A program made the position numbers and the translations under genes. A stretch of DNA of 64,000 nt from Chitinophagales bacterium (GTDB taxonomy: Bacteria > Bacteroidota > Bacteroidia > Chitinophagales > Chitinophagaceae): the NCBI GenBank assembly GCA_038210625.1, contig JBBQWL010000041.1, positions 1,584-65,583 of the forward strand, in the 5' to 3' direction. The notes under the pieces were generated by a model that ran no database searches, was not told where the DNA came from, and saw nothing but the letters and a program-made list of their open reading frames with translations. Every line of letters starts with the position of its first letter. The stretch's first letter is position 1. Below are positions 1 through 64,000 of the stretch, one piece after another.

Positions 1-1673
1 CTAACGTTTGTGCGATGCTGATTTACAACATCTGCCGGGCTAAAACCAGGAAAGCCCTGCGCTCCCGGAGCTTGTCCGAATGCATTTGTGTATTGTTTGT
101 AGGAAGCTTCTTCCCCTTTATAAATGCTATACTTTTCATACCTGAATTCCGTTCCAAGTCCAATATTAAGTCCTTCTGCTATGGTAGAAAAAGACTTGCT
201 GAAATCGAGGTTGGTTGTGTTTTGCAGAAAGTTAAAGCCACCATCATCAAAATGTGTTTTAGATATATCACCAACTACAGACGCATTGAATGTTTTATCT
301 CCATAATAGTGAAAATCATTTCTGCCGATTGTATTGCTTAAGTCCCAGTTCCAATCTCCTGTTAGTTTACCTTTAAATCCCGCGGCCAAAGAAATATCAT
401 TTATTTTGGTTTGAATATGGGGATTGTAATATGTTTCACCGTCGGCTGATTTGCGCATAATTGCGGCGTCGAATATCAGGTTGCCGCCGGCATCTACCGG
501 AAAGCGATCAGGTCTTGCGCTGTAGTTTCTGGAGTAAGCAAATGCATCAGATGCTTTGTAATTATAGCCGCCAAACGAATAGAAAGTCGTCTTATCGTTG
601 TTGCCCACAGGAATTTCCATATTGTACATGGCACCAGCGGTTTTGACCGAGCCATCGCCAAACGCACGTCGGCCGCTGTTGAGCGGCAACGCATTAGGGT
701 TTTTAGCCAAATCGGTATCACCGACTTGTCTGTATGTTTTAGCAGCAGATAACAGGTCCAGGGAAAAATTTACAAAGCCTCCTTTTTTACCAATAGCAAG
801 GCCATTGTTTACAGACAGCGAAACGGTACCACCATCGATGGGTTTGCTGTAATAATAATCGTTGGTGGCCCTTGTGCTATAGGCGTTGTATTTCGTATCA
901 TTATACCCACTCCACCCAGTATTAATGGTCCAGTGATTGATGTCTTTTTTTAATACAATATTCATTACGCCTGCCATAGCATCGGAGCCGTATTGCGCAG
1001 AAGCACCATCCCTCAAAATTTCAATTCTATCAACGGCTGATTGTGGAAACGCATTTAAGTCAACACCTGAATTGCCTCTTCCTCTTGTACCAAACAATGC
1101 TACAAATGCAGTCTGGTGACGGCGTTTGCCATTTATTAACACAAGGGTCTGATCTGGTCCTAACCCGCGCAGCGTACCCAAATCAACATGATCAGCACCA
1201 TCTGCACCACTTTGCTTATTGTAGTTAAATGAAGGGGCTGCCATATTCAAAATAGAGGTTAAATCCATTTTTGCCGTAGGTAAACCCACTTGGTTTATTT
1301 TAATTACATCCACCGGTACGGCGGTTTCCGTTTTTGCCCGGCCTGCGCCACGTGTACCCAACACTACAATATCCCCAAGTTCAACCGGGGTAGCTACCAA
1401 TGCAACTGTAATTTCTGTTTGAGTGCCAAGCGTAATAGATTGTAGTTTGTAACCAACGCTGCTCACTTCCAAAACATCGTTTACGCTGGCCTGTATTTTT
1501 AAGGTGCCATCATTACCTGATGTAATACCTTTTTTAGAAGATTTTATTTTAACGGATGCATTGGATAATGGATTTCCATTGGCTGCATCCGTAACCTTCA
1601 CTGTAAATATTTGCTGTGCAAACAGCACATAAGAACAAAAAAGGAAACTTAATGATAAGATCAGTTTTTTCAT
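1..1673 (-). CDS. TonB-dependent receptor, N-terminal part (runs off the left edge; missing from the ORF track)
   Basis: Manual translation from ATG at 1673: signal peptide MKKLILSLSFLFCSYVLFA, CarboxypepD_reg-like domain, then plug motifs VVVGTRG..TETAVPVDVI, LRGLGPDQTLVLINGKRRH and DRIEILRDGASAQYGSDAMAGVMNIVLK; open frame to the window edge. Confidence 0.9.
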   Translation of the reverse strand, partial: MKKLILSLSFLFCSYVLFAQQIFTVKVTDAANGNPLSNASVKIKSSKKGITSGNDGTLKIQASVNDVLEVSSVGYKLQSITLGTQTEITVALVATPVELGDIVVLGTRGAGRAKTETAVPVDVIKINQVGLPTAKMDLTSILNMAAPSFNYNKQSGADGADHVDLGTLRGLGPDQTLVLINGKRRHQTAFVALFGTRGRGNSGVDLNAFPQSAVDRIEILRDGASAQYGSDAMAGVMNIVLKKDINHWTINTGWSGYNDTKYNAYSTRATNDYYYSKPIDGGTVSLSVNNGLAIGKKGGFVNFSLDLLSAAKTYRQVGDTDLAKNPNALPLNSGRRAFGDGSVKTAGAMYNMEIPVGNNDKTTFYSFGGYNYKASDAFAYSRNYSARPDRFPVDAGGNLIFDAAIMRKSADGETYYNPHIQTKINDISLAAGFKGKLTGDWNWDLSNTIGRNDFHYYGDKTFNASVVGDISKTHFDDGGFNFLQNTTNLDFSKSFSTIAEGLNIGLGTEFRYEKYSIYKGEEASYKQYTNAFGQAPGAQGFPGFSPADVVNQHRTNV

Positions 1674-1937
1674 TATTAGTTGTTTTGGTTAATTCAAAGT
1701 TCCGTATAATATGATAAAAGATGAAATTATATTTCACCGGGCGGTAAAAAGATAACTTTATGTTTGCAGGCATAAAAATCTAAATATTATTTTTATTTTA
1801 CTTCTAATCTTCTCAAATAAATATGGAACAATAAAATACTTGTAATACCGGAGTAATTTCAAAAATAGCCCTGTTTTAATAAGGATATTTTTGAAGACTT
1901 AATTTTGAATATTAAAATAAGAAAAAGCAAATAATGT

Positions 1938-2471
1938 ATGGAAATAATTAACAGCACGGTAAGCGATATTGCAACCATATTTGAATTCTACGATCACGCC
2001 ATTGCGTATCAAAAAACTAAATTTAATAAACACTGGCAGGGGTTTGATTTACCGGTTATTGAAAAGGAGATAAAAGAAAACAGGCAATTCAAAATTGTAC
2101 AGGATGAAAAAGTGGTTTGCATATTTGCCATCACGTTTAATGATCCTGCCATTTGGGGCGAAAAGGATAAAGACAAAGCCATCTATATTCATAGAATTGT
2201 AACTCATCCCGCGTTTCATGGCAATAATTACGTAAAGCATATTGTGAAATGGGTGATTGATTACTGCGAAAAAAACGGGATTGATTATGTGAGAATGGAT
2301 ACCTGGGGCGATAACCAGAAACTGATTGACCACTACCAGGGTTGTGGTTTTACTTTTATGGGTATATCAGCCGAAATGAAGGATGTAACCCTGCCCAAAC
2401 ATTACGATTGTATTTCCCTAAGTTTATTTGAAATAGACATCAAAAAACAGCAGCATCATGGCAATGTATGA
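1938..2471 (+). CDS. GNAT family N-acetyltransferase
   Basis: YIHRIVTHPAFHGNN (motif A-like) and VRMDTWGDNQKLIDHYQGCGF (motif B-like). Confidence 0.8.
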   Translation: MEIINSTVSDIATIFEFYDHAIAYQKTKFNKHWQGFDLPVIEKEIKENRQFKIVQDEKVVCIFAITFNDPAIWGEKDKDKAIYIHRIVTHPAFHGNNYVKHIVKWVIDYCEKNGIDYVRMDTWGDNQKLIDHYQGCGFTFMGISAEMKDVTLPKHYDCISLSLFEIDIKKQQHHGNV

Positions 2472-3234
2472 TAATGAGAATACGGTTGTAAAGTCTTTCG
2501 ATCTTACTTATGTTTCTGAGCATTTGCAGCAGGCACAATGGGCCGAATTTATTGAACTTAAGAAAGTAGTAACAGTATTGTACAAACGGCAGGGCAGGCC
2601 GGTTTCAATATTAGATATTGGAATTGGCAATGCACGTATTCCTAAACATTTAAGCGGGGTAAAAGAAATTTGGGATATGGTTGCCACGTACGATGGAACA
2701 GATAATGCGCAAGCCTGTGTAGACATTGCATCAAAAAATATTGCTGATTTAAATATTGCCGATAAGGTACACGCTTATTTTTTTGATGGAGCCAAACTGG
2801 ATGAATGGACAAAGAAATATGATTTGGTAATTACCACCTGGTTTACCGCAGGCAATTTTTATCCAGACGATTTTTCTTTTGAAACATACCAGTCTACTGG
2901 CAAAAGACTGGATCTTTCTACGAATGAGAAATTTACAACAATCTTTAAAAACGCATACGGGCTTTTAAATGAAGGCGGAGCATTGTTGATAGGCGCCTGT
3001 TATATTGATAATGCAAGCACCCGTTTAAAACAGGAAGAGTCCTACGCAAAGATGGGAATGACCGTTATTACCAGCGCAGCAGATAGTTTTACCGCCACCA
3101 GGGAGGGTTTCTGGAGCCAGCGTTTCACCAAAGAAAAACTGAAGCAATATCTTTATTTTGTATCGCCAGAAAAAATACAGTTCACTCCGTTGGATACGTA
3201 TGATTATGCCATGCAGGTCTCCATCAGTAAATAA
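2458..3234 (+). CDS. Class I SAM-dependent methyltransferase
   Basis: Motif I SILDIGIGNARI, acidic residue after beta-2 (YDGTD), YDLVITTW; overlaps the GNAT stop. Confidence 0.75.
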   Translation: MAMYDNENTVVKSFDLTYVSEHLQQAQWAEFIELKKVVTVLYKRQGRPVSILDIGIGNARIPKHLSGVKEIWDMVATYDGTDNAQACVDIASKNIADLNIADKVHAYFFDGAKLDEWTKKYDLVITTWFTAGNFYPDDFSFETYQSTGKRLDLSTNEKFTTIFKNAYGLLNEGGALLIGACYIDNASTRLKQEESYAKMGMTVITSAADSFTATREGFWSQRFTKEKLKQYLYFVSPEKIQFTPLDTYDYAMQVSISK

Positions 3235-3245
3235 CCACGCGGCAT

Positions 3246-4433
3246 TTATTGGTTGTAGGTTTCCAGTGCTTTTTCCAGGCAATCCATTGCGGCGTTAATG
3301 TCGTCGGTATTTAAAACGTAGGCCAGGCGTACTTCCTGCTTGCCTAAACCAAGTGTACTATAAAAACCGCTTGCAGGTGCTAACATTAGTGTTTGTCCGT
3401 TATAATTAAATGATTCCAGCAGCCACTGGCAAAATAATTCAGCATCTGGCACCGGTAATTTAGCAACAGCATAAAATGCACCGCCTGGGTTGGGGCAAAA
3501 AACACCGGGGATGGCATTCAATCTTTTTATAAGAATGTCCCTTCTTTTTTTGTACTCAGCTTTAGTAGCGTCAAAATAATTGGCTGGCAAATCTACAGCA
3601 GCTTCTGCCAGTATTTGTGCAAAGCCGGGTGGGCTCAATCTTGCCTGTGCAAACTTTAAAACAGCATTTAATACCTCCTGGTTTTTTGTTACCAACGCAC
3701 CAATTCTGCCTCCGCAGGCGCTGTACCTTTTGCTGATGGTGTCCATTATGATCACATTGTCATCGGCACCTTTTAAATGCATGGCGCTGGTGTGAATACC
3801 TTCGTAGCAAAATTCCCGGTACGCCTCATCTGAAAATAAAAAGAGCTTGTGTTTTACGATAATTAGCTTCAGCAATTCCATTTCTTCTTTACTGTATAAA
3901 TAACCGGTTGGGTTATTGGGACTACAAATAAGAATGGCTTTTGTCCTGGAGGTGATTGCTTTTTCAAGTTCTTCCATTGGCGGCAAAGCAAAACCGTTTT
4001 CGATGGAAGAAGTGATGGGCCGTACGACAACGCCGGCTTCTATCGCAAAGGCATTGTAGTTAGCATAAAATGGCTCAGGAATAATCACTTCATCACCTGC
4101 ATCCATACAGGCCATCATGGCAAAAATGATCGCTTCGCTACCACCCGTTGTTACAATAATTTGTTCAGGCGTTACATAAATACCAACCCTGCTATAGTAT
4201 TCTGCTAATTTATTACGGTAGCTTTCATTGCCCGCACTATGGCTGTATTCCAGTATTTTAAAATTGCTGTTGCGTACCGCTGCCAAAATTTGTGGCGGGG
4301 TTTCAATATCAGGCTGACCGATATTCAGGTGATGCACTTTAATGCCTCTTTTTTTAGCCGCCTCTGCAAATGGCACTAATTTTCGAATGGGTGATGAGGG
4401 CATTAAATGCCCGCGGTTACTGATGCTTAACAT
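3246..4433 (-). CDS. PLP-dependent aminotransferase class I/II (aspartate aminotransferase-like)
   Basis: HLNIGQPDIETP, CSPNNPTG, FSDEAYREF, DTISKRYSACGGRIG; start set at MLSISNRG (4433), 4 nt after a TATCTTTG box. Confidence 0.9.
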   Translation of the reverse strand: MLSISNRGHLMPSSPIRKLVPFAEAAKKRGIKVHHLNIGQPDIETPPQILAAVRNSNFKILEYSHSAGNESYRNKLAEYYSRVGIYVTPEQIIVTTGGSEAIIFAMMACMDAGDEVIIPEPFYANYNAFAIEAGVVVRPITSSIENGFALPPMEELEKAITSRTKAILICSPNNPTGYLYSKEEMELLKLIIVKHKLFLFSDEAYREFCYEGIHTSAMHLKGADDNVIIMDTISKRYSACGGRIGALVTKNQEVLNAVLKFAQARLSPPGFAQILAEAAVDLPANYFDATKAEYKKRRDILIKRLNAIPGVFCPNPGGAFYAVAKLPVPDAELFCQWLLESFNYNGQTLMLAPASGFYSTLGLGKQEVRLAYVLNTDDINAAMDCLEKALETYNQ

Positions 4434-4586
4434 TGTACAAAGATATTGGAGTTTGCTATTTTTAAATAGTATTAAAATTTGATGTTGCACTTTTTTGTTT
4501 GGCACTTGCAAGTGCAGGACATTAAGCGGAGTGTTTTGTAACTTTATTGTACAGTTCCTAATGCCGTGATATACGATGATTATATC

Positions 4587-5555
4587 TCAAACAGGCCAGC
4601 GATAACCTCTCAAAAAATCTTCCACCAGCATTTTCTTTTTGCCTTCCAGTTGTAATTCTTTTATGGACATGTATCCATCAGTACAGGCAAATTGTAAAAA
4701 TGTTTTTTGATCGGTTTCAAATTTACCAGGCACTATAGAGGGACTTGTATAAACCTTTGCGGCTTTATATACTTTCATTTTCTTTTCATTTAAAAAAGTA
4801 AAAGCAGCGGGGTAAGGAGATAAACCACGGATGAGATTATAAACTTCCTGCACCGGTTTAGCCCAGTTAATAAGACAGGTTTCCGTGAAAATTTTTGGCG
4901 CATGTTGTAACAATTTTCCAGGTGCTTCTTTTTCACTTTCATCAATACTTGCTGTAGCATCCTGCACCTGTTCTGTTACATCTCCGGCAACCAATGCTTC
5001 CATTGTTTTCAGTAACAGATCGGCACCGGCTATTTTCATCCGGTCGTGCACTTCGCCTACCGTTTCATCATCGCCAATGGCCAGCCTTTGCTGCTGTAAA
5101 ATATTTCCGGTATCAATTTCCTGCTGCAATTTAAATGTGGTAACGCCGGTTTCTTTTTCGCCATTGATGATGGCCCAGTTTATGGGAGCGGCGCCACGAT
5201 ATTGTGGCAGCAGCGAACCATGAACATTGATGGTGCCCATAGGCGGCATGTCCCAAACTACTTCGGGCAACATCCTAAATGCTACTACCACCTGCACATC
5301 TGCCTGCAATGCTTTTAATGTTGCTAAAAAATCAGGGTTCTTTAATTTTTCCGGTTGCAGTACCTGCAGGTTATGCTGGACCGCATATTTTTTAACATCA
5401 CTTTGTTGCAATTCCATACCCCGTCCGCCGGGCTTATCTGGTGCGGTTATTACGCCCACGATATTACAGCCGGCTTGTACCAGTTTATCCAAAGACGCAA
5501 CTGCAAATTCGGGTGTGCCCATAAAAACAATCCGTAAATCTTTCAAATATTTCAT
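4587..5555 (-). CDS. fmt: Methionyl-tRNA formyltransferase
   Basis: IVFMGTPEFAV, TAPDKPGGRG, INVHGSLLPQYRGAAPINWAI; start MKYLKD (5555), 5 nt after TAACTTTG. Confidence 0.95.
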   Translation of the reverse strand: MKYLKDLRIVFMGTPEFAVASLDKLVQAGCNIVGVITAPDKPGGRGMELQQSDVKKYAVQHNLQVLQPEKLKNPDFLATLKALQADVQVVVAFRMLPEVVWDMPPMGTINVHGSLLPQYRGAAPINWAIINGEKETGVTTFKLQQEIDTGNILQQQRLAIGDDETVGEVHDRMKIAGADLLLKTMEALVAGDVTEQVQDATASIDESEKEAPGKLLQHAPKIFTETCLINWAKPVQEVYNLIRGLSPYPAAFTFLNEKKMKVYKAAKVYTSPSIVPGKFETDQKTFLQFACTDGYMSIKELQLEGKKKMLVEDFLRGYRWPV

Positions 5556-5697
5556 TGGCGCAAAGTTAAACTTCCTTTGTAATAATTGGTCTTTAGTAGC
5601 CGCCACCAATATTACTGTTTTCAAAATCCGGCGAATAGCCCATCACGTTTGTTAAGGTTTTGAAAACTAAGCATATTACTACAACCGGCTATTATTA

Positions 5698-7386
5698 ATG
5701 AAAGTAAGTTACAGTATGGAACGAAAAGACTTTTTTAAAATCCTTTTGTCTAAGCAGGAAACAAAACCTGCAGCCGCCGAAACACCCGCACTTACCAGTT
5801 CTTTAAAGAAATATAAAGGCAAATGGGATGATGAGGCGGTAATCCATTTTTTAAAACATACTATGTTTGGTGCAAAGCCGGCCGATGTGGCTTTTTTTAA
5901 GAAATTGTCTTTAAAAAAATCCGTAACAATACTGCTCACTGCTGGTGAACCACCGGTTACCTCACCCATCAATAATTATTCAAACGATAAGATAGAAGAT
6001 GACGAAGTGCCTTTAGGCAGCACCTGGGTAAATGCTACCAATAAAAATGGAAAGATCAATTACCGGCGCCGCAATTCTTACAAACAATGGTGGATGGGTC
6101 AGATGATAAACCAGGACCGCAGCATCACCGAAAAAATGGTGTTGTTCTGGCACAATCATTTTGCAACTGAAACCAACATTGCCCAAATTCCGGTGTACTG
6201 TTACCAGTACAATTTGTTGCTGCGGCAGTATGCGTTGGGTAATTTTAAAACGCTTGTAAAGGCCATCACAACTGATTTGTGTATGTTACGCTACCTGAAT
6301 GGTTACGCCAATACAAAACAAGCACCTGATGAAAATTATGGAAGAGAGTTGCAGGAATTGTTTACGGTAGGCAAGGGCCCTGGGTCTCACTACACCGAAG
6401 CGGATGTAAAAGCAGCAGCAAGGGTTTTGACTGGTTATACAATCGACAATAAAACATTCAATTATTCTTTTGAACCGAACAGGCATGATGAAACAGACAA
6501 AAAGTTTTCAGCGTTTTATAACAATAGCATTATAAAGGGGCGTGCCGGCGAAGAAGGTGCGAAAGAACTGGATGATTTGGTAGAGATGATTTTTGCTCAG
6601 GAAGAGACCGCCCGGTTTATTTGCCGCAAACTATACCGCTTTTTTGTTTTTTACAAGATAGATGAAAGTACAGAACGGGAAATCATATTGCCACTTTCTA
6701 AAATTTTGCAAAAAAATAATTTTGAAATAAAACCGGTGTTACAGGCTTTGTTGAGCAGTGAACATTTTTTTGATGCCGCCTTGCGTGGAACAACCATTAA
6801 AAGCCCCGCCGATTTTTGCGCTGGATTGATGAGGGAATTCAATGTCTCACTGTCACCAGCGAGCGATTTGTTTGCAGAATATGCTGTGTGGGAGTTTGTG
6901 CACAACCAGGCTGCAGCCATGCAACAAAATATTGGTGATCCGCCGAATGTGGCCGGCTGGCCTGCTTATTATCAGCAACCGCAATACTACAAATTGTGGA
7001 TTAACTCCGATACTTTGCCCAGGCGCAATCAGCTTTCTGACCGGTTGCTGGGCTATGGTTTTACCACAAAAAATGGCAACAAAATAACTATTGATCCGAT
7101 CGATTTTGCGATGGCCCTGCCGCATCCTGAAGACCCGGATGCATTGATCAGCGACAGCATTCAATTGTTGTATACCGTACAATTACCAGCTGCTGAAAAG
7201 GCGCATATCAAAAGCAATATTTTGTTATCTAACCTGCAGGGCGAAGCCGCCAATCATTACTGGACCAATGCCTGGCAGAGCCTAATTGAAAAGCCGGACG
7301 ATGCCGTAAATAAAAAGGAAGTGATGAATAAATTAAAGAACCTATACAAATATTTAATGAACCGGCCGGAGTACCAGGTGTATTAA
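5698..7386 (+). CDS. DUF1800 domain-containing protein
   Basis: EKMVLFWHNHFAT, MLRYLNG..N....PDENYGRELQELFTVG, PPNVAGW, PEYQ at C-terminus; directly upstream of DUF1501. Confidence 0.85.
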   Translation: MKVSYSMERKDFFKILLSKQETKPAAAETPALTSSLKKYKGKWDDEAVIHFLKHTMFGAKPADVAFFKKLSLKKSVTILLTAGEPPVTSPINNYSNDKIEDDEVPLGSTWVNATNKNGKINYRRRNSYKQWWMGQMINQDRSITEKMVLFWHNHFATETNIAQIPVYCYQYNLLLRQYALGNFKTLVKAITTDLCMLRYLNGYANTKQAPDENYGRELQELFTVGKGPGSHYTEADVKAAARVLTGYTIDNKTFNYSFEPNRHDETDKKFSAFYNNSIIKGRAGEEGAKELDDLVEMIFAQEETARFICRKLYRFFVFYKIDESTEREIILPLSKILQKNNFEIKPVLQALLSSEHFFDAALRGTTIKSPADFCAGLMREFNVSLSPASDLFAEYAVWEFVHNQAAAMQQNIGDPPNVAGWPAYYQQPQYYKLWINSDTLPRRNQLSDRLLGYGFTTKNGNKITIDPIDFAMALPHPEDPDALISDSIQLLYTVQLPAAEKAHIKSNILLSNLQGEAANHYWTNAWQSLIEKPDDAVNKKEVMNKLKNLYKYLMNRPEYQVY

Positions 7387-7422
7387 AACCCTGACGGCGG
7401 TTATAAACCCCCGTCAGCGGTT
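7387..7422. repeat. Intergenic hairpin AACC-CTGACGG...CCGTCAG-C-GGTT between DUF1800 and DUF1501
   Basis: Inverted repeat visible in sequence; REP-like or mRNA-stabilising hairpin. Confidence 0.5.
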
Positions 7423-7495
7423 CAGTAAACGAAAGAATAACATCAGCAGCAACGCATAAACGAAAGTTGCCGGGCAATTATGAAAAAATAAGCAC

Positions 7496-8788
7496 ATGAA
7501 AAGAAGAACATTTTTTAAATACACACTGCCCTCACTCGTATTGCCCGGCCTGTTGGGAGGATTTAAAATGAATGCATTTGCCGGCAATCCTTTACTGCAA
7601 AATTTATTACATGCTGATACTAACGGCAGGGTGCTGGTGGTGATACAATTGGCAGGCGGCAATGATGGATTGAACAGTGTTATACCGATAGAATTTTATG
7701 GTGCCTATAAAAATGCAAGGTCCAATATTGCCATTGCGCCGGAAAAAATATTGCCACTCAACGGGTATAATGCCACTGGTTTAAACCCTGCCATGGCGCC
7801 ATTGCAACAATTATTTAACCAGGAAAAATTAGCCATCGTACAGGCTGTAAGCTACCCGCAGCCTAACTTTTCGCATTTTCGGGCAACCGACATTTGGCTA
7901 ACGGGCGAAGAAAGTAACCAGGTGTTAAACACCGGCTGGATGGGACGCTACCTTAACAAGTTGTATCCGGATTTTCCTGATCATTATCCCAATAACATCA
8001 TGCCCGACCCATTGGCGATACAGATAGGGTCGGTTGTTTCAACCGGCTTGCAGGGGCCGGCTTTTCCGATGGGCATGGCCATCAGTAACCCGGAGAGTTT
8101 TTATAATATGCTCAATGAAAAACCTACACAAATAGCCGCCTCGCTGGCGCAGGATCAACTGGATTATATTCGCCAGGTATCTGAAAAAACGGATGCTTAT
8201 GGCGACGTGATAAAAGCCGCGGCAAAAAAAATCAGCCGACAGTCAACCAAATATGATGATAACAAAAAGAACCCGTTAAGTGACCAGTTAAAGATTGTAG
8301 CCAGGCTGATAGCAGGCGGACTGCAAACAAAAATTTACATGGTAAGTATGGGAGGTTTTGATAACCATGCCAAACAAACCGATGCGGCCGATACCAGCAA
8401 AGGAACACACGCTAACCAGCTGCAGAAACTATCAGATGCCATCGCCGCTTTTTTGGATGACCTTGCTTTACAACAGGTAGCAGACAGGGTGGTGGGTATG
8501 ACATTTTCCGAGTTTGGCCGGCGTATAAAATCCAATGCAAGTGGAGGCACCGATCATGGCGTGGCAGCGCCGCTTTTTGTTTTTGGCGAACCGGTACGTT
8601 CTGGAATCATTGGCGTTAATCCTACCATTCCGGACAATGCAACTGTAAATGATAACATTGCCATGCAGCATGATTTCAGGGCGGTGTATGCTACTTTGCT
8701 CAAGGATTGGCTGGGTGCAAAACCATCTGACATGCCCGATATTTTGCAGAAGGATTTTACTACACTACCGTTGATAAAAAACGCCTAA
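7496..8788 (+). CDS. DUF1501 domain-containing protein with Tat-like signal
   Basis: MKRRTFFK, LVVIQLAGGNDGLN, PNFSHFRATDIW, GGFDNHA, TFSEFGRR, GTDHG. Confidence 0.88.
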   Translation: MKRRTFFKYTLPSLVLPGLLGGFKMNAFAGNPLLQNLLHADTNGRVLVVIQLAGGNDGLNSVIPIEFYGAYKNARSNIAIAPEKILPLNGYNATGLNPAMAPLQQLFNQEKLAIVQAVSYPQPNFSHFRATDIWLTGEESNQVLNTGWMGRYLNKLYPDFPDHYPNNIMPDPLAIQIGSVVSTGLQGPAFPMGMAISNPESFYNMLNEKPTQIAASLAQDQLDYIRQVSEKTDAYGDVIKAAAKKISRQSTKYDDNKKNPLSDQLKIVARLIAGGLQTKIYMVSMGGFDNHAKQTDAADTSKGTHANQLQKLSDAIAAFLDDLALQQVADRVVGMTFSEFGRRIKSNASGGTDHGVAAPLFVFGEPVRSGIIGVNPTIPDNATVNDNIAMQHDFRAVYATLLKDWLGAKPSDMPDILQKDFTTLPLIKNA

Positions 8789-8939
8789 TTAAATTAAATG
8801 AAAATTTTTGTTACCAGCTAAAAAGCTCTGTGGGACTGCATTGGCGACGCTCCATTCAGGATTTGTTTTTCAATTGAGCTTTTATTATGCTACAGATGGC
8901 CGTTCAAAAACTCAGGAATTTTTTATCTCTGAGTTTGCT

Positions 8940-10196
8940 TTATTCAAAGTCTTTATACAACAAATACTTCTTTCTTATTTTTTTATAATTGCCCAGCGCC
9001 GGCTCCCAACTCTTTCTTATTTCGGTTTCGGTTTTGCCTTGCTTTACCTGTTGCATCAATACATCATTACCCGCTAGCCGGTTGATGAAATTATTTTTTA
9101 AAAAGAAGCTGTCTTTACCTGGAAAGAGTTTGTATGCATCCAACAAATATTTTAACTGAATTTTTTTATTGAGTTCTTTCAATATTTTTTCCGGTGTTCC
9201 GCCCAGGTTCCATCCGTAACATTGTTGAAAATAACACTTGCTGCTTTTGGCGCCCTCATTGGGTTTGGGTGTAAAGGCGTACATGGTATGGGGCAAAGAA
9301 GGATGACCAATTAACTGGAATGGTTTGTCTGTGCCGCGGCCTTCACTTAATACCGTGCCTTCTATAAAACAGGTAGAAGGGTAGAGGTAAATACTTTGAA
9401 TGTCCCTGATATTGGGAGATGGTGCAACCGGTAAAACATACTTACTGTTGTGATCGTAATTAGCACATTTTATAACCAGTACATGAAAGGGGGTATCCTT
9501 TGTTGGTTTGGTGGTTGTGTTGTAACTATTAATTTTATTGGCTTCCGGTGTTAACCATTTTTCGCCTGCTAACATCAACGCGTATTCGCCGATGGTAAGA
9601 CCGTAAACAACCGGTACGGGTTGCATGCCGATGAAGCTTTTAAATTTTGGTTCCAGCACCGGCCCATCTACATAAAAACCGTTGGGGTTTGGCCTGTCCA
9701 GTATTAACAGCGGTACATGATTTTCCAATGCCGCTTCCAGGTAATATTGCAGGGAAGAGATGTAGGTATAAAATCGGGTACCAATATCCTGTATGTCAAA
9801 TAATAAAACATCCACACCCTTGCAATCTTCAGCTGTGGGTTTTTTATGCTCTCCATATAAACTGATGATGGGAATACCGGTTTTTTTATCTACCGCATTG
9901 CCAAGCTCTTCCCCGGCACTTGCGGTGCCACGAAAACCATGCTCGGGTCCAAATATTTTTACCACTTTAATGCCGATTTTTACTAATGTGTCTACCAGGT
10001 GCGTGCTGCCCACCATGCTCGTCTGGTTGGCAAAAACCGCTACAGACTTGCCTTTCAGCAGGGGCAGGTAAACTTCCATTCGCTCAGCACCGGGAATAAT
10101 TCGTACACTTTTTGCTGATTTGCCGGTTGTTTGCGCATTGGCAAAAGAAAATAAGACCAGGGCGGTTATTAAAAGAAAAACTTTGTTATAATTCAT
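8940..10196 (-). CDS. namZ: Exo-beta-N-acetylmuramidase NamZ family (DUF1343)
   Basis: FGPEHGFRG, DIQDIGTRFYTYISSL, DRPNPNG, PSPNI, SEGRGT. Confidence 0.85.
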   Translation of the reverse strand: MNYNKVFLLITALVLFSFANAQTTGKSAKSVRIIPGAERMEVYLPLLKGKSVAVFANQTSMVGSTHLVDTLVKIGIKVVKIFGPEHGFRGTASAGEELGNAVDKKTGIPIISLYGEHKKPTAEDCKGVDVLLFDIQDIGTRFYTYISSLQYYLEAALENHVPLLILDRPNPNGFYVDGPVLEPKFKSFIGMQPVPVVYGLTIGEYALMLAGEKWLTPEANKINSYNTTTKPTKDTPFHVLVIKCANYDHNSKYVLPVAPSPNIRDIQSIYLYPSTCFIEGTVLSEGRGTDKPFQLIGHPSLPHTMYAFTPKPNEGAKSSKCYFQQCYGWNLGGTPEKILKELNKKIQLKYLLDAYKLFPGKDSFFLKNNFINRLAGNDVLMQQVKQGKTETEIRKSWEPALGNYKKIRKKYLLYKDFE

Positions 10197-10317
10197 CTTT
10201 CAAAGGTCTATAAAGTTTTTTAATTGGGAGGTGTAGTTTTTAATTAATAAATTGCCAAAAAACGGAGCGTTCCTGATTTTTGGGGTAGTTGAATCGTCGT
10301 TCAGCAGAACTGAAAAA

Positions 10318-10350
10318 GTACAAGAGTGCGACGCCAATGAGGCTAAATAG
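10318..10350 (+). repeat. Dispersed repeat core GTACAAGAGTGCGACGCCAATGA (copy 1)
   Basis: Near-identical to 20221-20244, 21642-21665 (minus) and 29555-29578. Confidence 0.85.
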
Positions 10351-10402
10351 TAGTACAACTGTTTGGCAAAAAATAAATTATAAAATCATAAAAAAATTAA
10401 AC

Positions 10403-10831
10403 ATGGCACAAGTTAAAGAAGGGGATGTTGTAAAAGTACATTACACTGGTAAGTTAGTAAACGGAGAACAATTTGATTCTTCTGTGGGTAGGGAACCATT
10501 GGAATTTACCGTGGGCGCCGGGCAAATGATTAAAGGCTTTGACGCGGCTATGCCGGGTATGAATGTGGGTGAAAAGAAAACCATCAACATTGCGCCGCAG
10601 GATGGGTATGGCGAAAAAAGTGAAGAGGCAATTATAGAGTTTCCAAAGGAACATGTACCTGCTGATATGAAGCTGGAAGCGGGTATGCCATTAACGCTAA
10701 GCAACCAGGAAGGGCAGCCTGTACCGGTAATTGTGGTAGAAGTAAAAGACGATGTAATTATTTTAGATGCGAATCATTTTTTAGCCGGCCAGGAGTTGGT
10801 GTTTGATATTGAATTGGTAGAGATAGTGTAG
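10403..10831 (+). CDS. FKBP-type peptidyl-prolyl cis-trans isomerase (SlyD-like, no His-rich tail)
   Basis: VKVHYTGKL..GEQFDSS, GAGQMIKGFD, DANHFLAGQELVFDIELVEI; start set at MAQV. Confidence 0.9.
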   Translation: MAQVKEGDVVKVHYTGKLVNGEQFDSSVGREPLEFTVGAGQMIKGFDAAMPGMNVGEKKTINIAPQDGYGEKSEEAIIEFPKEHVPADMKLEAGMPLTLSNQEGQPVPVIVVEVKDDVIILDANHFLAGQELVFDIELVEIV

Positions 10832-10833
10832 GA

Positions 10834-10861
10834 GACAATAAGCAATAGTAAATAGGCAATA
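10834..10861 (+). repeat. Left heptamer arm (GACAATA AGCAATA GTAAATA GGCAATA) of the four-helix-bundle cassette
   Basis: Four 7-nt units ending AATA, abutting the ATG at 10862; inverted partner at 11221-11248. Confidence 0.9.
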
Positions 10862-11218
10862 ATGCTCAATCTGAATCATAAAAAGCTTAAGGCCTGGCAA
10901 CTTGCTATTCAGCTGTATAAAGAAGTATTATTGCTTGTAAGGAAATTACCTAAAGAAGAAATTTTCAATTTAACCTCACAAATAAAAAGAGCGGCGCTTT
11001 CTGTAAGTAATAATATTGCGGAAGGTGCAGCAAGAAAATCGTCTGCAGAAAGAAAAAGATTTTATGAAGTAGCACGTTCTTCAGACGTAGAAGTAGATAA
11101 TTGTTTTGAAGTAATTCTTACTGTTGAATATTTAAGCAAAGAGGATATACTAATAGCAGAAAACCTTGTGGAACAAATTTTCAAACTACTGTCAGCAATG
11201 ATTGATAACACGAAATGA
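10862..11218 (+). CDS. Four helix bundle protein (23S rRNA intervening-sequence protein / bAvd-like family)
   Basis: LKAWQLAIQLYKEV...LPKEEIFNLTSQIKRAALSVSNNIAEGAARKS..ERKRFYEVARSS..EV signature. Confidence 0.92.
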   Translation: MLNLNHKKLKAWQLAIQLYKEVLLLVRKLPKEEIFNLTSQIKRAALSVSNNIAEGAARKSSAERKRFYEVARSSDVEVDNCFEVILTVEYLSKEDILIAENLVEQIFKLLSAMIDNTK

Positions 11219-11220
11219 AT

Positions 11221-11248
11221 TATTGCTTATTTACTATTCCCTATTGCC
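11221..11248 (-). repeat. Right heptamer arm (TATTGCT TATTTAC TATTCCC TATTGCC)
   Basis: Matches the reverse complement of 10834-10861 at 24/28 positions; starts 2 nt after the TGA stop. Confidence 0.9.
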
Positions 11249-11261
11249 TTGATTTTACATT

Positions 11262-12530
11262 ATGATACAAATTAGTCCCGATAACGTGGCTGAGCGCTTT
11301 ATGCGTTATGTTCGGATAGATACGCAAAGTGACCCGACAAGTACGGCGCATCCAAGTTCTGAAAAGCAAAAAGACTTGAGTAAAGTATTGCAACGGGAAT
11401 TGTTGGGCATGGGTATCACCAATGCCATTACGGATGAATTTGGATATGTGTATGCAACATTGCCGGGCAACAGTGACAAGAAAAATATTCCTGCCATTTG
11501 TTTTTGCGCCCATGTAGATACGGCGCCGGATTGCAGTGGTACCAATGTAAAGCCCATACATCACCGGTATTATGATGGAGCGGATATTGTGTTGCCGGAT
11601 GATGCGAGCCAGGTGCTTTCGATGGCCACCTCCCCTTATTTAAAACAACATTTAAACCATGGAATTATTACGGCCAGCGGTTTAACGTTACTGGGAGCGG
11701 ATGATAAAAGTGGCGTGGCTGCCATTATGGAGGCGGCACTTTTTTTTATGCAAAACCCGGTGGTTAAACATGGCGATATAAAGATTTTATTTACCCCGGA
11801 TGAAGAAGTTGGCCAGGGTACTGCCAAAGTAGATATGCAACAACTGGGTGCACAGTTTGGGTACACCATGGATGGCGGAGAAGCGGGCAGCCTGGAAGAT
11901 GAAACCTTTAGCGCCGATGCGGCGACCATTGTTATACATGGTGTAATAGTACACCCCGGCTATGCAAAAGATAAACTGGTGAACGCATTAAAAATTGCCG
12001 GTGCTGTACTAGATGCGTTGCCGAAAAATGAGTGGAGCCCGGAGACGACTTCAGGCAAGGAAGGTTTTGTACATCCGGTGGCAGTGAATGGTATTGCTGA
12101 AAAAGCAACGCTTCAATTTATTGTAAGAGACTTTACTGTGGCTGGTTTACAACAACATCATGAGCGGTTGAAGCAGATAGCAGAGGAGGTGGTTGCCAGC
12201 TTTGCGGGTGCAACTGTTGAATACAGAGTTACAGAACAATATCGCAATATGAAGGAAGTGCTGGACCAGCATCCCGAAGTAGTTGCCTATGCCGAAGAAG
12301 CGATACAGCGTGCTGGTTTAACAGTAAAAAAAGAAAGCATTCGCGGGGGTACTGATGGTAGCCGTTTTAGTTATATCGGCATGCCCTGCGCAAATATATT
12401 TACCGGCATGCAAAACATTCATAGCAAGCTGGAATGGATTGGTACCAAAGACATGGCCAAGGCTGCGGAAACGATTGTGCATTTGAGTATGATTTGGGAA
12501 GAGAAGGGGGTGATACCGTTAAATTCGTAG
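11262..12530 (+). CDS. pepT: Peptidase T (tripeptide aminopeptidase, M20B)
   Basis: ERFMRYVRIDTQSD, AHVDTAPD, TLLGADDKSG, FTPDEEVG, IRGGTDGS, NIHSKLEW. Confidence 0.93.
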   Translation: MIQISPDNVAERFMRYVRIDTQSDPTSTAHPSSEKQKDLSKVLQRELLGMGITNAITDEFGYVYATLPGNSDKKNIPAICFCAHVDTAPDCSGTNVKPIHHRYYDGADIVLPDDASQVLSMATSPYLKQHLNHGIITASGLTLLGADDKSGVAAIMEAALFFMQNPVVKHGDIKILFTPDEEVGQGTAKVDMQQLGAQFGYTMDGGEAGSLEDETFSADAATIVIHGVIVHPGYAKDKLVNALKIAGAVLDALPKNEWSPETTSGKEGFVHPVAVNGIAEKATLQFIVRDFTVAGLQQHHERLKQIAEEVVASFAGATVEYRVTEQYRNMKEVLDQHPEVVAYAEEAIQRAGLTVKKESIRGGTDGSRFSYIGMPCANIFTGMQNIHSKLEWIGTKDMAKAAETIVHLSMIWEEKGVIPLNS

Positions 12531-12556
12531 GAACAGGCCGCGGCCTGTTCCTACGA
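12525..12556. repeat. GTAG-type REP-like perfect palindrome TCGTAGGAACAGGCCGCGGCCTGTTCCTACGA
   Basis: 32-bp perfect palindrome; second copy at 18091-18120; includes the pepT TAG stop. Confidence 0.85.
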
Positions 12557-12616
12557 TAAAGATTTTCTGTACTGCAATTAAAACATTGCTACCTTTCGTC
12601 CCTAAAATTTTTAACA

Positions 12617-13543
12617 ATGGAATTACTAAAAGATTTCTGGTGGTTGATACCCATTTTTATGCTGATTGCAGGCGGACTATTTACCATCAACCAGGGAACC
12701 ATCGGGGTGGTTACCCGCCTGGGCAAATACCATAGCATCAAAAGACCAGGCTTAAATTTTAAAGTGCCTTTTTTAGACCAGCTGTACAAAAGGGTCAGCA
12801 TTCAAAACCGTTCGGTAGAACTGGAGTTCCAGGCCGTAACGATTGACCAGGCCAATGTGTATTTCAAATCGATGCTGTTGTATTCAGTATTAAATATTGA
12901 TGAAGACACCATTAAGAATGTGGCCTTTAAATTTATCAGTGAAAAAGATTTAATGCAGGCACTGATACGGACAGTAGAAGGAAGTATCCGTGCATTCGTA
13001 TCTACTAAAAAACAGGCGGAGGTATTGAACGTGCGCAGGGATATTGTAGAAAATGTAAAGGAGCAGGTAGACGTACAGCTCGAAAGCTGGGGCTATCATT
13101 TGCAGGATCTGCAGATCAACGACATTACTTTTGATGAAGCCATTATTACCAGTATGAGCAAAGTGGTGGCCAGTAATAACCTGAAAGCAGCGGCTGAAAA
13201 TGAAGGCCAGGCTTTGCTGATCACCAAAACAAAAGCGGCGGAAGCGGAAGGTAACGCCATTAAAATAGCAGCAGAGGCAGAAAGACAAGCAGCACAGTTA
13301 CGCGGACAGGGTGTGGCATTGTTCCGGGAAGAAGTGGCCAAGGGTATGAGCCAGGCTGCAGAACAAATGAAACAAGCCAACCTGGATACAAATGTAATTT
13401 TATTTAGTATGTGGACAGAAGCGATTAAAAATTTTGCAGAATATGGAAAAGGCAATGTGATATTTTTGGATGGCAGCAGTGAGGGCATGGAAAAAACCAT
13501 GCGTCAGATAATGGCCATGCAGCAGATGGATGGAAAGAAATGA
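12617..13543 (+). CDS. SPFH/band 7/prohibitin domain protein
   Basis: N-terminal TM, RLGKYHSIKRPGLNFKVPF, coiled AEA/AAE-rich C-terminal region. Confidence 0.9.
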   Translation: MELLKDFWWLIPIFMLIAGGLFTINQGTIGVVTRLGKYHSIKRPGLNFKVPFLDQLYKRVSIQNRSVELEFQAVTIDQANVYFKSMLLYSVLNIDEDTIKNVAFKFISEKDLMQALIRTVEGSIRAFVSTKKQAEVLNVRRDIVENVKEQVDVQLESWGYHLQDLQINDITFDEAIITSMSKVVASNNLKAAAENEGQALLITKTKAAEAEGNAIKIAAEAERQAAQLRGQGVALFREEVAKGMSQAAEQMKQANLDTNVILFSMWTEAIKNFAEYGKGNVIFLDGSSEGMEKTMRQIMAMQQMDGKK

Positions 13544-13569
13544 TTGCAGCAATAAATATTTTATATCGG

Positions 13570-13589
13570 GAGCCGGATTTATCCGGCTC
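13570..13589 (+). terminator. Probable intrinsic terminator after SPFH gene
   Basis: GAGCCGGAT-TT-ATCCGGCTC hairpin followed by T-rich tract. Confidence 0.6.
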
Positions 13590-13729
13590 TTGTTGTAAGT
13601 TTACTTTAACATTTTTTTGTAGTGCAATTGATGTTTGTTTGCGTTACAAAGAGCAGTCAAAACCTATTGGCATAATTATCGTAAAATAAAAAGTCATAAA
13701 CAATTACTTTTGCCCAAAATCAGTTAAAC

Positions 13730-14410
13730 ATGTTTGATATTCTTTTACAGGTAGATACTACTAAAGTGGCCACAGAGCTGTTGTCACAAAAGTCAGAAAA
13801 TGTTTGGGGCGTACTGGCCAAAGGAGGCTTGCTGATGATCCCTTTATTGGCGTTGTTAGTAGTAGCTATTTTCTTTTTTATTGAAAGGTTACTTACTATT
13901 ACCAAAGCGGCTAAAATCGAAGATAATTTTATGAGCATTATCCGGGATAATATTGTTTCCGGTAATGTAACCGCCGCCAGGAACCTTGCCAAAAATACCA
14001 ATAACCCGGTTGCCAGGGTAATTGATAAAGGCATGCAACGCATTGGTAAACCTATTGATGCCATCGAAAAAAGTATGGATAATGTAGGGGTACTGGAAAT
14101 GTATAAACTGGAGAAAAATTTATCCATCATTTCTATCATCGCACGCATTGCGCCGTTGTTTGGATTTTTAGGAACCATCATTGGTATGCTGGCGCTTTTC
14201 AAAGGCATTGCAGCCACATCGGAGTATACGCCCAACACTATTGCAGATGGTATTTATATCAAAATGATTACTTCTGCTACCGGTTTAATTATTGGTATCC
14301 TGGCTTATCTTGGTCATAGTTTTTTACAGGCGCAAATTGCGAGGATAGAAAATAAAATTGATGCGGCAAGCGCTGAGTTTGTAGATATTTTGCAGGAACC
14401 AACAAGATAG
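13730..14410 (+). CDS. exbB: MotA/TolQ/ExbB proton channel family protein
   Basis: IAPLFGFLGTIIGM, ADGIYIKMITSATGLIIGI; paired with ExbD; TACTTTTG box at 13705-13712. Confidence 0.9.
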   Translation: MFDILLQVDTTKVATELLSQKSENVWGVLAKGGLLMIPLLALLVVAIFFFIERLLTITKAAKIEDNFMSIIRDNIVSGNVTAARNLAKNTNNPVARVIDKGMQRIGKPIDAIEKSMDNVGVLEMYKLEKNLSIISIIARIAPLFGFLGTIIGMLALFKGIAATSEYTPNTIADGIYIKMITSATGLIIGILAYLGHSFLQAQIARIENKIDAASAEFVDILQEPTR

Positions 14411-14413
14411 AGA

Positions 14414-14520
14414 TGTCAATGGTGAATAGGCAATGGTGAAAACTTTGAAGGTCACTATTCAATATTTACCACGACAATTTGCTACAGACAATTCACAATT
14501 GACCATTCACAATTCACCAT
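14414..14520. repeat. Inverted heptamer arms without a cargo gene, between exbB and exbD
   Basis: Left TGTCAAT GGTGAAT AGGCAAT GGTGAAA (14414-14441); right ATTCACA ATTGACC ATTCACA ATTCACC (14491-14518); ~49-nt spacer. Confidence 0.8.
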
Positions 14521-14526
14521 ATAAGT

Positions 14527-14928
14527 ATGAGCTTAAGAAAAAAATTTAAAGGAGAAGGCGCCGAAGTAGATACCGGGCCTTTGAACGATATTTTATTTAT
14601 CCTGATGTTCTTCTTTTTAATCATTTCTACATTGGCCAATCCCAATGTAATAAAGCTGAGCAACCCCAAGGCAAAAAGTGATACAAAGGCCAAGCAAAGC
14701 GTGATAGTAAGTATTGATAAGAACCGTGTGGTGCACGTAGGCCAGCAAAAAATAATTTTTGATTCGCTGGAGTCGCAACTAAGATTACATATTCATGTTG
14801 GTGATAGCATTAAACCAGCAGTAGTAATCAATGCAGATTCTTTGGTAGCCTGGAAAGACATTGTAAAAATAATGAGTGTGGCTAAAAGGTTGGGTGCTAC
14901 TACCTCGGCATCAGTTTCCAATCAGTAA
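14527..14928 (+). CDS. exbD: Biopolymer transporter ExbD
   Basis: GPLNDILFILMFFFLI transmembrane motif, VVINADS, IVKIMS. Confidence 0.9.
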   Translation: MSLRKKFKGEGAEVDTGPLNDILFILMFFFLIISTLANPNVIKLSNPKAKSDTKAKQSVIVSIDKNRVVHVGQQKIIFDSLESQLRLHIHVGDSIKPAVVINADSLVAWKDIVKIMSVAKRLGATTSASVSNQ

Positions 14929-14951
14929 TTTATTTTGCCGTTAAGGCGTTG

Positions 14952-14982
14952 AGGCGTTTGTTTTTATTTAAAACAAACGCCT
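14952..14982. terminator. Bidirectional terminator-like hairpin between exbD and prmC
   Basis: AGGCGTTTGTTTT / AAAACAAACGCCT stem between convergent genes. Confidence 0.6.
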
Positions 14983-15054
14983 TCTGTATAAATGGATCAA
15001 CTCTAAATCTTTGAGTCCGGTAGAGCATCGGCTACCATCTTCCAATAATACCGG

Positions 15055-15909
15055 CTAAATAAAAGAAGCAGTTACCATTCTCTCCTTTCCAAAAAGATCT
15101 TTTTTAATGGATACCGTTTTGTAATTATTAGTAAACAGGGCAGCAGTTTCTTTTGCAAAGTCCTCATGGGTTTCCATAAAAATGGCACCTTTTAAATTGA
15201 GGTGCGTTTTACCAAAAGCAGCTATTTTTTCATAGAATAACAAAGGTGAATTGTCGGGCACAAATAAAGCCTGGTGTGGCTCAAAGGTAGTTACATTGAT
15301 ATCCAGTTTTTCCTTTTCGTTTAATGGAATGTAAGGTGGATTACTAATGATACAATCAAACTTTGGTAAATTGTTCCATTGCTTTTCGTCTAAAAAATCG
15401 ACTACCAAAAAATCAATTAAAGTTTGTTGTCTTGCTGCATTTTCTTCAGCGACTTTTAACGCATCACTACTTATATCTATTGCCGTAACAGTTGCTTCAG
15501 GCATATTCTTTTTTATAGCAATGGCTATGCAGCCACTGCCGGTACCAATGTCTAAAATGGATGGGCTGGTATTGGTAATTATTGCCTGATCCAACACCAG
15601 TTGAACCAGTTCTTCTGTCTCAGGCCGTGGAATTAAAACATGTTCATTGACTCTTAACTTCATTTTGTAAAACCAGGCTTCGCCTAAAACGTATTGAACG
15701 GGCGTGTGCTGTAGTAAAGCAGTCAAGGCTTTATTTAATTGCTCAATAACGGTAATTGATAAAAGCAGTCTGGGGTTTTTTATTACCTCAAAACGTTCAA
15801 TGCCGGCAAGGCTTTCAAACACCCAGTCTGTAATTACCGTGGCTTCATTAAGGCTGAAAATTGTTTGTAATTGTTGCAGAAAATTACGGTATTGTTGATT
15901 GATTGTCAT
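15055..15909 (-). CDS. prmC: Release factor glutamine methyltransferase (HemK)
   Basis: PVQYVLGEAWF, VLIPRPETEELV, LDIGTGSGCIA, SNPPYI; start MTINQQ chosen because the upstream ATG (15921) overlaps a TATGTTTG -7 box. Confidence 0.93.
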   Translation of the reverse strand: MTINQQYRNFLQQLQTIFSLNEATVITDWVFESLAGIERFEVIKNPRLLLSITVIEQLNKALTALLQHTPVQYVLGEAWFYKMKLRVNEHVLIPRPETEELVQLVLDQAIITNTSPSILDIGTGSGCIAIAIKKNMPEATVTAIDISSDALKVAEENAARQQTLIDFLVVDFLDEKQWNNLPKFDCIISNPPYIPLNEKEKLDINVTTFEPHQALFVPDNSPLLFYEKIAAFGKTHLNLKGAIFMETHEDFAKETAALFTNNYKTVSIKKDLFGKERMVTASFI

Positions 15910-15951
15910 CTTAGCAAACATACTTTATTTTTCTATACTTAAATTTGCCGC

Positions 15952-17001
15952 CTGACAACTCATGAAACATATATGGAACGGTGCCTGCAGCTCGCAAAAC
16001 TGGGGGCAGGGCATGTGGCGCCCAACCCAATGGTAGGGGCGGTAATGGTATACCAGGATCGTATCATTGGCGAAGGGTATCACCGGCAATATGGCCAGGC
16101 CCATGCGGAAGTAAATTGCGTCAACAGCGTCCGTCAATCCAATCTGTCACTCATACAAAAAAGTACATTGTATGTATCACTGGAGCCTTGCGCACATTAT
16201 GGAAAAACACCTCCCTGCGCTGACTTGATCATCAAAAATAAAATTCCGAAAGTAGTAGTGGGTTGCAGGGACAGTTACATAGAAGTAGATGGTAAAGGCA
16301 TTCAAAAATTACAGCAGGCCGGTGTTGAAGTGATCACTGGTGTGTTGGAAAAAGAAGCACTGGAACTGAACAAGCGGTTCTTTATTTTTCACACCAAACA
16401 ACGGCCCTATATTATTTTAAAATGGGCGCAAAGTAAAGATCAAATAATTGCCAATGCAGATTATTCAGCTCTAAAAATCAGCCATGATATTACCAACCGG
16501 TTGGTGCATAAATGGCGCGGTGAAGAAGCCGCGATATTGATAGGAACCAATACCGCATTGCATGATAACCCCGCACTTACAAATCGTTTGTGGAACGGAG
16601 ATAACCCGGAAAGACTGGTAATAGACAAGCAATTAAAATTGCCCGGCACATTGCATATTTTTGATGGATCTGTAAAAACGATTGTATTTAATTACCTGAA
16701 GGATGAAGAGAAGGAGGGAATTTTATTTTATAAACTGCCTGCTGAAGAAAATATTATTCCGGGTTTACTGGATGCTTTGTACAAATTAAAAATTCAAAGT
16801 GTGCTGGTAGAAGGCGGTACCCAATTATTGCAATCCTTTATAGATAGCGGTTGCTGGGATGAAGCAAGAATAATTACCAACGAATCGCTTATTATTGGAG
16901 ATGGGATAAAGGCTCCCCACTTAAGTCAACACGGGCTTGTAAGCACCGAAAGCATTAGCAGTGATACCCTGGCTTATTATGAATATACAAAGCCGCAATA
17001 A
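15952..17001 (+). CDS. ribD: Riboflavin biosynthesis deaminase/reductase RibD
   Basis: PNPMVGAV, HAEVNC, VSLEPCAHYGKTPPC, KWAQS, LVEGG; start may be CTG at 15952 (THETYMERC) or ATG at 15973. Confidence 0.93.
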   Translation: MTTHETYMERCLQLAKLGAGHVAPNPMVGAVMVYQDRIIGEGYHRQYGQAHAEVNCVNSVRQSNLSLIQKSTLYVSLEPCAHYGKTPPCADLIIKNKIPKVVVGCRDSYIEVDGKGIQKLQQAGVEVITGVLEKEALELNKRFFIFHTKQRPYIILKWAQSKDQIIANADYSALKISHDITNRLVHKWRGEEAAILIGTNTALHDNPALTNRLWNGDNPERLVIDKQLKLPGTLHIFDGSVKTIVFNYLKDEEKEGILFYKLPAEENIIPGLLDALYKLKIQSVLVEGGTQLLQSFIDSGCWDEARIITNESLIIGDGIKAPHLSQHGLVSTESISSDTLAYYEYTKPQ

Positions 17002-17031
17002 AGAAAAGCAAATACTAAATCGACAACTAAC

Positions 17032-17646
17032 TTGACAACAGCAAACGACGCAACATTTTATTACACGATTGAAAAGCCATCTGTAGAGGAATTTAAAGAC
17101 CGGGGCAGTAAGTTTATTGCTTTTGCTTACCCGATAGAAACGGTAGATGATTTTAAAAAACTGTTGCAGCAATTAAAGAAAGATCATCCGAAAGCGGTGC
17201 ACCATTGCTTTGCCTATCGCCTTGGTACGGATGGAAATACTTTTAGGGTCAGTGATGATGGAGAGCCTTCCGGTACCGCAGGCCGACCTATTTTGGGTCA
17301 GATAGATAGTAAATCAATTACCAATACCGCCATCATTGTAGTACGTTATTTTGGCGGTACGTTGCTGGGCGTTCCCGGATTGATCAATGCGTATAAAACC
17401 GCTGCCACACTGGCTTTACAGGTGGTGCCTGTTATACAAAAACAAGTGGAAGTTAATTATAGCATTCACTTTGATTATACGCAAATGAATGATGTAATGA
17501 TGGTAATGAAACAGTATAATTGTACCATCATTAGCCAGGAAATGCAATTGTTTTGCCTGGTAAAGGTAGGTATCGCCAAGAGTCGTTTACCCGAAGTTTT
17601 ATATAGGTTAAAAGAGTTACAGGTAGAAGTTGAAAAAATTAAATAA
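17032..17646 (+). CDS. YigZ/IMPACT family protein
   Basis: KDRGSKFIAF, AVHHCFAYR, SDDGEPSGTAGRPIL, VVRYFGGTLLGVPGLINAY. Confidence 0.92.
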   Translation: MTTANDATFYYTIEKPSVEEFKDRGSKFIAFAYPIETVDDFKKLLQQLKKDHPKAVHHCFAYRLGTDGNTFRVSDDGEPSGTAGRPILGQIDSKSITNTAIIVVRYFGGTLLGVPGLINAYKTAATLALQVVPVIQKQVEVNYSIHFDYTQMNDVMMVMKQYNCTIISQEMQLFCLVKVGIAKSRLPEVLYRLKELQVEVEKIK

Positions 17647-17647
17647 A

Positions 17648-17688
17648 TTACAATACAGTCTGACCGTCCCGGTCTGACTGTATTGTAA
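17648..17688. repeat. Long intergenic hairpin (REP-like or terminator)
   Basis: TTACAATACAGTC-T-GACCG / CGGTC-T-GACTGTATTGTAA. Confidence 0.6.
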
Positions 17689-17697
17689 AAATTTCTC

Positions 17698-18051
17698 ATG
17701 AACATCGAAACTCTTCGGGAATATGTTTTGCAAAAGCCTTTGGTAAACGAAGGCTTTCCATTCGGCGAAACCACCCTTGTGTTTAAAGTAAACGATAAAA
17801 TATTTTTACTGGTGCCGTTAGAAGCTGGTCAGCTGCAGTTTAATGCCAAGTGCGACCCTGATAAGGCCATTGAATGGAGGGATGAATATCCCGATGCCGT
17901 TTTACCAGGCTTCCACATGAATAAAAAACATTGGAATACAGTGATTGCGGATGGTTCCCTGACGAATAAGCAATTATTGCAAATGGTAGATGATTCATAC
18001 AATTTGGTTGCAAAGAAAACGCCTTCGAAATTACCCCGCAAGAAGAAATAG
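17698..18051 (+). CDS. MmcQ/YjbR family DNA-binding protein
   Basis: EGFPFGETTLVFKV..KIF, KCDP, PGFHMNKKHWNTV, VDDSYNLV. Confidence 0.9.
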   Translation: MNIETLREYVLQKPLVNEGFPFGETTLVFKVNDKIFLLVPLEAGQLQFNAKCDPDKAIEWRDEYPDAVLPGFHMNKKHWNTVIADGSLTNKQLLQMVDDSYNLVAKKTPSKLPRKKK

Positions 18052-18090
18052 ATAACATACATTCATCAACGAATTAATATTGCCTAACGG

Positions 18091-18120
18091 CGTAGGAACA
18101 GGCCGCGGCCTGTTTCTACG
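18091..18120. repeat. GTAG-type REP-like palindrome, copy 2
   Basis: CGTAGGAACAGGCCGCGGCCTGTTTCTACG, 29/30 identical to 12526-12555. Confidence 0.85.
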
Positions 18121-18157
18121 AGTGTCAATTTTATTATTAATCCTAAACATACCAACC

Positions 18158-19003
18158 ATGCAAGACGAAGAAAAATTTTCTGATGATCCCGCAGAGAATA
18201 TGCGGATGGAAAATGAATTTTTAAAGTTGAAACTAAAGACGCAATATGGGGATGCCTTTCATATGGAAAGCAATGCCGGCCTGCCGCCGGAGATAGAGAA
18301 CGAGTTTTTAAAGAGAATGATCGCTTTTGAAGAAAGCCATGCCGATGCTGTGGTGTCTACTGTATATGAATGTATCGGCCGACCGGCTTATAAGTCTGCA
18401 GAAGAATTAAATGACATCGAAATCATGGTTGAATTGCAAAGAATTAATTCAGTCCTGTACGAACATAATATAGTCCTTGATATTTGTGACGGCCCTTACC
18501 CTGACAGACTTATTTACACTTTCATTACAGAAGAGTTATTTTCGGAAGAAGCAAAAAACACGGGTGACAAAGAAATACGGTACCGTTTTATTTATGAAGA
18601 ATTTCACCCTAACCACAAAGCGGAGATAACAAAACGTACGCACCAGTTTTTCAAGCATTGGTTTACCTGCAGTTTTAATGAATACGCAACTGAATTAAGC
18701 GGGCAGATTGTAGTTCCCGACGGCAGGCAAATGAACAGGCAGGAAGCGCTTGACAAGATGCGCCTTTTCTTTGATGCCTTCCAGGGATTTAAAAATGATG
18801 GCTATAACATTGACGATGTAAGTTTTGATATAAACCCGGAAACATTCATCGGGCTGGGATTTGCAGAAGGTATGTTGAAATATGATGCGCTGCTGGAGAA
18901 AGGAGAAGTTATACATTACCAGGGACCGTACAAGTTGTATATGCAAATGCAAGATAACTATTGGGATATTTTTTGTTTCATAATACCGGGCTTCACCTGG
19001 TAA
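18158..19003 (+). CDS. Acidic hypothetical protein
   Basis: Long ORF; start set at MQDEEK because the ORF-track start runs through the REP palindrome. Confidence 0.7.
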   Translation: MQDEEKFSDDPAENMRMENEFLKLKLKTQYGDAFHMESNAGLPPEIENEFLKRMIAFEESHADAVVSTVYECIGRPAYKSAEELNDIEIMVELQRINSVLYEHNIVLDICDGPYPDRLIYTFITEELFSEEAKNTGDKEIRYRFIYEEFHPNHKAEITKRTHQFFKHWFTCSFNEYATELSGQIVVPDGRQMNRQEALDKMRLFFDAFQGFKNDGYNIDDVSFDINPETFIGLGFAEGMLKYDALLEKGEVIHYQGPYKLYMQMQDNYWDIFCFIIPGFTW

Positions 19004-19009
19004 CCAAAA

Positions 19010-19120
19010 TTACTTTTTTGTATATTTCCAGTTCCTGGTCTTGCCTTCTTCCATCATTTCTAAGGCTTGCGCAATGCGTTTGCTTTTTGTTTCTTCTGTC
19101 TTTGCTTCGTCTATCCATTG
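19010..19120 (-). pseudogene. 3' remnant of a YdeI/OmpD-associated family gene
   Basis: Frame reads QWIDEAKTEETKSKRIAQALEMMEEGKTRNWKYTKK*, with no in-frame ATG before the upstream stop. Confidence 0.7.
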
Positions 19121-19131
19121 AACACCATTAA

Positions 19132-20022
19132 TTATTTAAAGCTTTCGCTCACCACTAACTCTTTGCTGCCGGCGGTGTACACATAAAAGCCTTCGCCGGT
19201 TTTTACACCTAGCTTACCGGCCATTACCATGTTCACCAATAAAGGGCACGGTGCATATTTTGGATTGCCAAATCCGTCCTGCAAGACTTTTAAAATACTC
19301 AGGCAAACATCGAGGCCGATAAAATCCGCCAGTTGCAGCGGCCCCATGGGATGCGCCATCCCTAGTTTCATCACCGTATCAATTTCTTCTACTCTTGCCA
19401 CACTTTCATATAAACTATACATGGCTTCATTGATCATCGGCATTAAAATACGGTTGGCAATAAATCCGGGATAGTCATTCACTACACAAGGAACTTTACC
19501 TAACTGTTTACTCAATGCAACAATGGAATCGGTCACTTCTTTTGTGGTAGCATAGCCATTAATAATTTCCACCAGTTTCATCACCGGTACTGGATTCATA
19601 AAATGCATACCAATCACCAATTGTGGCCGTTTGGTCGCTGCTGCAATTTTTGTAATGGAGATGGAAGACGTGTTGGTAGCAAGTATGCAACCCGCCGGAG
19701 CAGCTTCATCTACCTGTTTAAATATTTTTAATTTCAGTTCGGTATTTTCTGTAGCGGCTTCAATTACCAATTGCGCATTTTGTACACCGGAGGCAATTTC
19801 TGTTGCGGTGGTTATGTTGGCCAACGTCGCTTTTTTTTGATCTTCGGTAATGCTTTCTTTGGCAACCTGCCTGTCAAGATTTTTGCCAATTATGGCAATA
19901 GCCTTTTCTAATTGTGTAGCACTTACATCAATTATTGTAACTGAAAATCCATGTTGCGCAAATACATGCGCAATGCCATTGCCCATAGTTCCTGCCCCGA
20001 TGACACTTACATTTTTTATCAT
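19132..20022 (-). CDS. hbd: 3-hydroxybutyryl-CoA dehydrogenase
   Basis: VIGAGTMGNGIA, EAATEN, ATNTSSISI, GMHFMNPVPVMKLVE, HPMGPLQLADFIGLD. Confidence 0.93.
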   Translation of the reverse strand: MIKNVSVIGAGTMGNGIAHVFAQHGFSVTIIDVSATQLEKAIAIIGKNLDRQVAKESITEDQKKATLANITTATEIASGVQNAQLVIEAATENTELKLKIFKQVDEAAPAGCILATNTSSISITKIAAATKRPQLVIGMHFMNPVPVMKLVEIINGYATTKEVTDSIVALSKQLGKVPCVVNDYPGFIANRILMPMINEAMYSLYESVARVEEIDTVMKLGMAHPMGPLQLADFIGLDVCLSILKVLQDGFGNPKYAPCPLLVNMVMAGKLGVKTGEGFYVYTAGSKELVVSESFK

Positions 20023-20035
20023 AAAATTTATTGGC

Positions 20036-20091
20036 GGGCTAAAGCCCTTTCGAATTTATTTTAATTTCTATCCCTGGCCTGAAGGCCAGGG
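20036..20091. repeat. Hairpin doublet GGGCTAAAGCCC ... CCCTGGCCTGAAGGCCAGGG
   Basis: Two GC-rich hairpins in an AT-rich spacer upstream of hbd. Confidence 0.55.
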
Positions 20092-20220
20092 CAACTCAAC
20101 AGACTTTATCAATTTAGCATGCCTATAATTGCACAGTGATCTTAAGCAAAAGCTCAAATTTTACTGGCAATCATAAAATAAAACTGCATCAAATTTAAAG
20201 AGCTCAATAAAGAACTAAAA

Positions 20221-20344
20221 GTAAAAGAGTGCGACGCCAATGAACCCAAATAGAATTAAAAATGCTTGGTCAATAAAATCATCAACACAATCTCCTAACC
20301 AATCTTCTTCATTTCCTCCCCGTTCGGGGGAGATAGAGGGGGCC
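20221..20344 (+). repeat. Left ~125-bp imperfect inverted repeat flanking gcdH
   Basis: Aligns by eye with the reverse complement of 21548-21665 from GTA(A/C)AAGAGTGCGACGCCAATGAA through AATGCTTG, AACCAATCT to GAGGGGGC. Confidence 0.8.
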
Positions 20345-20354
20345 AGGCAGGGGG

Positions 20355-21539
20355 CTACTTAAACGCATTCAACCCCGTAACATCCATCCCCGTAATCAAC
20401 AAATGAATATCGTGCGTGCCTTCATAGGTAATCACACTTTCCAAATTCATCATGTGACGCATCACCGGGTATTCGCCTGTAATGCCCATTCCGCCCAGCA
20501 TCTGGCGGGCGTCTCTTGCAATATTGGTAGCCACTTCGCAGGCATTTCTTTTAGCCATACTCACTTGTTGAGGAGTAACTTTTCCTTCATTCATCAATAC
20601 TCCTAAACGCCAGTTTAATAATTGCGCTTTGGTAATTTCTGTCACCATTTCGGCCAGTTTTTTTTGCTGCAATTGAAACCCACCGATCGGCCTGCCAAAC
20701 TGAATTCTTTCTTTACTATATTCCAATGCAATATAATAGCAATCCATGGCGGCGCCAATGGCACCCCAGGCAATACCATAGCGGGCTTTGGTTAAGCAAC
20801 CCAGCGGACCTTTCAATCCTTTTACATTGGGCAAAATATTTTCTTTCGGCACTTTTACATTGTCAAACACCAACTCGCCGGTAGCACTCGCACGCAAACT
20901 CCATTTGCCATGCGTGGTAGGCGTACTAAACCCTTCCATACCTCTTTCAACAATTACGCCCTGAATTTCATCTTTTTCATTTCGTGCCCACACCACCGCT
21001 ACCTGCGCAAAAGGCGCATTGCTGATCCACATTTTAGCACCATTTAAAATAACATGATGACCTGCATCTTTAATATTGGTGAGCATACTGCTGGGGTCGC
21101 TGCCATGATTAGGTTCTGTTAATCCAAAACAACCCAGCCACTCGCCGCTGGCCAATTTGGGTAAATATTTATGGCGCTGTTCTTCGCTGCCATATTGATA
21201 AATCGGGAACATCACCAAACTGCCTTGCACACTGGCAGTCGACCTTACGCCGCTATCGCCTCTCTCCAATTCCTGCATCATTAAACCATAACTAATATAA
21301 TCCAGGCCGCCGCCGCCGTATTGTTCCGGCACTGTCGGACCAAAGCAACCCATGTCTCCCAACTGTTTTACAATTTGTTGCGGAAACTCGGCACGTTGTG
21401 CGTAGTCTTCTATAATCGGGCTGATTTCTTTTTTTACATAGTTGCGTACACTTTCCCTTACCAACTTATGTTCTTCGGTCAATAATTCGTCAACGTTAAA
21501 ATAGTCCGGACTTTGAAAATTGTCTGTTTTAGCTGCCAT
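20355..21539 (-). CDS. gcdH: Acyl-CoA dehydrogenase, glutaryl-CoA dehydrogenase-like
   Basis: GCFGLTEPNHGSDP, GAKMWISNAP, SLRASATGEL, QFGRPIGGFQL, TYEGTHDIH. Confidence 0.85.
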   Translation of the reverse strand: MAAKTDNFQSPDYFNVDELLTEEHKLVRESVRNYVKKEISPIIEDYAQRAEFPQQIVKQLGDMGCFGPTVPEQYGGGGLDYISYGLMMQELERGDSGVRSTASVQGSLVMFPIYQYGSEEQRHKYLPKLASGEWLGCFGLTEPNHGSDPSSMLTNIKDAGHHVILNGAKMWISNAPFAQVAVVWARNEKDEIQGVIVERGMEGFSTPTTHGKWSLRASATGELVFDNVKVPKENILPNVKGLKGPLGCLTKARYGIAWGAIGAAMDCYYIALEYSKERIQFGRPIGGFQLQQKKLAEMVTEITKAQLLNWRLGVLMNEGKVTPQQVSMAKRNACEVATNIARDARQMLGGMGITGEYPVMRHMMNLESVITYEGTHDIHLLITGMDVTGLNAFK

Positions 21540-21547
21540 AAAAGAGA

Positions 21548-21665
21548 AGCCCCCTCAATCCCCCAAGGGGGAAGTAGCGGAGATTGGTTTTAAGATTATG
21601 TAATAGATTTATTGTAACAAGCATTAATACCTCTATTGAGCTTCATTGGCGTCGCACTCTTGTAC
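21548..21665 (-). repeat. Right ~120-bp imperfect inverted repeat flanking gcdH
   Basis: Partner of 20221-20344; includes C/G-rich hairpin CCCCCTCAATCCCCCAAGGGGG. Confidence 0.8.
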
Positions 21666-21698
21666 CACATTTCAATATTAATCTTTTACCGAAGCGTA

Positions 21699-21998
21699 GG
21701 ATGGAACGCTGATGACACGGATGCAACGGATTTGGACTGATTTTAAATCCGTTTTTAATCCGCCTTATCAGCGTTAACCGTGTGCTATCCTTCCCACCAC
21801 CTGATGGGAACACGGATGACACGGATGTAACGGATTTGCACTGATTTTAAATCCGTTTTTAATCCGTCTTATCAGCGTTATCCGTGTGCTATCCTTCCCA
21901 CCACCTGTTGGGAACACGGATGACACGGATGTAACGGATTTGCACTGATTTTAAATCCGTTTTTAATCCGCAAAATCAGCGTCATCCGTGTTCCATCC
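21699..21998. repeat. Tandem array, 104-bp period, ~2.9 copies, each unit an imperfect hairpin with 9-mer-periodic arms
   Basis: GGAAC unit starts at 21703, 21807, 21911; outer ends GGATGGAAC / GTTCCATCC inverted. Confidence 0.92.
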
Positions 21999-22004
21999 CT
22001 CGCA

Positions 22005-22012
22005 CAAAGATA
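22005..22012 (-). promoter_or_regulatory. Bacteroidota -7 box (TATCTTTG), candidate gcdH promoter
   Basis: Consensus TAnnTTTG match oriented toward gcdH, upstream of the tandem array. Confidence 0.55.
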
Positions 22013-22044
22013 ATATCAACCGCACAACAAAAATGGTTGTGTTT

Positions 22045-22052
22045 TACCTTTG
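22045..22052 (+). promoter_or_regulatory. Bacteroidota -7 box (TACCTTTG) upstream of the ECF sigma gene
   Basis: Consensus match about 50 nt before the TTG start. Confidence 0.5.
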
Positions 22053-22104
22053 ATGCAACATTGTTTAAATCACCTTGTCTCTATATTAATAAAACAATCT
22101 TTTT

Positions 22105-22656
22105 TTGGAACTGACGGTATCAATACATCGGGATGAACTGGTAGAACGCTGTAGAAAAGGCGAAGCGGCAGGCTATAAAAAACTGTACCAGCGCTACGCC
22201 AAAGCCATGTTCAACACCTGCCATAGAATTTTAAACAGCATTGACGAGGCAGAAGATGTGCTGCAGGAAAGTTTTACCGAAGCATTTAAAAATCTGCATG
22301 CCTTTGAATACCGCACCAGTTTTGGCGGCTGGCTAAAGCAAATCTGCGTTCACCGCAGTATTAACCAGCTAAAGAAAAGAAAGTTTAAATGGGAAGATAT
22401 TGAAGCAATCAATGTGTACAATATAGCAGACGAAACTTTTGTTGATGAAAACGAAATTACATTAAAGGTGGACCAGGTAAAAAACTCAATTATGGCGTTG
22501 CCGGACGGATACCGCACCGTATTGAGTTTGTATTTACTGGAAGGCTATGATCACCAGGAAATAGCGGAAATATTAAACGTAGCGGAATCAACCACCCGAA
22601 CGCAGTATATGCGGGCGAAACAAAAATTATTACAGGTTTTAAAAGAAGGAATATGA
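22105..22656 (+). CDS. ECF RNA polymerase sigma-70 factor
   Basis: EAEDVLQESFTEAF, SFGGWLKQICVHRSI, LPDGYRTVLSLYLLEGYDHQEIAEIL; TTG start. Confidence 0.92.
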   Translation: MELTVSIHRDELVERCRKGEAAGYKKLYQRYAKAMFNTCHRILNSIDEAEDVLQESFTEAFKNLHAFEYRTSFGGWLKQICVHRSINQLKKRKFKWEDIEAINVYNIADETFVDENEITLKVDQVKNSIMALPDGYRTVLSLYLLEGYDHQEIAEILNVAESTTRTQYMRAKQKLLQVLKEGI

Positions 22657-23234
22657 GCAGAAAGCTAGAAAAATTTATAGGCGATAACAGGAACGAATTT
22701 GATGACAAAATGCCGTCGGATAAAGTTTGGAAAAACATCGCATCATCGCTGGTTGAAAAACAACCCCAAAAAAGTATACTGACGCCACTCTTTAAATGGG
22801 CCATCGCGGCAGCAATAATTATTACAGCCGGACTAATTGTATTTTTTGTAACGAATACAAAGAAAGCAGCAGTAGATTTTGCGGGAACAAAAAAAGATTC
22901 TTCTACAGACATTATAGCCGCAGCTCCTGAATATACACCGGAAGTAAATGAATTTGCAAAACTGGTTTTGCTAAAACAGGAAGAATTAAAAGCATTGGCG
23001 CCCGAACACCCGGAGTTGTATCACCAGTTCACCACCGACATTAACCAATTGGATAGTTCGTATAAATCCCTGAAAGGCCAGATCAGCATTACACCCAACC
23101 GTGAAATGCTGATACAGGCGATGATTCAAAACCTGCAGCTGCAGCTGAATGTATTGAATCAGCAATTAAATATTATCAGTCAAATTAAACAATCAAAAAA
23201 AGATCACCATGAAAAAAGCACTCCAATTATTTAG
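22653..23234 (+). CDS. Putative anti-sigma factor / membrane-anchored coiled protein
   Basis: Overlaps the sigma stop (ATGA); N-terminal cytoplasmic segment, one TM (WAIAAAIIITAGLIVFFV), Gln/Leu-rich helical C-terminus. Confidence 0.65.
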   Translation: MSRKLEKFIGDNRNEFDDKMPSDKVWKNIASSLVEKQPQKSILTPLFKWAIAAAIIITAGLIVFFVTNTKKAAVDFAGTKKDSSTDIIAAAPEYTPEVNEFAKLVLLKQEELKALAPEHPELYHQFTTDINQLDSSYKSLKGQISITPNREMLIQAMIQNLQLQLNVLNQQLNIISQIKQSKKDHHEKSTPII

Positions 23235-24198
23235 CATATGGTTCCCGTTTTTCTTTCTGCAGCACCAACTGTTTGCACAGAACGACAACAATAAAAAGTA
23301 TGAGTTTGTAAAAAATAAAGCGGTAAATAAATCCTACAATGTTTCTTCATCAGATAAACTCGACATCCACAATTCCTTTGGCGATGTTGAAGTACATACC
23401 TGGGGCAAAAACGAAATAAAAGTAGATGTAAGTGTGGAAGTATCGGCCAACTCAGAAGCACTGGCGCAAAAAATAATTGACCGCATTGACGTGGCCGATT
23501 CTAAAAACGGCAGCGACATTTCGTTTAAAACTTCTATAAAAGGAATCAATAATTCAAAGGGCGAAAAAAGCACAATGAAAGTAAACTATCAGGTTTCTAT
23601 GCCTGCGTCCAGCCCGTTGTATATAAGCAATGAGTTCGGCGCAACAGTATTACCCGATTACAAAGGTGAAGTTGAATTGTCCAGTAAATTCGGTTCTTTA
23701 ACCACGGGCAGTTTAAGCAATGTAAAATCAGTAAATGTCGAGTTTGGTCACGCTAAAATTGAAAGCATCTTTGATGGTCCGGTGAGTATAAAATATTCGT
23801 CGGCAGAAATTGGCAAACTCTCCGGCAAGATAAAACTGGATTTGGAATTCAGCAGCGCCACAAAAATAAATATTGATAACAGCCTCACCAGCCTGGATGC
23901 CAAAGTTTCTTACTCAACGGTAAACATTAAACCAATCGGAGATTTGTCTGCATCTTACTCTATCTCCACCAGCTTTGGAAGTTTTAAAAACCGCAGCAAT
24001 ATAAAGTTTGATAGCGATGAAGACGACAATGATGACAAGGGGCCAAAATTTGATCACAACTACAATGGTAAGTCAGGTAGTGGTACAATACCAATTAAAT
24101 TAAACACCAGCTTTGGCAAAATAATTTTAGGCGAAGCCACCGATGACGATATGAAAGACAAGGAAAAAAATAAATCAAAAACCAGGACTACCACATAA
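23209..24198 (+). CDS. Secreted DUF4097-like beta-strand repeat protein
   Basis: Signal peptide; repeated S/N-x-FG motifs (NSFGDV, NEFG, SKFGSL, TSFG). Confidence 0.6.
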   Translation: MKKALQLFSIWFPFFFLQHQLFAQNDNNKKYEFVKNKAVNKSYNVSSSDKLDIHNSFGDVEVHTWGKNEIKVDVSVEVSANSEALAQKIIDRIDVADSKNGSDISFKTSIKGINNSKGEKSTMKVNYQVSMPASSPLYISNEFGATVLPDYKGEVELSSKFGSLTTGSLSNVKSVNVEFGHAKIESIFDGPVSIKYSSAEIGKLSGKIKLDLEFSSATKINIDNSLTSLDAKVSYSTVNIKPIGDLSASYSISTSFGSFKNRSNIKFDSDEDDNDDKGPKFDHNYNGKSGSGTIPIKLNTSFGKIILGEATDDDMKDKEKNKSKTRTTT

Positions 24199-24222
24199 CG
24201 GCAGCACGCGGTTATGAATAAT

Positions 24223-24252
24223 AAAAGGTCTGTGATTAGTTGCGGACCTTTT
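24223..24252 (+). terminator. Terminator after the ECF operon
   Basis: AAAAGGTC...GACCTTTT stem followed by T-rich tract. Confidence 0.55.
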
Positions 24253-24276
24253 GTATTTTCGGATAAATAATTTTTT

Positions 24277-24711
24277 ATGATACGTCGTATAAAATATGTG
24301 GCAGTTGTTTTTGTATGCCTTGCCATTACCAATCTTCTAGATGCGCAAGATAATAAGTCAGCCGGAACGTCAAGGCTTGAAGATAAAATCAGGCAATACT
24401 TTTTTGTAATGCTTACCACGGGTAGTAACCGAATCCATGATTCTGCTACTGCAGCCAAAATCCAGGAAGGCCATATGGCCAATATCAATCGTTTGTACTA
24501 CGATGGCAAACTAAAAGTCGCTGGTCCTTTTGGGGATGATGGCAACTGGCGGGGCATTTTTATTTTTGATTGCAAAACAAAAGAAGAAGTGGAGGACTTG
24601 CTGAAAACTGACCCCGCGATAGCCTCAGGAAGACTGGCCTATGAGGTACATCCCTGGTGGACCGCAGCGATGGGAAACTTTGCGCCCGGCAAGCCGGAAA
24701 AGAAACCTTAG
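24277..24711 (+). CDS. YciI/YCII-related protein with signal peptide
   Basis: QEGHMANINRL...GKLKVAGPFGD, RGIFIF, DPAIASGRLAYEVHPW. Confidence 0.8.
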   Translation: MIRRIKYVAVVFVCLAITNLLDAQDNKSAGTSRLEDKIRQYFFVMLTTGSNRIHDSATAAKIQEGHMANINRLYYDGKLKVAGPFGDDGNWRGIFIFDCKTKEEVEDLLKTDPAIASGRLAYEVHPWWTAAMGNFAPGKPEKKP

Positions 24712-24782
24712 GGAAAGTATTTTAGCATTTAAATATGAGCAGCTTTATGCACTAATTTTAGCCGTACCTAATAAAAATTTGT

Positions 24783-25259
24783 ATGTCCCTTCTAAAAAAA
24801 ATCCGCCTGCTGATTGTATTTTTTATCATTGCCTTAATACTAAGCGGCGTTACTGCTTTCCCGGTAGAAACTGAATTGCAATGGTTACAGCAACATCCTT
24901 CAATGGTGCCTTCATTTGCCGAAATATGGCTGAAGGATGTATATGTGGCCCTGGTAGAAACAAATGCAAAATACCCGATGCTGGCTTATGGTTTTGATTG
25001 GTTAGCTTTTGCGCACATTGTAATTGCGATGGCTTTTATCGGACCTTTAAAAGATCCCGTAAAAAATAAATGGATTATTGATTGGGCGATACTCGCCTGC
25101 CTTGCAGTAATTCCGCTGGCGTTTATTGCGGGGGCTATCCGGCACATTCCACTGTTTCATATTTTAATTGATTGCAGCTTTGGCGTAATCGGATTAATCC
25201 CATTGTTGATTTGTCGGCGATGGATCAGGCAACTGGAGAATCAAAATGCAGCCAGGTAG
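24783..25259 (+). CDS. Conserved hypothetical membrane protein
   Basis: Several hydrophobic segments; [22 protein letters not shown] motifs. Confidence 0.75.
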
Positions 25260-26050
25260 CCCGCCATTTCAGTTTGGTATTGCAGCGCAACAGCTCTTGC
25301 CTCCGCGGCGAAATCTTCCTTTTCGCTGGCGTAAATGATGGCACGGCTGGCATTCACCAGCAAGCCACAATCGTTGTTTAGGCCATATTTGCTCACTTCT
25401 TCCAAACTGCCACCCTGGAAACCTACGCCCGGTACCAGTAAAAAATGATCCGGAACTATTTTGCGGATGTCAGCTAAAATATCGGCTTTGGTAGCACCTA
25501 CTACAAACATCAGGTTACCGGTGTTACCCCAACTGCTGACTGTTTTTAAAACTCTTTCGTATAAAAATTCATCACCTGTTTTTTGTTGTTCAAAGTCCTT
25601 GCTGCCGGTATTGCTGGTTAAGCCCAATACAATCGCCCACTTGTTGTCAAATTCCAGGAATGGTTTCACACTGTCTTCACCCATGTAAGGCGCAACGGTT
25701 ACGGAATCAAATTCCATAGTTTCAAAAAATGCTTTGGCATATTGTGTGGATGTATTGCCAATATCACCCCGTTTGGCATCAGCAATGGTAAAGTGTTCTT
25801 TGGGAATATAGTTTACGGTTCTTTCCATTATGTCCCATCCATTTGAACCCAACACTTCATAAAAAGCAGTGTTGATTTTATAGGCTACGCACAGGTCTTT
25901 AGTGGCATCAATGATTTGTTTATTGAATTCAAAAATTGCATCCGCATGTGTTTGGAGGTGCTTCGGTATTTTGTTAAAGTCGGTATCCAAACCAACGCAG
26001 AGGTATGACTTTTTTAATTGAATTTGCTGGATGAGTTGTTGTCTTGTCAT
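25241..26050 (-). CDS. pyrF: Orotidine-5'-phosphate decarboxylase
   Basis: [52 protein letters not shown]. Confidence 0.95.
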
Positions 26051-26056
26051 AATTGT

Positions 26057-26260
26057 TTAGAGCTCGTTTTTATCCAGGTCAGCTTGCTTAAGGATAGCCA
26101 GCAGGGTTCCTTTCTTTATGTCTTTGTTACCATGCACCGGCACCACAATGGTAATATTGGTCGCTGGATTGTAAAAAATCTGATGAGAGCCTTTTGAGCG
26201 TTTAAAAATAAAACCATTCTTTTCCAGAAGCTTTATCAGGTGCTGGGGAGATTGGTTCAT
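26057..26260 (-). CDS. hicA: HicA family toxin (type II TA)
   Basis: LEKNGF...RSKGSHQIF....VVPVHGNKDIKKGTLLAILKQA. Confidence 0.9.
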   Translation of the reverse strand: MNQSPQHLIKLLEKNGFIFKRSKGSHQIFYNPATNITIVVPVHGNKDIKKGTLLAILKQADLDKNEL

Positions 26261-26484
26261 GCAGTTTGCAGGTTGATAGAATATTCAAGCGTGTTGCTGT
26301 TATCAGGTATAAATTCACCCCTTGCTTTAAGTTCTTCAACATATAATTCAATGGCTTCTTTTGCCATCACCAAGGCTTCATCAATTGTATCCCCCTGGGT
26401 TATGCAGCCGGGCAGAGCAGGTACGGTAACCATGTAGCCACCTTCCTCTTCTTTATTTAATAATATTTTGTAATTGTAGTTCAT
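26257..26484 (-). CDS. hicB: HicB family antitoxin, short form without DNA-binding domain
   Basis: EEEGGYMVTVPALPGCITQGDTIDEALVMAKEAIELY; ~75 aa; overlaps hicA by 4 nt. Confidence 0.88.
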   Translation of the reverse strand: MNYNYKILLNKEEEGGYMVTVPALPGCITQGDTIDEALVMAKEAIELYVEELKARGEFIPDNSNTLEYSINLQTA

Positions 26485-26496
26485 AATGCATTGGTA

Positions 26497-26504
26497 CAAA
26501 ATTA
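26497..26504 (-). promoter_or_regulatory. -7 box (TAATTTTG) for hicBA
   Basis: Consensus match 12 nt before the hicB ATG. Confidence 0.55.
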
Positions 26505-26522
26505 AAAAAATAAAGCCAAAAC

Positions 26523-27152
26523 CTATATTTTGTTTGCTTCAGCCATTTTTTGCATTTCTTCTGCAATGAGCACAGAGTTTTCATCGCCTCTCTTTTTTAA
26601 TTCTTCAATGATATTTTGTTTTTCGCTGCTGCTTTTATTCTGGCTTAATTTAAAAACATTGCCAATGGAAGATACTTCAATAGTGAAGCCCACAATGGCT
26701 TTCAGCATTTGGTTTACATAAGCTTCAGACATGGCGTTGAAGGCTGCCGCGGTTGCCATGCCTTCATACTTATTAGTAACCGCTTTAATGGCTTCGTAAG
26801 TTCCTTTGTCATCTGTAAAAGTAATCTTGCCTTTGGCATGTACAGTCATGTAATTCCAGGTAGAAGCAGATTGCGGATTGGCGTACCAGCTTGCACTTAC
26901 ATAACAATGTGGTCCGTTGAAGATTACAAGTACCTGGTCGTTTTTTACAAACGCTTTGTGGTGATCGGTGTTCTTCATCAGGTGCCCTGATAAAACAATT
27001 TTACCTTCTTCGTCCATCACAACTTCTAAAGGAATATGCGATGACACGGGGTACTGCTCTCCAAAACCAGTAATAATTGCGAAAGAATTTCCTTTCATAA
27101 AAGCAATCACTTTATCAGCATCTTTTTCGGTAAAATAAGGAAGGCTATACAT
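26523..27152 (-). CDS. PaiB-like 'FMN-binding negative transcriptional regulator'
   Basis: SSHIP, GPHCYVSASWY, STWNYMTVHAKG, FKLSQNKS. Confidence 0.88.
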   Translation of the reverse strand: MYSLPYFTEKDADKVIAFMKGNSFAIITGFGEQYPVSSHIPLEVVMDEEGKIVLSGHLMKNTDHHKAFVKNDQVLVIFNGPHCYVSASWYANPQSASTWNYMTVHAKGKITFTDDKGTYEAIKAVTNKYEGMATAAAFNAMSEAYVNQMLKAIVGFTIEVSSIGNVFKLSQNKSSSEKQNIIEELKKRGDENSVLIAEEMQKMAEANKI

Positions 27153-28426
27153 TAAACAGCATTTAAAATTTGTTGCAACAGTTCGGCAAAAGTATAGATT
27201 TCTTCAAAGCTATTATATAATGGCACGGGCGCTACCCGTATGACATTGGGTTCCCTCCAATCTGCAAAAATACCGTTGGGCAACAACTGATCGAAAACTG
27301 CTTTTGCGTCTTTATGAATAGATAAAGAAACCTGGCAGCCACGTTCCTCCGGGTTGGATGGGGTGATGATCTCAAATTTTTCTACCGGCTGGTTGATATG
27401 ATTTAATATAAAAAATAAGTAGTCGCTTAGTGATTTACTTTTTTGCAGTAAGTTATCAAACCCGGCTGCAGCAAATACATCCAGCGATGCTTTGTGTGCC
27501 GCCAGTAGCATGATTGGCGGTGTGCTCATGGCCCAGCTTTCTGCTGTTGATGCAGGAGTAAAAGTAGGGCTCATCTTAAAGCGGTTGCTGGCATCGTTTC
27601 CCCACCAGCCTTCGAGTTTTTTTAGATTGCTCTTATTGATGTGCTGCTGATGTACAAAAGCACCGGCAATAGCACCGGGACCGCTGTTTAAATATTTGTA
27701 GTTACACCAGCAGGCAAAATCAACCTGCCAGTCGTGCAATTGTAGATTAATATTACCGGCGGCATGTGCCAGGTCGAAGCCTGCATAAGCGCCTGCTTCG
27801 TGCGCCGTTTTAGTAATGGCCTGCATATCGAAAACCTGCCCGGTGTAATAATTGATACCGCTGAACAAAACCAGTGCAACGCTGTCTTTGTGTTGTTCAA
27901 TAACCTCAGTAATGTCTTCGGTGGTAATGATTTCTGTTTCTGCTTTGGGAAACACTTCTATGATGGCATCAGCCGGATTGAGGCCATGTAATTTTACCTG
28001 CGATTGAAAGGCATATTGATCGGAGGGGAAGGCTTTTGCTTCGCAAATAATTTTATAGCGGGTGGCAGTTGGTTGATAAAACGTAAGCATTAATAAATGA
28101 AGATTTACGGTAAGATGGTTCATCGTTACCAGTTCCACTTCTTTTGCTCCAATGATATCACAAAGCAGCGGCGTGATTTTTTTTGAATACTGCAGCCATG
28201 GATCCTTGCCCAGGAAAAAACCTTCCACTCCAAAATTGGCCCAGCCTTCCATGATGGTCATTACTTCATCCTGCGTATTTTTGGGTTGTAGTCCCAATGA
28301 ATTGCCTAAAAAATAAATGGCGGGTTTACCCTGGAAATAGGGGAGGTAAAATTGTTCTCTAAAATGTCGCAACGTATCCTTGCTATCCAATGCCTGTGCA
28401 TACTCCAGAGAAAATTCATGCTGCAT
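27152..28426 (-). CDS. kynU: Kynureninase
   Basis: YFLGNSLGLQP, MNHLTVNLHL, FPSDQYA, FDLAHAAGN, WCNYKYLNSGPG, DWREPNVIRVAPVPLYN. Confidence 0.95.
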   Translation of the reverse strand: MQHEFSLEYAQALDSKDTLRHFREQFYLPYFQGKPAIYFLGNSLGLQPKNTQDEVMTIMEGWANFGVEGFFLGKDPWLQYSKKITPLLCDIIGAKEVELVTMNHLTVNLHLLMLTFYQPTATRYKIICEAKAFPSDQYAFQSQVKLHGLNPADAIIEVFPKAETEIITTEDITEVIEQHKDSVALVLFSGINYYTGQVFDMQAITKTAHEAGAYAGFDLAHAAGNINLQLHDWQVDFACWCNYKYLNSGPGAIAGAFVHQQHINKSNLKKLEGWWGNDASNRFKMSPTFTPASTAESWAMSTPPIMLLAAHKASLDVFAAAGFDNLLQKSKSLSDYLFFILNHINQPVEKFEIITPSNPEERGCQVSLSIHKDAKAVFDQLLPNGIFADWREPNVIRVAPVPLYNSFEEIYTFAELLQQILNAV

Positions 28427-28451
28427 GAGTATATTGTTTTAATTGTTTTTT

Positions 28452-28557
28452 GCCGTTACGGCGTTTAGACGTTTTTTGAACTTTTGGTTCAACATGCTTG
28501 CTATGAGGTCTTAATAGTAGTTTTATCTTTTTTAAAACGTCTTGACGCCTTAACGGC
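28452..28557. repeat. Inverted pair GCCGTTACGGCGTTTAGACGTTTT / AAAACGTCTTGACGCCTTAACGGC
   Basis: Arms at 28452-28475 and 28534-28557; third similar copy at 14937-14960. Confidence 0.7.
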
Positions 28558-29483
28558 TAATTAAATAAATTGGGATAATCTGAAATAATTCCGTCAACGC
28601 CGAGCGCTTTTAAATCATTTATTTTCTGTACATCATTCACCGTCCAGGGAATTACTTTAATGTTTTGCTGATGACATTTTTCAATCAAAGTTGCATTGAT
28701 CAGTGTATTTTCCGGACTGTAAATAGTGGGTGTAAATCCGAGGGCTTTTATTTGTTCTTCAAAAGTTCTTTTATCAAAACGCTCAATAAGCATAGCCGTT
28801 TTTATTGCAGGATAATGGATATGCAAATATTGCAGGCTCCTGAAATCGAAAGATTGAATGATGACCTGTTGCTCCATCTTTTTTTAGGTGATCACCTGCA
28901 TCAGCAGTTCAACAAAATCAGGTGGTGCCGGATGATTGATATTATCAGTTGCCGGCATGCACTTGGTTTCGATATTAAAAAACGGGTAAGGCCTTGTGCT
29001 GGTTGACATGTATTTTTTCACGCTGTCGAACACATCACTTAATAACGGTTTTGCAACCGCCATTTTTTGTTGCTGCGGAAAAAACGGGTGCGGTTTCAGG
29101 CCTACATCGTAAGTTTTGATAGATTCGTAATTCATCTGGTAGAGAATATAACTGTGCTCATCTTTTGCAGCTATAAAAGTACCGTCTGGTTTGGTTGTGA
29201 TATCGTGATTAAGAAATGGATCATGACTCAGAATTACCTGCTTGTCTTTACTGATGCTGGCATCCATTTCCAACGTGGTTACGCCTAGGTCTAACGCTTT
29301 CAGCATGGCAGGAATTGTATTCTCTGGCATCAAGCCACGGCAGCCGCGGTGGCCCTGTTTATCAAAGGCTGGTGCAGCTACAGAGGTCGATATTTTATTT
29401 GTACCTGACATTTTTTTGTTGGACGAGCAGGCAGCACACATCAATAAAATAAATGTTGCCGCTGATTTTATTAATGGTGACAT
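28557..29483 (-). pseudogene. Glycerophosphodiester phosphodiesterase (lipoprotein) interrupted by an in-frame TAA at 28884-28886
   Basis: 5' part has QGHRGCRGLMPENT, LEMD, NIETK; the same frame continues after TAA-AAA-AAG into MEQQVIIQSFD...PWTVND...GVDGIISDYP. Confidence 0.85.
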
Positions 29484-29554
29484 TGAATTAGCAGACTATT
29501 TTTTATGATAAAAGCTATTTCGGATTGAAAGCCAATGATGCCCAATGGTATGCG

Positions 29555-29578
29555 GTACAAGAGGGCGACGCAACAATG
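29555..29578 (+). repeat. Dispersed repeat core, degenerate copy 4 (GTACAAGAGGGCGACGCAACAATG)
   Basis: 17/19 match to GTACAAGAGTGCGACGCCA. Confidence 0.7.
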
Positions 29579-29620
29579 TACCACACAGCTTCCTGGCCCG
29601 GGCAAATATTTTTACTTTTT

Positions 29621-30715
29621 CTACTCAATCATTTCCACTATTTTGGTCGGCTCCATATTGGCATTTCGCATGGCAATACCACGGGTGGCAATAGCGGCAA
29701 AATCAATGAACGCTTTTTTTGTCAGTTCATCATCGCTCACCATAATTGGTACGCCGGCATCGCCGCCTTCACGAATGGATTGCACAATGGGGATTTGACC
29801 CAGAAAAGGAAGATCAAATTCTTCGGCCAGGTTTTTACCACCATTTTTTCCGAACAGGTAATATTTATTGTCGGGCAATTCTGCCGGGGTAAAATAACTC
29901 ATGTTTTCTACCAGGCCAATGATGGGCACTTTTAATTGTGCCTGTCCAAACATGGCGATGCCTTTTTTAGCATCGGCAAGGGCCACGGTTTGCGGCGTGG
30001 TTACTACAATAACGCCGGTTACGGGTACGGTTTGTACAACCGTCAAATGAATGTCGCCTGTGCCGGGTGGCATATCAATTACCAGGTAATCCAGTTCGCC
30101 CCAATCCACATCGCTTACAAACTGGCGGATGGCGCTGCTCACCATGGGGCCGCGCCAAACTACGGCTTGCTTTTCATCTACCAGTAAGCCAATGCTCATC
30201 ATTTTAATGCCATATTTTTCGATGGGTACAATCATGCCTTTGCCATCTACATCTTTCATTAAAGGGCGATCACCGCGAACGCCAAACATAATGTGCTGGC
30301 TTGGTCCGTAAATATCCGCATCCATTAAACCCACCCGGGCGCCGCTTTGGGCAAGTGCCAGGGCAAAATTGCTGGCTACGGTACTCTTCCCTACTCCACC
30401 TTTTCCGCTCACGACTGCAATGATATTTTTTACTCCACTGAGAACAGTTTTGGCATCTTTACGGTTGCTGCTGGTATTGCTGGTGAAATTTACTTTTACA
30501 ATGGCTTGCTTGTTGACCAGCAGTTTTACTGCATTGATGCAGGCGTTCATAATAAGGTCTTTAAGGGGGCAGGCCGGGGTAGTTAACACTACAGTAAATG
30601 ACACATCATTGCCATTGATTACTATATCTTTAACCATGTTAAGGGTTACCAGGTCTTTCCCCAAATCGGGCTCCTGTACATTACTCAAGGCCTTCAGGAT
30701 ATCGTCAGTTGTCAT
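29621..30715 (-). CDS. mrp: Mrp/NBP35 (ApbC) Fe-S cluster carrier ATPase
   Basis: N-terminal SufT/DUF59-like domain, SGKGGVGKSTV, DADIYGPS, WRGPM, DMPPGTGD, ENMS; TAATTTTG box at 30751-30758. Confidence 0.93.
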   Translation of the reverse strand: MTTDDILKALSNVQEPDLGKDLVTLNMVKDIVINGNDVSFTVVLTTPACPLKDLIMNACINAVKLLVNKQAIVKVNFTSNTSSNRKDAKTVLSGVKNIIAVVSGKGGVGKSTVASNFALALAQSGARVGLMDADIYGPSQHIMFGVRGDRPLMKDVDGKGMIVPIEKYGIKMMSIGLLVDEKQAVVWRGPMVSSAIRQFVSDVDWGELDYLVIDMPPGTGDIHLTVVQTVPVTGVIVVTTPQTVALADAKKGIAMFGQAQLKVPIIGLVENMSYFTPAELPDNKYYLFGKNGGKNLAEEFDLPFLGQIPIVQSIREGGDAGVPIMVSDDELTKKAFIDFAAIATRGIAMRNANMEPTKIVEMIE

Positions 30716-30887
30716 CAGTTCAATTTTTTGTTAAAAAGCAGTATCTGCCGCAAAATTAGCTATTGATACCCTTACTTTGTTTATTAATTAAGGAATGTTG
30801 TTATTTTTGAAAATACAAGTTTTTTTAACCAACTGTAACCGCTTTGCCAACTAGCCGCTGAGATATGCAGTAACTGAATTTTATTGA

Positions 30888-31529
30888 ATGAAAATATTTT
30901 TACGATACATTTTTATCTGTGCTTTATTTATTCCGGTTGCTGCAAAAGCTCAATTTGAAAATTTTAAGGACTCAGTGGTAGAGTTATACGGAGTTGTAAT
31001 GACTGCCGATAGTCTGCAGGCGCTGCCTTCCGTAAGCGTCGTAGAAAAATTGCAGGGTAGAGGTACCGTAACCAACAGCCAGGGCGTATTTAGCCTGGTG
31101 GTGTTAAAAGGAGAAAAAGTAGAATTTACCAGTGTGGGTTTTAAGCCTAAAACCATCACCATACCGAGGGATATAGAAGGCAATCAATACAGCGTGCTAC
31201 AGTTAATGGTGACAGACACCGTTTTTTTGGCTGCAACTATTATAAAATCCAGGCCCACGAGGGAACAATTTGAAAGAGATTTTTTAAAGACAAAAGTACC
31301 GGATGATAACCTGGAAGTTGCACGGCAAAACAATGATGAAAACCGAAGGCGGTTATTAATGTCATCATTACCAAGAGATGGCAGGGAAGCAGCAAATAAA
31401 TATCTTAGTCAGCAATCAGCAAAATATTATTACGCCGGCCAGGCACCTCCTCAAAATATTTTTAACCCTTTTGCCTGGGCTGATTTTATTAAAGCATGGA
31501 AAAGGGGTGATTTTAAAAAGAAGAATTAA
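30888..31529 (+). CDS. Secreted carboxypeptidase-like regulatory domain protein
   Basis: Signal peptide; GVV..ADS.QALPSVSV, GTVTNSQGVFS, EFTSVGFK. Confidence 0.75.
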   Translation: MKIFLRYIFICALFIPVAAKAQFENFKDSVVELYGVVMTADSLQALPSVSVVEKLQGRGTVTNSQGVFSLVVLKGEKVEFTSVGFKPKTITIPRDIEGNQYSVLQLMVTDTVFLAATIIKSRPTREQFERDFLKTKVPDDNLEVARQNNDENRRRLLMSSLPRDGREAANKYLSQQSAKYYYAGQAPPQNIFNPFAWADFIKAWKRGDFKKKN

Positions 31530-31732
31530 GCAGTTGCCAGGTCTGTCGACAGCTGGTATACCGGTGATGTCATGATGTTTCTTGTATGTTTTAGCGGTCT
31601 GCTCATATCTTCAAAAGAAAAAATTTCAGATCTACGCACTGCGATCTCTTAGCCATTGTATTCCACTTTCTTTTACAATTTATTCCGGTAAATTTGCTTT
31701 GTTTTTATCAGGAAAAACGATAATAAATTAGC

Positions 31733-32248
31733 ATGACTTGTTTTTTAATTGGTTTTATGGGAAGCGGTAAAACGCATTGGGGTAAAATATGGTCCCGGGT
31801 TTCGGGTTTTACTTTTGTTGATCTGGATGAAGCGATCGAAAAGAAGGAAGGAAAATCAATTGCAGATATATTTGAACAAAAGGGCGAAAAATATTTTAGA
31901 AAAATAGAAGCCAAAGCACTTCGTAGTTTAGCAGGTTTAAATAATACTATTATTGCATGCGGTGGTGGCACACCCTGTTTTTTTGAAAATATGCAATGGA
32001 TGAATGAATACGGAATGACCATTTACCTTAAAACTACCGGTCCACAAATTTTAGAAAGGGTTTTATTGGAGCAGGAAAAAAGGCCCTTGCTGAAAAAAAT
32101 GAACCCAGCAGAGCTGCTATTTTTTATTGAACAAAAACTAAAGGAAAGAGCGCCTTTTTACAATGCCGCAACACAAATACTGGCTACAGAACATCTTTCG
32201 GAACAAACTTTTGGAAAACTGTTGGGTACATTAAAAGCCTCGTCATAA
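31733..32248 (+). CDS. aroK: Shikimate kinase
   Basis: LIGFMGSGKT, DLDEAIE, FRKIE, CGGGTPC, RPLL; TAAATTTG box at 31689-31696. Confidence 0.93.
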   Translation: MTCFLIGFMGSGKTHWGKIWSRVSGFTFVDLDEAIEKKEGKSIADIFEQKGEKYFRKIEAKALRSLAGLNNTIIACGGGTPCFFENMQWMNEYGMTIYLKTTGPQILERVLLEQEKRPLLKKMNPAELLFFIEQKLKERAPFYNAATQILATEHLSEQTFGKLLGTLKASS

Positions 32249-32259
32249 AATTTATTTTC

Positions 32260-32655
32260 ATGCAGAAAAGATTTATACAAGCCGCTGCATTAGTGGGTGC
32301 ATTGTCAGTTATACTAGGTGCCTTTGGTGCACATGCCCTTAAAGAAATGATCAGTGAAAAAAGCCTGGCTATTTTTGAAACAGGGGTGCGGTACCAATTC
32401 TATCATGCGGTAGCATTGTTGCTGACCGGTATTTTATATAAAGAGTTTACAAATAAATATGTTTTGTGGGCAGGGCGGTTATATGGACTGGGCATGTTAC
32501 TTTTTTGCGGCTCGCTCTATTTTCTGGCCCTTGTTAACCTTTCGGCACAGCCGGGTTTAAAAGCGATTGGAGCAGTTACACCACTGGGCGGACTTTGTTT
32601 TATTGCAGGCTGGGTTTTACTGGCAGTGGGTGCAGGTAAAGGGGCTAAGCAATAA
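32260..32655 (+). CDS. DUF423 family membrane protein
   Basis: VILGAFGAHAL, FETGVRYQFYHA, FCGSLY, TPLGGLCFIAGW. Confidence 0.9.
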   Translation: MQKRFIQAAALVGALSVILGAFGAHALKEMISEKSLAIFETGVRYQFYHAVALLLTGILYKEFTNKYVLWAGRLYGLGMLLFCGSLYFLALVNLSAQPGLKAIGAVTPLGGLCFIAGWVLLAVGAGKGAKQ

Positions 32656-34552
32656 CCGTTGTGTACAAAGTTACCAGGGTACCATTATTATTTTCAATAG
32701 AAAAGTCTATTCCGGATTTTGACATTCGCTGCTTCATATTCTTTAATCCGTTGCCGAAGCGGCGTAAATTTTCGAAATCAATACCCACGCCATTGTCATG
32801 AATATGGAACGAAATACGCTCTTGTTCCCGCTTTAATGTAAGTGTAACTTCGGTTGCATTGGCATGTTTTAAAATATTGTTGAGCGCTTCTTTCACCACT
32901 AAAAAAACATTGCGCCTTATTTCTCCATTCACTACAAACTCTGGTAAATTGGTATCGATATTTACAGAACAGCTAACCCCCGTGTTTTCAAAATATTCAA
33001 TGGCATAGCTCCGGATATACGCCACCATATTTCCAAATGAATCATTGCTGCTGTTCATCGTCCAAATGATTGTGTTCATGTTGTTCAGCAGTTCATTGGC
33101 GGAGAAAGAAATTTTTTCAATTTCAGGAATGGTATTGTTTCCCAACCTGCTTTTTGCCAGTTCGCTGAAAAGGCGGATAGCGGTTACACCCGCGCCGAGA
33201 TCATCATGCATATCTGTGCTGATGCGGTTTCGCTCATCCTGCTGCGCATTCAGTATCGCCAGTTTTGATTCAAAAATTTGTTTTTCGGCCTCCAGTTTTA
33301 ATGCTTCCTGTTCCTTGATTTTTTCAATGAGTTCAATACGGTTTTTATAAGTTAACCCCAGCAGGAAAAAAATAAGTTCACACACAATGCCGAGTTCATA
33401 ATACAATAGGGCGCTTGTATATATGCTGATTGCCGGCCTGACCGGGAATATAATCAGCACAAAAGAAATGATAGAGAAAAAGATTAAAATGCCATTACCG
33501 ATTGCCAGGTAATTGATCAATTTGTCTTTTTGTTTAAAGCCGATGATTACATACAATATGCCAATGCCAAGGCAAATTATTTTTGTACTGTTTTCCAATA
33601 AACCTGTCAACCAGAAATTGCCTAAAAAAAAATAGGTATAACTGTAGATGGCTAAAAGTACTATTAACAATCGTTCTTCGTAATAGAAAATTTTATTTAA
33701 CAGCGGGTAGTTGGTAGCTGTATTCAAAAATTTTCGGGTAAATGCGATATAAAAAACGGTACCGGTCACTAATACCGCAAAGCCAAGATATCCCATAAAA
33801 AAACTTGAAAACACGCCGCTTCTTCTTTCTGTGTAGGTATTAAAATAGATAAGTATAAACATACAAATTGCATAGAAGCAGTTATATAAAAATTCCTTCT
33901 TTCTGTTTACACTAAAATTGGCGCCATTAAAAAATATCATCATCAGCAACAGTCCACTCAGCAAATAACCAATCACCAGTTCATTGTAATTTGAAGTATA
34001 TAATATTTTTTGGTATTTGGTGAGATAAGTTTTTTGGATGAGCTGAAGGGAAAGTGAGTTGAATTTTCTTTTCGAAAAATGCAGTTCAGCTAAATAGCTT
34101 GTTTTCTCAAAAGGCGAAAGAAGAATTGGTTGAAATCCATCTTCTTCACTTTCGTCTTTTAGGTCTATGAAATTACCCGTGGCGGATATTTTGCTCAGTG
34201 TAATACTGCGAAATGAATTGCCTGGATATAAATAAACAGTGTCCTGTACTGCGGCACTATTTTGCAGTGTAAACTTTACGTACACGGTTCCATTAATCCA
34301 ACTGTAGGGTATTAATTTGTTGGCTTTAAAATCGGCGATACTTTTCCATTGTTGCTGCAAAATATTTTCAGGTTTTACGGCATTGTCGGAGTCTATCAGT
34401 ATATCGCATTTATTCCTGATGGAATAAGAGTCTTTAAATAATGAAACATCTGTGGCAAAGCTGTCAGCAAGGGATTGGCCCATTGTACTGGCATAAAAAA
34501 ATATAATTGCAAGGATGCAAATTAGTTTCCTCAATTGCGTAGGTTTTTCCAA
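32645..34552 (-). CDS. 7TM-DISM-type sensor histidine kinase (HisKA_3/NarX-like)
   Basis: Extracytoplasmic N-terminal domain, multiple TMs, ERNRISTDMHDDLG H-box, KEALNNILKHA, IHDNGVG, GNGLKNM. Confidence 0.85.
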   Translation of the reverse strand: MEKPTQLRKLICILAIIFFYASTMGQSLADSFATDVSLFKDSYSIRNKCDILIDSDNAVKPENILQQQWKSIADFKANKLIPYSWINGTVYVKFTLQNSAAVQDTVYLYPGNSFRSITLSKISATGNFIDLKDESEEDGFQPILLSPFEKTSYLAELHFSKRKFNSLSLQLIQKTYLTKYQKILYTSNYNELVIGYLLSGLLLMMIFFNGANFSVNRKKEFLYNCFYAICMFILIYFNTYTERRSGVFSSFFMGYLGFAVLVTGTVFYIAFTRKFLNTATNYPLLNKIFYYEERLLIVLLAIYSYTYFFLGNFWLTGLLENSTKIICLGIGILYVIIGFKQKDKLINYLAIGNGILIFFSIISFVLIIFPVRPAISIYTSALLYYELGIVCELIFFLLGLTYKNRIELIEKIKEQEALKLEAEKQIFESKLAILNAQQDERNRISTDMHDDLGAGVTAIRLFSELAKSRLGNNTIPEIEKISFSANELLNNMNTIIWTMNSSNDSFGNMVAYIRSYAIEYFENTGVSCSVNIDTNLPEFVVNGEIRRNVFLVVKEALNNILKHANATEVTLTLKREQERISFHIHDNGVGIDFENLRRFGNGLKNMKQRMSKSGIDFSIENNNGTLVTLYTTVIA

Positions 34553-34640
34553 ACGTACAGCTTTTCGTTGATATCTTTTTATACTCCGGCAATCAAATTC
34601 TGTAATGTTACAGTAATGGATTTATATATCTTTGTCTGTA

Positions 34641-37199
34641 ATGGCAAGTAAAGTAAAATCAGGTAAATCCAAAGCCGCCGGCAAGGAAGGATTAAAAGCA
34701 GAAACCGAGGAAAAGGTAGTGGTGAAAGAACTGCTGAAGGATGAACGTACACGTAAAATAACAGGCACCATATTGTTGCTACTGGCGTTTTTATTTTTTA
34801 TAGCATTTACTTCTTACCTGTTTACATGGCAGGAAGACCAGGATAAAGTTTTTCTGCATGGCTATAAACTGCTGCTCGGTACAGATGCTAAAGTGAGTAA
34901 CCTCCTGGGTACTTTCGGAGCTTTTATATCGCACTTTTTTATTTACAAAGGTTTTGGTATCGCATCTTATTTTATCTGCAGTTTATTTTTTGTTGCCGGC
35001 GCTAATTTGTTTTTTGGTAAGAAAATATTTTCAGTCCGTCGCAATGTTAAATACGTTATTACCGGGCTTGTCATTCTGAGTGTAACAGCGGCTGTGATCA
35101 TGAATGGCAAAGGTTTTCCATGGGGCGGAGCAGTTGGAAATATGGTAAGAGACTGGATGTATAAAACGATTGGTAAAATTGGTACGCTGGCCGTGTTAGC
35201 GGTTTCTGTGCTTGTGTATGTTATCTGGCGCTTTAACCCGGTGTTTGCTTTGCCATCTAAAAAAATGTACACGGCTGCGGGTGATGAGGAAGAGGCTGAG
35301 GATGCTTCGGATGCTACTGACGCAACAGTAATAGCGGTGCCGGAAGAAATAATTAAAAACCCCAAAGGAAATAAAGTAAAAGGAGATGCCGGAATGCTAA
35401 ATATCCCTTTAGAAGTAAATCCCGGCATGAATCACGATTTACATATTGTTGAAAAGGATTTACCCGTAGCCACTAAACCATCTGCCATCAATTTTGCAAG
35501 AGAAGAAGATAGTTTTGCAGAAGAGGCAAAGCTATTTATACAAGATGCCGCAATTGATAAAGCTGGCAATTTAAAAAGGGAAGCAAAAATTGAAAACGAT
35601 CCCTCGCTTGAACTGGAAATAAAAACTGTTCCGGAGCCCGCGGTAGAACCGGCGAATGTTACAGCCAGTCAAACAAAGTCCACAGGCATTAATACTCCTT
35701 ATGACCCAATACTGGATTTACGGGATTATAAATATCCGCAGCTTGATTTACTGGAAGCGCACGGCAGCGAAAAGATAGTGCAGGACCCAGCCGAACTGGA
35801 AACCAATAAAAACCAGATCATCAATACCCTTAAAAATTATGACATCAATATTCAGAAAATTTATGCAACCGTAGGGCCTACGGTTACGTTGTATGAAATT
35901 ATACCGGCAGCTGGTGTGCGTATATCACGAATCAAAAATCTGGAAGATGATATCGCTTTAAGTCTTGCTGCGTTGGGTATCCGCATCATTGCGCCTATCC
36001 CCGGAAAAGGCACGATTGGTATTGAAGTGCCCAACGCTAAAAAAACGATCGTAAGTATGCGGACTTTACTGGACACAGATAAGTTCCGGCAAAATAATTT
36101 TTCATTGCCGATCGCCATCGGTAAAAAAATCAACAACGAAAATTTTATTGTTGATCTCGCCAGCATGCCGCACTTGCTGATGGCGGGTGCTACCGGACAA
36201 GGTAAATCTGTAGGTTTAAATGCCATCCTTGTTTCGTTGCTGTACAGCAAACATCCATCGCAGTTAAAATTTGTATTGGTTGATCCCAAGAAGGTTGAAT
36301 TGAGTATTTATAAAACCATTGAAAAACATTTCCTCGCAAAATTGCCTGGCGAAGAAGATGCTATTATTACAGATACAAAAAAAGTAGTGCATACGCTCAA
36401 TGCTCTTTGTATTGAAATGGATAACCGCTATGATTTGCTGAAGGAAGCCGGTTGCCGTAACATAAGAGAATACAATGAAAAGTTTGTTGCCCGTAAATTA
36501 AACCCAGAAAAGGGGCACCAGTTTTTGCCATTTATTGTTTTGGTCGTAGATGAGTTTGCTGATTTGATCATGACGGCTGGGAAGGAAGTGGAAATGCCAA
36601 TTGCAAGACTGGCGCAGCTTGCAAGGGCGGTAGGGGTTCACTTAATCATTGCAACCCAGCGGCCCAGTGTGAATATTATCACGGGAACCATCAAAGCTAA
36701 CTTCCCTGCAAGGATTGCTTTTAAGGTGAGTAGCAAGATAGACAGTCGCACCATTTTAGATGCCGGTGGTGCAGAGCAATTAATAGGAAAAGGGGATATG
36801 CTGATTAGTTACAATGGTGAGCTCGTGCGTTTGCAGTGTGCATTTGTGGATACACCTGAAGTAGATAAAATTGTAGATTTTATCGGCGATCAGCGGGGGT
36901 ATGCCCAGGCCTTTTTATTGCCGGAATATGTGGATGAAAAGGAAATGGAAGGAAAAGATTTTGACCTCAATGATAAAGACGCCCTGTTTGAAGATGCGGC
37001 CCGATTAATAGTAGCCAGCCAGAGTGGAAGCACCTCTTTACTGCAACGCAGAATGAAACTTGGGTACAACCGTGCAGGCCGTTTAATGGATCAGCTGGAG
37101 GCTGCAGGTGTGGTAGGGCCGAACCAGGGAAGTAAGGTTAGGGATGTATTAATAAAAACAGAGGCGGATTTGCAGATGTACCTTGATAGCTCCCTTTAA
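34641..37199 (+). CDS. ftsK: DNA translocase FtsK
   Basis: N-terminal TMs, HLLMAGATGQGKS, VDPKKVEL, VVDEFADL, ATQRPSV, gamma domain SLLQRRMKLGYNRAGRLMDQLE; ATG 6 nt after TATCTTTG. Confidence 0.96.
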   Translation: MASKVKSGKSKAAGKEGLKAETEEKVVVKELLKDERTRKITGTILLLLAFLFFIAFTSYLFTWQEDQDKVFLHGYKLLLGTDAKVSNLLGTFGAFISHFFIYKGFGIASYFICSLFFVAGANLFFGKKIFSVRRNVKYVITGLVILSVTAAVIMNGKGFPWGGAVGNMVRDWMYKTIGKIGTLAVLAVSVLVYVIWRFNPVFALPSKKMYTAAGDEEEAEDASDATDATVIAVPEEIIKNPKGNKVKGDAGMLNIPLEVNPGMNHDLHIVEKDLPVATKPSAINFAREEDSFAEEAKLFIQDAAIDKAGNLKREAKIENDPSLELEIKTVPEPAVEPANVTASQTKSTGINTPYDPILDLRDYKYPQLDLLEAHGSEKIVQDPAELETNKNQIINTLKNYDINIQKIYATVGPTVTLYEIIPAAGVRISRIKNLEDDIALSLAALGIRIIAPIPGKGTIGIEVPNAKKTIVSMRTLLDTDKFRQNNFSLPIAIGKKINNENFIVDLASMPHLLMAGATGQGKSVGLNAILVSLLYSKHPSQLKFVLVDPKKVELSIYKTIEKHFLAKLPGEEDAIITDTKKVVHTLNALCIEMDNRYDLLKEAGCRNIREYNEKFVARKLNPEKGHQFLPFIVLVVDEFADLIMTAGKEVEMPIARLAQLARAVGVHLIIATQRPSVNIITGTIKANFPARIAFKVSSKIDSRTILDAGGAEQLIGKGDMLISYNGELVRLQCAFVDTPEVDKIVDFIGDQRGYAQAFLLPEYVDEKEMEGKDFDLNDKDALFEDAARLIVASQSGSTSLLQRRMKLGYNRAGRLMDQLEAAGVVGPNQGSKVRDVLIKTEADLQMYLDSSL

Positions 37200-37203
37200 C
37201 AAT

Positions 37204-38481
37204 TTACTCCAGGATTTTTTCCATTTGCATACTGCGTGAACCTTTTATAAGGAGGGTTGCGTTGATCAGGTGCTGTTGGTGCAACCATTCCCGTGCTTGT
37301 AAAAAGCCGGGAAAGACTAGGTACGGGTGGGGAATTGTATTGAAATCTCCTCCAACTAAAACTACCTGTTGCCAGTGATATTTTTGTATCAGTTCTATTA
37401 GTGCTTTGTGTTCCTGCTGGCTCTCTTCACCCAGTTCCATCATTCCTCCCAGCAGTAGTATTTTGTTATTGCCTTCCAGTGCTGCAAAGTTTTCTATGGC
37501 AGCTTTCATACTGCTTGGATTGGCGTTGTAGGCGTCAAGAATTATTTTGTTGCCATCTTTTTCCATCATTTGTGAGCGGCTGTTAGTAGGTATATACTCT
37601 TCCAGTGCGGCTTTTATACTTTGATCAGCTACCTTAAAATATCGGCCCATTGCGATTGCGGCTAACACATTGGGTAAATTATAAACGCCCACTAAATGAG
37701 TTTGAACAGAACTGATACCTGTTCCCCCTGTCATCACAACTTCTAAAAATTCATTGTGGTTTGCAGCTTCGCCTGTTGTTTCTGCCTGGCTGGTGCCATA
37801 CGTCTTAATCTCACGGATACCTGTGCTCATTTCTTTCAGGTAGTCGTAATCAGCCATTATAAAGGCTGTTCCATTATTTTTTCGCAGGTAATCAAATAAT
37901 TCACCTTTGCCCTTTCTGACACCCTCCACCCCTCCAAATCCTTCCAGGTGGGCTTTGCCGCAATTGGTGATAAGCCCGTGTGTAGGTAAGGTATAGGTAC
38001 AATAGTTTTCTATTTCTTTTTGATGGTTGGCACCCATTTCTACCACAGCCATTTCAGCATCTTTTTTTACTGATAAAATTGTAAGCGGTATGCCAATATG
38101 ATTGTTTAAGTTTCCCTTTGTTGTATAGGTTTTAAAGGTAGTAGCGAGTACCTCGTGTATTAATTCCTTAGTGGTTGTTTTACCATTGCTTCCTGTAATG
38201 GCAATAAATGGAATGGTAAATTGCTGCCGGTGATATTTGGCCAGTTGCTGCAGTTTTTCAAGCGCATTTTCTGTATTGATAATTCTTTCGTCAGCAAAGC
38301 CTGCCGGCTCATCCAGCACCACAAATGCAGCGCCGCTGTCCAGCGCTTGCTGTGCAAATGCATTGCCATTGAAATTGGGGCCTTTCAACGCAAAAAAAAG
38401 ATCGCCCTTTTGTAATTTTCTGGTGTCGGTTTGGATAGAAGGATGCTGTAAAAAAATAGCGTATAAATCTTGTATTTCCAT
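37204..38481 (-). CDS. murF: UDP-N-acetylmuramoyl-tripeptide--D-Ala-D-Ala ligase
   Basis: DTRK, ITGSNGKTTTKE, GNLNNHIGIP, EMGANH, DAYNANPSSM, KGSRSM. Confidence 0.95.
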   Translation of the reverse strand: MEIQDLYAIFLQHPSIQTDTRKLQKGDLFFALKGPNFNGNAFAQQALDSGAAFVVLDEPAGFADERIINTENALEKLQQLAKYHRQQFTIPFIAITGSNGKTTTKELIHEVLATTFKTYTTKGNLNNHIGIPLTILSVKKDAEMAVVEMGANHQKEIENYCTYTLPTHGLITNCGKAHLEGFGGVEGVRKGKGELFDYLRKNNGTAFIMADYDYLKEMSTGIREIKTYGTSQAETTGEAANHNEFLEVVMTGGTGISSVQTHLVGVYNLPNVLAAIAMGRYFKVADQSIKAALEEYIPTNSRSQMMEKDGNKIILDAYNANPSSMKAAIENFAALEGNNKILLLGGMMELGEESQQEHKALIELIQKYHWQQVVLVGGDFNTIPHPYLVFPGFLQAREWLHQQHLINATLLIKGSRSMQMEKILE

Positions 38482-38581
38482 TTGTCAAAAATAGGGAGAA
38501 CTGATTATTATCCTTTCTAAAAAAGTATTTTATATGGACGGTCTTATGACTCAATCAAGTAGTGTGTTGGTAAACGTACAT

Positions 38582-38614
38582 AAAAAAAGCCCTTCACTTT
38601 TTAGTGAAGGGCTT
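38582..38614 (-). terminator. Terminator downstream of gldJ
   Basis: AAGCCCTTCACT/AGTGAAGGGCTT stem with a T-run on the minus strand. Confidence 0.7.
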
Positions 38615-38634
38615 AAATAAATTATTAAAATTGA

Positions 38635-40203
38635 TTATTGTTTTTTTCTGCTGTTCTGTTTGCGTTTTCCGAAGATATTGCCTTCTTTAAATCCGGCACC
38701 TTCAGGAGAACCCATGTAAGTTTGTGCGCAACGGAAACCAATTGTGCTTGAAGACTGATCTTCTTCTAAGAATCTGCGAGCACCGGGAGATAACCAGTAA
38801 GGTCTGTCATTCCAGCTTCCGCCTTTAAATACCCGTGATTTGTCGCTAACAAGTGTTGTAACTCCATACTGGTAAAACGCACCGCTGGTTGAATCTCCAT
38901 CCAAATATCCGGCGAGACTGTTATGCTGGTAGTTACGGCGATTTTTTACTTCTTCATCGCTTACGGCAGTTTTCTTCAAATGGCCTAAAGAATCTCTTTC
39001 AAATTCACTACTGCTGTTTTTATAATACTTTTCAAATTTGTTACCCCTGAAATAGTTGAAATCTTCTCCATCAGTAGGCGTTGAAGGCCTGTAAACGTCC
39101 TGTACCCATTCTGCAACATTACCACTCATGTTATATAAACCAAATGAATTGGGATAAAATGCTTTGATATTACCAGGGATAGCAGACCGGTCATTCAAAC
39201 CACCCGCAACACCCATGTTATCACCACTTCCGCGTTTAAAGTTGGCTAAGAACTTACCCTGCCAGCTACCTCTGCGATTATCGCGAAGGCCATTTGGATT
39301 TTTGCTCCAGGAATAAATCTGCTGGTTTGATATTAACTCTTCGCCGCTTTTTCCTTCTTTTTTACGCGGGTTGGGGTTTTGATCCAATAAACCGTAAGCT
39401 GCGTATTCCCACTCAGCTTCAGTTGGTAAACGGTAACCCATATTCAGTAAACCATCTTCCATTTTTACATTAGCCCTTGGTTTACCGCTAACATCTTTTA
39501 ATTCAGATTTTTTTGGCTTGGTCCGGCCTTGTATCAATTCCGGATTCATCAAATAAGTTTCAGTATTGAATGAACCTTCAGCACCGCCGCCCCTCATCTC
39601 TTTCTTAGCAAAGTCCTTTTTTAAATACCCTTTCTGTAACAAGGTCAGTTCGTTTACCCTGTCTGATCTCCAAATACAGAAATCATGCGCCTGCTGCCAG
39701 GAAACACCCACAACAGGGTAATAATTGTATGCGGGATACCTGAAATAATATTCAACATAAGGCTCATTATAAGCCAGCTCTTCACGCCAGCAAAGCGTAT
39801 CCGGCAAAGCTTTCGCCATTACTGCTGTGTCACCTGAAAAAGTATTTTCAAGCCAATAGATATATTCACGATAATGCACATTGGCTACCTCGGTTTCATC
39901 AATAAAAAATGATGGTACTGTGATACGACGGGGAATGTTATTCCAGTCGCCCATTACATCTTCATCTTTGGCACCCATAACAAAAGTACCACCCTGAACA
40001 AAAACCAATCCGGGACCAGCTTTCGGATACTTCATTTTAGCTACATGGTAATTTCCCATGTTCTTGTCATCGTAGTTCCATCCTGTTACAGATGATTTAG
40101 ATTTCTTCTTTCCACCGGAAGAACTACCACTTTTACAGGCTCCCAGCGAGAAGACTACCGCCGCCAGGATAATTAAATTTTTTACTGAAAATGTTTTTTG
40201 CAT
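38635..40203 (-). CDS. gldJ: Gliding motility lipoprotein GldJ (SUMF1/FGE-sulfatase fold)
   Basis: Lipobox LGAC, SSVTGWNYDD, GLVFVQGGTFVMG..EDVMGDWNN, YRLPTEAEWEYAA, NMSGNVAEWV; upstream of murF. Confidence 0.85.
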   Translation of the reverse strand: MQKTFSVKNLIILAAVVFSLGACKSGSSSGGKKKSKSSVTGWNYDDKNMGNYHVAKMKYPKAGPGLVFVQGGTFVMGAKDEDVMGDWNNIPRRITVPSFFIDETEVANVHYREYIYWLENTFSGDTAVMAKALPDTLCWREELAYNEPYVEYYFRYPAYNYYPVVGVSWQQAHDFCIWRSDRVNELTLLQKGYLKKDFAKKEMRGGGAEGSFNTETYLMNPELIQGRTKPKKSELKDVSGKPRANVKMEDGLLNMGYRLPTEAEWEYAAYGLLDQNPNPRKKEGKSGEELISNQQIYSWSKNPNGLRDNRRGSWQGKFLANFKRGSGDNMGVAGGLNDRSAIPGNIKAFYPNSFGLYNMSGNVAEWVQDVYRPSTPTDGEDFNYFRGNKFEKYYKNSSSEFERDSLGHLKKTAVSDEEVKNRRNYQHNSLAGYLDGDSTSGAFYQYGVTTLVSDKSRVFKGGSWNDRPYWLSPGARRFLEEDQSSSTIGFRCAQTYMGSPEGAGFKEGNIFGKRKQNSRKKQ

Positions 40204-40754
40204 GTGCGTTCGTTTTGCAAATTATTTAACGAAAGGTTTTCTTTAATATTGTTTTGGGGAATTCAATGCGAATATAAATATTTTACCCCATATACAATTT
40301 ACCGGATATGCCGGTTTCAGGATTTTATCAAAATGTTAGCATCCCTTTTCCATTTACTGGAACGAAAATTATTATCATTATTGTATATGTCGGTTGTGTT
40401 AATTTTTTTAATGAGAAATAATAAGCAAAATCCCAGCCATATATTACTAATGCGTATTCTTTTTTAAAGTTGAAAAACAGCTATAGATAATATTCTGTGT
40501 TATATAGATAGTGCTTTTTTAAAACAATAAACAACCCTGAAAGCCGTTCTTTAAAAATTAACTGTTGAAGTGAAATAAAAAATTGTAAAAAATAATTATT
40601 ACCCGAATGGTTATGCGGTTGATTGGCAAAAATCTTCTAATTTCACAAAATAGTTAATATAATTGTGCACACTATTTCTTAATTTATAATTTTACACCCC
40701 CAAAACTCTGCGCTTATTGAGTGTATGTCTACTTAAACAAGACAAAAATTACGA

Positions 40755-41918
40755 ATGAAAAAAGCAACTATTAAATTAACTGCCTTGGTTTTATTACTGG
40801 GAAGTGCCACCAGCATAGTAAACGCCCAGCAAACTGATCCTATAAATGTAGTAACTTCTGCTGTACCTTTTTTACGCATTTCTCCTGATGCCCGCGCTGG
40901 CGGAATGGGAGATCTTGGTGTAGCAACTTCTCCTGATGCAAATGCGGCTTTCTGGAACCTGGCTAAAACGCCTTTTAACACCAATAAAGGAGGAATGTCT
41001 TTAACCTATACACCCTGGCTTAAAGGGCTTGATATAAATGATGTTTATTTAGCCTCCTTGTCAGGCTTCTATAAATTGGATGAGCTTTCTGCTATTTCCG
41101 GTTCATTAAGGTATTTTAGTTTGGGTAATATTCAATTTACCGATAACAATGGTTCTGAATTAGGTCAATATCGCCCCCGTGAATTTGCGCTTGATTTGGG
41201 TTATTCCCGTAAGTTATCGGATAAATTAGGAGTAGGTATTGCAATGCGGTACATTAACTCCAGCCTGGCAAGCGGCGATCCAAACAACAGTGGTACTATT
41301 TACAAGCCCGGTACAGCCATTGCTGCCGACATCAGTATATTTCATACAGGTTTAAAGGAGGATGGTTCAGGATTAAACTACGGCGTAACGTTGAGTAACC
41401 TGGGTTCGAAAATCAGTTATACCAATGATGCCACACAAAAAGATTATATACCTGCCAATTTGGGATTAGGGGTTGCCTATACCAAGGTATTTGACCAGGA
41501 TACTAAAATGACTTTTGGGCTTGATCTTCATAAGCTATTAGTACCTACCCCACCAGCATTAGGAGATAGTAGCGGTCTTCAAAAATATCGCAACCAGGGG
41601 GTTGTAGGAAGCTGGTTTAATTCATTTGGAGATGCACCCGGAGGTTTCTCTGAAGAGCTGAAAGAAGTGCAGGCATCTTTAGGAGCCGAGTTCTGGTATC
41701 AAAACCAATTTGCGCTGCGTGCAGGTTATTTTTATGAAAATCCGGCGAAGGGAAACAGGAAATACTTTACGTTGGGCGCTGGTTTAAAATATGAGATGTT
41801 TGGTTTAAATTTTTCTTACCTACTACCTTCCGGAAATGGTGTTAACCGCAATCCTTTATCAAACACGTTGCGTTTTAGCCTGGTATTTGATTTTGCAGAT
41901 ACACAGGAAAAAAAATAA
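40755..41918 (+). CDS. porV: Type IX secretion outer-membrane protein PorV
   Basis: TSAVPFLRISPDARAGGMGD, TSPDANAAFWNLAK, YTPWL, LRYFSLG, KGNRKYFTLGAG, NPLSNTLRFSL; followed by ispF. Confidence 0.93.
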   Translation: MKKATIKLTALVLLLGSATSIVNAQQTDPINVVTSAVPFLRISPDARAGGMGDLGVATSPDANAAFWNLAKTPFNTNKGGMSLTYTPWLKGLDINDVYLASLSGFYKLDELSAISGSLRYFSLGNIQFTDNNGSELGQYRPREFALDLGYSRKLSDKLGVGIAMRYINSSLASGDPNNSGTIYKPGTAIAADISIFHTGLKEDGSGLNYGVTLSNLGSKISYTNDATQKDYIPANLGLGVAYTKVFDQDTKMTFGLDLHKLLVPTPPALGDSSGLQKYRNQGVVGSWFNSFGDAPGGFSEELKEVQASLGAEFWYQNQFALRAGYFYENPAKGNRKYFTLGAGLKYEMFGLNFSYLLPSGNGVNRNPLSNTLRFSLVFDFADTQEKK

Positions 41919-41935
41919 ATTAATCACTTTTTTAT

Positions 41936-41968
41936 AAAAGCGTTCTGCAAAAAAGCAGAACGCTTTTT
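41936..41968 (+). terminator. Terminator after porV
   Basis: AAAAGCGTTCTGC/GCAGAACGCTTTT stem. Confidence 0.7.
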
Positions 41969-42021
41969 GTTTTGGCATAATCGTACATTTGCGCACTTCG
42001 TAAACGGATAAATAAACGCAT

Positions 42022-42498
42022 ATGAATTTTAGGATCGGCTTTGGTATTGACTTTCATCAACTGGTAACGGACAGGGAATTTTGGCTTGGGGGTGTTAAAA
42101 TACCGCATACAAAAGGGGCTTTGGGGCATAGTGATGCGGATGTATTATTGCATGCGATTTGTGATGCGATGCTGGGCGCTGCCTGCCTTGGAGACATTGG
42201 CGTGCATTTTCCGGATACTGATCTTTCATTTAAAAATATCGATAGTAAAATTTTATTACGCAAAAGCTTTGAATTGATCCAACAGGCGGGTTATACCATT
42301 GTAAATATTGACAGTAGTCTTTGTTTGGAAGCACCAAAAATAAAAGCTTATATCCCCGAGATGCAAGAAACGATTGCTACTATCCTTGCATTGCAGGTAA
42401 CTGACGTTTCTATAAAAGCAACTACAACGGAAAAGATGGGTTTTGTTGGCAGGGAAGAAGGATTGATAGCATATGCCACTATTTTATTGCAAAAATAA
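42022..42498 (+). CDS. ispF: 2-C-methyl-D-erythritol 2,4-cyclodiphosphate synthase
   Basis: RIGFGIDFH, GHSDADVLLHAICDA, GDIGVHFPDT, KATTTEKMGFVGR. Confidence 0.96.
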   Translation: MNFRIGFGIDFHQLVTDREFWLGGVKIPHTKGALGHSDADVLLHAICDAMLGAACLGDIGVHFPDTDLSFKNIDSKILLRKSFELIQQAGYTIVNIDSSLCLEAPKIKAYIPEMQETIATILALQVTDVSIKATTTEKMGFVGREEGLIAYATILLQK

Positions 42499-42565
42499 TT
42501 GGCAATTCATATTCATTTTGTCAATCTGCACATAAAAATCATATCGCATCATTACCTTTGCGCCC

Positions 42566-43009
42566 ATGCAAAATATACCTGTAAACATCATCAATCAGTC
42601 CGGCAACGAGTTGCCGGCTTATGCAACCAACGGATCGGCTGGTATGGATCTTCGGGCCAATCTTCAGCAACCAGTCACCCTGCAATCACTGGAAAGGGCA
42701 TTAATACCCACAGGTTTATTTATTGAATTGCCTGAAGGTTTTGAAGCCCAGGTAAGACCAAGAAGCGGACTTGCAATTAAGCAGGGTATTACTTGTTTAA
42801 ATACACCGGGTACTATCGATAGCGATTACAGGGGAGAGTTAAAAGTGATATTAATTAACCTGAGTACTGAGCCACAAACTATTCATCACGGCGATCGCAT
42901 AGCGCAAATGGTAGTTGCTTCAGTTACCAAAGCAGATCTTATATTGGTACAGCAATTGAACACTACAGCAAGGGGCGAAGGTGGTTTTGGCCATACTGGT
43001 AAACAATAA
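42566..43009 (+). CDS. dut: dUTP diphosphatase
   Basis: [39 protein letters not shown]. Confidence 0.96.
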
Positions 43010-43021
43010 AATATAAAAAGA

Positions 43022-43861
43022 ATGAAATTCACTATCAAAAATATTCGGGCGCAGTTGTTTTTTTTTACACTGATTGTAGTGATCACAGCGGGTAGCTGCA
43101 AAACAGCTAAGAAGATACAAACTGCTGTAGCAAAAAAAGATACCGTATCTGTCGTAATAACTAATACTTCGGCGGACGATTCACTAAAAGTAATAAGAGC
43201 AGCTATGAATGAAGTTAAAAGCCACAAAATGGACTTTAAGACTTTTTCTGCCAAGGTGAAAGTGGATTACCAAAATAATAAAGGCAATCAACCCAATATA
43301 ACTGCCTATATAAGAATTTTAAAAGACAGCCTGATATGGGTTTCAGGTTACGCTACCGTTTTCAATATTGAAGCCTTCAGGGTGCTGATAAATAAAGACA
43401 GCGTTTATTTGATCGACAAAATAAACAAGCAAGTTCAGTACCGGTCAATCGATTACCTGCAGGAAGTCACCGCCATTCCATTTGATTATAAAACATTGCA
43501 GGACCTACTGGTTGGTAACCCTGTTTTTTTTGGAGACAGCGTAATATCTTATAAAGAAACAGAATCAAAAATATTACTGGCGACGCTTGGTAAATTTTTT
43601 AAAAACCTGCTGACGATTGATAAAAGCAACCACTATTTAACGCATAGCAAACTGGATGATGTAAACATTAACCGGAACAGAACGGCTGATATTACATACA
43701 ACAACTTTGAAAATAACAATGGCATCACTTTTTCTACCTACAGGGAAATTACGGTGTCAGAAAAGAACAAACTTGACATTCAGTTAAATTACAAGCAGTG
43801 GGAGTTTAACAAAGATTTGTCTATTATTTTCAACATACCCAAAAATTATAAACGCAATTAG
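43022..43861 (+). CDS. DUF4292 family lipoprotein
   Basis: Lipobox AGSC; RILKDSLIWVS; conserved position between dut and envC-like genes. Confidence 0.8.
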   Translation: MKFTIKNIRAQLFFFTLIVVITAGSCKTAKKIQTAVAKKDTVSVVITNTSADDSLKVIRAAMNEVKSHKMDFKTFSAKVKVDYQNNKGNQPNITAYIRILKDSLIWVSGYATVFNIEAFRVLINKDSVYLIDKINKQVQYRSIDYLQEVTAIPFDYKTLQDLLVGNPVFFGDSVISYKETESKILLATLGKFFKNLLTIDKSNHYLTHSKLDDVNINRNRTADITYNNFENNNGITFSTYREITVSEKNKLDIQLNYKQWEFNKDLSIIFNIPKNYKRN

Positions 43862-43952
43862 GCGTTATTTACAAAGATGCAATAGTTAGCTTTGTTAACG
43901 TTCCATTTGCACCGCTGCATTGTAATTTTGTTTATCCAAGTAAACTTAGCTC

Positions 43953-45287
43953 ATGATCAGATTTGTTGTAATCCTTTTTTCCATTTTTGTTTTTAGTGCG
44001 GCTGTAACAGCACAGGCTCCGGCTTCAAAAGAGCAGCAGGATCTTGAAAAAGAGCGCCAGCAGCTAAGAAGGGAATTAGAGGAAACCCAGGAACAGCTAA
44101 ACAAAAATAAGAAGACAACTAAAGAAATTATCAGTCAGAAAGCACTCATTGAAAGAAAATTAAGTCTGCAGGAAAAAGTAATAGACAATATAAGCCAGGA
44201 TATCAATTTTCTGGACAATACCATTTATAAATCGCAACGGGACATTAATAAGATGCAATTTTTGCTGGATACATTGAAGCAGGATTATGCAAAAAGCATG
44301 GTGTATTCTTATAAAAACAGGAATAATTCAGATTTCTTAAATTTTATATTTTCAGCCTCCAGTTTTAATGATGCCGTAAAAAGGGTTACTTATTTAAAGA
44401 GTTACCGGAGTTACCGTGAAATGCAGGGGCAAAACATTTTGCGTACACAGGAGTTATTGCGCAACCGTATTAATGACTTAAGCGGTACCAAGAAAAAGAA
44501 AAGCACTGTGTTGCAGGTACAGGCAAAAGAAGCAAATGTTTTACAATCGCAACAGGAAGAAAAGGATCAGATTGTTAAGCAACTAAAGGCGCAAGGTAAA
44601 GAACTAAACAACCAGGTAGCCGCCAAGAAAAAACAGATGGCCAAAGTGAGTAGTGCCATTACAGCAGCCATTAGAAGGGCAATAGAGGAAGCAAGGAGAG
44701 AGGCGCTTGCTAAAGCGAATGAAGAAAAAAAAATACGGGACGCTGAGTTGAAATCATCTAAAGCAAGTTCAGAAACTAATAGCGGAAATGTAAAAGCGAT
44801 AGCAAAAGCACCAAGAAAGACTACGTCACCAACGGTCTTACCAACTAGTGATTTATTGCCCACTACCGAAGCAAAAGCTCTTAATGAAAATTTTATTAAG
44901 GATAAGGGGTTGTTACCATGGCCCGTTGATAAGGGCTATACGTTATTGCATTTTGGATCAAATAAAATTGATGATGGAATAATTATAGTAAACGATGGCC
45001 TTTCCATAGGATGTGATATTGGAAGTCCCGTCAAAATAATTTTCGGTGGAGAAGTAACGCTTGTGAACAATTACGACGATCTGGTTTTGGTAGTAGTCAA
45101 GCATGGACGATACTTTACGGCCTATAGCAATATTACTGGCGTAAATTTAAGCAGGGGAGAAATCGTACGTACTGGCCAGGTGATTGGAAAAGCAGCGGCT
45201 AATCTCGATGGAGTAGGGGAAGTAAAATTAAACATCACACTTGAAAAAAGCGACCTAAACCCCGAACAGTGGCTAAGACGCAGGTGA
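43953..45287 (+). CDS. envC: Murein hydrolase activator EnvC / M23 family
   Basis: Signal peptide, long coiled coil, KGLLPWPVDKG, degenerate LytM domain (no HxH), LNPEQWL. Confidence 0.8.
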   Translation: MIRFVVILFSIFVFSAAVTAQAPASKEQQDLEKERQQLRRELEETQEQLNKNKKTTKEIISQKALIERKLSLQEKVIDNISQDINFLDNTIYKSQRDINKMQFLLDTLKQDYAKSMVYSYKNRNNSDFLNFIFSASSFNDAVKRVTYLKSYRSYREMQGQNILRTQELLRNRINDLSGTKKKKSTVLQVQAKEANVLQSQQEEKDQIVKQLKAQGKELNNQVAAKKKQMAKVSSAITAAIRRAIEEARREALAKANEEKKIRDAELKSSKASSETNSGNVKAIAKAPRKTTSPTVLPTSDLLPTTEAKALNENFIKDKGLLPWPVDKGYTLLHFGSNKIDDGIIIVNDGLSIGCDIGSPVKIIFGGEVTLVNNYDDLVLVVVKHGRYFTAYSNITGVNLSRGEIVRTGQVIGKAAANLDGVGEVKLNITLEKSDLNPEQWLRRR

Positions 45288-46409
45288 TAAAACAATCAGC
45301 CTTTCATATAATTTTTCGTACTGGGGAACAATGTTATCAATGTCGAACTTTTTTGCCTGGATCAGTGCATTTGCTTTAAACCGGTCATGTGTTGTTTTAT
45401 CCTGTAAAATCAGGATCGCATTTTTACTCATATTTTCCACATCCCCAACATTGCTCATATAACCGCAATTGCCGTCAATAATAATTTCCGGCAACCCGCC
45501 TGCGTTGGTTGAAATAACAGGCACTTCCGCGGCCATCGCTTCCAGTGCAGCCAATCCAAAACTTTCGTATTCGCTGGTTAACAAAAATAAATCGGCAATG
45601 GGTAAAATATCTTCCATCTGCTCCTGCTTGCCTAAAAATTTGATTGCATCACAGGCGTTGCTGTTTCTTGCATCTGCTTCGATGGCGGGGCGCTCAGGTC
45701 CATCACCCAGTAACAGTAATTTTGAAGGTATTTTTTCATTCAGTAGCAAAAATGTTTTTACCACATCGTCTACTCTTTTTACTTTACGAAAGTTACTGGC
45801 ATGTACTATTATTTTTTCTCCGTTGGGTGCAATCAGTTTTTTAAATGCATCTACCGGTTTACGGTTAAATCGTTTTACATCCACAAAATTATGTATCACC
45901 TCAATGTCTTTTTCTATAGCAAAATTCCGGTAGGTTTCTTCTTTCAGGTTGTCCGATACCGCAGTTAGGATATCACTTTCATTCATTGAAAAAGTTACTA
46001 CGGGGCGGTAGGTTTTATCCCGGCCTACCAGTGTAATATCCGTTCCGTGAAGCGTGGTGATAACAGGAATATGGATACCTTCCTTGGCAAGTATCTGCTT
46101 GGCCATATAAGCGGCTGACGCATGCGGAATGGCATAGTGCACATGCAGCAGTTGTATATTATTATTAGTAATTACATCCACCATTGTACTGGATAACGCC
46201 GTTTCGTAGGGCGGAAAATCAAACAACGGGTAAGTGGGTACCCGCACTTCATGATAAAATATGTTGGTATGAAAATGACTTAATCTTACCGGTTGCTGGT
46301 AGGTTATAAAATGTATGTTATGCCCCTTATCGGCAAGCGCCTTTCCCAATTCTGTTGCCAGTACACCGCTACCACCAAAGGTTGGATAACAAACAATCGC
46401 AATATTCAT
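45273..46409 (-). CDS. bshA: N-acetyl-alpha-D-glucosaminyl L-malate synthase (bacillithiol biosynthesis)
   Basis: CYPTFGGSGVLATELG, HVHYAIPHA, TTLHGTDITLVG, SNFRKVKR, ESFGLAALEAMA. Confidence 0.93.
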   Translation of the reverse strand: MNIAIVCYPTFGGSGVLATELGKALADKGHNIHFITYQQPVRLSHFHTNIFYHEVRVPTYPLFDFPPYETALSSTMVDVITNNNIQLLHVHYAIPHASAAYMAKQILAKEGIHIPVITTLHGTDITLVGRDKTYRPVVTFSMNESDILTAVSDNLKEETYRNFAIEKDIEVIHNFVDVKRFNRKPVDAFKKLIAPNGEKIIVHASNFRKVKRVDDVVKTFLLLNEKIPSKLLLLGDGPERPAIEADARNSNACDAIKFLGKQEQMEDILPIADLFLLTSEYESFGLAALEAMAAEVPVISTNAGGLPEIIIDGNCGYMSNVGDVENMSKNAILILQDKTTHDRFKANALIQAKKFDIDNIVPQYEKLYERLIVLSPAS

Positions 46410-46657
46410 ATAGTATTATTTTAGCAGCGTTTTTAAATTTGGCACAATTTACAAATTTATTATCCATACCCCACCGCCGCCCACATTATTGTATTGTTGC
46501 CTTCGGCAGTATTCAACTATGCTTTCTAAATTCAAACAAGGGTTGCAACACAATTATACCTCCTGTTGTTATACAGTTTATATTTTTGGCAAATTTGCTG
46601 CGGTGGTTGCCTGTGTGTAACAGCTAAATCACTAAGTTTGTTAACTAAATCTATAAA

Positions 46658-48031
46658 ATGTTTAAAAAGCTAATTCCGGCAGCCGCCATTTTTTTATTGC
46701 CTGTTTTTTGTGCAGCACAGGCAGAAGATTCTGCTATGATAAAAAAAATAGCAGACGAAGTTTTAATCAATGGAAAGGCGTATGAAAATCTGCGGTTTCT
46801 TTGTAAAAAAGTAGGCCCAAGATTATCAGGTTCGCCGCAAGCGCAAAAAGCAGTGGAAGCAACTGCAAAGATGCTGAAAGAGGCGGGTGCGGACACAGTC
46901 TATTTGCAACCCTGCATGGTGCCGCATTGGGTAAGGGGTATAAAAGAAAAAGGAGTTATCCAGGTTGCGGGGAAAGCAGCTTATCCATTGCACCTTTGTT
47001 CCCTGGGCAATTCGCTTGGTACGGGTAAAAAGGGCATCAGTGCAGGTGTTGTTGAAGTAAGAAGTTTTAAAGAATTGGACCAGTTGGGAACAGCTGCCAT
47101 AAAAGGTAAAATTGTATTTTTTAACTTTGAAATGAACCCTACCTATATTCATACCTTTAGGGCATATGGTGAAAGCGGTGGTTCAAGAGTGGCAGGCCCT
47201 TCCAAAGCTGCCAGCTATGGAGCCATAGGAGTAATGGTTCGCTCACTTGCAAGCAATACAGACGACTTTCCGCATACCGGTGTTACAGATTACAACGATT
47301 CATTTCCCAAAATTCCTGCGGTGGCTATAAGTACCAACGATGCGGAGTGGCTTAGCAGGCAATTGAAATTAAGAATGGTGTTGACAGCATCCTTTACCAA
47401 CACCTGTGCAATGCTTCCCGATGCGATTTCTTACAATGTAGTTGGAGAAATAAGGGGAAGAGAATTTCCTAAAGAGATCATTACCGTGGGTGGTCACCTT
47501 GATAGCTGGGATTTGGCAGAAGGTGCGCAGGACGATGGTGCTGGTGTAATGCAAAGCATTGAAGTATTACGAGCCCTCAAGGCTGCTGGTGTTCAACCTA
47601 AAAGAACGCTCCGTGCTGTGATGTTTATGAATGAAGAAAATGGTGGCCGTGGCGGTGAAAAGTACCTTGAATTAGCAGAGAAAAATAAAGAGACACATTT
47701 GTTTGGTTTGGAAAGTGATGAAGGCGGATTTACACCAAGAGGATTTCGCCTGGATATGAGTGAAGCTCAGCTGAACAAGGTTTTACAATGGAAAAATTTG
47801 TTTTATCCTTATGGGGTGTATGAATTGGCAGCTGGCGGAAGTGGATCTGACGTTGGACCATTGAAAAAAATTGGCGCCTCTCTTGCAGGGTTAAATCCAG
47901 ACAGCCAGCGGTATTTTGATGTTCACCATGCGGGTACCGATGTTTTTGAAAACGTTAGTAAAAGAGAGCTGAACCTGGGGGCATTAAATATGGCGGCACT
48001 CATTTATTTAATTGATAAATATGGATTATAA
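46658..48031 (+). CDS. Secreted M28 family peptidase (carboxypeptidase Q-like, PA domain)
   Basis: GPRLSGS, GGHLDSWD, GAQDDGAG, NEENG, ESDEGG, HHAGTDVFE. Confidence 0.88.
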   Translation: MFKKLIPAAAIFLLPVFCAAQAEDSAMIKKIADEVLINGKAYENLRFLCKKVGPRLSGSPQAQKAVEATAKMLKEAGADTVYLQPCMVPHWVRGIKEKGVIQVAGKAAYPLHLCSLGNSLGTGKKGISAGVVEVRSFKELDQLGTAAIKGKIVFFNFEMNPTYIHTFRAYGESGGSRVAGPSKAASYGAIGVMVRSLASNTDDFPHTGVTDYNDSFPKIPAVAISTNDAEWLSRQLKLRMVLTASFTNTCAMLPDAISYNVVGEIRGREFPKEIITVGGHLDSWDLAEGAQDDGAGVMQSIEVLRALKAAGVQPKRTLRAVMFMNEENGGRGGEKYLELAEKNKETHLFGLESDEGGFTPRGFRLDMSEAQLNKVLQWKNLFYPYGVYELAAGGSGSDVGPLKKIGASLAGLNPDSQRYFDVHHAGTDVFENVSKRELNLGALNMAALIYLIDKYGL

Positions 48032-48052
48032 TTAACTTGCAAAAAAGAAATT

Positions 48053-48475
48053 ATGGAGAATAGCAGTACGGTACAGTTACAACCAAAAAAGGCAGGCGCA
48101 TTTAAAAAATTTGTACGCTGGTTTACTTTGATACTATTAGTGGTATTGGGATTTTTGTTTTGGTGGAAATATTTTTATACTTACAGCGACGGCTATCGCA
48201 GTGGTTTAATGCAGAAACTATCTCACAAAGGCAATATGTTTAAAACCTATGAAGGCGAACTTGTAATGAGTAGTGTGGCTTCAACAAGCAATGTTGCAAT
48301 CGCTTCCGAAAAATTTTATTTTTCGGTTCCTTCTGACAGTGTTGCAAAGGCCTTGCAATTCTATGAGGGCAAACAGGTAAAAGTTCACTATCAGCAAAAA
48401 AATGGCAAACTATTTTGGCGGGGAGAAAGTGAATACCTGGTAGATGAAGTTATACCGGAAGCAACAACAAAGTAA
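48053..48475 (+). CDS. Conserved Bacteroidota membrane-anchored hypothetical protein
   Basis: One TM, YSDGYRSG..QKLSHKG..FKTYEGEL, VHYQQK, WRGESEY. Confidence 0.75.
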   Translation: MENSSTVQLQPKKAGAFKKFVRWFTLILLVVLGFLFWWKYFYTYSDGYRSGLMQKLSHKGNMFKTYEGELVMSSVASTSNVAIASEKFYFSVPSDSVAKALQFYEGKQVKVHYQQKNGKLFWRGESEYLVDEVIPEATTK

Positions 48476-48483
48476 AACCAGCA

Positions 48484-49182
48484 TTACGCCAGCAGTAAAA
48501 ATATAACCGGCTTTTTATGAAAGTCGGTTTTTTCTTTTTGCCACTCCGCGATTGTTTTTGTTTTTACAAATTCGTTTGTGCCGGTAAGTTCGGCAGCAAT
48601 ACAAAGCCTTGTGGAGGGCTTACAGGTTTTAAGCAACGTTTCTATCAGCTGGTTGTTCCGGTAAGGTGTTTCAATAAAAATGATAGTACTCCTTTTTCTA
48701 TGCGATGCTGCCTCCAGTTCCTTAACCGTTTTAATTCTTTCCCCATTGTCAATCGGCAGGTAACCCACAAATTCAAACTGCTGTCCGTTCATGCCGCTGG
48801 CCATCAATGCAAGCAAAATAGAGCTTGGGCCAACCAAAGGTTTTACTACAACATTTAATTGTTGGGCCAGCTCAATCAAAATCTGGCCGGGGTCAGCAAT
48901 GCCGGGACAGCCAGCTTCACTTATAATGGCGATGTTTTTATGTTCTTGTACCTTTTGTCGGAAACTATTTTTTTGTTCGTCTTCTGCCTTGTGAATAGTA
49001 AACCATTCATAGTCGTCAATTACAATTTCTTTGCAGATGCTTTTTAAAAAACGTCTTGCGGTGCGTTCGTTTTCTGCAAAAATTACCTGGCAATTTTTTA
49101 CAGTATCTATTATGTAATGAGGTATGGTTTCCAAAGCTGAATCATCCAGCACGCAGGGAATTAAATAAACGATTGAATTCAT
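48484..49182 (-). CDS. Tetrapyrrole-methylase-family SAM methyltransferase (RsmI-like)
   Basis: AENERTARRFL, ISEAGCPGIADPG, VGPSSILLALMASG, FIETPYRN. Confidence 0.88.
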   Translation of the reverse strand: MNSIVYLIPCVLDDSALETIPHYIIDTVKNCQVIFAENERTARRFLKSICKEIVIDDYEWFTIHKAEDEQKNSFRQKVQEHKNIAIISEAGCPGIADPGQILIELAQQLNVVVKPLVGPSSILLALMASGMNGQQFEFVGYLPIDNGERIKTVKELEAASHRKRSTIIFIETPYRNNQLIETLLKTCKPSTRLCIAAELTGTNEFVKTKTIAEWQKEKTDFHKKPVIFLLLA

Positions 49183-49943
49183 GACAAACCGGGCTTTGTT
49201 TTATAAAAACTAATAGTGGCTGCTATAACCGCATAGCTTGGGGCAAGTATCCAGCCAACGATAATTACACTGTGCATTAGAAAAAAAACGATGCCATTGC
49301 CAATGGCAAGTCCTTTATGACGGCCAATAAAATCGATGCTTTGAGAAGCAGACAATTTGTTTCTTTCAGAACTATAATCCAGCATGGCGAAGCCCAGGTA
49401 ATAGCATTCTACAATGAGCGCTATCAGTGGCGTAAACCACCCTATTAGCGGAATAAATGAAAGTATAAGAATGGATAAAGTATATACCGTTTGCCATAAA
49501 GCGTTTCTAAAAGCTAATTTAATACCCCGTGCAATGTCACTCAATAATTGCTGAAAACTAAATGGAAAATCCCTGTCTTCCATTATGGCTTCTGTTTTTT
49601 CGCTGAGGTAGGCAAATAAAGGGGAACCAACGATTAGAAAAAGGTATTTAAATAACGAAAAATAAAAAAGCAACATTACCAGTTGTAAAATTACCTGGCC
49701 AAAAATAAATAGGAATTTCAGCCAGCTTCCCTCAATGGTATACATCCACTTTTTTAATCCTGTGATGGAAAATATGTCATCAATGGCCTGGCCGCTGCTG
49801 ATCCAGAAAAGATAAATACCCACTCCAAAAAGAGCTGCATATAAGATGCCTGGTATAAGTATCCATTTCCATAAACGGTGCTTTACAATAAAGCGGTGCG
49901 CTTCAAGATAAGATTGTATGGCAATAACAATGTCTTTTAACAT
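49179..49943 (-). CDS. EI24/CysZ-like membrane protein
   Basis: Multi-TM; LIVGSPLFAYLSEKTE, YLGFAMLDYS. Confidence 0.8.
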   Translation of the reverse strand: MLKDIVIAIQSYLEAHRFIVKHRLWKWILIPGILYAALFGVGIYLFWISSGQAIDDIFSITGLKKWMYTIEGSWLKFLFIFGQVILQLVMLLFYFSLFKYLFLIVGSPLFAYLSEKTEAIMEDRDFPFSFQQLLSDIARGIKLAFRNALWQTVYTLSILILSFIPLIGWFTPLIALIVECYYLGFAMLDYSSERNKLSASQSIDFIGRHKGLAIGNGIVFFLMHSVIIVGWILAPSYAVIAATISFYKTKPGLS

Positions 49944-50025
49944 GCTCGATTATTCATGGTAGATTTAAGTTGATTGTTTAGAAGATGCTGGATTATATAA
50001 ATTTGTATTTAAAAGTACAGATAAG

Positions 50026-50634
50026 TTGAAGAAATTAGGCATTGATTTTTATAAGCGTAAGAATGTAACAGCGATTGCACGTGAATTGTTAGGTAAAATT
50101 ATCGTCACCAATTTTGAAGAGGGTATTACCAGTGCAAGGATTGTGGAAACGGAAGCGTATGCAGGCGTAACTGACAAAGCATCGCATGCCTGGCAAGGAA
50201 AAAGGACCGCCCGTAATGAAGTAATGTATGCAGCCGGCGGTATTAGTTATGTATACATTTGTTATGGAATGCACCAGATGTTTAATGTGGTAACCAACGC
50301 CAGCGAGATACCGCATGCGATATTAATAAGGGCCGCAGAACCAGTGGCAGGGTTGGATATTATGCTGGCCCGAACAGGTAAAAAAACACCGGACAATACC
50401 GTTACAAAAGGACCGGGTAATATGGCAAAAGCGCTGGGAATTTCTAAAATGCACTCAGGAGGCGATCTTTCAGGAGATGCGGTTTTCATAGTGTCCGACG
50501 GATATATGTTAAAGGAGCAGCAAATAGGAACAAGCAAAAGAATTGGCGTAGATTATGCAGGCGAAGACGCTTCATTGCCGTATCGGTTCTATATAAAGGG
50601 AAATAAATTTGTAAGCGGCAAGCCGGTAAAATAA
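50026..50634 (+). CDS. mpg: DNA-3-methyladenine glycosylase (MPG/AAG family)
   Basis: ARELLGK, RIVETEAY, YVYICYGMH, ILIRAAEP, GPG, RIGVDYA. Confidence 0.92.
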   Translation: MKKLGIDFYKRKNVTAIARELLGKIIVTNFEEGITSARIVETEAYAGVTDKASHAWQGKRTARNEVMYAAGGISYVYICYGMHQMFNVVTNASEIPHAILIRAAEPVAGLDIMLARTGKKTPDNTVTKGPGNMAKALGISKMHSGGDLSGDAVFIVSDGYMLKEQQIGTSKRIGVDYAGEDASLPYRFYIKGNKFVSGKPVK

Positions 50635-50652
50635 GCTTTGCAAATGAACGAT

Positions 50653-51657
50653 TTAAAATTTGGGGCAAGGGATGCCTTTGTTTTTAGACGCCTCTTTTTT
50701 GATATAAATCAGTGAAAATTCTGATCCTCCTCTGCTCGCAGTGGCCGCTTTAAGACTGCTGGTATTTACATCATAACTAGCCCCGATACGCAGGCCGTTT
50801 ATTTCTATACCAATGTATGGAATAAGAGCGTCACCAAAGCGATACCAGGTACCGAGATAAACACTTGTTGGGTTTACATCATCACTATTAACATTGGCAG
50901 ACAAAGCTCCACCTACAACAGTTTCTGTGGCTTTATTTTGAAGTTGAAAAATAGCGGATGTAAATACCGATAAATTATCAGCTACGGGAAACGAGCCACC
51001 ACCATGAACAGTTAATCTGCTGGAGAGGTTCCAGGTTTTGTCGATAAAACTTAAGCTGGGTTTATTAATGTGGTAAATAGACGCACCGAGATAATAGTTA
51101 TTAATGCCATTGCTTGAACCCGAATATAAAAGGCCTGCGTTTACATCAAAATAATTTTGATTGCTGCCATTGTTTAAAGACTCAGCAGTTGTGCCGGTAA
51201 AGCCGTTTTGGGTTAGCTGATCTTCAAATGTAAGCTTTGAAAAATCAAGAATGGCACTTGTATAAGTAGCCTGGAAGCCTGCACCAATTGTATTGTACCC
51301 ATCTTCATCCAGCGCTTTATGGTAACTCATTGAAAGTGATCCGTAATTTAATTTGAGTGCCGCATCAGCACTTTGATCGCTCAATCCTGAAATACCAATT
51401 CCAAAAACATCTCCTTGCGGAACTTTGTTTTTTAAAATACTGAAATCCATTGAAGCACTGGTAGTAACATAGGCTTTTGGGATAGACGGCCATTGATCTC
51501 TGTGGTTAGCAGCTATACGCCATTGTCCATCAAACTTACCTGTAAAAGCAGGGTTCAGTGTAAGTGGTGAAGAAAAAAATTGTGAAAAATGGGGATCCTG
51601 TGCTTTAACAAACACAGCAATTAATAGTGTACAGGCTAAAAAAACTAATTTTCTCAT
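50653..51657 (-). CDS. PorP/SprF family type IX secretion membrane protein
   Basis: AQDPHFSQFFSSPLTLNPAFTG, HRDQW, GASYD, EFSL. Confidence 0.9.
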   Translation of the reverse strand: MRKLVFLACTLLIAVFVKAQDPHFSQFFSSPLTLNPAFTGKFDGQWRIAANHRDQWPSIPKAYVTTSASMDFSILKNKVPQGDVFGIGISGLSDQSADAALKLNYGSLSMSYHKALDEDGYNTIGAGFQATYTSAILDFSKLTFEDQLTQNGFTGTTAESLNNGSNQNYFDVNAGLLYSGSSNGINNYYLGASIYHINKPSLSFIDKTWNLSSRLTVHGGGSFPVADNLSVFTSAIFQLQNKATETVVGGALSANVNSDDVNPTSVYLGTWYRFGDALIPYIGIEINGLRIGASYDVNTSSLKAATASRGGSEFSLIYIKKEASKNKGIPCPKF

Positions 51658-51825
51658 TATGAATTTTGCTTCAGAATATTAAAGATAAGCTTTTGCAGTA
51701 AATAGCTGCAATGGGCCTGTAAAAGTTTATTCAATTAATAAAAACCAATACTTACTGCTCAAGTCATTTGATAACACCGGTAATAATGATGAATTTGACA
51801 ATAAATAAAAAGCAGTCCTGCGAAA

Positions 51826-52476
51826 TTAAAATTGCATTTTTTGTCCAAATGCCAGGTCTCCTGCATCGCCAAGCCCGGGTACAATATAGCCTTTACCAGT
51901 TATTTCGTCATCAATATCGCCGCACCAGATCGTTGCTTTTGGCTGCTCCCTTAAAACAAATTCAATACCGACGGTGCATGCAATGGCACAAACAATATGA
52001 ATTTCCTTAATAACGCCTTCTTGTTTCAGGTATTGTATTGCTTTTACTAAAGAAGCCCCGGTGGCAATCATCGGGTCGCTGATGATTAGTACTTTGTCGT
52101 CCAGCTCAGGGCAACTGATATACTCAATGCTTATTTCAAAACCGCCATCAGGATTATGTTTGCGGTAGGCACTTATAAAAGCGTTTTCCCCTTTGTCAAA
52201 ATAATTCAACAACCCGTTGTGCATTCCAAGACCTGCCCTTAAAATGGTAGCCAATACCGGTTGGGATTGCAGCACTTTGCAAGTGGCGATACCCAGTGGC
52301 GTTGTAATTTCCTTTTCTTCCCAGGCCAGCGTTTTGCTTATCTCGTAAGCAGCCACTTCGCCAATTCGTTCCAGGTTTTTACGAAAACGCATCCTGTCAT
52401 TTTGCGTTTCCACATCTCTTAATTCACTCACCCAATTACTTACCAGCGAGTGTTGTTGGCTTAGATTAACTACCAT
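51826..52476 (-). CDS. upp: Uracil phosphoribosyltransferase
   Basis: RFRKNLERIG, ILRAGL, DPMIATG, YIVPGLGDAGD. Confidence 0.95.
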   Translation of the reverse strand: MVVNLSQQHSLVSNWVSELRDVETQNDRMRFRKNLERIGEVAAYEISKTLAWEEKEITTPLGIATCKVLQSQPVLATILRAGLGMHNGLLNYFDKGENAFISAYRKHNPDGGFEISIEYISCPELDDKVLIISDPMIATGASLVKAIQYLKQEGVIKEIHIVCAIACTVGIEFVLREQPKATIWCGDIDDEITGKGYIVPGLGDAGDLAFGQKMQF

Positions 52477-52565
52477 GAATATTATTTTGAAACTTTGAAT
52501 TTGAAATTTGAAATTGCACCCTCAACCCACGTTGTAAAAGTAGGAATTAAAATTTTCAAAAAATT

Positions 52566-53651
52566 ATGATTTACAGGGCAATTGGTATAATGAGTGGCAG
52601 CTCGCTGGATGGGTTGGATATTGTATTTACCGAACTGACAGAAACCGGGGGCAAATGGAATTACCAGATTTTAGCAGCTGATTGCTTACCGTATACAAAT
52701 GAATGGATCAAAAGATTATCCAGCGCCACCGGCCTTTCTGCGGTGGATTACCAGTTGCTTCATACGGCCTACGGTCATTACATCGGCCAGGCAATTAACC
52801 AGTTTATTGATAAGAATAATTTGCATCACAGAGTAAACCTGGCAGCGTCTCACGGGCACACTACGTTTCATCTGCCGGACCAAAAAATGACGGCCCAAAT
52901 AGGGGATGGAGCGGCTATTGCCGCGGTGACCCAGTTGCCGGTAGTAAGTGATTTGCGAAGTATGGATGTTGCGTTTGGCGGTCAGGGAGCGCCTATTGTA
53001 CCCATTGGCGAAAAATTATTACTTGGGGAATATGGATACTTTTTAAACATTGGTGGTATCGCCAATATTTCAATCAACACAAATAGTAAGTACACAGCTT
53101 TTGACATCTGTGCAGCCAACCGCGTTTTAAATATGCTGGCAGAAAAAAAGGGATTATTGTATGATGATGGTGGAAAAATAGCTGCATCTGGTAAATTAAA
53201 TGAACAGTTATTGCAGCAGTTAAATCAGTTGGATTATTACAGGCAACCAGCGCCCAAGTCGCTGGGCAATAGTTTTGGTACAGACACGGTGTATAAAATG
53301 ATTGAAAATGCTACACTTACTGTTGAAGATGCATTAAGAACGTATACAGAGCATATTGCCTTGCAGGTTAAAGCGGCTATCTGCAAAGAAGAAGAAAGCA
53401 CAGATAACAAAATGCTGATTACAGGTGGCGGGGCATTCAATACTTTTTTGAAACAGAGAATAAGTGATTTATTAAAAGAAAAAGCGATAACCGTTATTGT
53501 GCCAGATGAGCAACTTGTGAAATACAAGGAGGCATTGATTATGGCGTTAATAGGCGTATTAAGATGGAGGGAGGAAATCAATGTGTTGGCCTCCGTAACC
53601 GGCGCTTCGCAAAACAGTATTGGCGGTGCATTATGGCTGGGTAAGGCTTAG
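52566..53651 (+). CDS. anmK: Anhydro-N-acetylmuramic acid kinase
   Basis: GIMSGSSLDGLD, SHGHTTFH, QIGDG, DLRSMDVAFGGQGAPIVP, NIGGIAN, GGGAFN, KEAL. Confidence 0.93.
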   Translation: MIYRAIGIMSGSSLDGLDIVFTELTETGGKWNYQILAADCLPYTNEWIKRLSSATGLSAVDYQLLHTAYGHYIGQAINQFIDKNNLHHRVNLAASHGHTTFHLPDQKMTAQIGDGAAIAAVTQLPVVSDLRSMDVAFGGQGAPIVPIGEKLLLGEYGYFLNIGGIANISINTNSKYTAFDICAANRVLNMLAEKKGLLYDDGGKIAASGKLNEQLLQQLNQLDYYRQPAPKSLGNSFGTDTVYKMIENATLTVEDALRTYTEHIALQVKAAICKEEESTDNKMLITGGGAFNTFLKQRISDLLKEKAITVIVPDEQLVKYKEALIMALIGVLRWREEINVLASVTGASQNSIGGALWLGKA

Positions 53652-53712
53652 CATCAGCTTTCAGCCTATTAGCCTCTCAGGAATATTTGCTTTATTTGTA
53701 AAAATCTTTCAC

Positions 53713-54135
53713 ATGAAAAGGATAGCAGGAGGTTTATTGGTATCTACTCTTTTTTTTATAGGGTGCAGCAATGGTAATGTAGAAACCGCATCTGATAAGG
53801 AGAATTATAAAAAGGCGACAGAAACTTTGCTGGAAAAGGAAAAGAAAAATCCAATGGCGTTTTTAAAAGTATACAGTCATGATAAACACAACCTGCTTGG
53901 CCAAACTGTTATAAAAGGAAATATTGACAACAATGCCAAAGTATGCAGCTATAAGGATATACAGCTGGAGTTGTCATTTTTCAGCAAGACGGGCTCGTTG
54001 CTTGAAAAAGACAATGAAACCATATATGATGTAATTGCACCTGGCAAATCCGCGGATTTTAAAACAAAATATTTCGCACCCAAAGGCACGGATAGCGTTG
54101 CGATTAAAATAGTAAGTGCAAAAATCAATCAATAA
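53713..54135 (+). CDS. Hypothetical lipoprotein (FxLYD-like Ig fold)
   Basis: Lipobox FIGC; start set at MKRIAGG; IKGNIDN, FFSKTG. Confidence 0.65.
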
Positions 54136-55759
54136 ACGCAAAACCGTCTCCATCAAACAAACCCAGGTCGCTTAGCTTTAAATGAGGAATTACCAGTAGC
54201 GCCATAAACGATAGCGTCATAAAAGGTGCTGCCAAAGTTGAACCCAATTGGTCCTTAACCATTTTATCAATCGCTGTGTATTTGCCAGCTACAACATAAC
54301 CATCTTCGTTGCTCATTAAGCCGGCTACAGGCAAGCCCAAGACCATATCGTTGGCGCTGTTGAATGTTACCGCACTGATGCCGCCTTTCTCTTTAATTAC
54401 CATATTTACGGCCCGGCAGATGCTATCATCATCCACGCCTACAGCAATAATATTATGACTATCGTGCGCAACGCTGGAAGCAATAGCACCCTGCTGCAAA
54501 CCAAAATTTTTTACAAAGGCTTTGGCAACCGGCGCATTCTTGTACCGGTTTACTACTACAATTTTTAAAACATTGCTGGCCACATTACTCATTATTTCTT
54601 TATTTACAACCGTGGGTGGCATGCTAAGTTTATTTGTTATCAATTGTCCTTCCATTGCTTCAATTACAAAAATTTCCTTTGCTCCCGTATCTGCAATTGT
54701 AAAATCGGTAGCCTTTTTCTCTAAGCACTCAAAATGGTTTATTAACCCGGATGGGGGTGCAGTAATTAATGATACGCCATCTGAAGCAACCAATAACCCA
54801 TCAATGTAAGTCTGCTTAATTTTAAAATGAGTAAGGTCTTTTGCAACAATAAAATCAGCCGCATCGCCTTCTCTTAATAACCCTACATTTAGTTTATAGT
54901 GCCGAACTGGATTGATGCATGCTGCCTGCAATACCTTAAAAACGTCAATGCCTTTTGCTACCGCTCTTTCGCACAATAGGTTTATATGTCCTTCCGCCAG
55001 GCTATCCGGATGTTTGTCATCGCTACAAAACATCATGCTGCCGGCATGTTCCTGCATCAGGCCAATAAGGGCTTCAAAATTTTTGGCCGCACTTCCTTCC
55101 CTGATTAAAATTTGCATGCCGTACTGTAATTTTTCCAGGGCCTCTTCGGCGGTAAAGCATTCGTGATCGGTATCTATGCCTGCAGCAATGTAATTTTTAG
55201 CAGCTTCCCCTCTCAGGCCGGGGGCGTGCCCGTCAACGGGCTTGTTGTATTTTTTTGCAGCCGCTATTTTTTTCAACACTTCGTCATCACCATTTAAAAC
55301 ACCCGGAAAATTCATCATTTCGCTCAGGTATTTAATGTCGTCTTTTTCAAGCAGCATTTCCACATCCGCAGCATTTAATGCTGCACCTGCGGTTTCAAAA
55401 ATGGTAGCAGGCACACAGCTGGGGGCGCCAAAATTAAATTTAAAGGGCACCGTTTTCCCGTTATTAATCATAAACTCCACGCCGGCCATACCACAAACAT
55501 TGGCGATTTCGTGCGGATCACTTACTGTGGCAACGGTGCCATGCACTACCGCCATACGGGCAAATTCACCCGGCACCAGCATGGAGCTTTCAATATGAAC
55601 ATGACTATCTATAAAGCCCGGTAAAATAAAATCGGCATCTTCTCTTGCAGCTGAAATTTTTGTAATAGTACCGATCTTTCCATCCTTTACTTCCACCTCA
55701 CCATACAATATGGTCCTATCAATAATATTTACCACATTGCCTTTTATTGAAAATTGCAT
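54125..55759 (-). CDS. ade: Adenine deaminase
   Basis: [52 protein letters not shown]. Confidence 0.95.
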
Positions 55760-55919
55760 ACAATTATTTTTGTTGAAAAAGTTAGCATTTTAAAGCATTA
55801 AAAGTAAGCATAACAGTTTACTTAGGGAATGGAGAATGAAGCATGTTTAAGTATTTGTCAAGCTATCAATTAATATTATCAGGACTGTTATTTTATAATA
55901 CCTTTCAGCTTAATTATAC

Positions 55920-56624
55920 ATGCGCATTATGATGAACCTGGTTTTGTTTGGCATATTTGTTTTTTTGCTGGTGGCCATACAATTTGCCGGTGGACAAACC
56001 ATTGACGAAATAATTGAAAAGCATATCCGTGCCAAGGGTGGCCTTAATAAAATAGATGCCATACGCGAAATGTATATGGAAGGCCTGGTAACCGTTATGG
56101 GTATCACGATTTCTATACAAGTAGCCAAACACCGCGATGAATTAAATCCCTCCGGTATTAATATGCAGTGGCTGATGAAGGATGAAAATGGCCATTCACC
56201 CGACAATGCATTAATTGAAACACTGCAGATTGATGACATTATTGCTGAACTACAAACTGCGCCGGATATTTCTGAATACCTTGTAAACTATGCTGCCAAA
56301 GGCTATTCACCTGTTTTGATTGGTAAAGAAATGGTGGGGGATAATAATTGTTTCCATGTAAAGCTGAGTACGAAAAACCAGCAGGAAATACATTACTGGA
56401 TCAACACCTCTGGCTTAATGGTTCAGCAGTCCTGTGTAATGAAGCGTTCAGCTTCGCTGGCTGATATGAGCAATTATATTACTTATCATGATTACAAACC
56501 GGTTGATGGAATGCAGATTGCACATTCCTTACATGTATCAAAAACATCCAATAGTCAAAACAGTATTTGTGAAATCCTTTTTAATAAAATACAAATTAAT
56601 CAACCCTTTAACCATTCATTGTAA
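55920..56624 (+). CDS. Secreted hypothetical protein, LolA-like/lipoprotein-sorting fold (divergent paralog)
   Basis: Signal, QTIDEIIEKHIRAKGG, YWIN, YHDYKPVDG; resembles the next gene. Confidence 0.65.
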   Translation: MRIMMNLVLFGIFVFLLVAIQFAGGQTIDEIIEKHIRAKGGLNKIDAIREMYMEGLVTVMGITISIQVAKHRDELNPSGINMQWLMKDENGHSPDNALIETLQIDDIIAELQTAPDISEYLVNYAAKGYSPVLIGKEMVGDNNCFHVKLSTKNQQEIHYWINTSGLMVQQSCVMKRSASLADMSNYITYHDYKPVDGMQIAHSLHVSKTSNSQNSICEILFNKIQINQPFNHSL

Positions 56625-56655
56625 AACCTGCTATCCAATCATAAAAAATTAAAAA

Positions 56656-57360
56656 ATGAAAAAAATCAAACTTGCTTTTTTAGCCATTGCCGCATTTGTA
56701 ACCGTACAAAACGGGCATGCACAAACCATTGACGAAGTTGTAAATAAATACGTGGATGCTTTAGGGGGAACAGAAAAACTGTCATCTTTGAAATCAATAA
56801 GGATGGAGGGTACTTTAAATGTGAGCGGTACCGACGTTACCTTAACTATTACAAAGTTAAATATGACGGGGCAGCGAAATGATATCGTGGCAATGGGTAT
56901 GAGCGGCTACCAGATTTTTACGTCTGCTACAGGCTGGACATACATGCCTTTTATGGGACAGTCATCACCTGAAGCAATGAAAGATGAAGAAGTAAAAACC
57001 GGCGCAGGTATGCTTGATTTGCAGGGCGCTTTATTTAATTATAAAGAAAAAGGCAACCAGCTTGAATTGCAGGGAAAAGAGAATGCGGAAAATGCAGATT
57101 GCTATAAAGTTAAAGCAACTTTAAAATCGGGGCGTATAATTACCTACTTTATTGATAGCAAAACGTATTTTATCGTTAAGTCAGTTGCTGTTCAAAATAT
57201 CCCGGGCGAAGAAGAAGTAGTTAATACTTACGCCAATTATAAGCCCAACGAAAATGGGTATATTTTTCCGTTTACACATACCATTGCAAGGGGAGAAATT
57301 TCTTTTTCTAAAATAGAAACCAATGTAGCAGTGGATGAGAAGATCTTTACCGCAAATTAA
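56656..57360 (+). CDS. Secreted hypothetical protein, LolA-like/lipoprotein-sorting fold
   Basis: Signal, AQTIDEVVNKYVDALGG, YFIDSKTY, YANYK...GYIFPF. Confidence 0.7.
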   Translation: MKKIKLAFLAIAAFVTVQNGHAQTIDEVVNKYVDALGGTEKLSSLKSIRMEGTLNVSGTDVTLTITKLNMTGQRNDIVAMGMSGYQIFTSATGWTYMPFMGQSSPEAMKDEEVKTGAGMLDLQGALFNYKEKGNQLELQGKENAENADCYKVKATLKSGRIITYFIDSKTYFIVKSVAVQNIPGEEEVVNTYANYKPNENGYIFPFTHTIARGEISFSKIETNVAVDEKIFTAN

Positions 57361-57478
57361 CAGGCAGTAATTGTACAATTATAGAATCTATCGCATCAGT
57401 AGTAAAATTCAGTTAAAATAATTTTACCATATCCCGCAAATCCTTTAAAATTCAGCATTATTTTACTATAATCCTTCG

Positions 57479-57486
57479 TACCTTTG
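57479..57486 (+). promoter_or_regulatory. -7 box (TACCTTTG) for gap
   Basis: Consensus match 36 nt before the ATG. Confidence 0.6.
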
Positions 57487-57522
57487 CAACGTTTCTAAAA
57501 AATCAAAAAATCACTTTTTATT

Positions 57523-58533
57523 ATGAGTACAGTAAAAGTTGCCATTAACGGATTCGGGCGTATCGGCCGTTTGGTTTTTCGTCAAATTTATAACATGCAA
57601 GGCATTGATGTCGTTGCTATCAATGATTTAACCAGTCCTGCAGTATTAGCGCATTTATTGAAATATGATAGCGCACAAGGCCGCTTTAACCAGGAAGTTA
57701 CCTCAACAGAAAATTCAATTATAGTAAATGGTCACGAAGTAAAAATTTACGCACAAAAAGATCCTGCTCAAATTCCATGGGGAAGCCACGGTGTTGACGT
57801 GGTAATTGAAAGTACCGGATTTTTCACTGATAAGACAAAAGCAGAAGCTCACCTTACTGCCGGCGCAAAAAGAGTAGTAATATCTGCACCAGCTACAGGC
57901 GATTTAAAAACAGTTGTGTTCAACGTTAACCATAGCATCCTGGATGGTTCTGAAACCATCATCAGCTGTGCAAGTTGTACTACCAACTGTCTTGCTCCAA
58001 TGGCAAAAGTGTTGAATGATAAGTTTGGTATCGCAACCGCTATCATGACTACCATTCACGCGTACACCAACGATCAAAACACGTTGGATGCACCACATCC
58101 AAAAGGTGATTTACGCAGGGCAAGAGCTGCTGCTGCCAACATCGTTCCTAACAGCACCGGTGCTGCAAAAGCAATTGGTTTGGTATTGCCTGAATTGAAA
58201 GGTAAGTTAGACGGAAGTGCGCAAAGGGTACCCGTTATTACGGGTTCTTTAACTGAGCTAACTAGTGTGCTGAATACATCGGTAACTGCTGAAGAAATAA
58301 ACGCAGCCATGAAAGAAGCCAGCAACGAAAGCTTCGGTTACAATGTAGATGAAATTGTAAGTTCTGATATTATCGGTACTACTTTTGGTTCTTTGTTTGA
58401 TGCAACTCAAACCAAAGTAATCACAGTTGGCGACAAGCAATTGGTAAAAACGGTTAGCTGGTACGATAATGAAATGAGTTATGTATCTCAATTGGTACGT
58501 ACGGTTCACCATTTCGCAGGTTTAATCAAATAA
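57523..58533 (+). CDS. gap: Type I glyceraldehyde-3-phosphate dehydrogenase
   Basis: [34 protein letters not shown]. Confidence 0.97.
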
Positions 58534-58683
58534 TGTTTTGGTAGGTTGAGAAGCAGTAGCTTTTTCAAGGCAGCATTTTATCCGCTGTAGGCGATAATTT
58601 ATACCGCATACCAATCTGGAACGCCTTCAATTTGCAGTAGTAAATAGTACTGTTGCATCAAGTAGTTCTTTGTTCATAATATA

Positions 58684-58720
58684 AAGCAAGGCTTTCAAAT
58701 TTATTTTGAAAGCCTTGCTT
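58684..58720 (+). terminator. Terminator-like hairpin between gap and pgk
   Basis: 16-bp stem AAGCAAGGCTTTCAAA/TTTGAAAGCCTTGCTT. Confidence 0.65.
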
Positions 58721-58772
58721 ATTTTAATAACCTTTAAAATTAAGTTCTCCGACTCTTGCGGAGACAGGCACA

Positions 58773-59984
58773 ATGAGTACATTTTCCGATTATAATTTCG
58801 CCGGCCAAAAAGCCCTTGTACGGGTAGACTTTAACGTTCCCCTAGATGCTCAGTTTAACATCACCGACGACACTAGAATGTCGGCTACTATACCTACAAT
58901 AAAAAAAATACTTGCGGACGGTGGCAGTGCTATTTTGATGAGCCATTTCGGTCGCCCGAAAGATGGCCCTACGGATAAGTATTCTCTAAAGCATTTGGTA
59001 AAACACCTGCACGAATTATTAAATACCGATGGCGGTAACACCACAAAAGTTTTTTTTGCAGATGATTGTATTGGAGAGCAAGCCAGCCTTACCGCTTCTA
59101 CATTAAGGGCAGGTGAAGTATTGTTGCTGGAAAATCTTCGTTTTTATAAAGAAGAGGAAAAGGGAGAAAAGGAGTTTGCAGAAAAATTAAGCAAACTGGG
59201 TGATGTGTATGTAAATGATGCATTTGGTACTGCCCACAGGGCGCACGCTTCTACCGCGGTAATTGCGCAGTTTTTTGCGGCTGACAAAAAAATGTTTGGC
59301 TTATTGATGGAAAGCGAAGTGAAGAGTGCGGAAAAAGTATTGCATGAATCAGAAAAGCCATTTACTGCAATCATAGGCGGGGCAAAGGTTTCGGATAAAA
59401 TTTTAATTATAGAAAATTTATTGGAGAGGGCTACCGACATTATTATTGGTGGTGGCATGGCCTATACATTTTTAAAAGCCCGGGGTGGAAAAATTGGGGG
59501 TTCTTTATGCGAGGATGATCGTTTACAAACGGCACTTGATATTTTAGAAAAAGCAAAACAAAAAAATGTAAGCATTCATTTGCCGGAAGACTCTATACTT
59601 GCGGATAAGTTTGCAGCCGATGCCAACACAAAGGATTGTCCCAGCGATCAAATACCTGATGGCTGGATGGGATTGGATATTGGCCCGAAAGCAATAGGTA
59701 TTTTTAGTGAAGTCATCCGCAATTCAAAGACCATTTTATGGAATGGTCCGATGGGTGTTTTTGAAATGGAAAAATTTCAGGGTGGTACTAAAGCAATCGC
59801 TCTGGCAGTTGCAGATGCAACCGCAAAAGGAGCGTTTAGCCTTGTAGGTGGCGGTGACAGCGTTGCAGCTGTAAACCAGTTTAATCTTGCAGACAAAGTG
59901 AGCTATGTAAGCACTGGAGGTGGCGCCATGCTGGAATATTTTGAAGGAAAAGTGTTACCGGGCATTGCTGCTATAAAAGGGTAA
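58773..59984 (+). CDS. pgk: Phosphoglycerate kinase
   Basis: [52 protein letters not shown]. Confidence 0.97.
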
Positions 59985-60003
59985 TTAAACAATGTTTTGA
60001 TAA

Positions 60004-60050
60004 GGGTATCGTTAACCAGTAACATGTAGTTAACGATACCCTGTTTTTTT
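60004..60050 (+). terminator. Terminator after pgk
   Basis: GGGTATCGTTAAC/GTTAACGATACCC stem followed by a T-run. Confidence 0.75.
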
Positions 60051-60078
60051 TGTGGTATTTTTACAATCAATATCAACT

Positions 60079-60975
60079 ATGAAAAATCTAACTGCTATAC
60101 TGATTTTATTCAGTTCTCTCCAAAGCCTTGCCCAGGAAAATTCTAAATCTTTTTTTGTTCAGGCTGGTATATCCGCAAGCACTACTGCAAACTATTCCAT
60201 TAATGGTACCGATACGAGTTTACAAAGTGCCTTTACGCTTAGCCCTTTTTTTCGAGTAATGCATAAAAGTGGACTCGGTTTAAATTATGCCCTTAATATG
60301 TTATCAACAGGGGGTAAACAGGAGGTCTATATGAATACCGCTACTGCTTTTTATGAATCGTATGATAAACCCGTGAACCTGAATTTTAGTTATACTCATT
60401 TTTTCTTTTCCAACAATACCAATATTCCTTATACACCAATTAGTAATGAATTATATGGATATGTCGCCTATAAAAAATTATGGATTGCGCCCGCCTTTAT
60501 TACAAATATTGGTTTTGGGCAAGATGAAAACAATGTAACGCAGTCCGTTTTTAACCTGGCTGCAGGAGTAACCCATAATTTCAACTTTGTTTCCAAAGCA
60601 GGTAATGAAAATGATATTGCGCCTTCCATATTTTTAAATGGCGGTAACAATGAATTTTATTCCTTTCTAAGTTCCGTACACTATATCACGCAAAACACGG
60701 GGAGTAAAGGTTATTTAAATTCTTCAGCACATAGTCATGGCCGGGCAACCGGCAGAGGGAATAGTACATCCGGCTCTACATCAACTACCACCGCAACCCA
60801 ATCAGCGGCTACAAAGTTTACTTTAAATAATATAGAAGTCAATCTCTACTCAAGTTTTCATTTCGGAAATTTTGAACTGGTTCCCGATGGAAGTATTTTC
60901 ATTCCGGTGGTAGCCAACAGTTCCATTGCCGCATACTGGCAGTTGAAACTTGCCTATACTTTTGGCAAAAAATAA
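60079..60975 (+). CDS. Hypothetical secreted / outer-membrane beta-barrel-like protein
   Basis: Signal peptide from MKNLTAIL, alternating beta-strand pattern, C-terminal LAYTF; S/T/G-rich internal loop. Confidence 0.6.
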   Translation: MKNLTAILILFSSLQSLAQENSKSFFVQAGISASTTANYSINGTDTSLQSAFTLSPFFRVMHKSGLGLNYALNMLSTGGKQEVYMNTATAFYESYDKPVNLNFSYTHFFFSNNTNIPYTPISNELYGYVAYKKLWIAPAFITNIGFGQDENNVTQSVFNLAAGVTHNFNFVSKAGNENDIAPSIFLNGGNNEFYSFLSSVHYITQNTGSKGYLNSSAHSHGRATGRGNSTSGSTSTTTATQSAATKFTLNNIEVNLYSSFHFGNFELVPDGSIFIPVVANSSIAAYWQLKLAYTFGKK

Positions 60976-61171
60976 TTACACAATTACTGAATATTTTCGC
61001 TTAGTTAAAAAACTATTTTTCAAATATTATAAACCTTGGTTCGTCTTATTAGATACTGGGAAGAAAGAATATTTTTCTCTGTATAACTTTACTATTTTTG
61101 ACCTTATTATCGAAAAAAATGATAACTAAAAGATTGTTATATTTAAATCTCAAAATTAAAAATTAATCAAA

Positions 61172-61756
61172 ATGAAAAGTCCCGGATTATTAATAGTATT
61201 GGCTATTGTAGTAATAGTTGGTTTTTTAGGCTGCAATGGCTACAATGGTTTGGTTAAACAAGATGAATCTGTAAAGAAGGCATGGAACAATGTGCAGACT
61301 GAATACCAAAACAGGTCAGACCTTGTTGGTAACCTGGTGAATACTGTAAAAGGTGCCGCAAATTTTGAACAAAAAACATTAACTGATGTGGTGGAAGCCA
61401 GGGCAAAAGCTACCAGCGTAAATATCAACGCAGACAATCTTACACCAGAAAAAATAGCCGAATTTCAGGCTGCCCAAGGGCAATTAAGCGGCTCTTTAAG
61501 CCGTTTGCTTGCAACAGTAGAAGCTTATCCAACATTAAAAGCGACAGAAAATTTTACCAAATTACAGGGACAGCTGGAAGGAATTGAAAACGGTATCAAA
61601 AATTCCCGCAAAGTGTTCAATGACGAGATTAACATCTACAATACTAAAGTGCGTTCTTTTCCGATGAACATTTTGGGTGGCCTGTTTGGCTTTAAACAAA
61701 AAGAAGGATTTAAGGCAGATGCGGGAGCGGAAAAAGCACCTGAAGTTAAATTTTAA
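61172..61756 (+). CDS. lemA: LemA family protein (copy 1)
   Basis: GYNGLV, WNNVQTEYQNRSDLVGNLVNTVKG, EAYPTLKA, LEGIENGI; TATTTTTG box at 61093-61100. Confidence 0.92.
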   Translation: MKSPGLLIVLAIVVIVGFLGCNGYNGLVKQDESVKKAWNNVQTEYQNRSDLVGNLVNTVKGAANFEQKTLTDVVEARAKATSVNINADNLTPEKIAEFQAAQGQLSGSLSRLLATVEAYPTLKATENFTKLQGQLEGIENGIKNSRKVFNDEINIYNTKVRSFPMNILGGLFGFKQKEGFKADAGAEKAPEVKF

Positions 61757-61767
61757 GTAATTTTCGC

Positions 61768-62358
61768 ATGAACAATAAACGGTCGTCCGGTTATATTATT
61801 GGTGGAATATTAATTCTCCTGGGCATTTTTTTGGTTGTTACCTACAATGGGTTGGTTAAAAAAGAGGAGCAGGTAAAATTGCAATGGAATGAGGTGCAGA
61901 ATGCCTACCAGCGTAGGATTGATCTTATTCCGAACATTGTGAATGTTGTAAAAGGCCAAACGGATTTTGAACAGACCACGCTGCAGCAATTAACGGAGGC
62001 AAGGGCCAAAGCAACCGCTGTAAATGTTTCGTCAGGAAAAGTAAGTGCAGAAAAATTTAAGCAGCAATTAGCCGCACAAGATGGTTTGGCAGCTGCAACC
62101 AATCGTTTATTAATTACGGTAGAGAAATATCCTGAATTGCAGGGTGCTGCAGCCTTTAAGGGTTTACAAACGCAACTGGAAGGAACAGAGAGAAGAATAA
62201 AAGTCGCCCGCAAAGATTTCAACGATGCCATCCAGGATTATAACAGTTCAGTACGAAGCTTTCCTACAAAACTGGTTGCAGGGATGTTGGGTTTTAAGGA
62301 AAGAGAAGGCTTTCAGGCTGATGCAGGAGCAGAGAAGGCAGTAGAAATTAAATTTTAA
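61768..62358 (+). CDS. lemA: LemA family protein (copy 2)
   Basis: YNGLV, WNEVQNAYQRRIDLIPN, EKYPELQ, LEGTERRIKVARKDFN. Confidence 0.92.
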   Translation: MNNKRSSGYIIGGILILLGIFLVVTYNGLVKKEEQVKLQWNEVQNAYQRRIDLIPNIVNVVKGQTDFEQTTLQQLTEARAKATAVNVSSGKVSAEKFKQQLAAQDGLAAATNRLLITVEKYPELQGAAAFKGLQTQLEGTERRIKVARKDFNDAIQDYNSSVRSFPTKLVAGMLGFKEREGFQADAGAEKAVEIKF

Positions 62359-62367
62359 TTACTTACA

Positions 62368-62832
62368 GTGGGTATATTTTCAATTTTCAGCAAACCGAAA
62401 GGTTTTTTTTCTCCTCAGGACAATGAGCAGATAGTGCAGGCGATACGCATCGCGGAAAAAGAAACCAGTGGAGAAGTACGGGTGTATGTTGAAAGCCGCA
62501 ATCCTTTTGTAAATGTGATGGACCGGGCTTCTGAAATTTTCTTTCAATTAAAAATGGATAAAACGGATGACCGGAACGCAGTGCTGTTGTACATTGCTAT
62601 AAAAGATAAGGAACTGGCTTTGTTTGCAGATGAGGGGATATATAAAATGGTTGGTGGGGAGTATTGGGATAAGGAAGTAAAGAATATGATTGCACAATTT
62701 TCTAAAGAAAATATTAGTAATGGAATTGAGCAATGCGTGCTGCATGTTGGCCAAACACTCAAAGAGAAGTTTCCTTATAATAACACCACTGATAAAAATG
62801 AATTGCCGGATGAAATTGTGTTTGGCAGATAG
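62368..62832 (+). CDS. TPM domain-containing protein
   Basis: AIRIAEKETSGEVRV, RNAVLLYIA, ADEGI, DKNELPDEIVFG; GTG start. Confidence 0.88.
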   Translation: MGIFSIFSKPKGFFSPQDNEQIVQAIRIAEKETSGEVRVYVESRNPFVNVMDRASEIFFQLKMDKTDDRNAVLLYIAIKDKELALFADEGIYKMVGGEYWDKEVKNMIAQFSKENISNGIEQCVLHVGQTLKEKFPYNNTTDKNELPDEIVFGR

Positions 62833-62905
62833 TAGGAGCCTCACTTCCCCCCATTAAAAATAATTAAATAATTAAAAAAATATTTTCCCTTACCGGATCA
62901 GGAGC

Positions 62906-63706
62906 ATGAAAAAAATTACCTCCATATTATTTTTTGTATTCGTTGCAATATTGGCGGTGGCACAGCCCGGTTCAAATTTTTCCATTGATAAAGTAATCAG
63001 TACACCGCCCAACCCGCCCAAGCTTGTAAATGATTATGCCAATATATTAACGCCGGACCAAAAAGAAGCGCTTGAAAGTAAATTGTACCACTTTGATGAT
63101 ACAACATCTAACCAGGTAACGGTTGTAATTGTGCCCAGCGTAGAAGGGAAAGATATTGCTGACGTTGCAATTGAACTGGGAAGGAAGTGGGGAGTGGGTA
63201 ACAAAAAAAGTAACAATGGTGTAATATTATTGGTTTCTATTGGCGACCGAAAGCTAAATATCTCGCCAGGTTATGGTCTTGAAAAATCATTACCCGATTT
63301 AACCTGTCAGCAAATCATTGAACAAATAATTGTGCCTGAGTTTAAAGGCAACGACTATTACGCCGGCATTAACCAGGGTACAGATGCGATCATTGAAGCA
63401 ACAAAAGGTGAGTTTAAAGCATCCAAAAATTATAACCAGCGGGGGCAATCATCCGGCCTCGGCAAGATTATTTTTATTGTCATTATCATCATCGTATTTC
63501 TTGCCATCAGTTCCGGCGGCCGCGGAGGTGGCGGCTCTTACATGAGCAGGGGTGGAGTAATGCCTTATATTATTGGTGGCTTGCTCAGTGGCGGCGGAAG
63601 AGGCGGCGGCGGTTTTGGCGGCGGTGGTGGAAGTTCCGGTGGCGGTGGTTTTGGTGGTTTCGGTGGCGGCAGCTTCGGCGGCGGCGGATCAAGCGGTAGC
63701 TGGTAA
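62906..63706 (+). CDS. TPM domain protein with TM and Gly-rich tail (YgcG-like)
   Basis: VNDYANIL, WGVG...NNGVILLV, GYGLE, FGGFGGGSFGGGGSSGSW. Confidence 0.9.
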   Translation: MKKITSILFFVFVAILAVAQPGSNFSIDKVISTPPNPPKLVNDYANILTPDQKEALESKLYHFDDTTSNQVTVVIVPSVEGKDIADVAIELGRKWGVGNKKSNNGVILLVSIGDRKLNISPGYGLEKSLPDLTCQQIIEQIIVPEFKGNDYYAGINQGTDAIIEATKGEFKASKNYNQRGQSSGLGKIIFIVIIIIVFLAISSGGRGGGGSYMSRGGVMPYIIGGLLSGGGRGGGGFGGGGGSSGGGGFGGFGGGSFGGGGSSGSW

Positions 63707-63724
63707 TTTCAAAATAATTTACAT

Positions 63725-63758
63725 AAAAAATCCCAACTTTTAACGGTTGGGATTTTTT
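63725..63758. terminator. Bidirectional terminator
   Basis: AAAAAATCCCAAC/GTTGGGATTTTTT stem between convergent genes. Confidence 0.75.
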
Positions 63759-63774
63759 GTTAAGATTATGACAT

Positions 63775-64000
63775 TTACTGAATTAGCGACTCTTTAATGT
63801 ATGTGTCAATTTCTTTCCCCTTTGCCTTACCGAGCACATCGAAGGCTTGTTTAAATGCAGGGTCACTCATGTTTCGGTATTGTGCCGGAATACTTTTTCT
63901 AACGGCCATAACAGCATTGATGCTTTTTTTAATTTTACTGATATCTTTTACTTTGGTAAGATATTTTACAATGCCAAAGGCCATCCCTATTTTTTCCTGG
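63775..64000 (-). CDS. Hypothetical protein, C-terminal part (start outside window)
   Basis: Frame stays open to the right edge (..QEKIGMAFGIVKYLTK...KESLIQ*). Confidence 0.55.
   Translation of the reverse strand, partial: QEKIGMAFGIVKYLTKVKDISKIKKSINAVMAVRKSIPAQYRNMSDPAFKQAFDVLGKAKGKEIDTYIKESLIQ

Follow-up and report, generated by a model that had tools for sequence, protein, structure and literature searches.

A four-helix-bundle (4HB) gene that lies between genes for an FKBP-type peptidyl-prolyl isomerase and a peptidase T-like M20 peptidase (pepT) is framed on both sides by four tandem heptamers in inverted orientation, which raises the question of what this frame is and whether it belongs to the gene or to the operon junction. 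The locus was analyzed within the window, i.e., the whole 64-kb stretch of Chitinophagales DNA, and compared with related genomes and with homologs of the encoded protein. The heptamer layout and coordinates described in the initial annotation all agree with the sequence (Table 1). The FKBP stop codon (TAG, 10829–10831) is separated by 2 nt from the left arm, the 4HB start codon at 10862 abuts this arm, the 4HB stop codon (TGA, 11216–11218) is followed by AT and then by the right arm, and 13 nt lie between the end of the right arm and the pepT ATG (11262). The two 28-nt arms and the 4HB gene, 415 nt in total, take up the whole FKBP–pepT gap, and the cassette sits tightly between the stop and the next start of co-directional genes. 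No terminator or promoter consensus was found in FKBP–pepT gaps. Genes around the junction encode DUF1501, NamZ, FKBP, M20 peptidase, Band_7, and ExbB proteins.

Table 1. Coordinates of the cassette, its host genes, and the gene-less heptamer pair in the window
Feature	Position	Strand	Basis
FKBP-type peptidyl-prolyl isomerase, upstream host gene	10403–10831	+	PF00254, E 1.2e-25
Left arm, four heptamers GACAATA AGCAATA GTAAATA GGCAATA	10834–10861	+	Sequence, repeat search, relatives
4HB gene, 118 aa, PF05635 23S_rRNA_IVP / TIGR02436	10862–11218	+	Profile matches
Internal segment GTATTATTGCTTG	10925–10937	+	In the MFE fold, paired to the final unit of the left arm and to the ATG
Right arm, four heptamers TATTGCT TATTTAC TATTCCC TATTGCC	11221–11248	+	Sequence, repeat search
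pepT, peptidase T-like M20 peptidase, downstream host gene, co-directional	11262–12530	+	Profile match
Gene-less heptamer pair between exbB and exbD	14414–14523	+	Sequence

The left and right arms are complementary at 24 of 28 positions, the four mismatches being one G–T (a G·U pair in RNA), two A–C, and one C–C. An independent repeat search recovered them as 31-nt arms (10833–10863 and 11219–11249) with 87% complementarity. When all 64 kb were scanned for period-7 arrays in pairs, the cassette arms were the sole result (20 shuffles gave an average of 0.0 pairs). In the fold of the 443-nt region (z = −2.9), the basal stem is formed by both arms. The predicted helix of the internal segment GTATTATTGCTTG, which is conserved only in part among relatives, is a possible competing, start-occluding structure. 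An Rfam scan of the 64-kb window identified no family at gathering score, and a known RNA family around the cassette was rejected, the only candidate being a chance snoRNA match (E 0.8). The defence-system profiles of PADLOC gave no match.

Matches to PF05635 (100.3 bits, cut-off 33.8) and TIGR02436 (92.4 bits, cut-off 24), together with an Avd-like fold, bear out the earlier assignment of the protein to the Avd-related family of 23S rRNA intervening-sequence (IVS) proteins. Its AF2 model (pLDDT 96.9) consists of a short N-terminal turn (residues 5–8) followed by four long helices, with TM scores of 0.95 to PDB 2GSC and 0.82 to 2RLD. Residues R43, S47, N51, E54, and G55 are invariant in an alignment of 28 sequences that includes the window protein; the family motif R..S..N..E has been given as GxxRxxxSxxxNxxE (PMC3936711). 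The DGR accessory protein Avd is a four-helix bundle as well (TM 0.76–0.77 to 4DWL and 8UB7), but it shares only 6% sequence identity with the window protein, whereas the free-standing XCC0516 and BT_0352 are much closer. The PHROG profile “Avd protein of DGR” matches weakly (E 0.006), and no DGR reverse transcriptase is listed among the domain calls of neighboring genes. For pairs with computable dS, dN/dS of the 4HB gene ranges from 0.04 to 0.13 at dS above 1, which indicates purifying selection on the gene. The family is large: of 8000 candidates that received a score, at least 5462 were Xanthomonadales-type relatives with E ≤ 1e-20.

The initial annotation had asked whether inverted heptamer arms are enriched around homologs of this protein, and the answer is strongly positive. 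Sixty-six non-redundant homologs were compared with two control gene sets (n = 270 and n = 77), counting as two-sided arms a period-7 array on both sides with arms complementary at 20/28 or better. Such arms flank 50% of the homologs vs. 0.4% and 3.9% of the controls, respectively. A period-7 signal is present upstream in 71% of the homologs and downstream likewise in 71%, and periods of 5, 6, 8, and 9 gave no signal around them; about 30% of homologs have no detectable arms. The arms share a loose unit consensus, N-G-T-G/C-A-A/G-T, across several phyla. In most copies the right arm begins 0–7 nt past the 4HB stop codon, and in 35 of 58 cases the start of the following ORF, read in the same direction, lies about −12 to +16 nt from where the arm ends.

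Heptamer-framed 4HB genes were identified in Bacteroidota, Xanthomonadales, cyanobacterial plasmids, and phage contigs, and their host junctions are functionally unrelated (FKBP–pepT, accBC, fixCX, dapF, cas genes, and a methylase). In Dyella and Rhodanobacter, accB is followed by four heptamers, the 4HB gene, four further heptamers, and the ATG of accC; the crystallized XCC0516 of Xanthomonas campestris, a homolog of the window gene at accB–accC, has such a frame too. Plasmids of Nostoc punctiforme and Geminocystis have the same cassette architecture, and conjugative plasmids also carry copies. Twenty-nine phage contigs contain a 4HB gene, most of them with arms recognizable by eye and nine passing the strict two-sided test. 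One copy, L003, encodes a protein with 86% identity to that of the window but occupies an unrelated junction, between LOG and methyltransferase genes; the sequence that it shares with the window begins and ends exactly at the arms. Both arms are also present in all cassette-bearing FKBP–pepT relatives whose downstream flank is covered. The earlier view of arms plus gene as one unit is upheld by these two observations, which show that the arms belong to the cassette and move with the 4HB gene. Unit types of the window left arm recur in L003, L006, L087, L167, L170, L172, and L173, and an alignment of four cassettes shows no change in the string “AT TATTGCT TATTTAC TATT” despite saturated synonymous sites; conservation of the arm units extends far beyond that of neutral sites.

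A clean presence/absence of the cassette at FKBP–pepT in relatives, for which a check had also been proposed, was not seen, and the junction instead holds varied gene-less heptamer modules. The 4HB gene occurs at this junction in 0 of 80 related species representatives, and in the pepT tree five carriers are interspersed among the non-carrier relatives. In the closest gene-lacking relatives (L007 and L008), the gap is occupied by different sequence, which leaves neither an insertion point nor a target duplication to be read there. No target-site duplication was seen at three insertion sites, and no transposase, integrase, or reverse transcriptase adjoins the cassettes, the neighbors being housekeeping genes. 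The cassette, whose occurrence at the orthologous junction is patchy and which is present also at another junction, on plasmids, and in phage contigs, is probably mobile.

The explanation that we favor, with a confidence only a little better than even, is that the window contains one copy of a widespread PF05635 cassette enclosed by inverted arrays of about four heptamers, of the same kind as the Coxiella IVS but situated in an operon junction, and that it acts through read-through, arm pairing, and a reader of the arms. The 4HB gene, without a promoter or terminator of its own, would be expressed by read-through from FKBP. On the read-through transcript the arms could pair (about −24 kcal/mol) and loop out the gene, which would place the FKBP stop beside the pepT start and may keep the insertion harmless. 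The arm duplex of roughly 28 bp would be a potential RNase III substrate, as in rRNA IVS. The sequence of the units also seems to be important in itself, suggesting a further reader that is sequence-specific, and the encoded 4HB protein would be the obvious candidate for it. Transcription through such a cassette is observed in a marine relative, in which metatranscriptome contigs span both arms of a fixC–4HB–fixX cassette: the cassette is transcribed together with both neighbors, and only read-through was seen. Among the RNA runs searched, none contained the window locus, and L163 was barely present (5% of sampled words). At the DNA level, contigs from four metagenomes cover the window cassette, and no joint skipping it was found among them.

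The strongest competitor, which we regard as unlikely but well worth weighing, places the function of the arms in DNA: they would be inverted arrays of short binding sites comparable to sub-terminal repeats of transposons, which the 4HB protein or some host factor would recognize when the cassette moves, recombines, or is maintained, with RNA pairing a by-product. Besides the conservation of units at saturated synonymous sites and a consensus spanning several phyla, several properties of the arms favor this reading. Sense-strand arm mismatches comprise 32 G·U and 33 A·C, i.e., without G·U bias; cognate arms of the close family pair no better than non-cognate ones (−29.0 vs. −28.9 kcal/mol); and unit order is not mirrored between the left and right arms in the close family. 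Arm-specific co-variation there is limited to one clean compensatory change, in L167 only. The cassette also tolerates being translated through: in the phage contigs L180, L181, and L182, an Eco57I/PglX-like host ORF reads the whole cassette in frame, so that its removal from RNA is not obligatory there. The missing G·U bias, the equal pairing of cognate and non-cognate arms, and the in-frame copies, along with gene-less heptamer hairpins, speak to some extent against the excision from RNA considered in the initial annotation; the first three, the lack of an excision joint, and the homologs without arms also weigh against the favored explanation. Its presence in phage contigs and conjugative plasmids fits a DNA element too. 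However, the recombination enzymes, target-site duplications, and DNA excision joint that were sought alongside cassettes did not come to light, no catalytic domain is known in the 118-aa bundle, and a 7-bp spacing would put successive sites on different faces of the duplex, which single-strand readers would fit better.

A second competitor, somewhat less credible again, takes the heptamers as a generic intergenic module, similar to REP or terminator extensions, that stabilizes or insulates mRNA and in some loops carries the 4HB gene as a passenger. Gene-less pairs lend it substance. Among 56 relatives, the FKBP–pepT junction passed a strict test for a paired gene-less heptamer module in 17, a count that leaves out three more junction pairs misfiled by boundary; the unit differs per lineage, and the modules mostly frame a terminator-like hairpin. 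Heptamer arms at this junction are therefore not exclusive to the 4HB gene. The window itself has a degenerate pair between exbB and exbD, where the exbB stop is followed by 3 nt, GTCAATG GTGAATA GGCAATG GTGAAAA, and a 47-nt loop, and where the right side, CAATTCA CAATTGA CCATTCA CAATTCA CCATATA, ends 3 nt before the exbD ATG. Its units reach the 99.6th percentile on the 4HB-arm profile, and its arms pair weakly (about 21/28 by eye; fold z = −1.4). Published repeats point the same way, with 70–75 convergent GGGAATC pairs in Xanthomonas, one of them, for example, between groES and groEL (PMC4692102), and paired sets of 4–5 heptanucleotide sites in Geobacter (PMC2700814). Against a mere passenger, the arms accompany the 4HB gene to an unrelated junction, 50 to 70% of 4HB genes have arms vs. 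under 4% of other genes, and the 4HB-arm consensus is specific, with only 4 of 28 gene-less arms exceeding the random 95th percentile on its profile. The same count led us to reject the idea that all gene-less arms are relics of 4HB cassettes. Separately, a fourfold TTTGAAA array at 52487 was discarded as a cassette-type element; it lacks a partner in inverted orientation, and the genes on its two sides are divergent.

Still less probable in our judgment is a domesticated regulator, i.e., a 4HB protein that binds the arrays on the transcript or on DNA and tunes the flanking genes, with patchiness reflecting loss instead of mobility. Strong purifying selection would suit such a role, as would the position of each arm directly before a start codon, the aroQ–accB–4HB–accC order kept across Xanthomonadales, and the identity between FKBP–pepT relatives, which for the 4HB protein (83–89%) parallels that for pepT (83–87%), as expected for vertical descent. 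A regulator of this type is difficult to reconcile with unrelated flanking operons, with phage and plasmid copies, and with a near relative in a second junction. The stability of the cassette at the Xanthomonadales accB–accC junction, taken by itself, is as compatible with domestication as with mobility. Finally, chance or slippage in AT-rich intergenic DNA deserves virtually no credence: although the window has 40% G+C and PMC4679880 cites Mrazek 2007 for heptamers being, in many bacteria, more common than any other long simple repeat, the zero pairs in shuffles, an enrichment specific to period 7 and to the 4HB family, and the retention of arms in relatives rule it out, and the heptamer frame of 4HB genes is not chance.

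The closest known counterpart of the favored cassette is the IVS in helix 45 of Coxiella burnetii 23S rRNA, whose S23p ORF belongs to the PF05635 family like that of the window; Leptospira has a similar IVS. In the Coxiella IVS, the ATG is preceded by four heptamers and RNase III cuts a 28-bp stem (PMC4990558), and the 415-nt window cassette resembles it in its four 7-nt units before the ATG and its pair of 28-nt arms. The two differ in location, since 23S rRNA IVS occupy helix 25 or 45 whereas the window cassette lies between FKBP and M20 peptidase genes; in RNase III cleavage, which is shown for Coxiella and only putative here; and in the state of the ORF, reported as decaying in Coxiella but under purifying selection here. 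The rRNA genes, with their gene-bearing inserts, thus seem to be just one of the places in which a far more widespread cassette lands, and the window cassette is a real member of a widespread and apparently undescribed class.

The GGGAATC repeats of Xanthomonas (PMC4692102), the TAACTGA repeats (PMC4679880), and those of Geobacter (PMC2700814) share with the window arms a period of 7, a strong preference for four units, and an arrangement as inverted pairs between co-directional ORFs, tens of bases from stop or start. They have been interpreted as G-quadruplex or regulator sites, whereas the window units cannot form G-quadruplexes, so that the four-unit preference is not explicable in that way. 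No link to the 4HB gene was found in the text of these three papers, and repeat #15 in S2 Table A of Rehm et al. 2015 overlaps the XCC0516 start (PMC4692102). Like REP/BIME, REPIN (RAYT), and MITEs, the window cassette is a short intergenic element with inverted repeats that lies between genes of the same orientation, and like them it may come in gene-bearing and gene-less forms. The window arms, however, are tandem heptamers and not one palindrome, and neither RAYT or transposase nor a target duplication was seen. The window contains one cassette and one degenerate gene-less pair, with no near-identical multi-copy family visible in its 64 kb. An integron gene cassette was rejected because the repeats lie on both sides of the ORF, not as a single attC downstream, and no integrase is nearby.

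PF05635/TIGR02436 is a very large family without known function; two of its structures have been solved by crystallography, and its name derives from the rare rRNA-IVS context. Heptamer repeats are abundant in many bacteria, their role unexplained; in the literature searched, we found no publication joining the two. If the two are indeed linked, ORF-bearing rRNA IVS would be one instance of a general cassette whose insertion sites also include operon junctions, coding sequences, plasmids, and phage genomes; where the 4HB protein has been reported in association with CRISPR and defence loci, it may be a hitch-hiker; and 4HB function would become directly testable through arm binding, for which XCC0516 has a (GGGAATC)4 array of its own. 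A broader and decidedly speculative proposal, which we consider improbable at present, is that PF05635 proteins are the protein half of pan-bacterial heptamer-armed hairpin elements, with gene-bearing autonomous and some gene-less non-autonomous forms, in which the protein would read N-G-T-G-A-A-T-type arrays and rRNA IVS would be one landing site. Candidate non-autonomous derivatives are the Xanthomonas GGGAATC pairs, cyanobacterial heptamer repeats, the Geobacter heptanucleotide sites, and the exbB–exbD pair. If this were true, it would reveal what PF05635 proteins do and explain why heptamers are in excess in bacterial genomes, as has long been noted.

The four-helix-bundle (4HB) gene at the FKBP-pepT junction is a clear member of PF05635/TIGR02436, and together with the two inverted heptamer arrays (arms) that frame it forms what is referred to here as a cassette. 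Its anatomy is as the initial annotation described it, with arms that end at the ATG and begin 2 nt after the stop, match at 24 of 28 positions and, with the gene, fill almost the whole gap, and all coordinates agree with the sequence. The four mismatches comprise one G-T, two A-C, and one C-C. An independent repeat search recovered the arm pair (31 nt, 87%), and when the whole window was scanned for paired period-7 arrays only this pair appeared, with 0 in 20 shuffles, which confirms the pair and puts it well beyond chance. The two arms close the minimum-free-energy fold of 10820-11262 (z = -2.9), and no terminator or promoter consensus was found between FKBP and pepT in the window. The last left-arm unit and start codon (10855-10866, GGCAATAATGC) are also able to pair with GTATTATTGCTTG (10925-10937) inside the ORF, a helix that is a possible start-occluding competitor of the arm-arm stem.

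Features of the window and of the compared loci (L numbers denote other loci)
Feature	Locus and coordinates	Strand	Details
FKBP stop	window 10829-10831	+	TAG
Left arm	window 10834-10861	+	GACAATA AGCAATA GTAAATA GGCAATA; 2 nt past FKBP TAG, abuts 4HB ATG
4HB ORF	window 10862-11218	+	ATG 10862, TGA 11216-11218
Right arm	window 11221-11248	+	TATTGCT TATTTAC TATTCCC TATTGCC; separated from 4HB TGA by AT
pepT ATG	window 11262	+	13 nt beyond right arm
Gene-less heptamer pair, exbB-exbD	window 14414-14523		3 nt past exbB stop (14408-14410), 3 nt before exbD ATG (14527)
Tandem repeat	window 21703-22005		104-bp unit, 2.9 copies, 91% identity; sub-repeats ACACGGATG, TTTTAAATCCG; gap between minus-strand ORF ending 21539 and plus-strand ORF starting 22105
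TTTGAAA x4 array without inverted partner	window 52487-52515		between divergent genes 51826-52476 (-) and 52566-53651 (+)
accB-accC cassettes, Xanthomonadales	L175 1480-1915; L178 1480-1915; L163 440-895
Methylase ORF / 4HB ORF, phage contigs	L180 103-1617 / 656-1021; L181 6-2480 / 1453-1854 (ATG at 1489); L182 60-2474 / 1489-1845	same strand
Cassette junctions			FKBP-pepT; accB-accC; fixC-fixX
Gene-less arms at FKBP-pepT gap, among L007-L086	L009, L012, L015, L016, L019, L020, L054, L055, L071

Homologues were drawn from 80 metagenome loci, 29 viral contigs, near-relative contigs, Xanthomonadales isolates, and cyanobacterial plasmids. For the period-7 survey, 66 non-redundant full-length genes from the near-relative contigs and the 80 metagenome loci were scored, a signal being 13/21 or better in the 110 nt upstream, and likewise downstream. 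The signal is present upstream in 71% and downstream in 71% of these genes, on both sides in 55%, and on both sides with arms complementary at 20/28 or more in 50%, compared with 0.4% of control genes in similar DNA (n = 270) or 3.9% where the controls were neighbours sharing an arm (n = 77). The anticipated enrichment of 7-mer-periodic inverted arms around homologues is thus borne out, and periods 5, 6, 8, and 9 around the same 66 genes show no enrichment. Stems of 4HB cassettes are mostly 23-30 bp, or about four units, and the unit varies by cassette (GTGAAAA, GGTGAAT, GTGAGTA, GGGAATC, GGTATTA, TCAGGAG, and others) around a loose in-register consensus of N, G (87%), T (66%), G/C (86%), A (93%), A/G (88%), and T (74%), with which the window units aGGCAAT, aAGCAAT, and aGTAAAT agree.

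Both the protein family and its fold are already known, as is the relationship to the DGR protein Avd. An AlphaFold model of the window protein (pLDDT 96.9) gives TM scores of 0.95 to Xanthomonas campestris XCC0516 (PDB 2GSC), 0.82 to BT_0352 (2RLD), and 0.76-0.77 to Avd. Purifying selection on the 4HB genes is strong (dN/dS 0.04-0.13, and 0.12 for a Dyella-Rhodanobacter pair), with dS above 1 or saturated; because the units are kept despite this divergence, the arms are conserved well beyond neutral expectation, and "AT TATTGCT TATTTAC TATT" is unchanged in four aligned cassettes. We read the arms as the cassette's own functional ends.

The same layout recurs in distant hosts. The Coxiella burnetii 23S rRNA intervening sequence (IVS) carries three GACAGAT and one GACAGAA directly before the S23p ATG, and has a 28-bp terminal stem cut by RNase III in mid-stem (PMC4990558). 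The window cassette shares its 4x7/ORF/4x7 layout but sits outside rRNA. Dyella and Rhodanobacter have, in order, aroQ, accB, arm, 4HB, arm, and the ATG of accC, which directly follows the fourth right-hand unit; across Xanthomonadales the cassette separates two subunits of one enzyme. The 4HB gene starts at a GTG within the third heptamer, and the arm therefore supplies the coding sequence for the N-terminus (ENRES...) of crystallised XCC0516. A metagenomic XCC0516 relative (E 1e-44 to 2GSC) likewise lies between accB and accC, and X. campestris repeat #15 (GGGAATCGGGAGTGGAGAATCGGGAATC), 6 nt from bccP, overlaps the XCC0516 start (Rehm et al., PMC4692102). On Nostoc punctiforme pNPUN01, eight TCAGGAG/TCAGAAT units reach the 4HB ATG, and the stop is followed by CTCCTGA CTTCTGA ATTCTAA, two bases, and the next gene's ATG; a Geminocystis plasmid cassette has AAAAGGG/TTTTCCC units. 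Most phage-contig genes have arms by eye, and 9 of 29 passed a strict two-sided test.

All cassette junctions seen are co-directional gene pairs, several of them classic operon partners. The right arm begins 0-7 nt past the 4HB stop in most cassettes. With arm ends fuzzy by a few bases, 35 of 58 cassettes have a co-directional ORF that starts about -12 to +16 nt from the detected arm end, and in ~20 of 55 the left arm lies no more than about 10 nt from the end of an upstream co-directional ORF. Five metagenome cassettes (L088, L094, L097, L098, L102) are immediately followed by a gene that begins ...FHKYQGTGNDF and reads as dapF-like, another recurrent landing junction. A PF05635 gene has been noted at the Pleurocapsa cmr3-cmr2 junction (PMC3936711). 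The marine fixC-4HB-fixX relative is transcribed with its neighbours since metatranscriptome contigs cross both arms, although DNA carry-over is possible and such contigs are blind to processing. Downstream of fixX in L093 (2212-2291), RNA-run contigs of a related strain differ over a stretch resembling an inverted heptamer pair (TATAGTG TTAAGGC GTGATGG ... TAACACT TTAGCAC TATCACA), so that strains are polymorphic here for a further heptamer module.

Heptamer-periodic inverted arms are a wider phenomenon, of which 4HB arms are a recognisable subclass. Xanthomonas has 70-75 convergent heptamer pairs, mostly of four units, for example between groES and groEL (PMC4692102), and such pairs are on record in Xanthomonas, Geobacter, Beggiatoa, cyanobacteria, and some Bacteroidetes (PMC4692102, PMC4679880, PMC2700814). 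Many relatives' FKBP-pepT gaps hold gene-less inverted pairs of arrays, in most cases enclosing a terminator-like hairpin (GCAGTTTGC...GCAAACTGCTTTTT), with units such as GTTTGAG, GGATAAT, TTCAAAA, TAAGTTA, GGTGAAT, GGGAATC, and AGCAATA; 17 of 56 junctions passed a strict automatic test, three further pairs were misassigned by boundary, and inspection by eye reveals more. At this hot spot the modules turn over, the unit differing in almost every lineage (L007-L086). Elsewhere in relatives' loci, such pairs recur about once every 50 kb. Of 28 gene-less arms, only 4 match the 4HB-arm profile above the random 95th percentile. The window's exbB-exbD pair (GTCAATG GTGAATA GGCAATG GTGAAAA and CAATTCA CAATTGA CCATTCA CAATTCA CCATATA) matches this profile at the 99.6th percentile, and its 47-nt loop contains TATTCAA TATTTAC, units of the type found in the right arm of the 4HB cassette. 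Another short stretch, 10311-10358 (~45 nt, ctgaaaaagtacaagagtgcgacgccaatgaggctaaatagtagtaca), lies upstream of FKBP and has a very high metagenome depth, 907 versus about 11 (X1); many contigs have the core alone in common and differ in their flanks, so it is either a dispersed short element or a conserved leader. It has no Rfam match and folds on the + strand with z = -2.3.

The window derives from a Ferruginibacter-like member of Chitinophagaceae, and none of 80 species representatives (pepT 65-90% identical) has a 4HB gene near pepT. FKBP-pepT cassettes are carried by relatives L006, L167, L170, and L173 (pepT 83-87% identical) and by L172 and L087, whose contigs stop short of pepT. In a neighbour-joining tree of pepT, a single gene and without support values, five carriers are scattered among non-carriers. 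The clean presence/absence looked for at this junction was not recovered: the relatives give no empty-versus-filled contrast, and many gaps hold gene-less heptamer pairs. Divergence of 4HB parallels that of pepT and FKBP; long-standing vertical inheritance at the site, with the cassette repeatedly lost or replaced, explains this at least as well as repeated insertion does. In locus L003, a 4HB gene (protein 86% identical to the window's) has a LOG-family gene on one side and, on the other, a methyltransferase whose ATG overlaps the last arm unit; similarity to the window runs from the first heptamer to the last, with unrelated flanks.

At operon junctions, the most economical reading is that the arms pair on the read-through transcript, the duplex likely being cut by RNase III as in rRNA. 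Such an RNA stem has an exact parallel in the Coxiella IVS and suits the cassette's dependence on host transcription and the tight stop/arm and arm/start geometry, where arm pairing would draw the two host cistrons close to each other; duplex energies are -24 to -33 kcal/mol in 7/7 close relatives. However, transition-type mismatches on the sense strand number 32 G·U versus 33 A·C, and hence the bias that selection on an RNA helix usually leaves is missing. Nor do cognate arms pair better than those of other close-family cassettes; unit order is unmirrored between arms (e.g., L006, L172, L173), and a single clean compensatory change was seen (ATAAATA with TATTTAT, L167). To explain why the unit sequence is itself conserved, the heptamers would need a sequence-specific reader, most simply the 4HB protein itself. 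What the analysis shows directly is the cassette's anatomy, conservation and distribution; pairing, cleavage, binding and the way the cassette moves are inferred.

Three diverged phage-contig copies also speak against the RNA-stem model. In L180, L181, and L182/L183, an Eco57I/PglX-like methylase ORF (at least 504, 824, and 804 aa, respectively) runs without a stop through the whole cassette and both its arms in another frame, for which chance across 357 nt has a roughly estimated probability of about 0.003. The 4HB gene is nested in a ~120-130-aa in-frame insertion of the methylase, and the left arm is translated (SEQWVVISGQCY); therefore the cassette there cannot depend on removal from RNA. 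The proposal of an IVS-like cassette thus holds insofar as the arms are part of the unit, whereas excision from mRNA lies outside that support and obligatory excision has evidence against it. Directly after the L182 methylase stop, a second PF05635 gene (2502-2891) has a C-terminus (SAIKNQKSAIKNQKS) that, read from its translation, looks as if encoded by AATCAAA-type heptamers, in which case an arm would overlap the coding sequence.

We classify the window element as a 4HB cassette of the IVS type that lies outside rRNA. Earlier work has recorded PF05635 genes within cas loci and treated them as CRISPR-associated (PMC3936711). In the full-text literature, with most subscription journals outside its scope and an earlier description possible, we found neither a link of 4HB genes to heptamer arms outside Coxiella nor their description as operon-junction cassettes. 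The finding of wider interest is the family-wide heptamer frame around 4HB genes.

Follow-up and report, generated by a model that had tools for sequence, protein, structure and literature searches.

A gene-less, heptamer-armed hairpin module between exbB and exbD in Ferruginibacter (Chitinophagaceae), with a proposed role as intercistronic stem-loop or binding platform

What are the inverted heptamer arrays that fill the spacer between exbB and exbD in this genome? The stretch of DNA analysed here (the window, 64,000 nucleotides) corresponds to C41:1584-65583 in a draft genome of 6.5 Mb and 40.5% GC, whose contigs carry C-numbers. It also contains a gene of the four-helix-bundle family (FHB, PF05635) between arms of a similar kind, and the original prediction had taken the two for a filled and an empty copy of the same element, only 3.5 kb apart. 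We regard the spacer element instead as a gene-less, heptamer-armed hairpin module of Ferruginibacter (Chitinophagaceae) that would act as an intercistronic stem-loop or binding platform, a reading that, taken as a whole, we consider moderately probable. Its two parts differ in strength. The identity and the history of the element, meaning a gene-less heptamer hairpin, its family membership, the genome-level link to PF05635, the exchange of alleles, and the constraint on the arms, are very well supported by the observations given below. The function as a stem-loop in the transcript or as a periodic binding platform is plausible but tentative. The features on which the description is based are the following:

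10834-11248, plus strand: filled cassette, with a PF05635 gene at 10862-11218 (8.5e-29) between inverted AAGCAAT/AGTAAAT/AGGCAAT arms
13730-14410, plus strand: exbB, MotA/TolQ/ExbB proton-channel subunit (PF01618, 2.3e-23)
14414-14441, plus strand: left arm, purine-rich, four heptamers of the nGnnAAT family (TGTCAAT GGTGAAT AGGCAAT GGTGAAA)
14442-14490, plus strand: loop, 49 nt, single copy in the genome
14491-14518, plus strand: right arm, pyrimidine-rich (ATTCACA ATTGACC ATTCACA ATTCACC), complementary to the left arm in inverted orientation at 21/28 positions
14527-14928, plus strand: exbD, the downstream cistron (PF02472, 5.3e-21)

The spacer comprises positions 14411-14526 (116 nt). It opens with AGA, directly followed by the left arm, and is filled by 4+4 inverted heptamers around the 49-nt loop. 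The right arm is followed by ATATAAGT and the ATG of exbD at 14527, the start codon being located 8 nt past the arm. An inverted-repeat search delimited arms of 26 nt at 14415-14440 and 14492-14517 with 81% complementarity. When the spacer was shuffled 2000 times with its dinucleotides preserved, none of the shuffles reached the corresponding score of 13.5 (mean 6.9, maximum 13.0), which is attained by 27 of the 576 co-directional spacers of 90-150 nt in the same genome. The arms, inverted at about 21/28 around some 49 nt, were thus correctly described in the original prediction. The same is true for the position of the element between co-oriented operon genes, both on the plus strand, and for the decayed heptamers between the arms, which can be read directly from the sequence as ATTNNNN units from about 14455 on. 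No second copy of the 49-nt loop was found in the genome with blastn-short. The spacer alone is predicted to fold into a moderately stable RNA structure (-24.1 kcal/mol, z = -1.43), and a search of 14300-14650 against the known RNA families of Rfam did not result in any hit near threshold (best 19 bits, compared with a gathering score of 90). On the plus strand of 13500-15100 no terminator-like sites were found, and the element differs from an intrinsic terminator, which would consist of a GC-rich stem followed by a U tract. The spacer does not contain a promoter-like site either, and by eye no good Bacteroidetes-type TTTG/TAnnTTTG promoter pair is present in the loop. Because neither promoter nor terminator was found in the spacer, the module would be part of an exbB-exbD transcript. 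Two small minus-strand ORFs across the spacer (14289-14462 and 14324-14455) were rejected as unsupported antisense overlaps with exbB.

Heptamer arrays are abundant in this genome. With a strict threshold, 146 tandem arrays of period 7 were found compared with 3-20 for each of the periods 5, 6, and 8-11, and a looser threshold resulted, after merging, in 221 period-7 arrays. According to a crude ORF call, 87% of the arrays are intergenic, while only about 13% of the genome is. Most intergenic arrays (77%) are located in co-directional spacers, and 7% in divergent ones, which account for 23% of the intergenic length. That arrays are rare in divergent, promoter-only spacers argues for transcribed positions. 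Solo arrays are mostly purine-rich on the sense strand (50 purine-rich versus 13 pyrimidine-rich), and the inverted partner of a pyrimidine-rich array is always found 5' of it, so that pairs run from purine to pyrimidine. For about 35 of 192 arrays an inverted partner was found no more than 250 nt away, compared with 9 in a complement-only control, and the genome contains approximately 25 gene-less inverted pairs, or hairpin spacers, to which the exbB-exbD element belongs. In the genome-wide count with a profile of the arm, which had been suggested together with the original prediction, three consecutive nGnnAAT units match 37 loci, versus 0-11 for permuted controls.

These arrays are linked to the four-helix-bundle genes. 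The genome encodes eight PF05635 genes, and all of them, each inspected, are located between inverted heptamer arrays. The eight genes have eight different heptamer families in their arms, namely AGGCAAT/AGTAAAT, GTAGCAG, AGTCAAT/GGTCCAT, GGTAAGT/GTTATAA, CTGGATA/ACTTGAT, GCTTAAG, AATTAAT, and GGCTGAT/GTCTGAT, and the main families of the gene-less arrays are those of the FHB arms. Of the 7-mers of gene-less arrays 37% are also found in FHB arms, compared with 20% for the arrays of relatives and a random expectation of about 5% (P = 1e-8). The left arm of the exbB-exbD element has AGGCAAT-type 7-mers in common with the C41 cassette, and its right arm shares ATTGACC with a cassette on C35. For a comparison across genomes, 37-200 kb were sampled from each of 18 related genomes and analysed together with the genome of the window (n = 19). 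The number of FHB genes per Mb correlates with the number of period-7 arrays per 100 kb (Spearman 0.73, P = 4e-4, kinship ignored), and this correlation persists when genome size is accounted for (partial r = 0.57, P = 0.011, kinship likewise ignored). The six genomes without FHB gene have on average 0.4 arrays per 100 kb, the remaining genomes 6.0. Within the genus alone the correlation is weak (rho 0.53, P = 0.09, n = 11), and there are exceptions in both directions: with five FHB genes, G034 has an array density of 0 per 100 kb, and G024 has five arrays in 61 kb with a single FHB gene. These data thus support a general connection between gene-less arms and FHB cassettes. The claim that the spacer element and the FHB cassette are the same element has therefore to be divided. 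Both are drawn from a common repeat population, as indicated by the framing of all eight FHB genes, the shared 7-mers, and the correlation across genomes, but they do not form a specific pair. We did not find literature linking heptamer repeats with a four-helix-bundle or IVS protein; the text of PMC4679880 contains neither 'four helix' nor 'intervening', and for PMC4692102 this statement refers to its abstract and outline.

The FHB protein of the neighbouring cassette has its nearest solved structure in 2gsc (XCC0516). If the spacer element were a cargo-loss scar or a non-autonomous copy of this cassette, either the FHB ORF would have been deleted from it or the arms would have been copied. 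The similarity on which the original prediction was based is real: an 18-mer of the element matches the cassette arm at 10843-10860 in 16 of 18 positions, and there are five non-self hits in the genome with at most two mismatches compared with 0.3 in shuffles. In addition, the architecture is common to both, each filling a spacer between co-oriented genes, and other loci do resemble emptied twins of the 10834-11248 cassette. However, the cassette is not the best hit of the 18-mer, which has only one mismatch at C31:51280 and at C38:14604, and the cassette arms have far closer gene-less counterparts elsewhere. The gene-less C38:3803-3839 agrees with the right cassette arm in 35 of 36 positions, junction included. 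The gene-less twin of the cassette arms at C35:80374-80514 is a complete hairpin with a loop of about 20 nt (-44.5 kcal/mol, z = -4.0), and C31:51269-51400 and C38:14604-14680 are good matches to the cassette arms, too. In local alignments with the cassette arms, the C38, C35, C31, and C38b loci score 22-34 and the exbB-exbD element 11-14. The arms of the latter fall within the GGTGAAT/GGTCAAT range of a continuous nGnnAAT family; at C31 both sub-vocabularies of this family are mixed in one arm. The supposed filled/empty pair thus dissolves, and the proximity of 3.5 kb has no demonstrated meaning. Furthermore, the loop is similar neither to the FHB gene nor to anything else in the genome, and, as detailed below, the allele is an old one whose number of units, 4+4, does not change. 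Strains with a four-helix-bundle gene in the spacer had been anticipated, but there were none among the 27 species-level relatives and about 35 strain-level contigs (approximately 60 related genomes or contigs with ExbB identities of 42-100%). A derivation of the element from this cassette, by loss of cargo or by copying, is therefore very improbable.

In the 27 species-level relatives, whose ExbB proteins are 42-75% identical, the exbB-exbD spacers have lengths of 0-164 nt. Short spacers without arms do occur, as had been expected: the closest species-level relative, G014, has a spacer of 23 nt without arms, and others have 2-27 nt. Because many relatives do without any hairpin at this position (0-27 nt), the hairpin module must be dispensable. 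Several other relatives have different periodic repeats in the same slot, such as TATGAGT or TTCGTCA heptamers, GTTAATC units, or units of the ACGAATTAC type.

At the strain level the spacer is found in alternative forms. Four contigs (L161, L162, L164, and L168) have the same 116-nt spacer as the window. L163 does not show any difference to the window over 1.3 kb upstream and agrees with it in 159 of 160 positions of exbD, yet has an unrelated spacer of 136 nt. Strains with 99-100% identical flanks can thus carry a different hairpin between exbB and exbD. The alternative hairpin of the L163 type is also present in L165 and L166, whose exbB genes are 96% and 93% identical, the allele being 136 or 142 nt long. 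Its arms repeat with a period of about 9-10 nt (CACGGATT..AACGGATT..ACACTGATT / AATTCGTGTAATTCG..AATTAGTG), and both hairpin alleles have similar stabilities, with -23 to -25 kcal/mol for the alternative and -22 kcal/mol for the heptamer allele. Arms of the same ACGGATT type and period also flank PDDEXK_3 genes at C1:93363 and C57:34925. Two further features of the window belong to this comparison:

14365-14559: minimal tract in which the window and L163 differ, the rest being identical (12973-14364, and downstream to the end of the L163 contig)
21699-21998: tandem hairpins with ACGGATT-type arms of about 9-10-nt period, the repeat family of the exbB-exbD spacer of the sister strains

The tract at 14365-14559 comprises four linked SNPs near the 3' end of exbB, the entire spacer, and one SNP in exbD. 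The exbB SNPs are within the last 50 nt of the gene, whose last two codons are AGA TAG with the heptamer allele and CGT TAA with the alternative (a synonymous change), and the last approximately 40 nt of the exbB gene of the window are common to the heptamer-allele group. The homologous heptamer allele, loop included, is present in L176-L179 (exbB 92% identical) and in L180-L181 (88.5%). The loop of the window is most similar to that of L180 (44 of 46 positions), although the exbB genes are only 88.5% identical. A recent de novo insertion that displaced the other hairpin was also considered and was rejected because the homologous allele exists in lineages with 88-92% exbB identity. Heptamer hairpins that are related but have different loops are found in L188 and L204-206, the 9-10-periodic allele is also present in L182-187, L189-193, and L195-196, and L194 and L200 have neither of the hairpin alleles. 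Given the linked SNPs and the scattering of both alleles over the lineages, we conclude from these sequence comparisons that the heptamer hairpin is most likely an old spacer allele, shuffled between strains by homologous recombination via exbB and exbD and not by transposition.

A REPIN/REP- or MITE-like element mobilised in trans by a transposase, for example of the RAYT-type Y1 family, would to some extent look alike. REP, BIME, and REPIN-RAYT systems are also short, imperfect palindromes dispersed over mostly co-directional intergenic spacers, as single copies and inverted doublets, and a small gene between inverted repeats resembles a RAYT flanked by REPs. In addition, lineage L200-L203 has a Y1_Tnp gene just downstream of exbD. 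However, only the periodic arms recur while the loop is unique, and therefore a conserved full-length unit or consensus does not exist; further full-length copies, as for a MITE, are absent. A target-site duplication is not evident. The boundary of the allele is inside the last codons of exbB and the allele spreads together with linked flanking SNPs, which is the pattern of homologous recombination, and the same observations speak against the non-autonomous mobile form of the original prediction. Moreover, the arrays are not associated with Y1 transposases. Across the 19 genomes the count of these RAYT-like genes does not correlate with array density (rho 0.26, P = 0.28); G013 does not contain any Y1 gene and has the densest arrays, and G003 has four Y1 genes and no arrays. 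The family that is associated with the arrays is a four-helix bundle without known transposase activity. Mobilisation by a transposase is thus hardly credible.

The homologous alleles allow comparing the evolution of the different parts of the module. Their arms are 94-97% identical, with 29-30 of 30 positions conserved in the left and 28-30 of 31 in the right arm, and the loops 78-81%, compared with 73-86% for the third codon positions of exbB. All homologous alleles (the window, the heptamer carriers among L161-L168, and L176-L181) have 4+4 units despite a third-position divergence of about 25-30%. Because the arms vary less than the loop and the third codon positions, they are constrained or homogenised, and the loop evolves approximately neutrally. 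Gene conversion instead of selection could account for the conservation of the arms. Within the nGnnAAT core, G2 and A5, A6, and T7 are invariant, and the variable positions change without compensation. In the covariation analysis, which comprised only six homologous sequences, a compensatory double change was seen in one of 25 predicted pairs, and this pair is internal to the loop. The few arm substitutions in these six sequences break pairs, and the covariation term is +1.84. If selection acted on pairing in the sense RNA, mismatches of the G·U type would be expected to prevail, but on the sense strand of 22 heptamer hairpins in co-directional spacers there are 17 G·U-type and 15 A·C-type mismatches, and in all 147 hairpins 52 and 47, respectively. 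As both types are similarly common, these counts do not indicate selection for pairing in the sense RNA over pairing at the DNA level or in antisense. A periodic motif (G2, A5-A6-T7) and stem pairing are equally compatible with the data.

It could be that the arrays do not have any function and are a by-product of polymerase slippage, which is tolerated behind genes in co-directional spacers, with gene conversion keeping the arms similar and the inversion without a role. Slippage as the origin of heptamer arrays was proposed by Mrazek et al. 2007, as far as it is related in PMC4679880. Neither the covariation analysis of the six homologous sequences nor the mismatches in the 22 hairpins lend support to pairing, the module is dispensable in many relatives, and different repeat families fill the exbB-exbD spacer in different lineages. 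In addition, heptamers are the commonest class of 5-11-nt repeats in many bacteria (PMC4679880). However, slippage-prone microsatellites would not be expected to keep 4+4 units over about 25% synonymous divergence, nor would arms free of constraint be expected to evolve several-fold slower than loop and synonymous sites. The strict purine-first polarity, the depletion from divergent spacers, the genome-level link with one particular protein family (PF05635), and the similar stability of the two alternative hairpin alleles are not readily explained by slippage either. Therefore, we consider a mere by-product unlikely.

Alternatively, the arms might be iteron-like protein-binding sites on double-stranded or extruded DNA, for which the FHB proteins would be candidates. 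Such an element would affect transcription or the local structure of the DNA, or would be a site of recombination or a landing site for cassettes, and would not act in RNA. The invariant G2 and A5 A6 T7 together with the uncompensated variable positions are motif-like rather than stem-like, the mismatch types are strand-symmetric, and the purine-first polarity is equal on both strands. The correlation between FHB count and array density would also fit, as would the spacer being a hot spot of modules that replace one another. However, at least eight unrelated heptamer families would require as many specificities. The arrays also avoid divergent, promoter-only spacers, which points to transcribed positions, and according to the abstract and outline of PMC4692102 most repeats of this kind are transcribed in the published Xanthomonas transcriptome. 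An action solely at the DNA level thus seems quite improbable.

Compared with known systems, the gene-less module is closest to the SSR/STRR-like heptamer repeats. Examples are the cyanobacterial STRRs, GGGAATC of Xanthomonas, and GGGGA(C/T)T of Nostoc (Rehm et al. 2015, PMC4692102, abstract and outline), and TAACTGA heptamers in Beggiatoaceae, Cyanobacteria, and Bacteroidetes (MacGregor 2015, PMC4679880). As outlined in PMC4692102, heptamer repeats are in excess in non-coding regions, are preferentially located between aligned ORFs, with a depletion in divergent spacers, have a G- or purine-rich sense strand after the stop codon, and prefer four units. The arrays described here agree in being head-to-tail 7-nt units, four per arm, in excess over other periods, and in being co-directional with the purine strand as the sense strand and few in divergent spacers (for the published side again as outlined in PMC4692102). 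They differ in four aspects: They form an inverted pair around a loop and thus a hairpin, the units are degenerate (nGnnAAT) and not a single word, the copy number is fixed at 4+4 across strains in place of a microsatellite-like variability, and their vocabulary is common to the arms of PF05635 cassettes, with the arrays tracking PF05635 across genomes.

As a gene-less state of an FHB cassette the module is characterised by inverted, purine-first heptamer arrays and a matching arm vocabulary, and genomes with arrays also carry PF05635; a filled form between exbB and exbD was not present in the 27 species-level and about 35 strain-level relatives. The setting that named PF05635 are the intervening sequences (IVSs) of 23S rRNA, which exist with and without ORF and are excised by RNase III. 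The similarities are considerable. In both cases the inverted flanks form a stem, inside which there is either a PF05635 ORF or no more than a short loop, so that filled and empty forms exist side by side. The RNA of the host runs through the element in both, and an RNase III gene is encoded in the genome of the window. However, the exbB-exbD element is located in the intercistronic spacer of a putative mRNA and not in helix 25 or 45 of the 23S rRNA, does not match any Rfam family, and has arms made of 7-nt repeats.

Within the same genus, the PDDEXK_3 (GxxExxY) hairpins provide a further parallel. They, too, have periodic arms in inverted orientation, between which a small gene may or may not be present, and they are found at the exbB-exbD position of sister strains and of further species of the genus. 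They differ in the period (about 9-10 instead of 7), in the vocabulary (ACGGATT/AATTCGT), and in the family of the cargo. Both kinds of periodic-arm hairpins might belong to a single class of interchangeable operon-spacer modules that is found throughout bacteria, the 7-nt kind going with PF05635 and the 9-10-nt kind with PDDEXK_3, and each protein family would have its own vocabulary, which it recognises, generates, or depends on. The gene-less hairpins would then not be decayed copies but working sites, at which polycistronic transcripts or DNA are bound or processed. This generalisation is speculative and rather doubtful at present.

For the gene-less hairpin module between exbB and exbD itself, the following mechanism can be envisaged. 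Inside the exbB-exbD transcript the module would be a stem-loop or a periodic platform to which four-helix-bundle proteins or RNase III may bind. It may uncouple the two cistrons by processing, by protecting the 3' end of exbB, or by altering the translation of exbD. The classic role proposed for REP elements is the stabilisation of mRNA between cistrons, and by analogy with REP elements and rRNA IVSs cleavage might happen within the stem and/or the exbB 3' end might be protected. ExbB and ExbD assemble in an unequal ratio (ExbB5:ExbD2). Cleavage or 3'-end protection would fit this unequal stoichiometry.

In many bacteria, heptamers outnumber every other class of 5-11-nt tandem repeats; they do not have an accepted function (PMC4679880, and PMC4692102 in abstract and outline). 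The exbB-exbD element is a member of this known repeat class in a little-described form, inverted and gene-less. With conserved arms, a drifting loop, and a fixed number of units, its arms are unlike ordinary microsatellites. In related genomes the density of the arrays follows the number of PF05635 genes and not that of Y1 transposases. If the reading as a class of modules is true, the heptamer excess of bacteria would be a footprint of PF05635. The most useful new fact is that 7-periodic and 9-10-periodic hairpins alternate in a single operon slot of near-identical strains. This alternation provides natural, isogenic-like pairs for probing the effect of a hairpin on a well-understood two-gene operon, and under the same reading the exbB-exbD slot would be a natural allele-swap experiment.

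The true gene-less twins of the filled cassette at window 10834-11248, in which inverted heptamer arms surround a four-helix-bundle (FHB, PF05635) gene, are found on two other contigs of the same genome (G000; its contigs carry C-numbers, and L-numbers denote contigs or loci of the comparison):

C35:80374-80514 (= L235:125-265), gene-less twin
C38:3712-3839 (= L236), gene-less twin

The C35 copy folds into a hairpin of -44.5 kcal/mol (z = -4.0), and its left arm terminates in AGGCAATAATG, the same sequence from which the filled cassette takes its FHB start codon. The C38 copy combines three arrays, the last of which matches the right arm of the cassette at 35/36 positions. Inverted heptamer arrays also enclose two other segments in this genome:

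C16:89553-89997 (L233), arrays around a 321-nt segment
C76:464-1534 (L234), arrays around a segment of about 1 kb

Neither segment contains a convincing ORF, and neither matches any Rfam family at E <= 0.01. Both share a repeated motif, whose translation in one frame reads ..KK.K.ARL/ARPG.., and the two segments may represent a third cargo type. At C18:52041-53575 and C45:2947-4095, inverted arrays of a single heptamer family, GTTATAA, bracket genes of the ordinary housekeeping type, which encode a CysN-like GTPase and a HypE/SelD-like protein. Polarity is purine-first in one case and the opposite in the other.

In the strain-level relatives L163, L165, and L166 the exbB-exbD spacer holds an alternative allele, a hairpin of ACGGATT/AATTCGT arms with a period of about 9-10 nt, whose left and right arms pair via a sense-strand G·U wobble. 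The same arm type builds the tandem hairpins at window 21699-21998 and flanks PDDEXK_3 (PF13366) genes in G000. Loci of the allele and of the arm type:

L165:1365-1500, example of the alternative-allele spacer
C1:93363-93707, PDDEXK_3 gene locus with arms of this type
C57:34925-35212, PDDEXK_3 gene locus with arms of this type

In the lineage L200-L203, with 79% exbB nucleotide identity, the exbB-exbD spacer is 42 nt long and lacks arms. A Y1_Tnp (PF01797) gene lies directly past exbD on the opposite strand, at a distance of about 130 nt but 310 nt in L201. In L192 (ERZ28573550 scaffold_1208, 1882-3044) no exbD was called, yet the exbD start (ATGAGCTTAAGAAAA...) opens the sequence past the spacer; an artefact of gene calling or assembly probably explains the absent call.

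Two heptamer tracts in G000 are unusually long, far above the usual four to eight units, namely C46:5596-5888 (about 290 nt of GGTGAAT/GTGAGT and ATCAAGY units) and C8:148896-149120 (225 nt of GCCTTCN units). Period-8 arrays are raised in the related genomes G013 and G014 (sampled as L081-L090 and L101-L110), with 9 and 11 per 200 kb compared to 0-2 elsewhere, and FHB density correlates weakly with the control periods 6 and 8 (rho 0.49). Therefore, the repeat system is not strictly 7-periodic in every lineage.

Follow-up and report, generated by a model that had tools for sequence, protein, structure and literature searches.

In a Chitinophagaceae bacterium of soil or sediment origin, the tandem array located upstream of a gcdH-like gene probably consists of three inverted-arm modules without cargo. 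In its full form, such a module is a mini-cassette with one small gene for a PD-(D/E)XK nuclease (GxxExxY, TIGR04256). Each arm of the module is built from three or four copies of the core (C)ACGGAT in 9-nt phase, with the two arms inverted relative to each other and ending in GAAC...GTTC termini. The array was studied within the whole 64-kb stretch of DNA that was analysed, here called the window, and was compared with loci of similar design in other genomes and metagenomes.

Organization of the array

An earlier reading of this region, made from the sequence only, had described a 104-bp unit in about 2.9 copies, and this description was confirmed by three approaches. TRF reported an array at 21703-22005 with a period of 104, 2.9 copies (as assembled), 91% matches and a score of 501; a repeat search of the array identified three copies with a spacing of 104 nt and identities of 100, 93 and 81%; and an alignment of the three units gave a mean column identity of 93%. 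The 9-mer periodicity of the arms was likewise recovered, with (C)ACGGAT recurring each 9 nt and with nested period-9 rows (ACACGGATG, 2.9 copies) reported by TRF at 21810-21835 and 21914-21939. No further copies of the unit were found elsewhere in the window. The features of the array and its surroundings are listed in Table 1.

Table 1. Location of the array, its parts and other features discussed in the text (window coordinates).
Feature	Coordinates	Strand	Remarks
Four-helix-bundle gene (TIGR02436) between heptamer arms	10833-11249
Acyl-CoA (glutaryl-CoA-type) dehydrogenase gene, gcdH-like	20355-21539	-	Putative 5' leader of ~460 nt would include the array
Conserved leader module of ~125 nt, GTACAAGAGTGCGACGCCAATGAAGCT...CCCCCTTGGGGGATTGAGGGGG	21540-21665	-	Between array and gcdH ATG
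Whole array	21694-22003	.	Three head-to-tail palindromic units plus outer inverted termini GCGTAGGATGGAAC / GTTCCATCCCTCGC
Unit 1, hairpin body	21703-21783	.	DNA fold -19.2 kcal/mol, z -4.6
Linker, units 1/2	21784-21806	.	Right-terminus-like part, then left-terminus-like part; holds TTCCCA-N8-TGGGAA (21791-21810)
Unit 2, hairpin body	21807-21887	.	DNA fold -21.5 kcal/mol, z -5.3
Linker, units 2/3	21888-21910	.	Identical to first linker except for one A/T difference; junction palindrome 21895-21914
Unit 3, hairpin body	21911-21994	.	Termini complete (GGAAC...GTTCC); DNA fold -23.3 kcal/mol, z -5.0
Bacteroidota-type -7 box TATCTTTG, putative gcdH promoter	22005-22012	-	6 nt ahead of array outer terminus GGATGGAAC
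-7 box-like TACCTTTG, divergent partner promoter toward ECF sigma gene	22045-22052	+	Array outside that transcript
ECF-type sigma-70 factor gene, divergent neighbour	22105-22656	+

The arms of the units are 27-30 nt long, with a complementarity of 78-83%. The left arm of unit 1 reads GGAAC GCTGAT gac ACGGAT gca ACGGAT and its right arm ATCCGT..ATCCGC..ATCAGC..AACCGTGT, while in unit 2 the left arm, GGAAC ACGGAT gac ACGGAT gta ACGGAT, is separated by a loop of 11 nt from a right arm with four ATCCGT-like cores that ends in ATCCGTGT. An inner hairpin, AACGGATTT/AAATCCGTT, has perfect 9/9 pairing. Folded as single-stranded DNA, each unit reached -19 to -23 kcal/mol (z = -4.4 to -5.3), and none of 200 shuffled sequences folded as well. 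A second hairpin had been proposed at each junction between the units. The palindrome TTCCCA-N8-TGGGAA is indeed present in both linkers, but it folds weakly on its own (z = -2.5) and is most simply explained as a by-product of two abutting inverted termini. The outer ends are inverted, as had been noted (GGATGGAAC, 21699-21707, versus GTTCCATCC, 21990-21998), and the repeat extends further, to 21694-21707 on the left side and 21990-22003 on the right side.

A family of periodic inverted arms and its nuclease gene

GTDB genomes were scanned with the pattern ACGGAT-N3-ACGGAT-N3-ACGGAT, which matched at least 120 loci in more than 15 phyla. Among the matches listed are loci from Verrucomicrobiota, Planctomycetota, Acidobacteriota, Cyanobacteria, Bacteroidota, Chloroflexota and Spirochaetota, and also from Methanoperedens. 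An inverted partner arm was identified within 150 nt at 53 of the 120 listed loci, these cargo-less members being the majority of the family and the array representing the same empty form, and within 1 kb at 10 more (63 together). Each 9-nt period has a conserved core of 6-7 nt and 2-3 free positions, and the outer four bases beyond the arms (GAAC/AACC types) are complementary at 83% of positions in 78 arm pairs from genome and metagenome loci. Tandem amplification was also observed elsewhere in the family, with periods of 95 nt (at least 1.9 copies, L099), 159 nt (3.1 copies, L049) and 36 nt (7.1 copies, L187), and as three copies at a spacing of 82 nt (L096).

Membership of the family was judged by at least three (C)ACGGAT-type cores in exact 9-nt phase, an inverted partner arm and complementary termini (GAAC...GTTC, or GACC/AACC...GGTC/GGTT), and for the full form by a GxxExxY gene between the arms. 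Three ACGGAT cores in phase are present in units 2 and 3 (21812/21821/21830 and 21916/21925/21934), and unit 1 has GCTGAT followed by two ACGGAT. The right arms carry ATCCGT, ATCCGC/ATCCGT, ATCAGC and ATCCGT, and the termini pair as GGAAC (21911-21915) and GTTCC (21990-21994). The space between the arms is a loop of 11 nt with no GxxExxY cargo, and a phmmer search found no GxxExxY gene in the window.

The sequence-only reading had stated that 9-mer arms of the ACGGAT/ACAGAT type flank GxxExxY genes, and this association was recovered in both directions. Starting from the arms, GxxExxY ORFs were found to be enclosed by or to abut ACGGAT arms at L118, L029, L095 and L105, and the arms that bracket them have the same GAAC...GTTC termini. 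Starting from the genes, 52 of 80 metagenome loci encoding GxxExxY relatives have ACGGAT or ATCCGT within 160 nt of the gene, as compared to a chance expectation of about 0.08 occurrences per flank. After clustering of the GxxExxY proteins at 90% identity, 9-nt-periodic inverted arms were seen in at least 21 of 27 clusters, with the cores ACGGAT, ACAGAT, ACGAAT, ACGGAA, GCAGAT or ACAGAA. Cargo-less hairpins adjoin full cassettes at L133, L154 and L192, and at L095 a complete empty hairpin comes after a truncated gene and has the same left arm. The proposed kinship of the array to inverted-arm cassettes is supported, with the unit as a gene-less relative.

The GxxExxY alignment retains D68 and E78-x-K80, and the AF2 model (pLDDT 94.6) is most similar in fold to Cas4, lambda exonuclease, RecE and AdnAB in the PDB (TM 0.56-0.61); a sequence search of the PDB with the GxxExxY profile gave no match. 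Proteins that are 50-80% identical differ in the core hexamer, while others that are only 31-36% identical both have ACGGAT, a comparison that is qualitative since the automated typing of cores against protein identity is crude. That the core type does not track protein relatedness speaks against a scheme as simple as each nuclease recognizing its own arms. About 73% of the GxxExxY cassettes are co-directional with their neighbours, which is close to the usual share for neighbouring genes in bacteria and hence uninformative. In viral contigs, at least 120 matches to the pattern were obtained, of which 69 of the 120 listed are located in long ORFs (coding repeats), and GxxExxY is encoded at none of those loci; the viral matches thus make no case for a phage vector.

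Conservation in the family concerns the motif. The complementarity of the spacers between the cores was 33, 34 and 48%, as compared to 32, 32 and 42% expected from composition, and the core changes across the family were one-sided (uncompensated) in 53 cases and compensatory in 1; these arm-pair statistics include only arms with at least two exact cores, which inflates core conservation. Given the chance-level pairing of the spacers and the uncompensated core changes, it is the repeated motif that is conserved and not the stem. The nested hairpins of the sequence-only reading are therefore adequate as a description of the fold, but across the family the stems show no more constraint on pairing than the shared motif entails. 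A unit can fold as a hairpin because its arms are inverted copies of one motif array. Since the motif is conserved and the base pairs are not, the arms most likely act as iterated sites that a sequence-specific factor recognizes, by analogy with the reiterated binding sites at transposon or recombination ends. Two other functions were considered and set aside. For an RNA-splicing endonuclease, suggested by internal loops between 6-bp helices that resemble a bulge-helix-bulge, the EndA folds gave weak matches (TM about 0.35, probability about 0.5) as compared to TM 0.56-0.61 for Cas4 and lambda exonuclease, and the likeness of CACGGATG to a CsrA site or a DnaA box is partial, with elements occurring in phyla where such readings make no sense.

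The gcdH leader, related strains and alternative explanations

The motif TAnnTTTG oriented to gcdH occurs once in the 565-bp intergenic region, as TATCTTTG, and this -7 box is kept as TAT[CA]TTTGC at the orthologous loci L124-L127 and L328-L331. As had been claimed, it faces gcdH through the array, and the array would accordingly occupy the first ~300 nt of the gcdH transcript, within its 5' leader. The conserved module between the array and the start codon is a separate dispersed repeat outside the array. No intrinsic-terminator-like site was found inside the array, and an Rfam search over 21000-22700 at permissive E-values gave nothing relevant, the best model over the array being a plant miRNA at 23.5 bits versus a gathering threshold of 249.

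We compared the gcdH leaders of relatives with a gcdH of 94-97% identity, all of which keep the -7 box. A single degenerate unit is present in L125 and a possible remnant of a unit in L331, other palindromes are found instead in L124, L329 and L328, and L126, L330 and L127 have no element. The copy number at the orthologous site thus varies between 0, 1 and 3 units, or a different palindrome takes its place. The idea that the GGAAC termini mark an ECF promoter next to the ECF sigma gene was discarded, since in L125 the element is present and that neighbour is not.

Alternatively, the array could regulate gcdH as a structured 5' leader, through mRNA-stabilizing 5' stem-loops, an RNase III processing site or a signal-dependent masking or exposure of the downstream conserved leader. 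Such a role would fit the placement of the array ahead of the gcdH ATG, 6 nt past the conserved -7 box, the high predicted stability of the leader RNA (-171.6 kcal/mol, z -8.2), the lack of a terminator-like site and the single unit at an equivalent relative position in L125, and promoter-near heptamer repeats altered reporter output in Nostoc (bioRxiv 10.1101/2022.06.06.494920). However, L126, L330 and L127 lack any element and L124 and L329 have unrelated palindromes, although their gcdH is 94-96% identical and the promoter is shared; the array has no Rfam match, compensatory pairing is absent across the arm family, and the family members reside in varied intergenic contexts beside unrelated housekeeping genes. 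Since L126 and L330 retain gcdH and its promoter without the array, the array is not an essential element of the leader; we consider a regulatory leader, and with it the suggested co-option, rather improbable. Far less probable still, and already largely refuted, is a chance or neutral local duplication of an AT-rich intergenic palindrome unrelated to any family, or an assembly artefact, although the short-read contigs end within the array and the unit is found at this one site in the window. All three unit variants were recovered in Logan short-read contigs from independent runs, as were both junction variants, CCTGATGGGAA and CCTGTTGGGAA, in exact-matching contigs, which excludes an error in one particular assembly as the origin of the repeat. 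Also, the units fold better than all shuffles, and their motif, phase, termini and inverted layout are shared with hundreds of loci elsewhere. Weighing against the main reading, the window lacks a GxxExxY gene, and the source metagenomes contain few near-identical copies of this unit, with the array at 2-5x the baseline depth.

Another explanation assigns the units to a homing system, as its landing pads or empty sites. In this system the Cas4/RecB-like GxxExxY nuclease would cut or resect at arm arrays, and homology-directed repair would copy the filled cassette into empty arm pairs, the array being a cluster of target sites. The empty and filled forms are often adjacent and have arms and termini in common, the folds most similar to that of the nuclease are those of recombination exonucleases and Cas4, genes and core types look shuffled relative to each other, and the arrangement at L095 would also be accounted for. 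On the other hand, the arms (27-36 nt) are short for homologous repair and the window has no GxxExxY gene, and we view homing as doubtful. A wider proposal, which we regard as speculative and unlikely, is that the 9-mer arms are the cis-acting ends of unrecognized pan-bacterial (and archaeal) mini-cassettes, the sole gene of which encodes a Cas4/RecB-like PD-(D/E)XK nuclease of ~120 aa. These would spread when the nuclease initiates recombination or homing into arm pairs without a gene, such as the three in the window, with the long-known STRR/heptamer repeats and Avd-like four-helix-bundle genes as a sister system. If so, a new kind of mobile element would have its empty target or donor sites clustered in the array.

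For the preferred reading of three cargo-less modules, we propose that one module, gene-less originally or after loss of its gene, came to sit just downstream of the gcdH promoter, where unequal recombination or slippage, both favoured by 9-mer arrays and abutting inverted termini, increased it to three units. Because the two linkers are nearly identical, the units derive from local duplication rather than from three insertions, and the array itself is no evidence of transposition. The evidence that bears on the suggested mobility, as a non-autonomous element, is the variation in presence and copy number among relatives, with no target-site duplication visible flanking the array ends (21694-21707 and 21990-22003). 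The array would be tolerated in the gcdH leader, or at most modulate mRNA stability or translation, rather than act as a dedicated regulator.

Short-period intergenic repeats such as STRR and TAACTGA have been catalogued since 1990, to our knowledge without a mechanism, and genes for GxxExxY and four-helix-bundle proteins rank with the most common small genes that lack an explanation in Bacteroidota, Cyanobacteria, Planctomycetota and Verrucomicrobiota. The present results join such repeats and genes in one architecture, with a single small gene between inverted periodic arms and many empty arm pairs besides. Binding or cutting of the arms by the nuclease or the Avd-like protein, movement of cassettes between arm pairs and the effect of arm arrays on host transcripts can now be tested. 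In practice, such arrays break short-read assemblies and inflate ORF calls (as in N-terminally extended gcdH models of 406-480 aa), and arrays in the leaders of metabolic genes may alter expression between near-identical strains.

Comparison with known systems

The array is not a CRISPR array, since its 104-bp units follow each other directly, with 81-93% identity along the full length and no unique spacers, and it is not a 23S rRNA intervening sequence (IVS), since it lies between two protein-coding genes. Integron cassettes resemble the arm family in that a single small gene is tightly bracketed by an imperfect palindromic site, in that cassettes occur within host operons and in the existence of gene-less sites. 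However, attC is one 3' site with R''/L''/L'/R' boxes, a GTTRRRY core and a dedicated integrase, IntI, whereas the arm family has two inverted periodic arms; these arms have no GTTRRRY/RYYYAAC core, and no integrase was seen among the neighbours of the 120 listed loci. REP/BIME elements and MITEs (Correia, RUP, ERIC) are likewise small, gene-less, imperfect intergenic palindromes, sometimes clustered and often co-transcribed with their neighbours. In contrast to these, the units have no GTAG-type head, no RAYT (TnpA_REP) was seen among the neighbouring ORFs of the 120 listed loci, and the internal 9-nt periodicity of the array is not known as a feature of REP/BIME or MITEs. Of the hallmarks of MITEs, terminal inverted repeats are present and a flanking direct duplication is absent, and the gene-bearing relative encodes a 120-aa PD-(D/E)XK nuclease rather than any known transposase.

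No published description of the periodic arms was found in the literature on GxxExxY, PDDEXK_3/PF13366/TIGR04256, TIGR02436, IVS proteins with repeats and the arm motif, one search with the motif returning only primer noise. The closest published analogues of the arm family are the STRR sequences and the TAACTGA heptamer repeats. The former were reportedly described from heterocystous cyanobacteria by Mazel et al. in 1990. The latter are known from Beggiatoaceae, Cyanobacteria and Bacteroidetes (PMC4679880; bioRxiv 10.1101/2022.06.06.494920). Both are short-period intergenic tandem repeats that often end at a start codon and have a patchy cross-phylum distribution suggestive of horizontal transfer, and for both the function is unknown and a binding factor has been postulated. 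They were, however, published as direct heptamer arrays and not as inverted arm pairs around cargo, and they have neither the 9-nt phase nor the ACGGAT core; with its period of 9 rather than a 7-nt tandem unit, the array resembles them in kind without being a member.

Four-helix-bundle cassettes (TIGR02436/PF05635, annotated as "23S rRNA intervening-sequence protein", Avd-like) follow the same plan, with the stop codon of the upstream gene, a periodic arm, the ATG...stop of a ~118-aa gene and an inverted periodic arm. The analogy to a heptamer cassette that had been drawn for the array is supported by the window itself, which contains such a gene between heptamer arms (Table 1), and one more such cassette occurs in L125 beside gcdH, and a decayed one in L127. 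The differences are a period of 7 instead of 9, motifs that are unlike those of the array and vary from case to case, and another cargo family. The GxxExxY cassettes share with the array the (C)ACGGAT core, the 9-nt phase, the GAAC...GTTC termini, the inverted layout, the tight intergenic placement and the tendency to tandem amplification, while the window units differ from them in having an 11-nt loop in place of a gene of ~370 nt, four degenerate cores in the right arm and longer outer termini (GGATGGAAC).

The array and its place upstream of gcdH

The array lies in a divergent intergenic region of 565 bp, between gcdH and an ECF sigma factor gene (see table). The tandem repetition claimed in the sequence-only reading was borne out by TRF, which reported a 104-bp unit x 2.9 at 21703-22005 (91% matches, score 501) with nested period-9 arrays of ACACGGATG x 2.9. 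A repeat search recovered three copies at an exact spacing of 104 nt, with 100, 93 and 81% identity to the first copy, inverted arms of 27-30 nt with a complementarity of 78-83%, and a perfect 9/9 inner hairpin, AACGGATTT/AAATCCGTT, in all units. Folded as single-stranded DNA, the units reached -19 to -23 kcal/mol each (z -4.4 to -5.3), and none of 200 dinucleotide shuffles folded as well. The outer inverted ends originally quoted, GGATGGAAC (21699) and GTTCCATCC (21990), were confirmed and are longer, namely GCGTAGGATGGAAC (21694-21707) and GTTCCATCCCTCGC (21990-22003). The second hairpin proposed for each unit junction, TTCCCA-N8-TGGGAA, is present as a palindrome but folds weakly (z -2.5), and is the expected product of abutting right and left termini of inverted-repeat elements. 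No further copies of the unit were found elsewhere within the 64-kb window, and a search of Rfam with the array gave no match.

The two linkers differ from each other at one base, as compared to about seven differing positions in the hairpin bodies, which indicates that the units arose by local duplication of hairpin plus linker and not by three insertions. Logan short-read contigs of independent runs end within the array, as repeats are expected to cause, and exact-matching contigs cover the stretches given in the table for the three units and two junctions. The independent data thus contain three distinct unit variants and two distinct junctions, which speaks against the repeat being an artefact of one assembly.

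Only two TAnnTTTG boxes were found in the 565-bp region, back to back. Over the whole window this motif occurs about as often as chance predicts (90 found, 92 expected); the -7 box reading draws its strength from conservation, as all orthologous loci examined have kept TAT[CA]TTTGC upstream of gcdH. Transcription from this box would make the array the first ~300 nt of a ~460-nt gcdH leader; no terminator-like site was found inside the array.

Immediately 5' of the gcdH start codon is a GC-rich, terminator-like hairpin with a T-rich run after it (CCCCCTTGGGGGATTGAGGGGG CTTCTCTTTT), which may act as an attenuator or stabiliser and belongs to a module of ~125 nt (GTAmAAGAGTGCGACGCCAATGAAsCyCAAATAG ... 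AATGCTTG ... AACCAATCT ... CCCCCTTGGGGGATTGAGGGGG). Two inverted copies of this module exactly flank the gcdH ORF and end at its ATG and its stop codon, respectively. A 20-nt core recurs ~60 nt upstream of what is, judged by its first residues, probably an FKBP/SlyD-type gene, and a 33-nt core reached a depth of 100-1000x in metagenome contigs, where the baseline is ~10. Upstream of gcdH, the module is conserved in the orthologous loci L124 and L126 and split by a hairpin in L125. It gave no match in an Rfam search and may be a dispersed leader or sRNA-like motif of the Chitinophagaceae, not previously known.

Features of the window and of loci from other genomes, metagenomes and viral contigs (L-numbers)
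Feature	Position	Strand	Remark
Four-helix-bundle gene	10862-11218		TIGR02436 "four helix bundle protein" (Avd-like), 118 aa, 92 bits
Heptamer-periodic inverted arms of that gene	10833-10863 and 11219-11249		31 nt, 87% complementary
~125-nt module, 20-nt core	10322-10341	plus
~125-nt module, copy	20236-20354	plus
~125-nt module, copy	21540-21665	minus
Terminator-like hairpin	21550-21571	minus
gcdH	20355-21539	minus	acyl-CoA (glutaryl-CoA-type) dehydrogenase, one side of array
ECF sigma factor gene	22105-22656	plus	other side of array
-7 box TATCTTTG	22005-22012	minus	directed through array at gcdH
Box TACCTTTG	22045-22052	plus	directed at sigma gene
Unit 1	21634-21771		exact Logan contig
Unit 1/2 junction with CCTGATGGGAA	21792-21866		exact Logan contig
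Unit-2-specific right arm	21837-21897		exact Logan contig
Unit 2/3 junction with CCTGTTGGGAA	21840-21970		exact Logan contig
Unit 3			exact Logan contigs L002, L003
gcdH-hbd spacer, window	20023-20354		332 nt, includes inverted copy of ~125-nt module
gcdH-hbd spacer	L125:3686-4126		four-helix-bundle cassette, TTATGAG arms
gcdH-hbd spacer	L127:3671-3780		decayed remnant of the L125 cassette
gcdH-hbd spacer	L126:3686-3728		43 nt only
Tandem hairpins	L099 (Cytophagales)		GGAAC...GTTC head to tail, 95-nt period, at least 1.9 copies, runs off contig end
Tandem array	L049 (Leptospirales)		159 nt x 3.1
Tandem copies	L096 (Dulcicalothrix)		three, 82-nt spacing
Tandem arms	L187		seven left arms, 36-nt (4 x 9) period, then one right arm
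Tandem arms	L160		three left arms, 36-nt period
PDDEXK_3 gene	L118 (Muribaculaceae)		exactly enclosed by two arms
PDDEXK_3 gene	L029 (Verrucomicrobiae)		exactly enclosed by two arms
PDDEXK_3 gene	L095		truncated, between left arm and complete empty hairpin
PDDEXK_3 gene	L105		between two hairpins
gcdH leader	L125		one degenerate unit of the array type (GGGATAGAAC ACTGAT... ...GTTCCATC)
gcdH leader	L331		short GGGAC-ACGGATGG piece, possibly remnant
gcdH leader	L329		different periodic palindrome, CTGGAT type
gcdH leader	L328		other hairpins
gcdH leader	L124		CCCCGACAGCGG-type palindrome, upstream of -7 box
gcdH leader	L126, L330, L127		nothing comparable

ACGGAT arms and GxxExxY genes

We scanned one genome per GTDB species (a 596-Gb collection) for ACGGAT-N3-ACGGAT-N3-ACGGAT and obtained at least 120 loci, as compared to roughly 17 expected by chance in the whole collection by our own estimate. 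The matches listed were from Verrucomicrobiota, Planctomycetota, Acidobacteriota, Cyanobacteria, Bacteroidota, Chloroflexota, Spirochaetota, Armatimonadota, Nitrospirota, Gemmatimonadota, Desulfobacterota and Bacillota, and from the archaeal Methanoperedens, Methanosarcinales and Thermoplasmatota. An inverted partner arm was located within 150 nt in 53 of the 120 loci listed and at 151-1000 nt in 10, while 38 had a single arm alone and the other 19 fall inside long open frames, probably as coding repeats. The order of parts does not vary: a first terminus, (ACGGATnnn)x3-4, a loop, (nnnATCCGT)x3-4 and the complement of the first terminus. Bacteroidota, among others, have GAAC as the first terminus; Acidobacteriota and the PVC group have AACC or GACC. 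Over 78 arm pairs from genome and metagenome loci, the 4-nt stretches just outside the arms were complementary at 83% of positions. The array units, GGAAC-(ACGGATnnn)3...ATCCGT-GTTCC, fit this layout exactly, and tandem amplification is likewise a trait of the family. In two viral contigs (L230, L241), ATCCGT arms adjoin arms with another 9-nt-periodic core (TCTCTGCGT / CTCTGCGGT), and different core types can therefore be adjacent or nested.

The association of ACGGAT/ACAGAT 9-mer arms with GxxExxY genes, suggested in the sequence-only reading, was confirmed in both directions, from arm loci to the gene and from gene clusters to the arms. A Pfam scan of 89 ORFs beside the motif in the listed loci identified mostly unrelated housekeeping families; PDDEXK_3 alone was represented by three members, and the number of its loci rose to four with a local profile search. 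The L118 protein scored 134 bits against TIGR04256, "GxxExxY protein" (cutoff 35). Conversely, among 80 metagenome loci encoding relatives of the arm-linked proteins, ACGGAT/ATCCGT was present within 160 nt of the gene in 52 and at least twice on both sides in 27; these loci are redundant (at 90% identity, the 81 proteins form 27 clusters), and most of the ACGGAT arms come from a single cluster of 50 members. Arms with a 9-nt period were found in at least 21 of the 27 clusters, with the cores ACGGAT, ACAGAT, ACGAAT, ACGGAA, GCAGAT and ACAGAA, mostly single transitions apart. It is thus normal for GxxExxY genes to lie between such inverted arms, whose widespread cores include ACGGAT.

In a typical cassette, the upstream gene's stop codon is followed by (a)aCGAAC ACGGATtta ACGGATaac ACGGAT, the GxxExxY gene (ATG...TAA) and ATCCGTtca ATCCGAgtc ATCCGT GGTC. 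Empty hairpins with the same arms adjoin full cassettes in L133, L154 and L192. A recurrent module of ~140 nt (gatgataagtt...ttggaagcatcttgaaaacaagctttcagagtgcttc...aacctttg...caaagcaatct...gattgtcatc) was often seen between arm and gene or beside cassettes in rumen and gut Bacteroidales contigs (L129, L143, L153, L154, L160, L180, L187, L188, L192, L203).

An alignment of 32 GxxExxY proteins showed that G-F-x-E-x-x-Y and the PD-(D/E)XK catalytic residues D68 and E78-x-K80 are kept. A confident AlphaFold2 model (pLDDT 94.6, pTM 0.87) had its best PDB fold match in Cas4 SSO0001 (4ic1; E 4e-4, TM 0.59-0.61), with lambda exonuclease, LHK-Exo, RecE and the AdnAB nuclease domain among the other best folds and weak matches to tRNA-splicing endonucleases and Hjc. 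The model points to a minimal RecB/Cas4-like DNA nuclease. In a previous survey, PDDEXK_3 was listed as a family of unknown function that has been transferred between phyla multiple times (Steczkiewicz et al., PMC3424549).

The stem of the family consists of 6-bp helices separated by 3x3 mismatches. Across 74 distinct ACGGAT arm pairs, the spacer positions between cores were complementary in 33%, 34% and 48%, against 32%, 32% and 42% from base composition, and core pairs departing from ACGGAT comprised 53 one-sided, two two-sided uncompensated and one compensatory case. The sample was conditioned on at least two exact cores per arm, which inflates core conservation and leaves the absence of spacer pairing and compensation unaffected. 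A structure selected as RNA or DNA does not fit spacers that pair at composition level and core changes that are uncompensated; the stem results from the two arms having the same motif array, one inverted relative to the other. The pattern fits arms that would serve as repeated sites recognised by a sequence-specific factor, one set at each end of the module. The lack of correspondence between core type and protein relatedness argues against a simple scheme of one nuclease recognising the arms of its own cassette: GxxExxY proteins of 50-80% identity often have different cores, while those of L118, L029 and L095 are only 31-36% identical, yet all have ACGGAT.

Turnover at the gcdH site

The nearest relatives of the gcdH protein (92-97% amino acid identity) are from Chitinophagaceae and Ferruginibacter MAGs, and the locus was found in metagenomes from soil, sediment and rhizosphere. 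We compared the region downstream of the conserved -7 box in eight loci with gcdH 94-97% identical to that of the window. The ACGGAT module is present in 0, 1 or 3 copies at this site, and the single L125 unit ends ~40 nt before a conserved GTACAAGAGTG motif, with the same spacing in the window. The differences among leaders show that palindromic modules come and go at this site while the proteins diverge by a few percent.

A second hotspot is the gcdH-hbd spacer. A tiny GC-rich palindrome (CCTGCCTGCCGGCAGGCAGG-like) was inserted inside an ACGGAT arm in a Chitinophagaceae MAG (L097:5190-5560), with similar palindromes in the gcdH leader of L331 (L331:1-255); apparently, tiny palindromes insert into other repeats in a nested fashion. 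Public gcdH gene calls are N-terminally extended in six relatives (P0004, P0006, P0014, P0020, P0030, P0049; 406-480 aa, as compared to 394), an annotation artefact of palindromic leaders in which stop-free upstream repeat DNA was read as coding.

The best-supported interpretation is that the array represents three gene-less arm modules of the GxxExxY-cassette family, locally amplified and riding passively in the gcdH leader. Close relatives manage without the array, which makes it unlikely to be a dedicated regulator; it could plausibly have a side effect on mRNA stability or translation. For the arm modules, spread by recombination or homing is the most attractive hypothesis, since empty arm pairs coexist with filled ones and the encoded protein has a nuclease fold. 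The array itself is a modest instance, and the family exposed through it is of real interest.

Heptamer cassettes and known repeats

The suggested analogy to a heptamer cassette has its counterpart in the window itself, where a TIGR02436 gene is located between heptamer inverted arms, one abutting the ATG and the other the stop codon. This cassette (10833-11249; arms CAATAAG CAATAGT AAATAGG CAATAAT and complement) is intact and directly follows the upstream gene's stop. Elsewhere in the fetched loci, four-helix-bundle genes are flanked by heptamer or hexamer arms with different motifs again. Cargo family and period go together, the arms of GxxExxY genes having a period of 9 and those of four-helix-bundle genes one of 7, and the two cases indicate that periodic inverted arms around one small gene are a general architecture.

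A literature search found no description of 9-nt-periodic arms of GxxExxY cassettes. REP/BIME, attC, CRISPR and IVS were considered as identities for the array, and each fails on a defining feature. In comparison with a MITE, the array has inverted outer ends, but no target-site duplication was seen. The nearest published parallels to the arm repeats are the STRR heptamers of cyanobacteria and the TAACTGA heptamer repeats. TAACTGA repeats, often ending at a start codon, have a patchy cross-phylum distribution in Beggiatoaceae, Cyanobacteria and Bacteroidetes, with "no mechanism evident" (PMC4679880), and heptamer repeats near Nostoc promoters altered reporter output by an unknown route (bioRxiv 10.1101/2022.06.06.494920). 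The array belongs to a known kind, small intergenic palindromic or short-period repeats.
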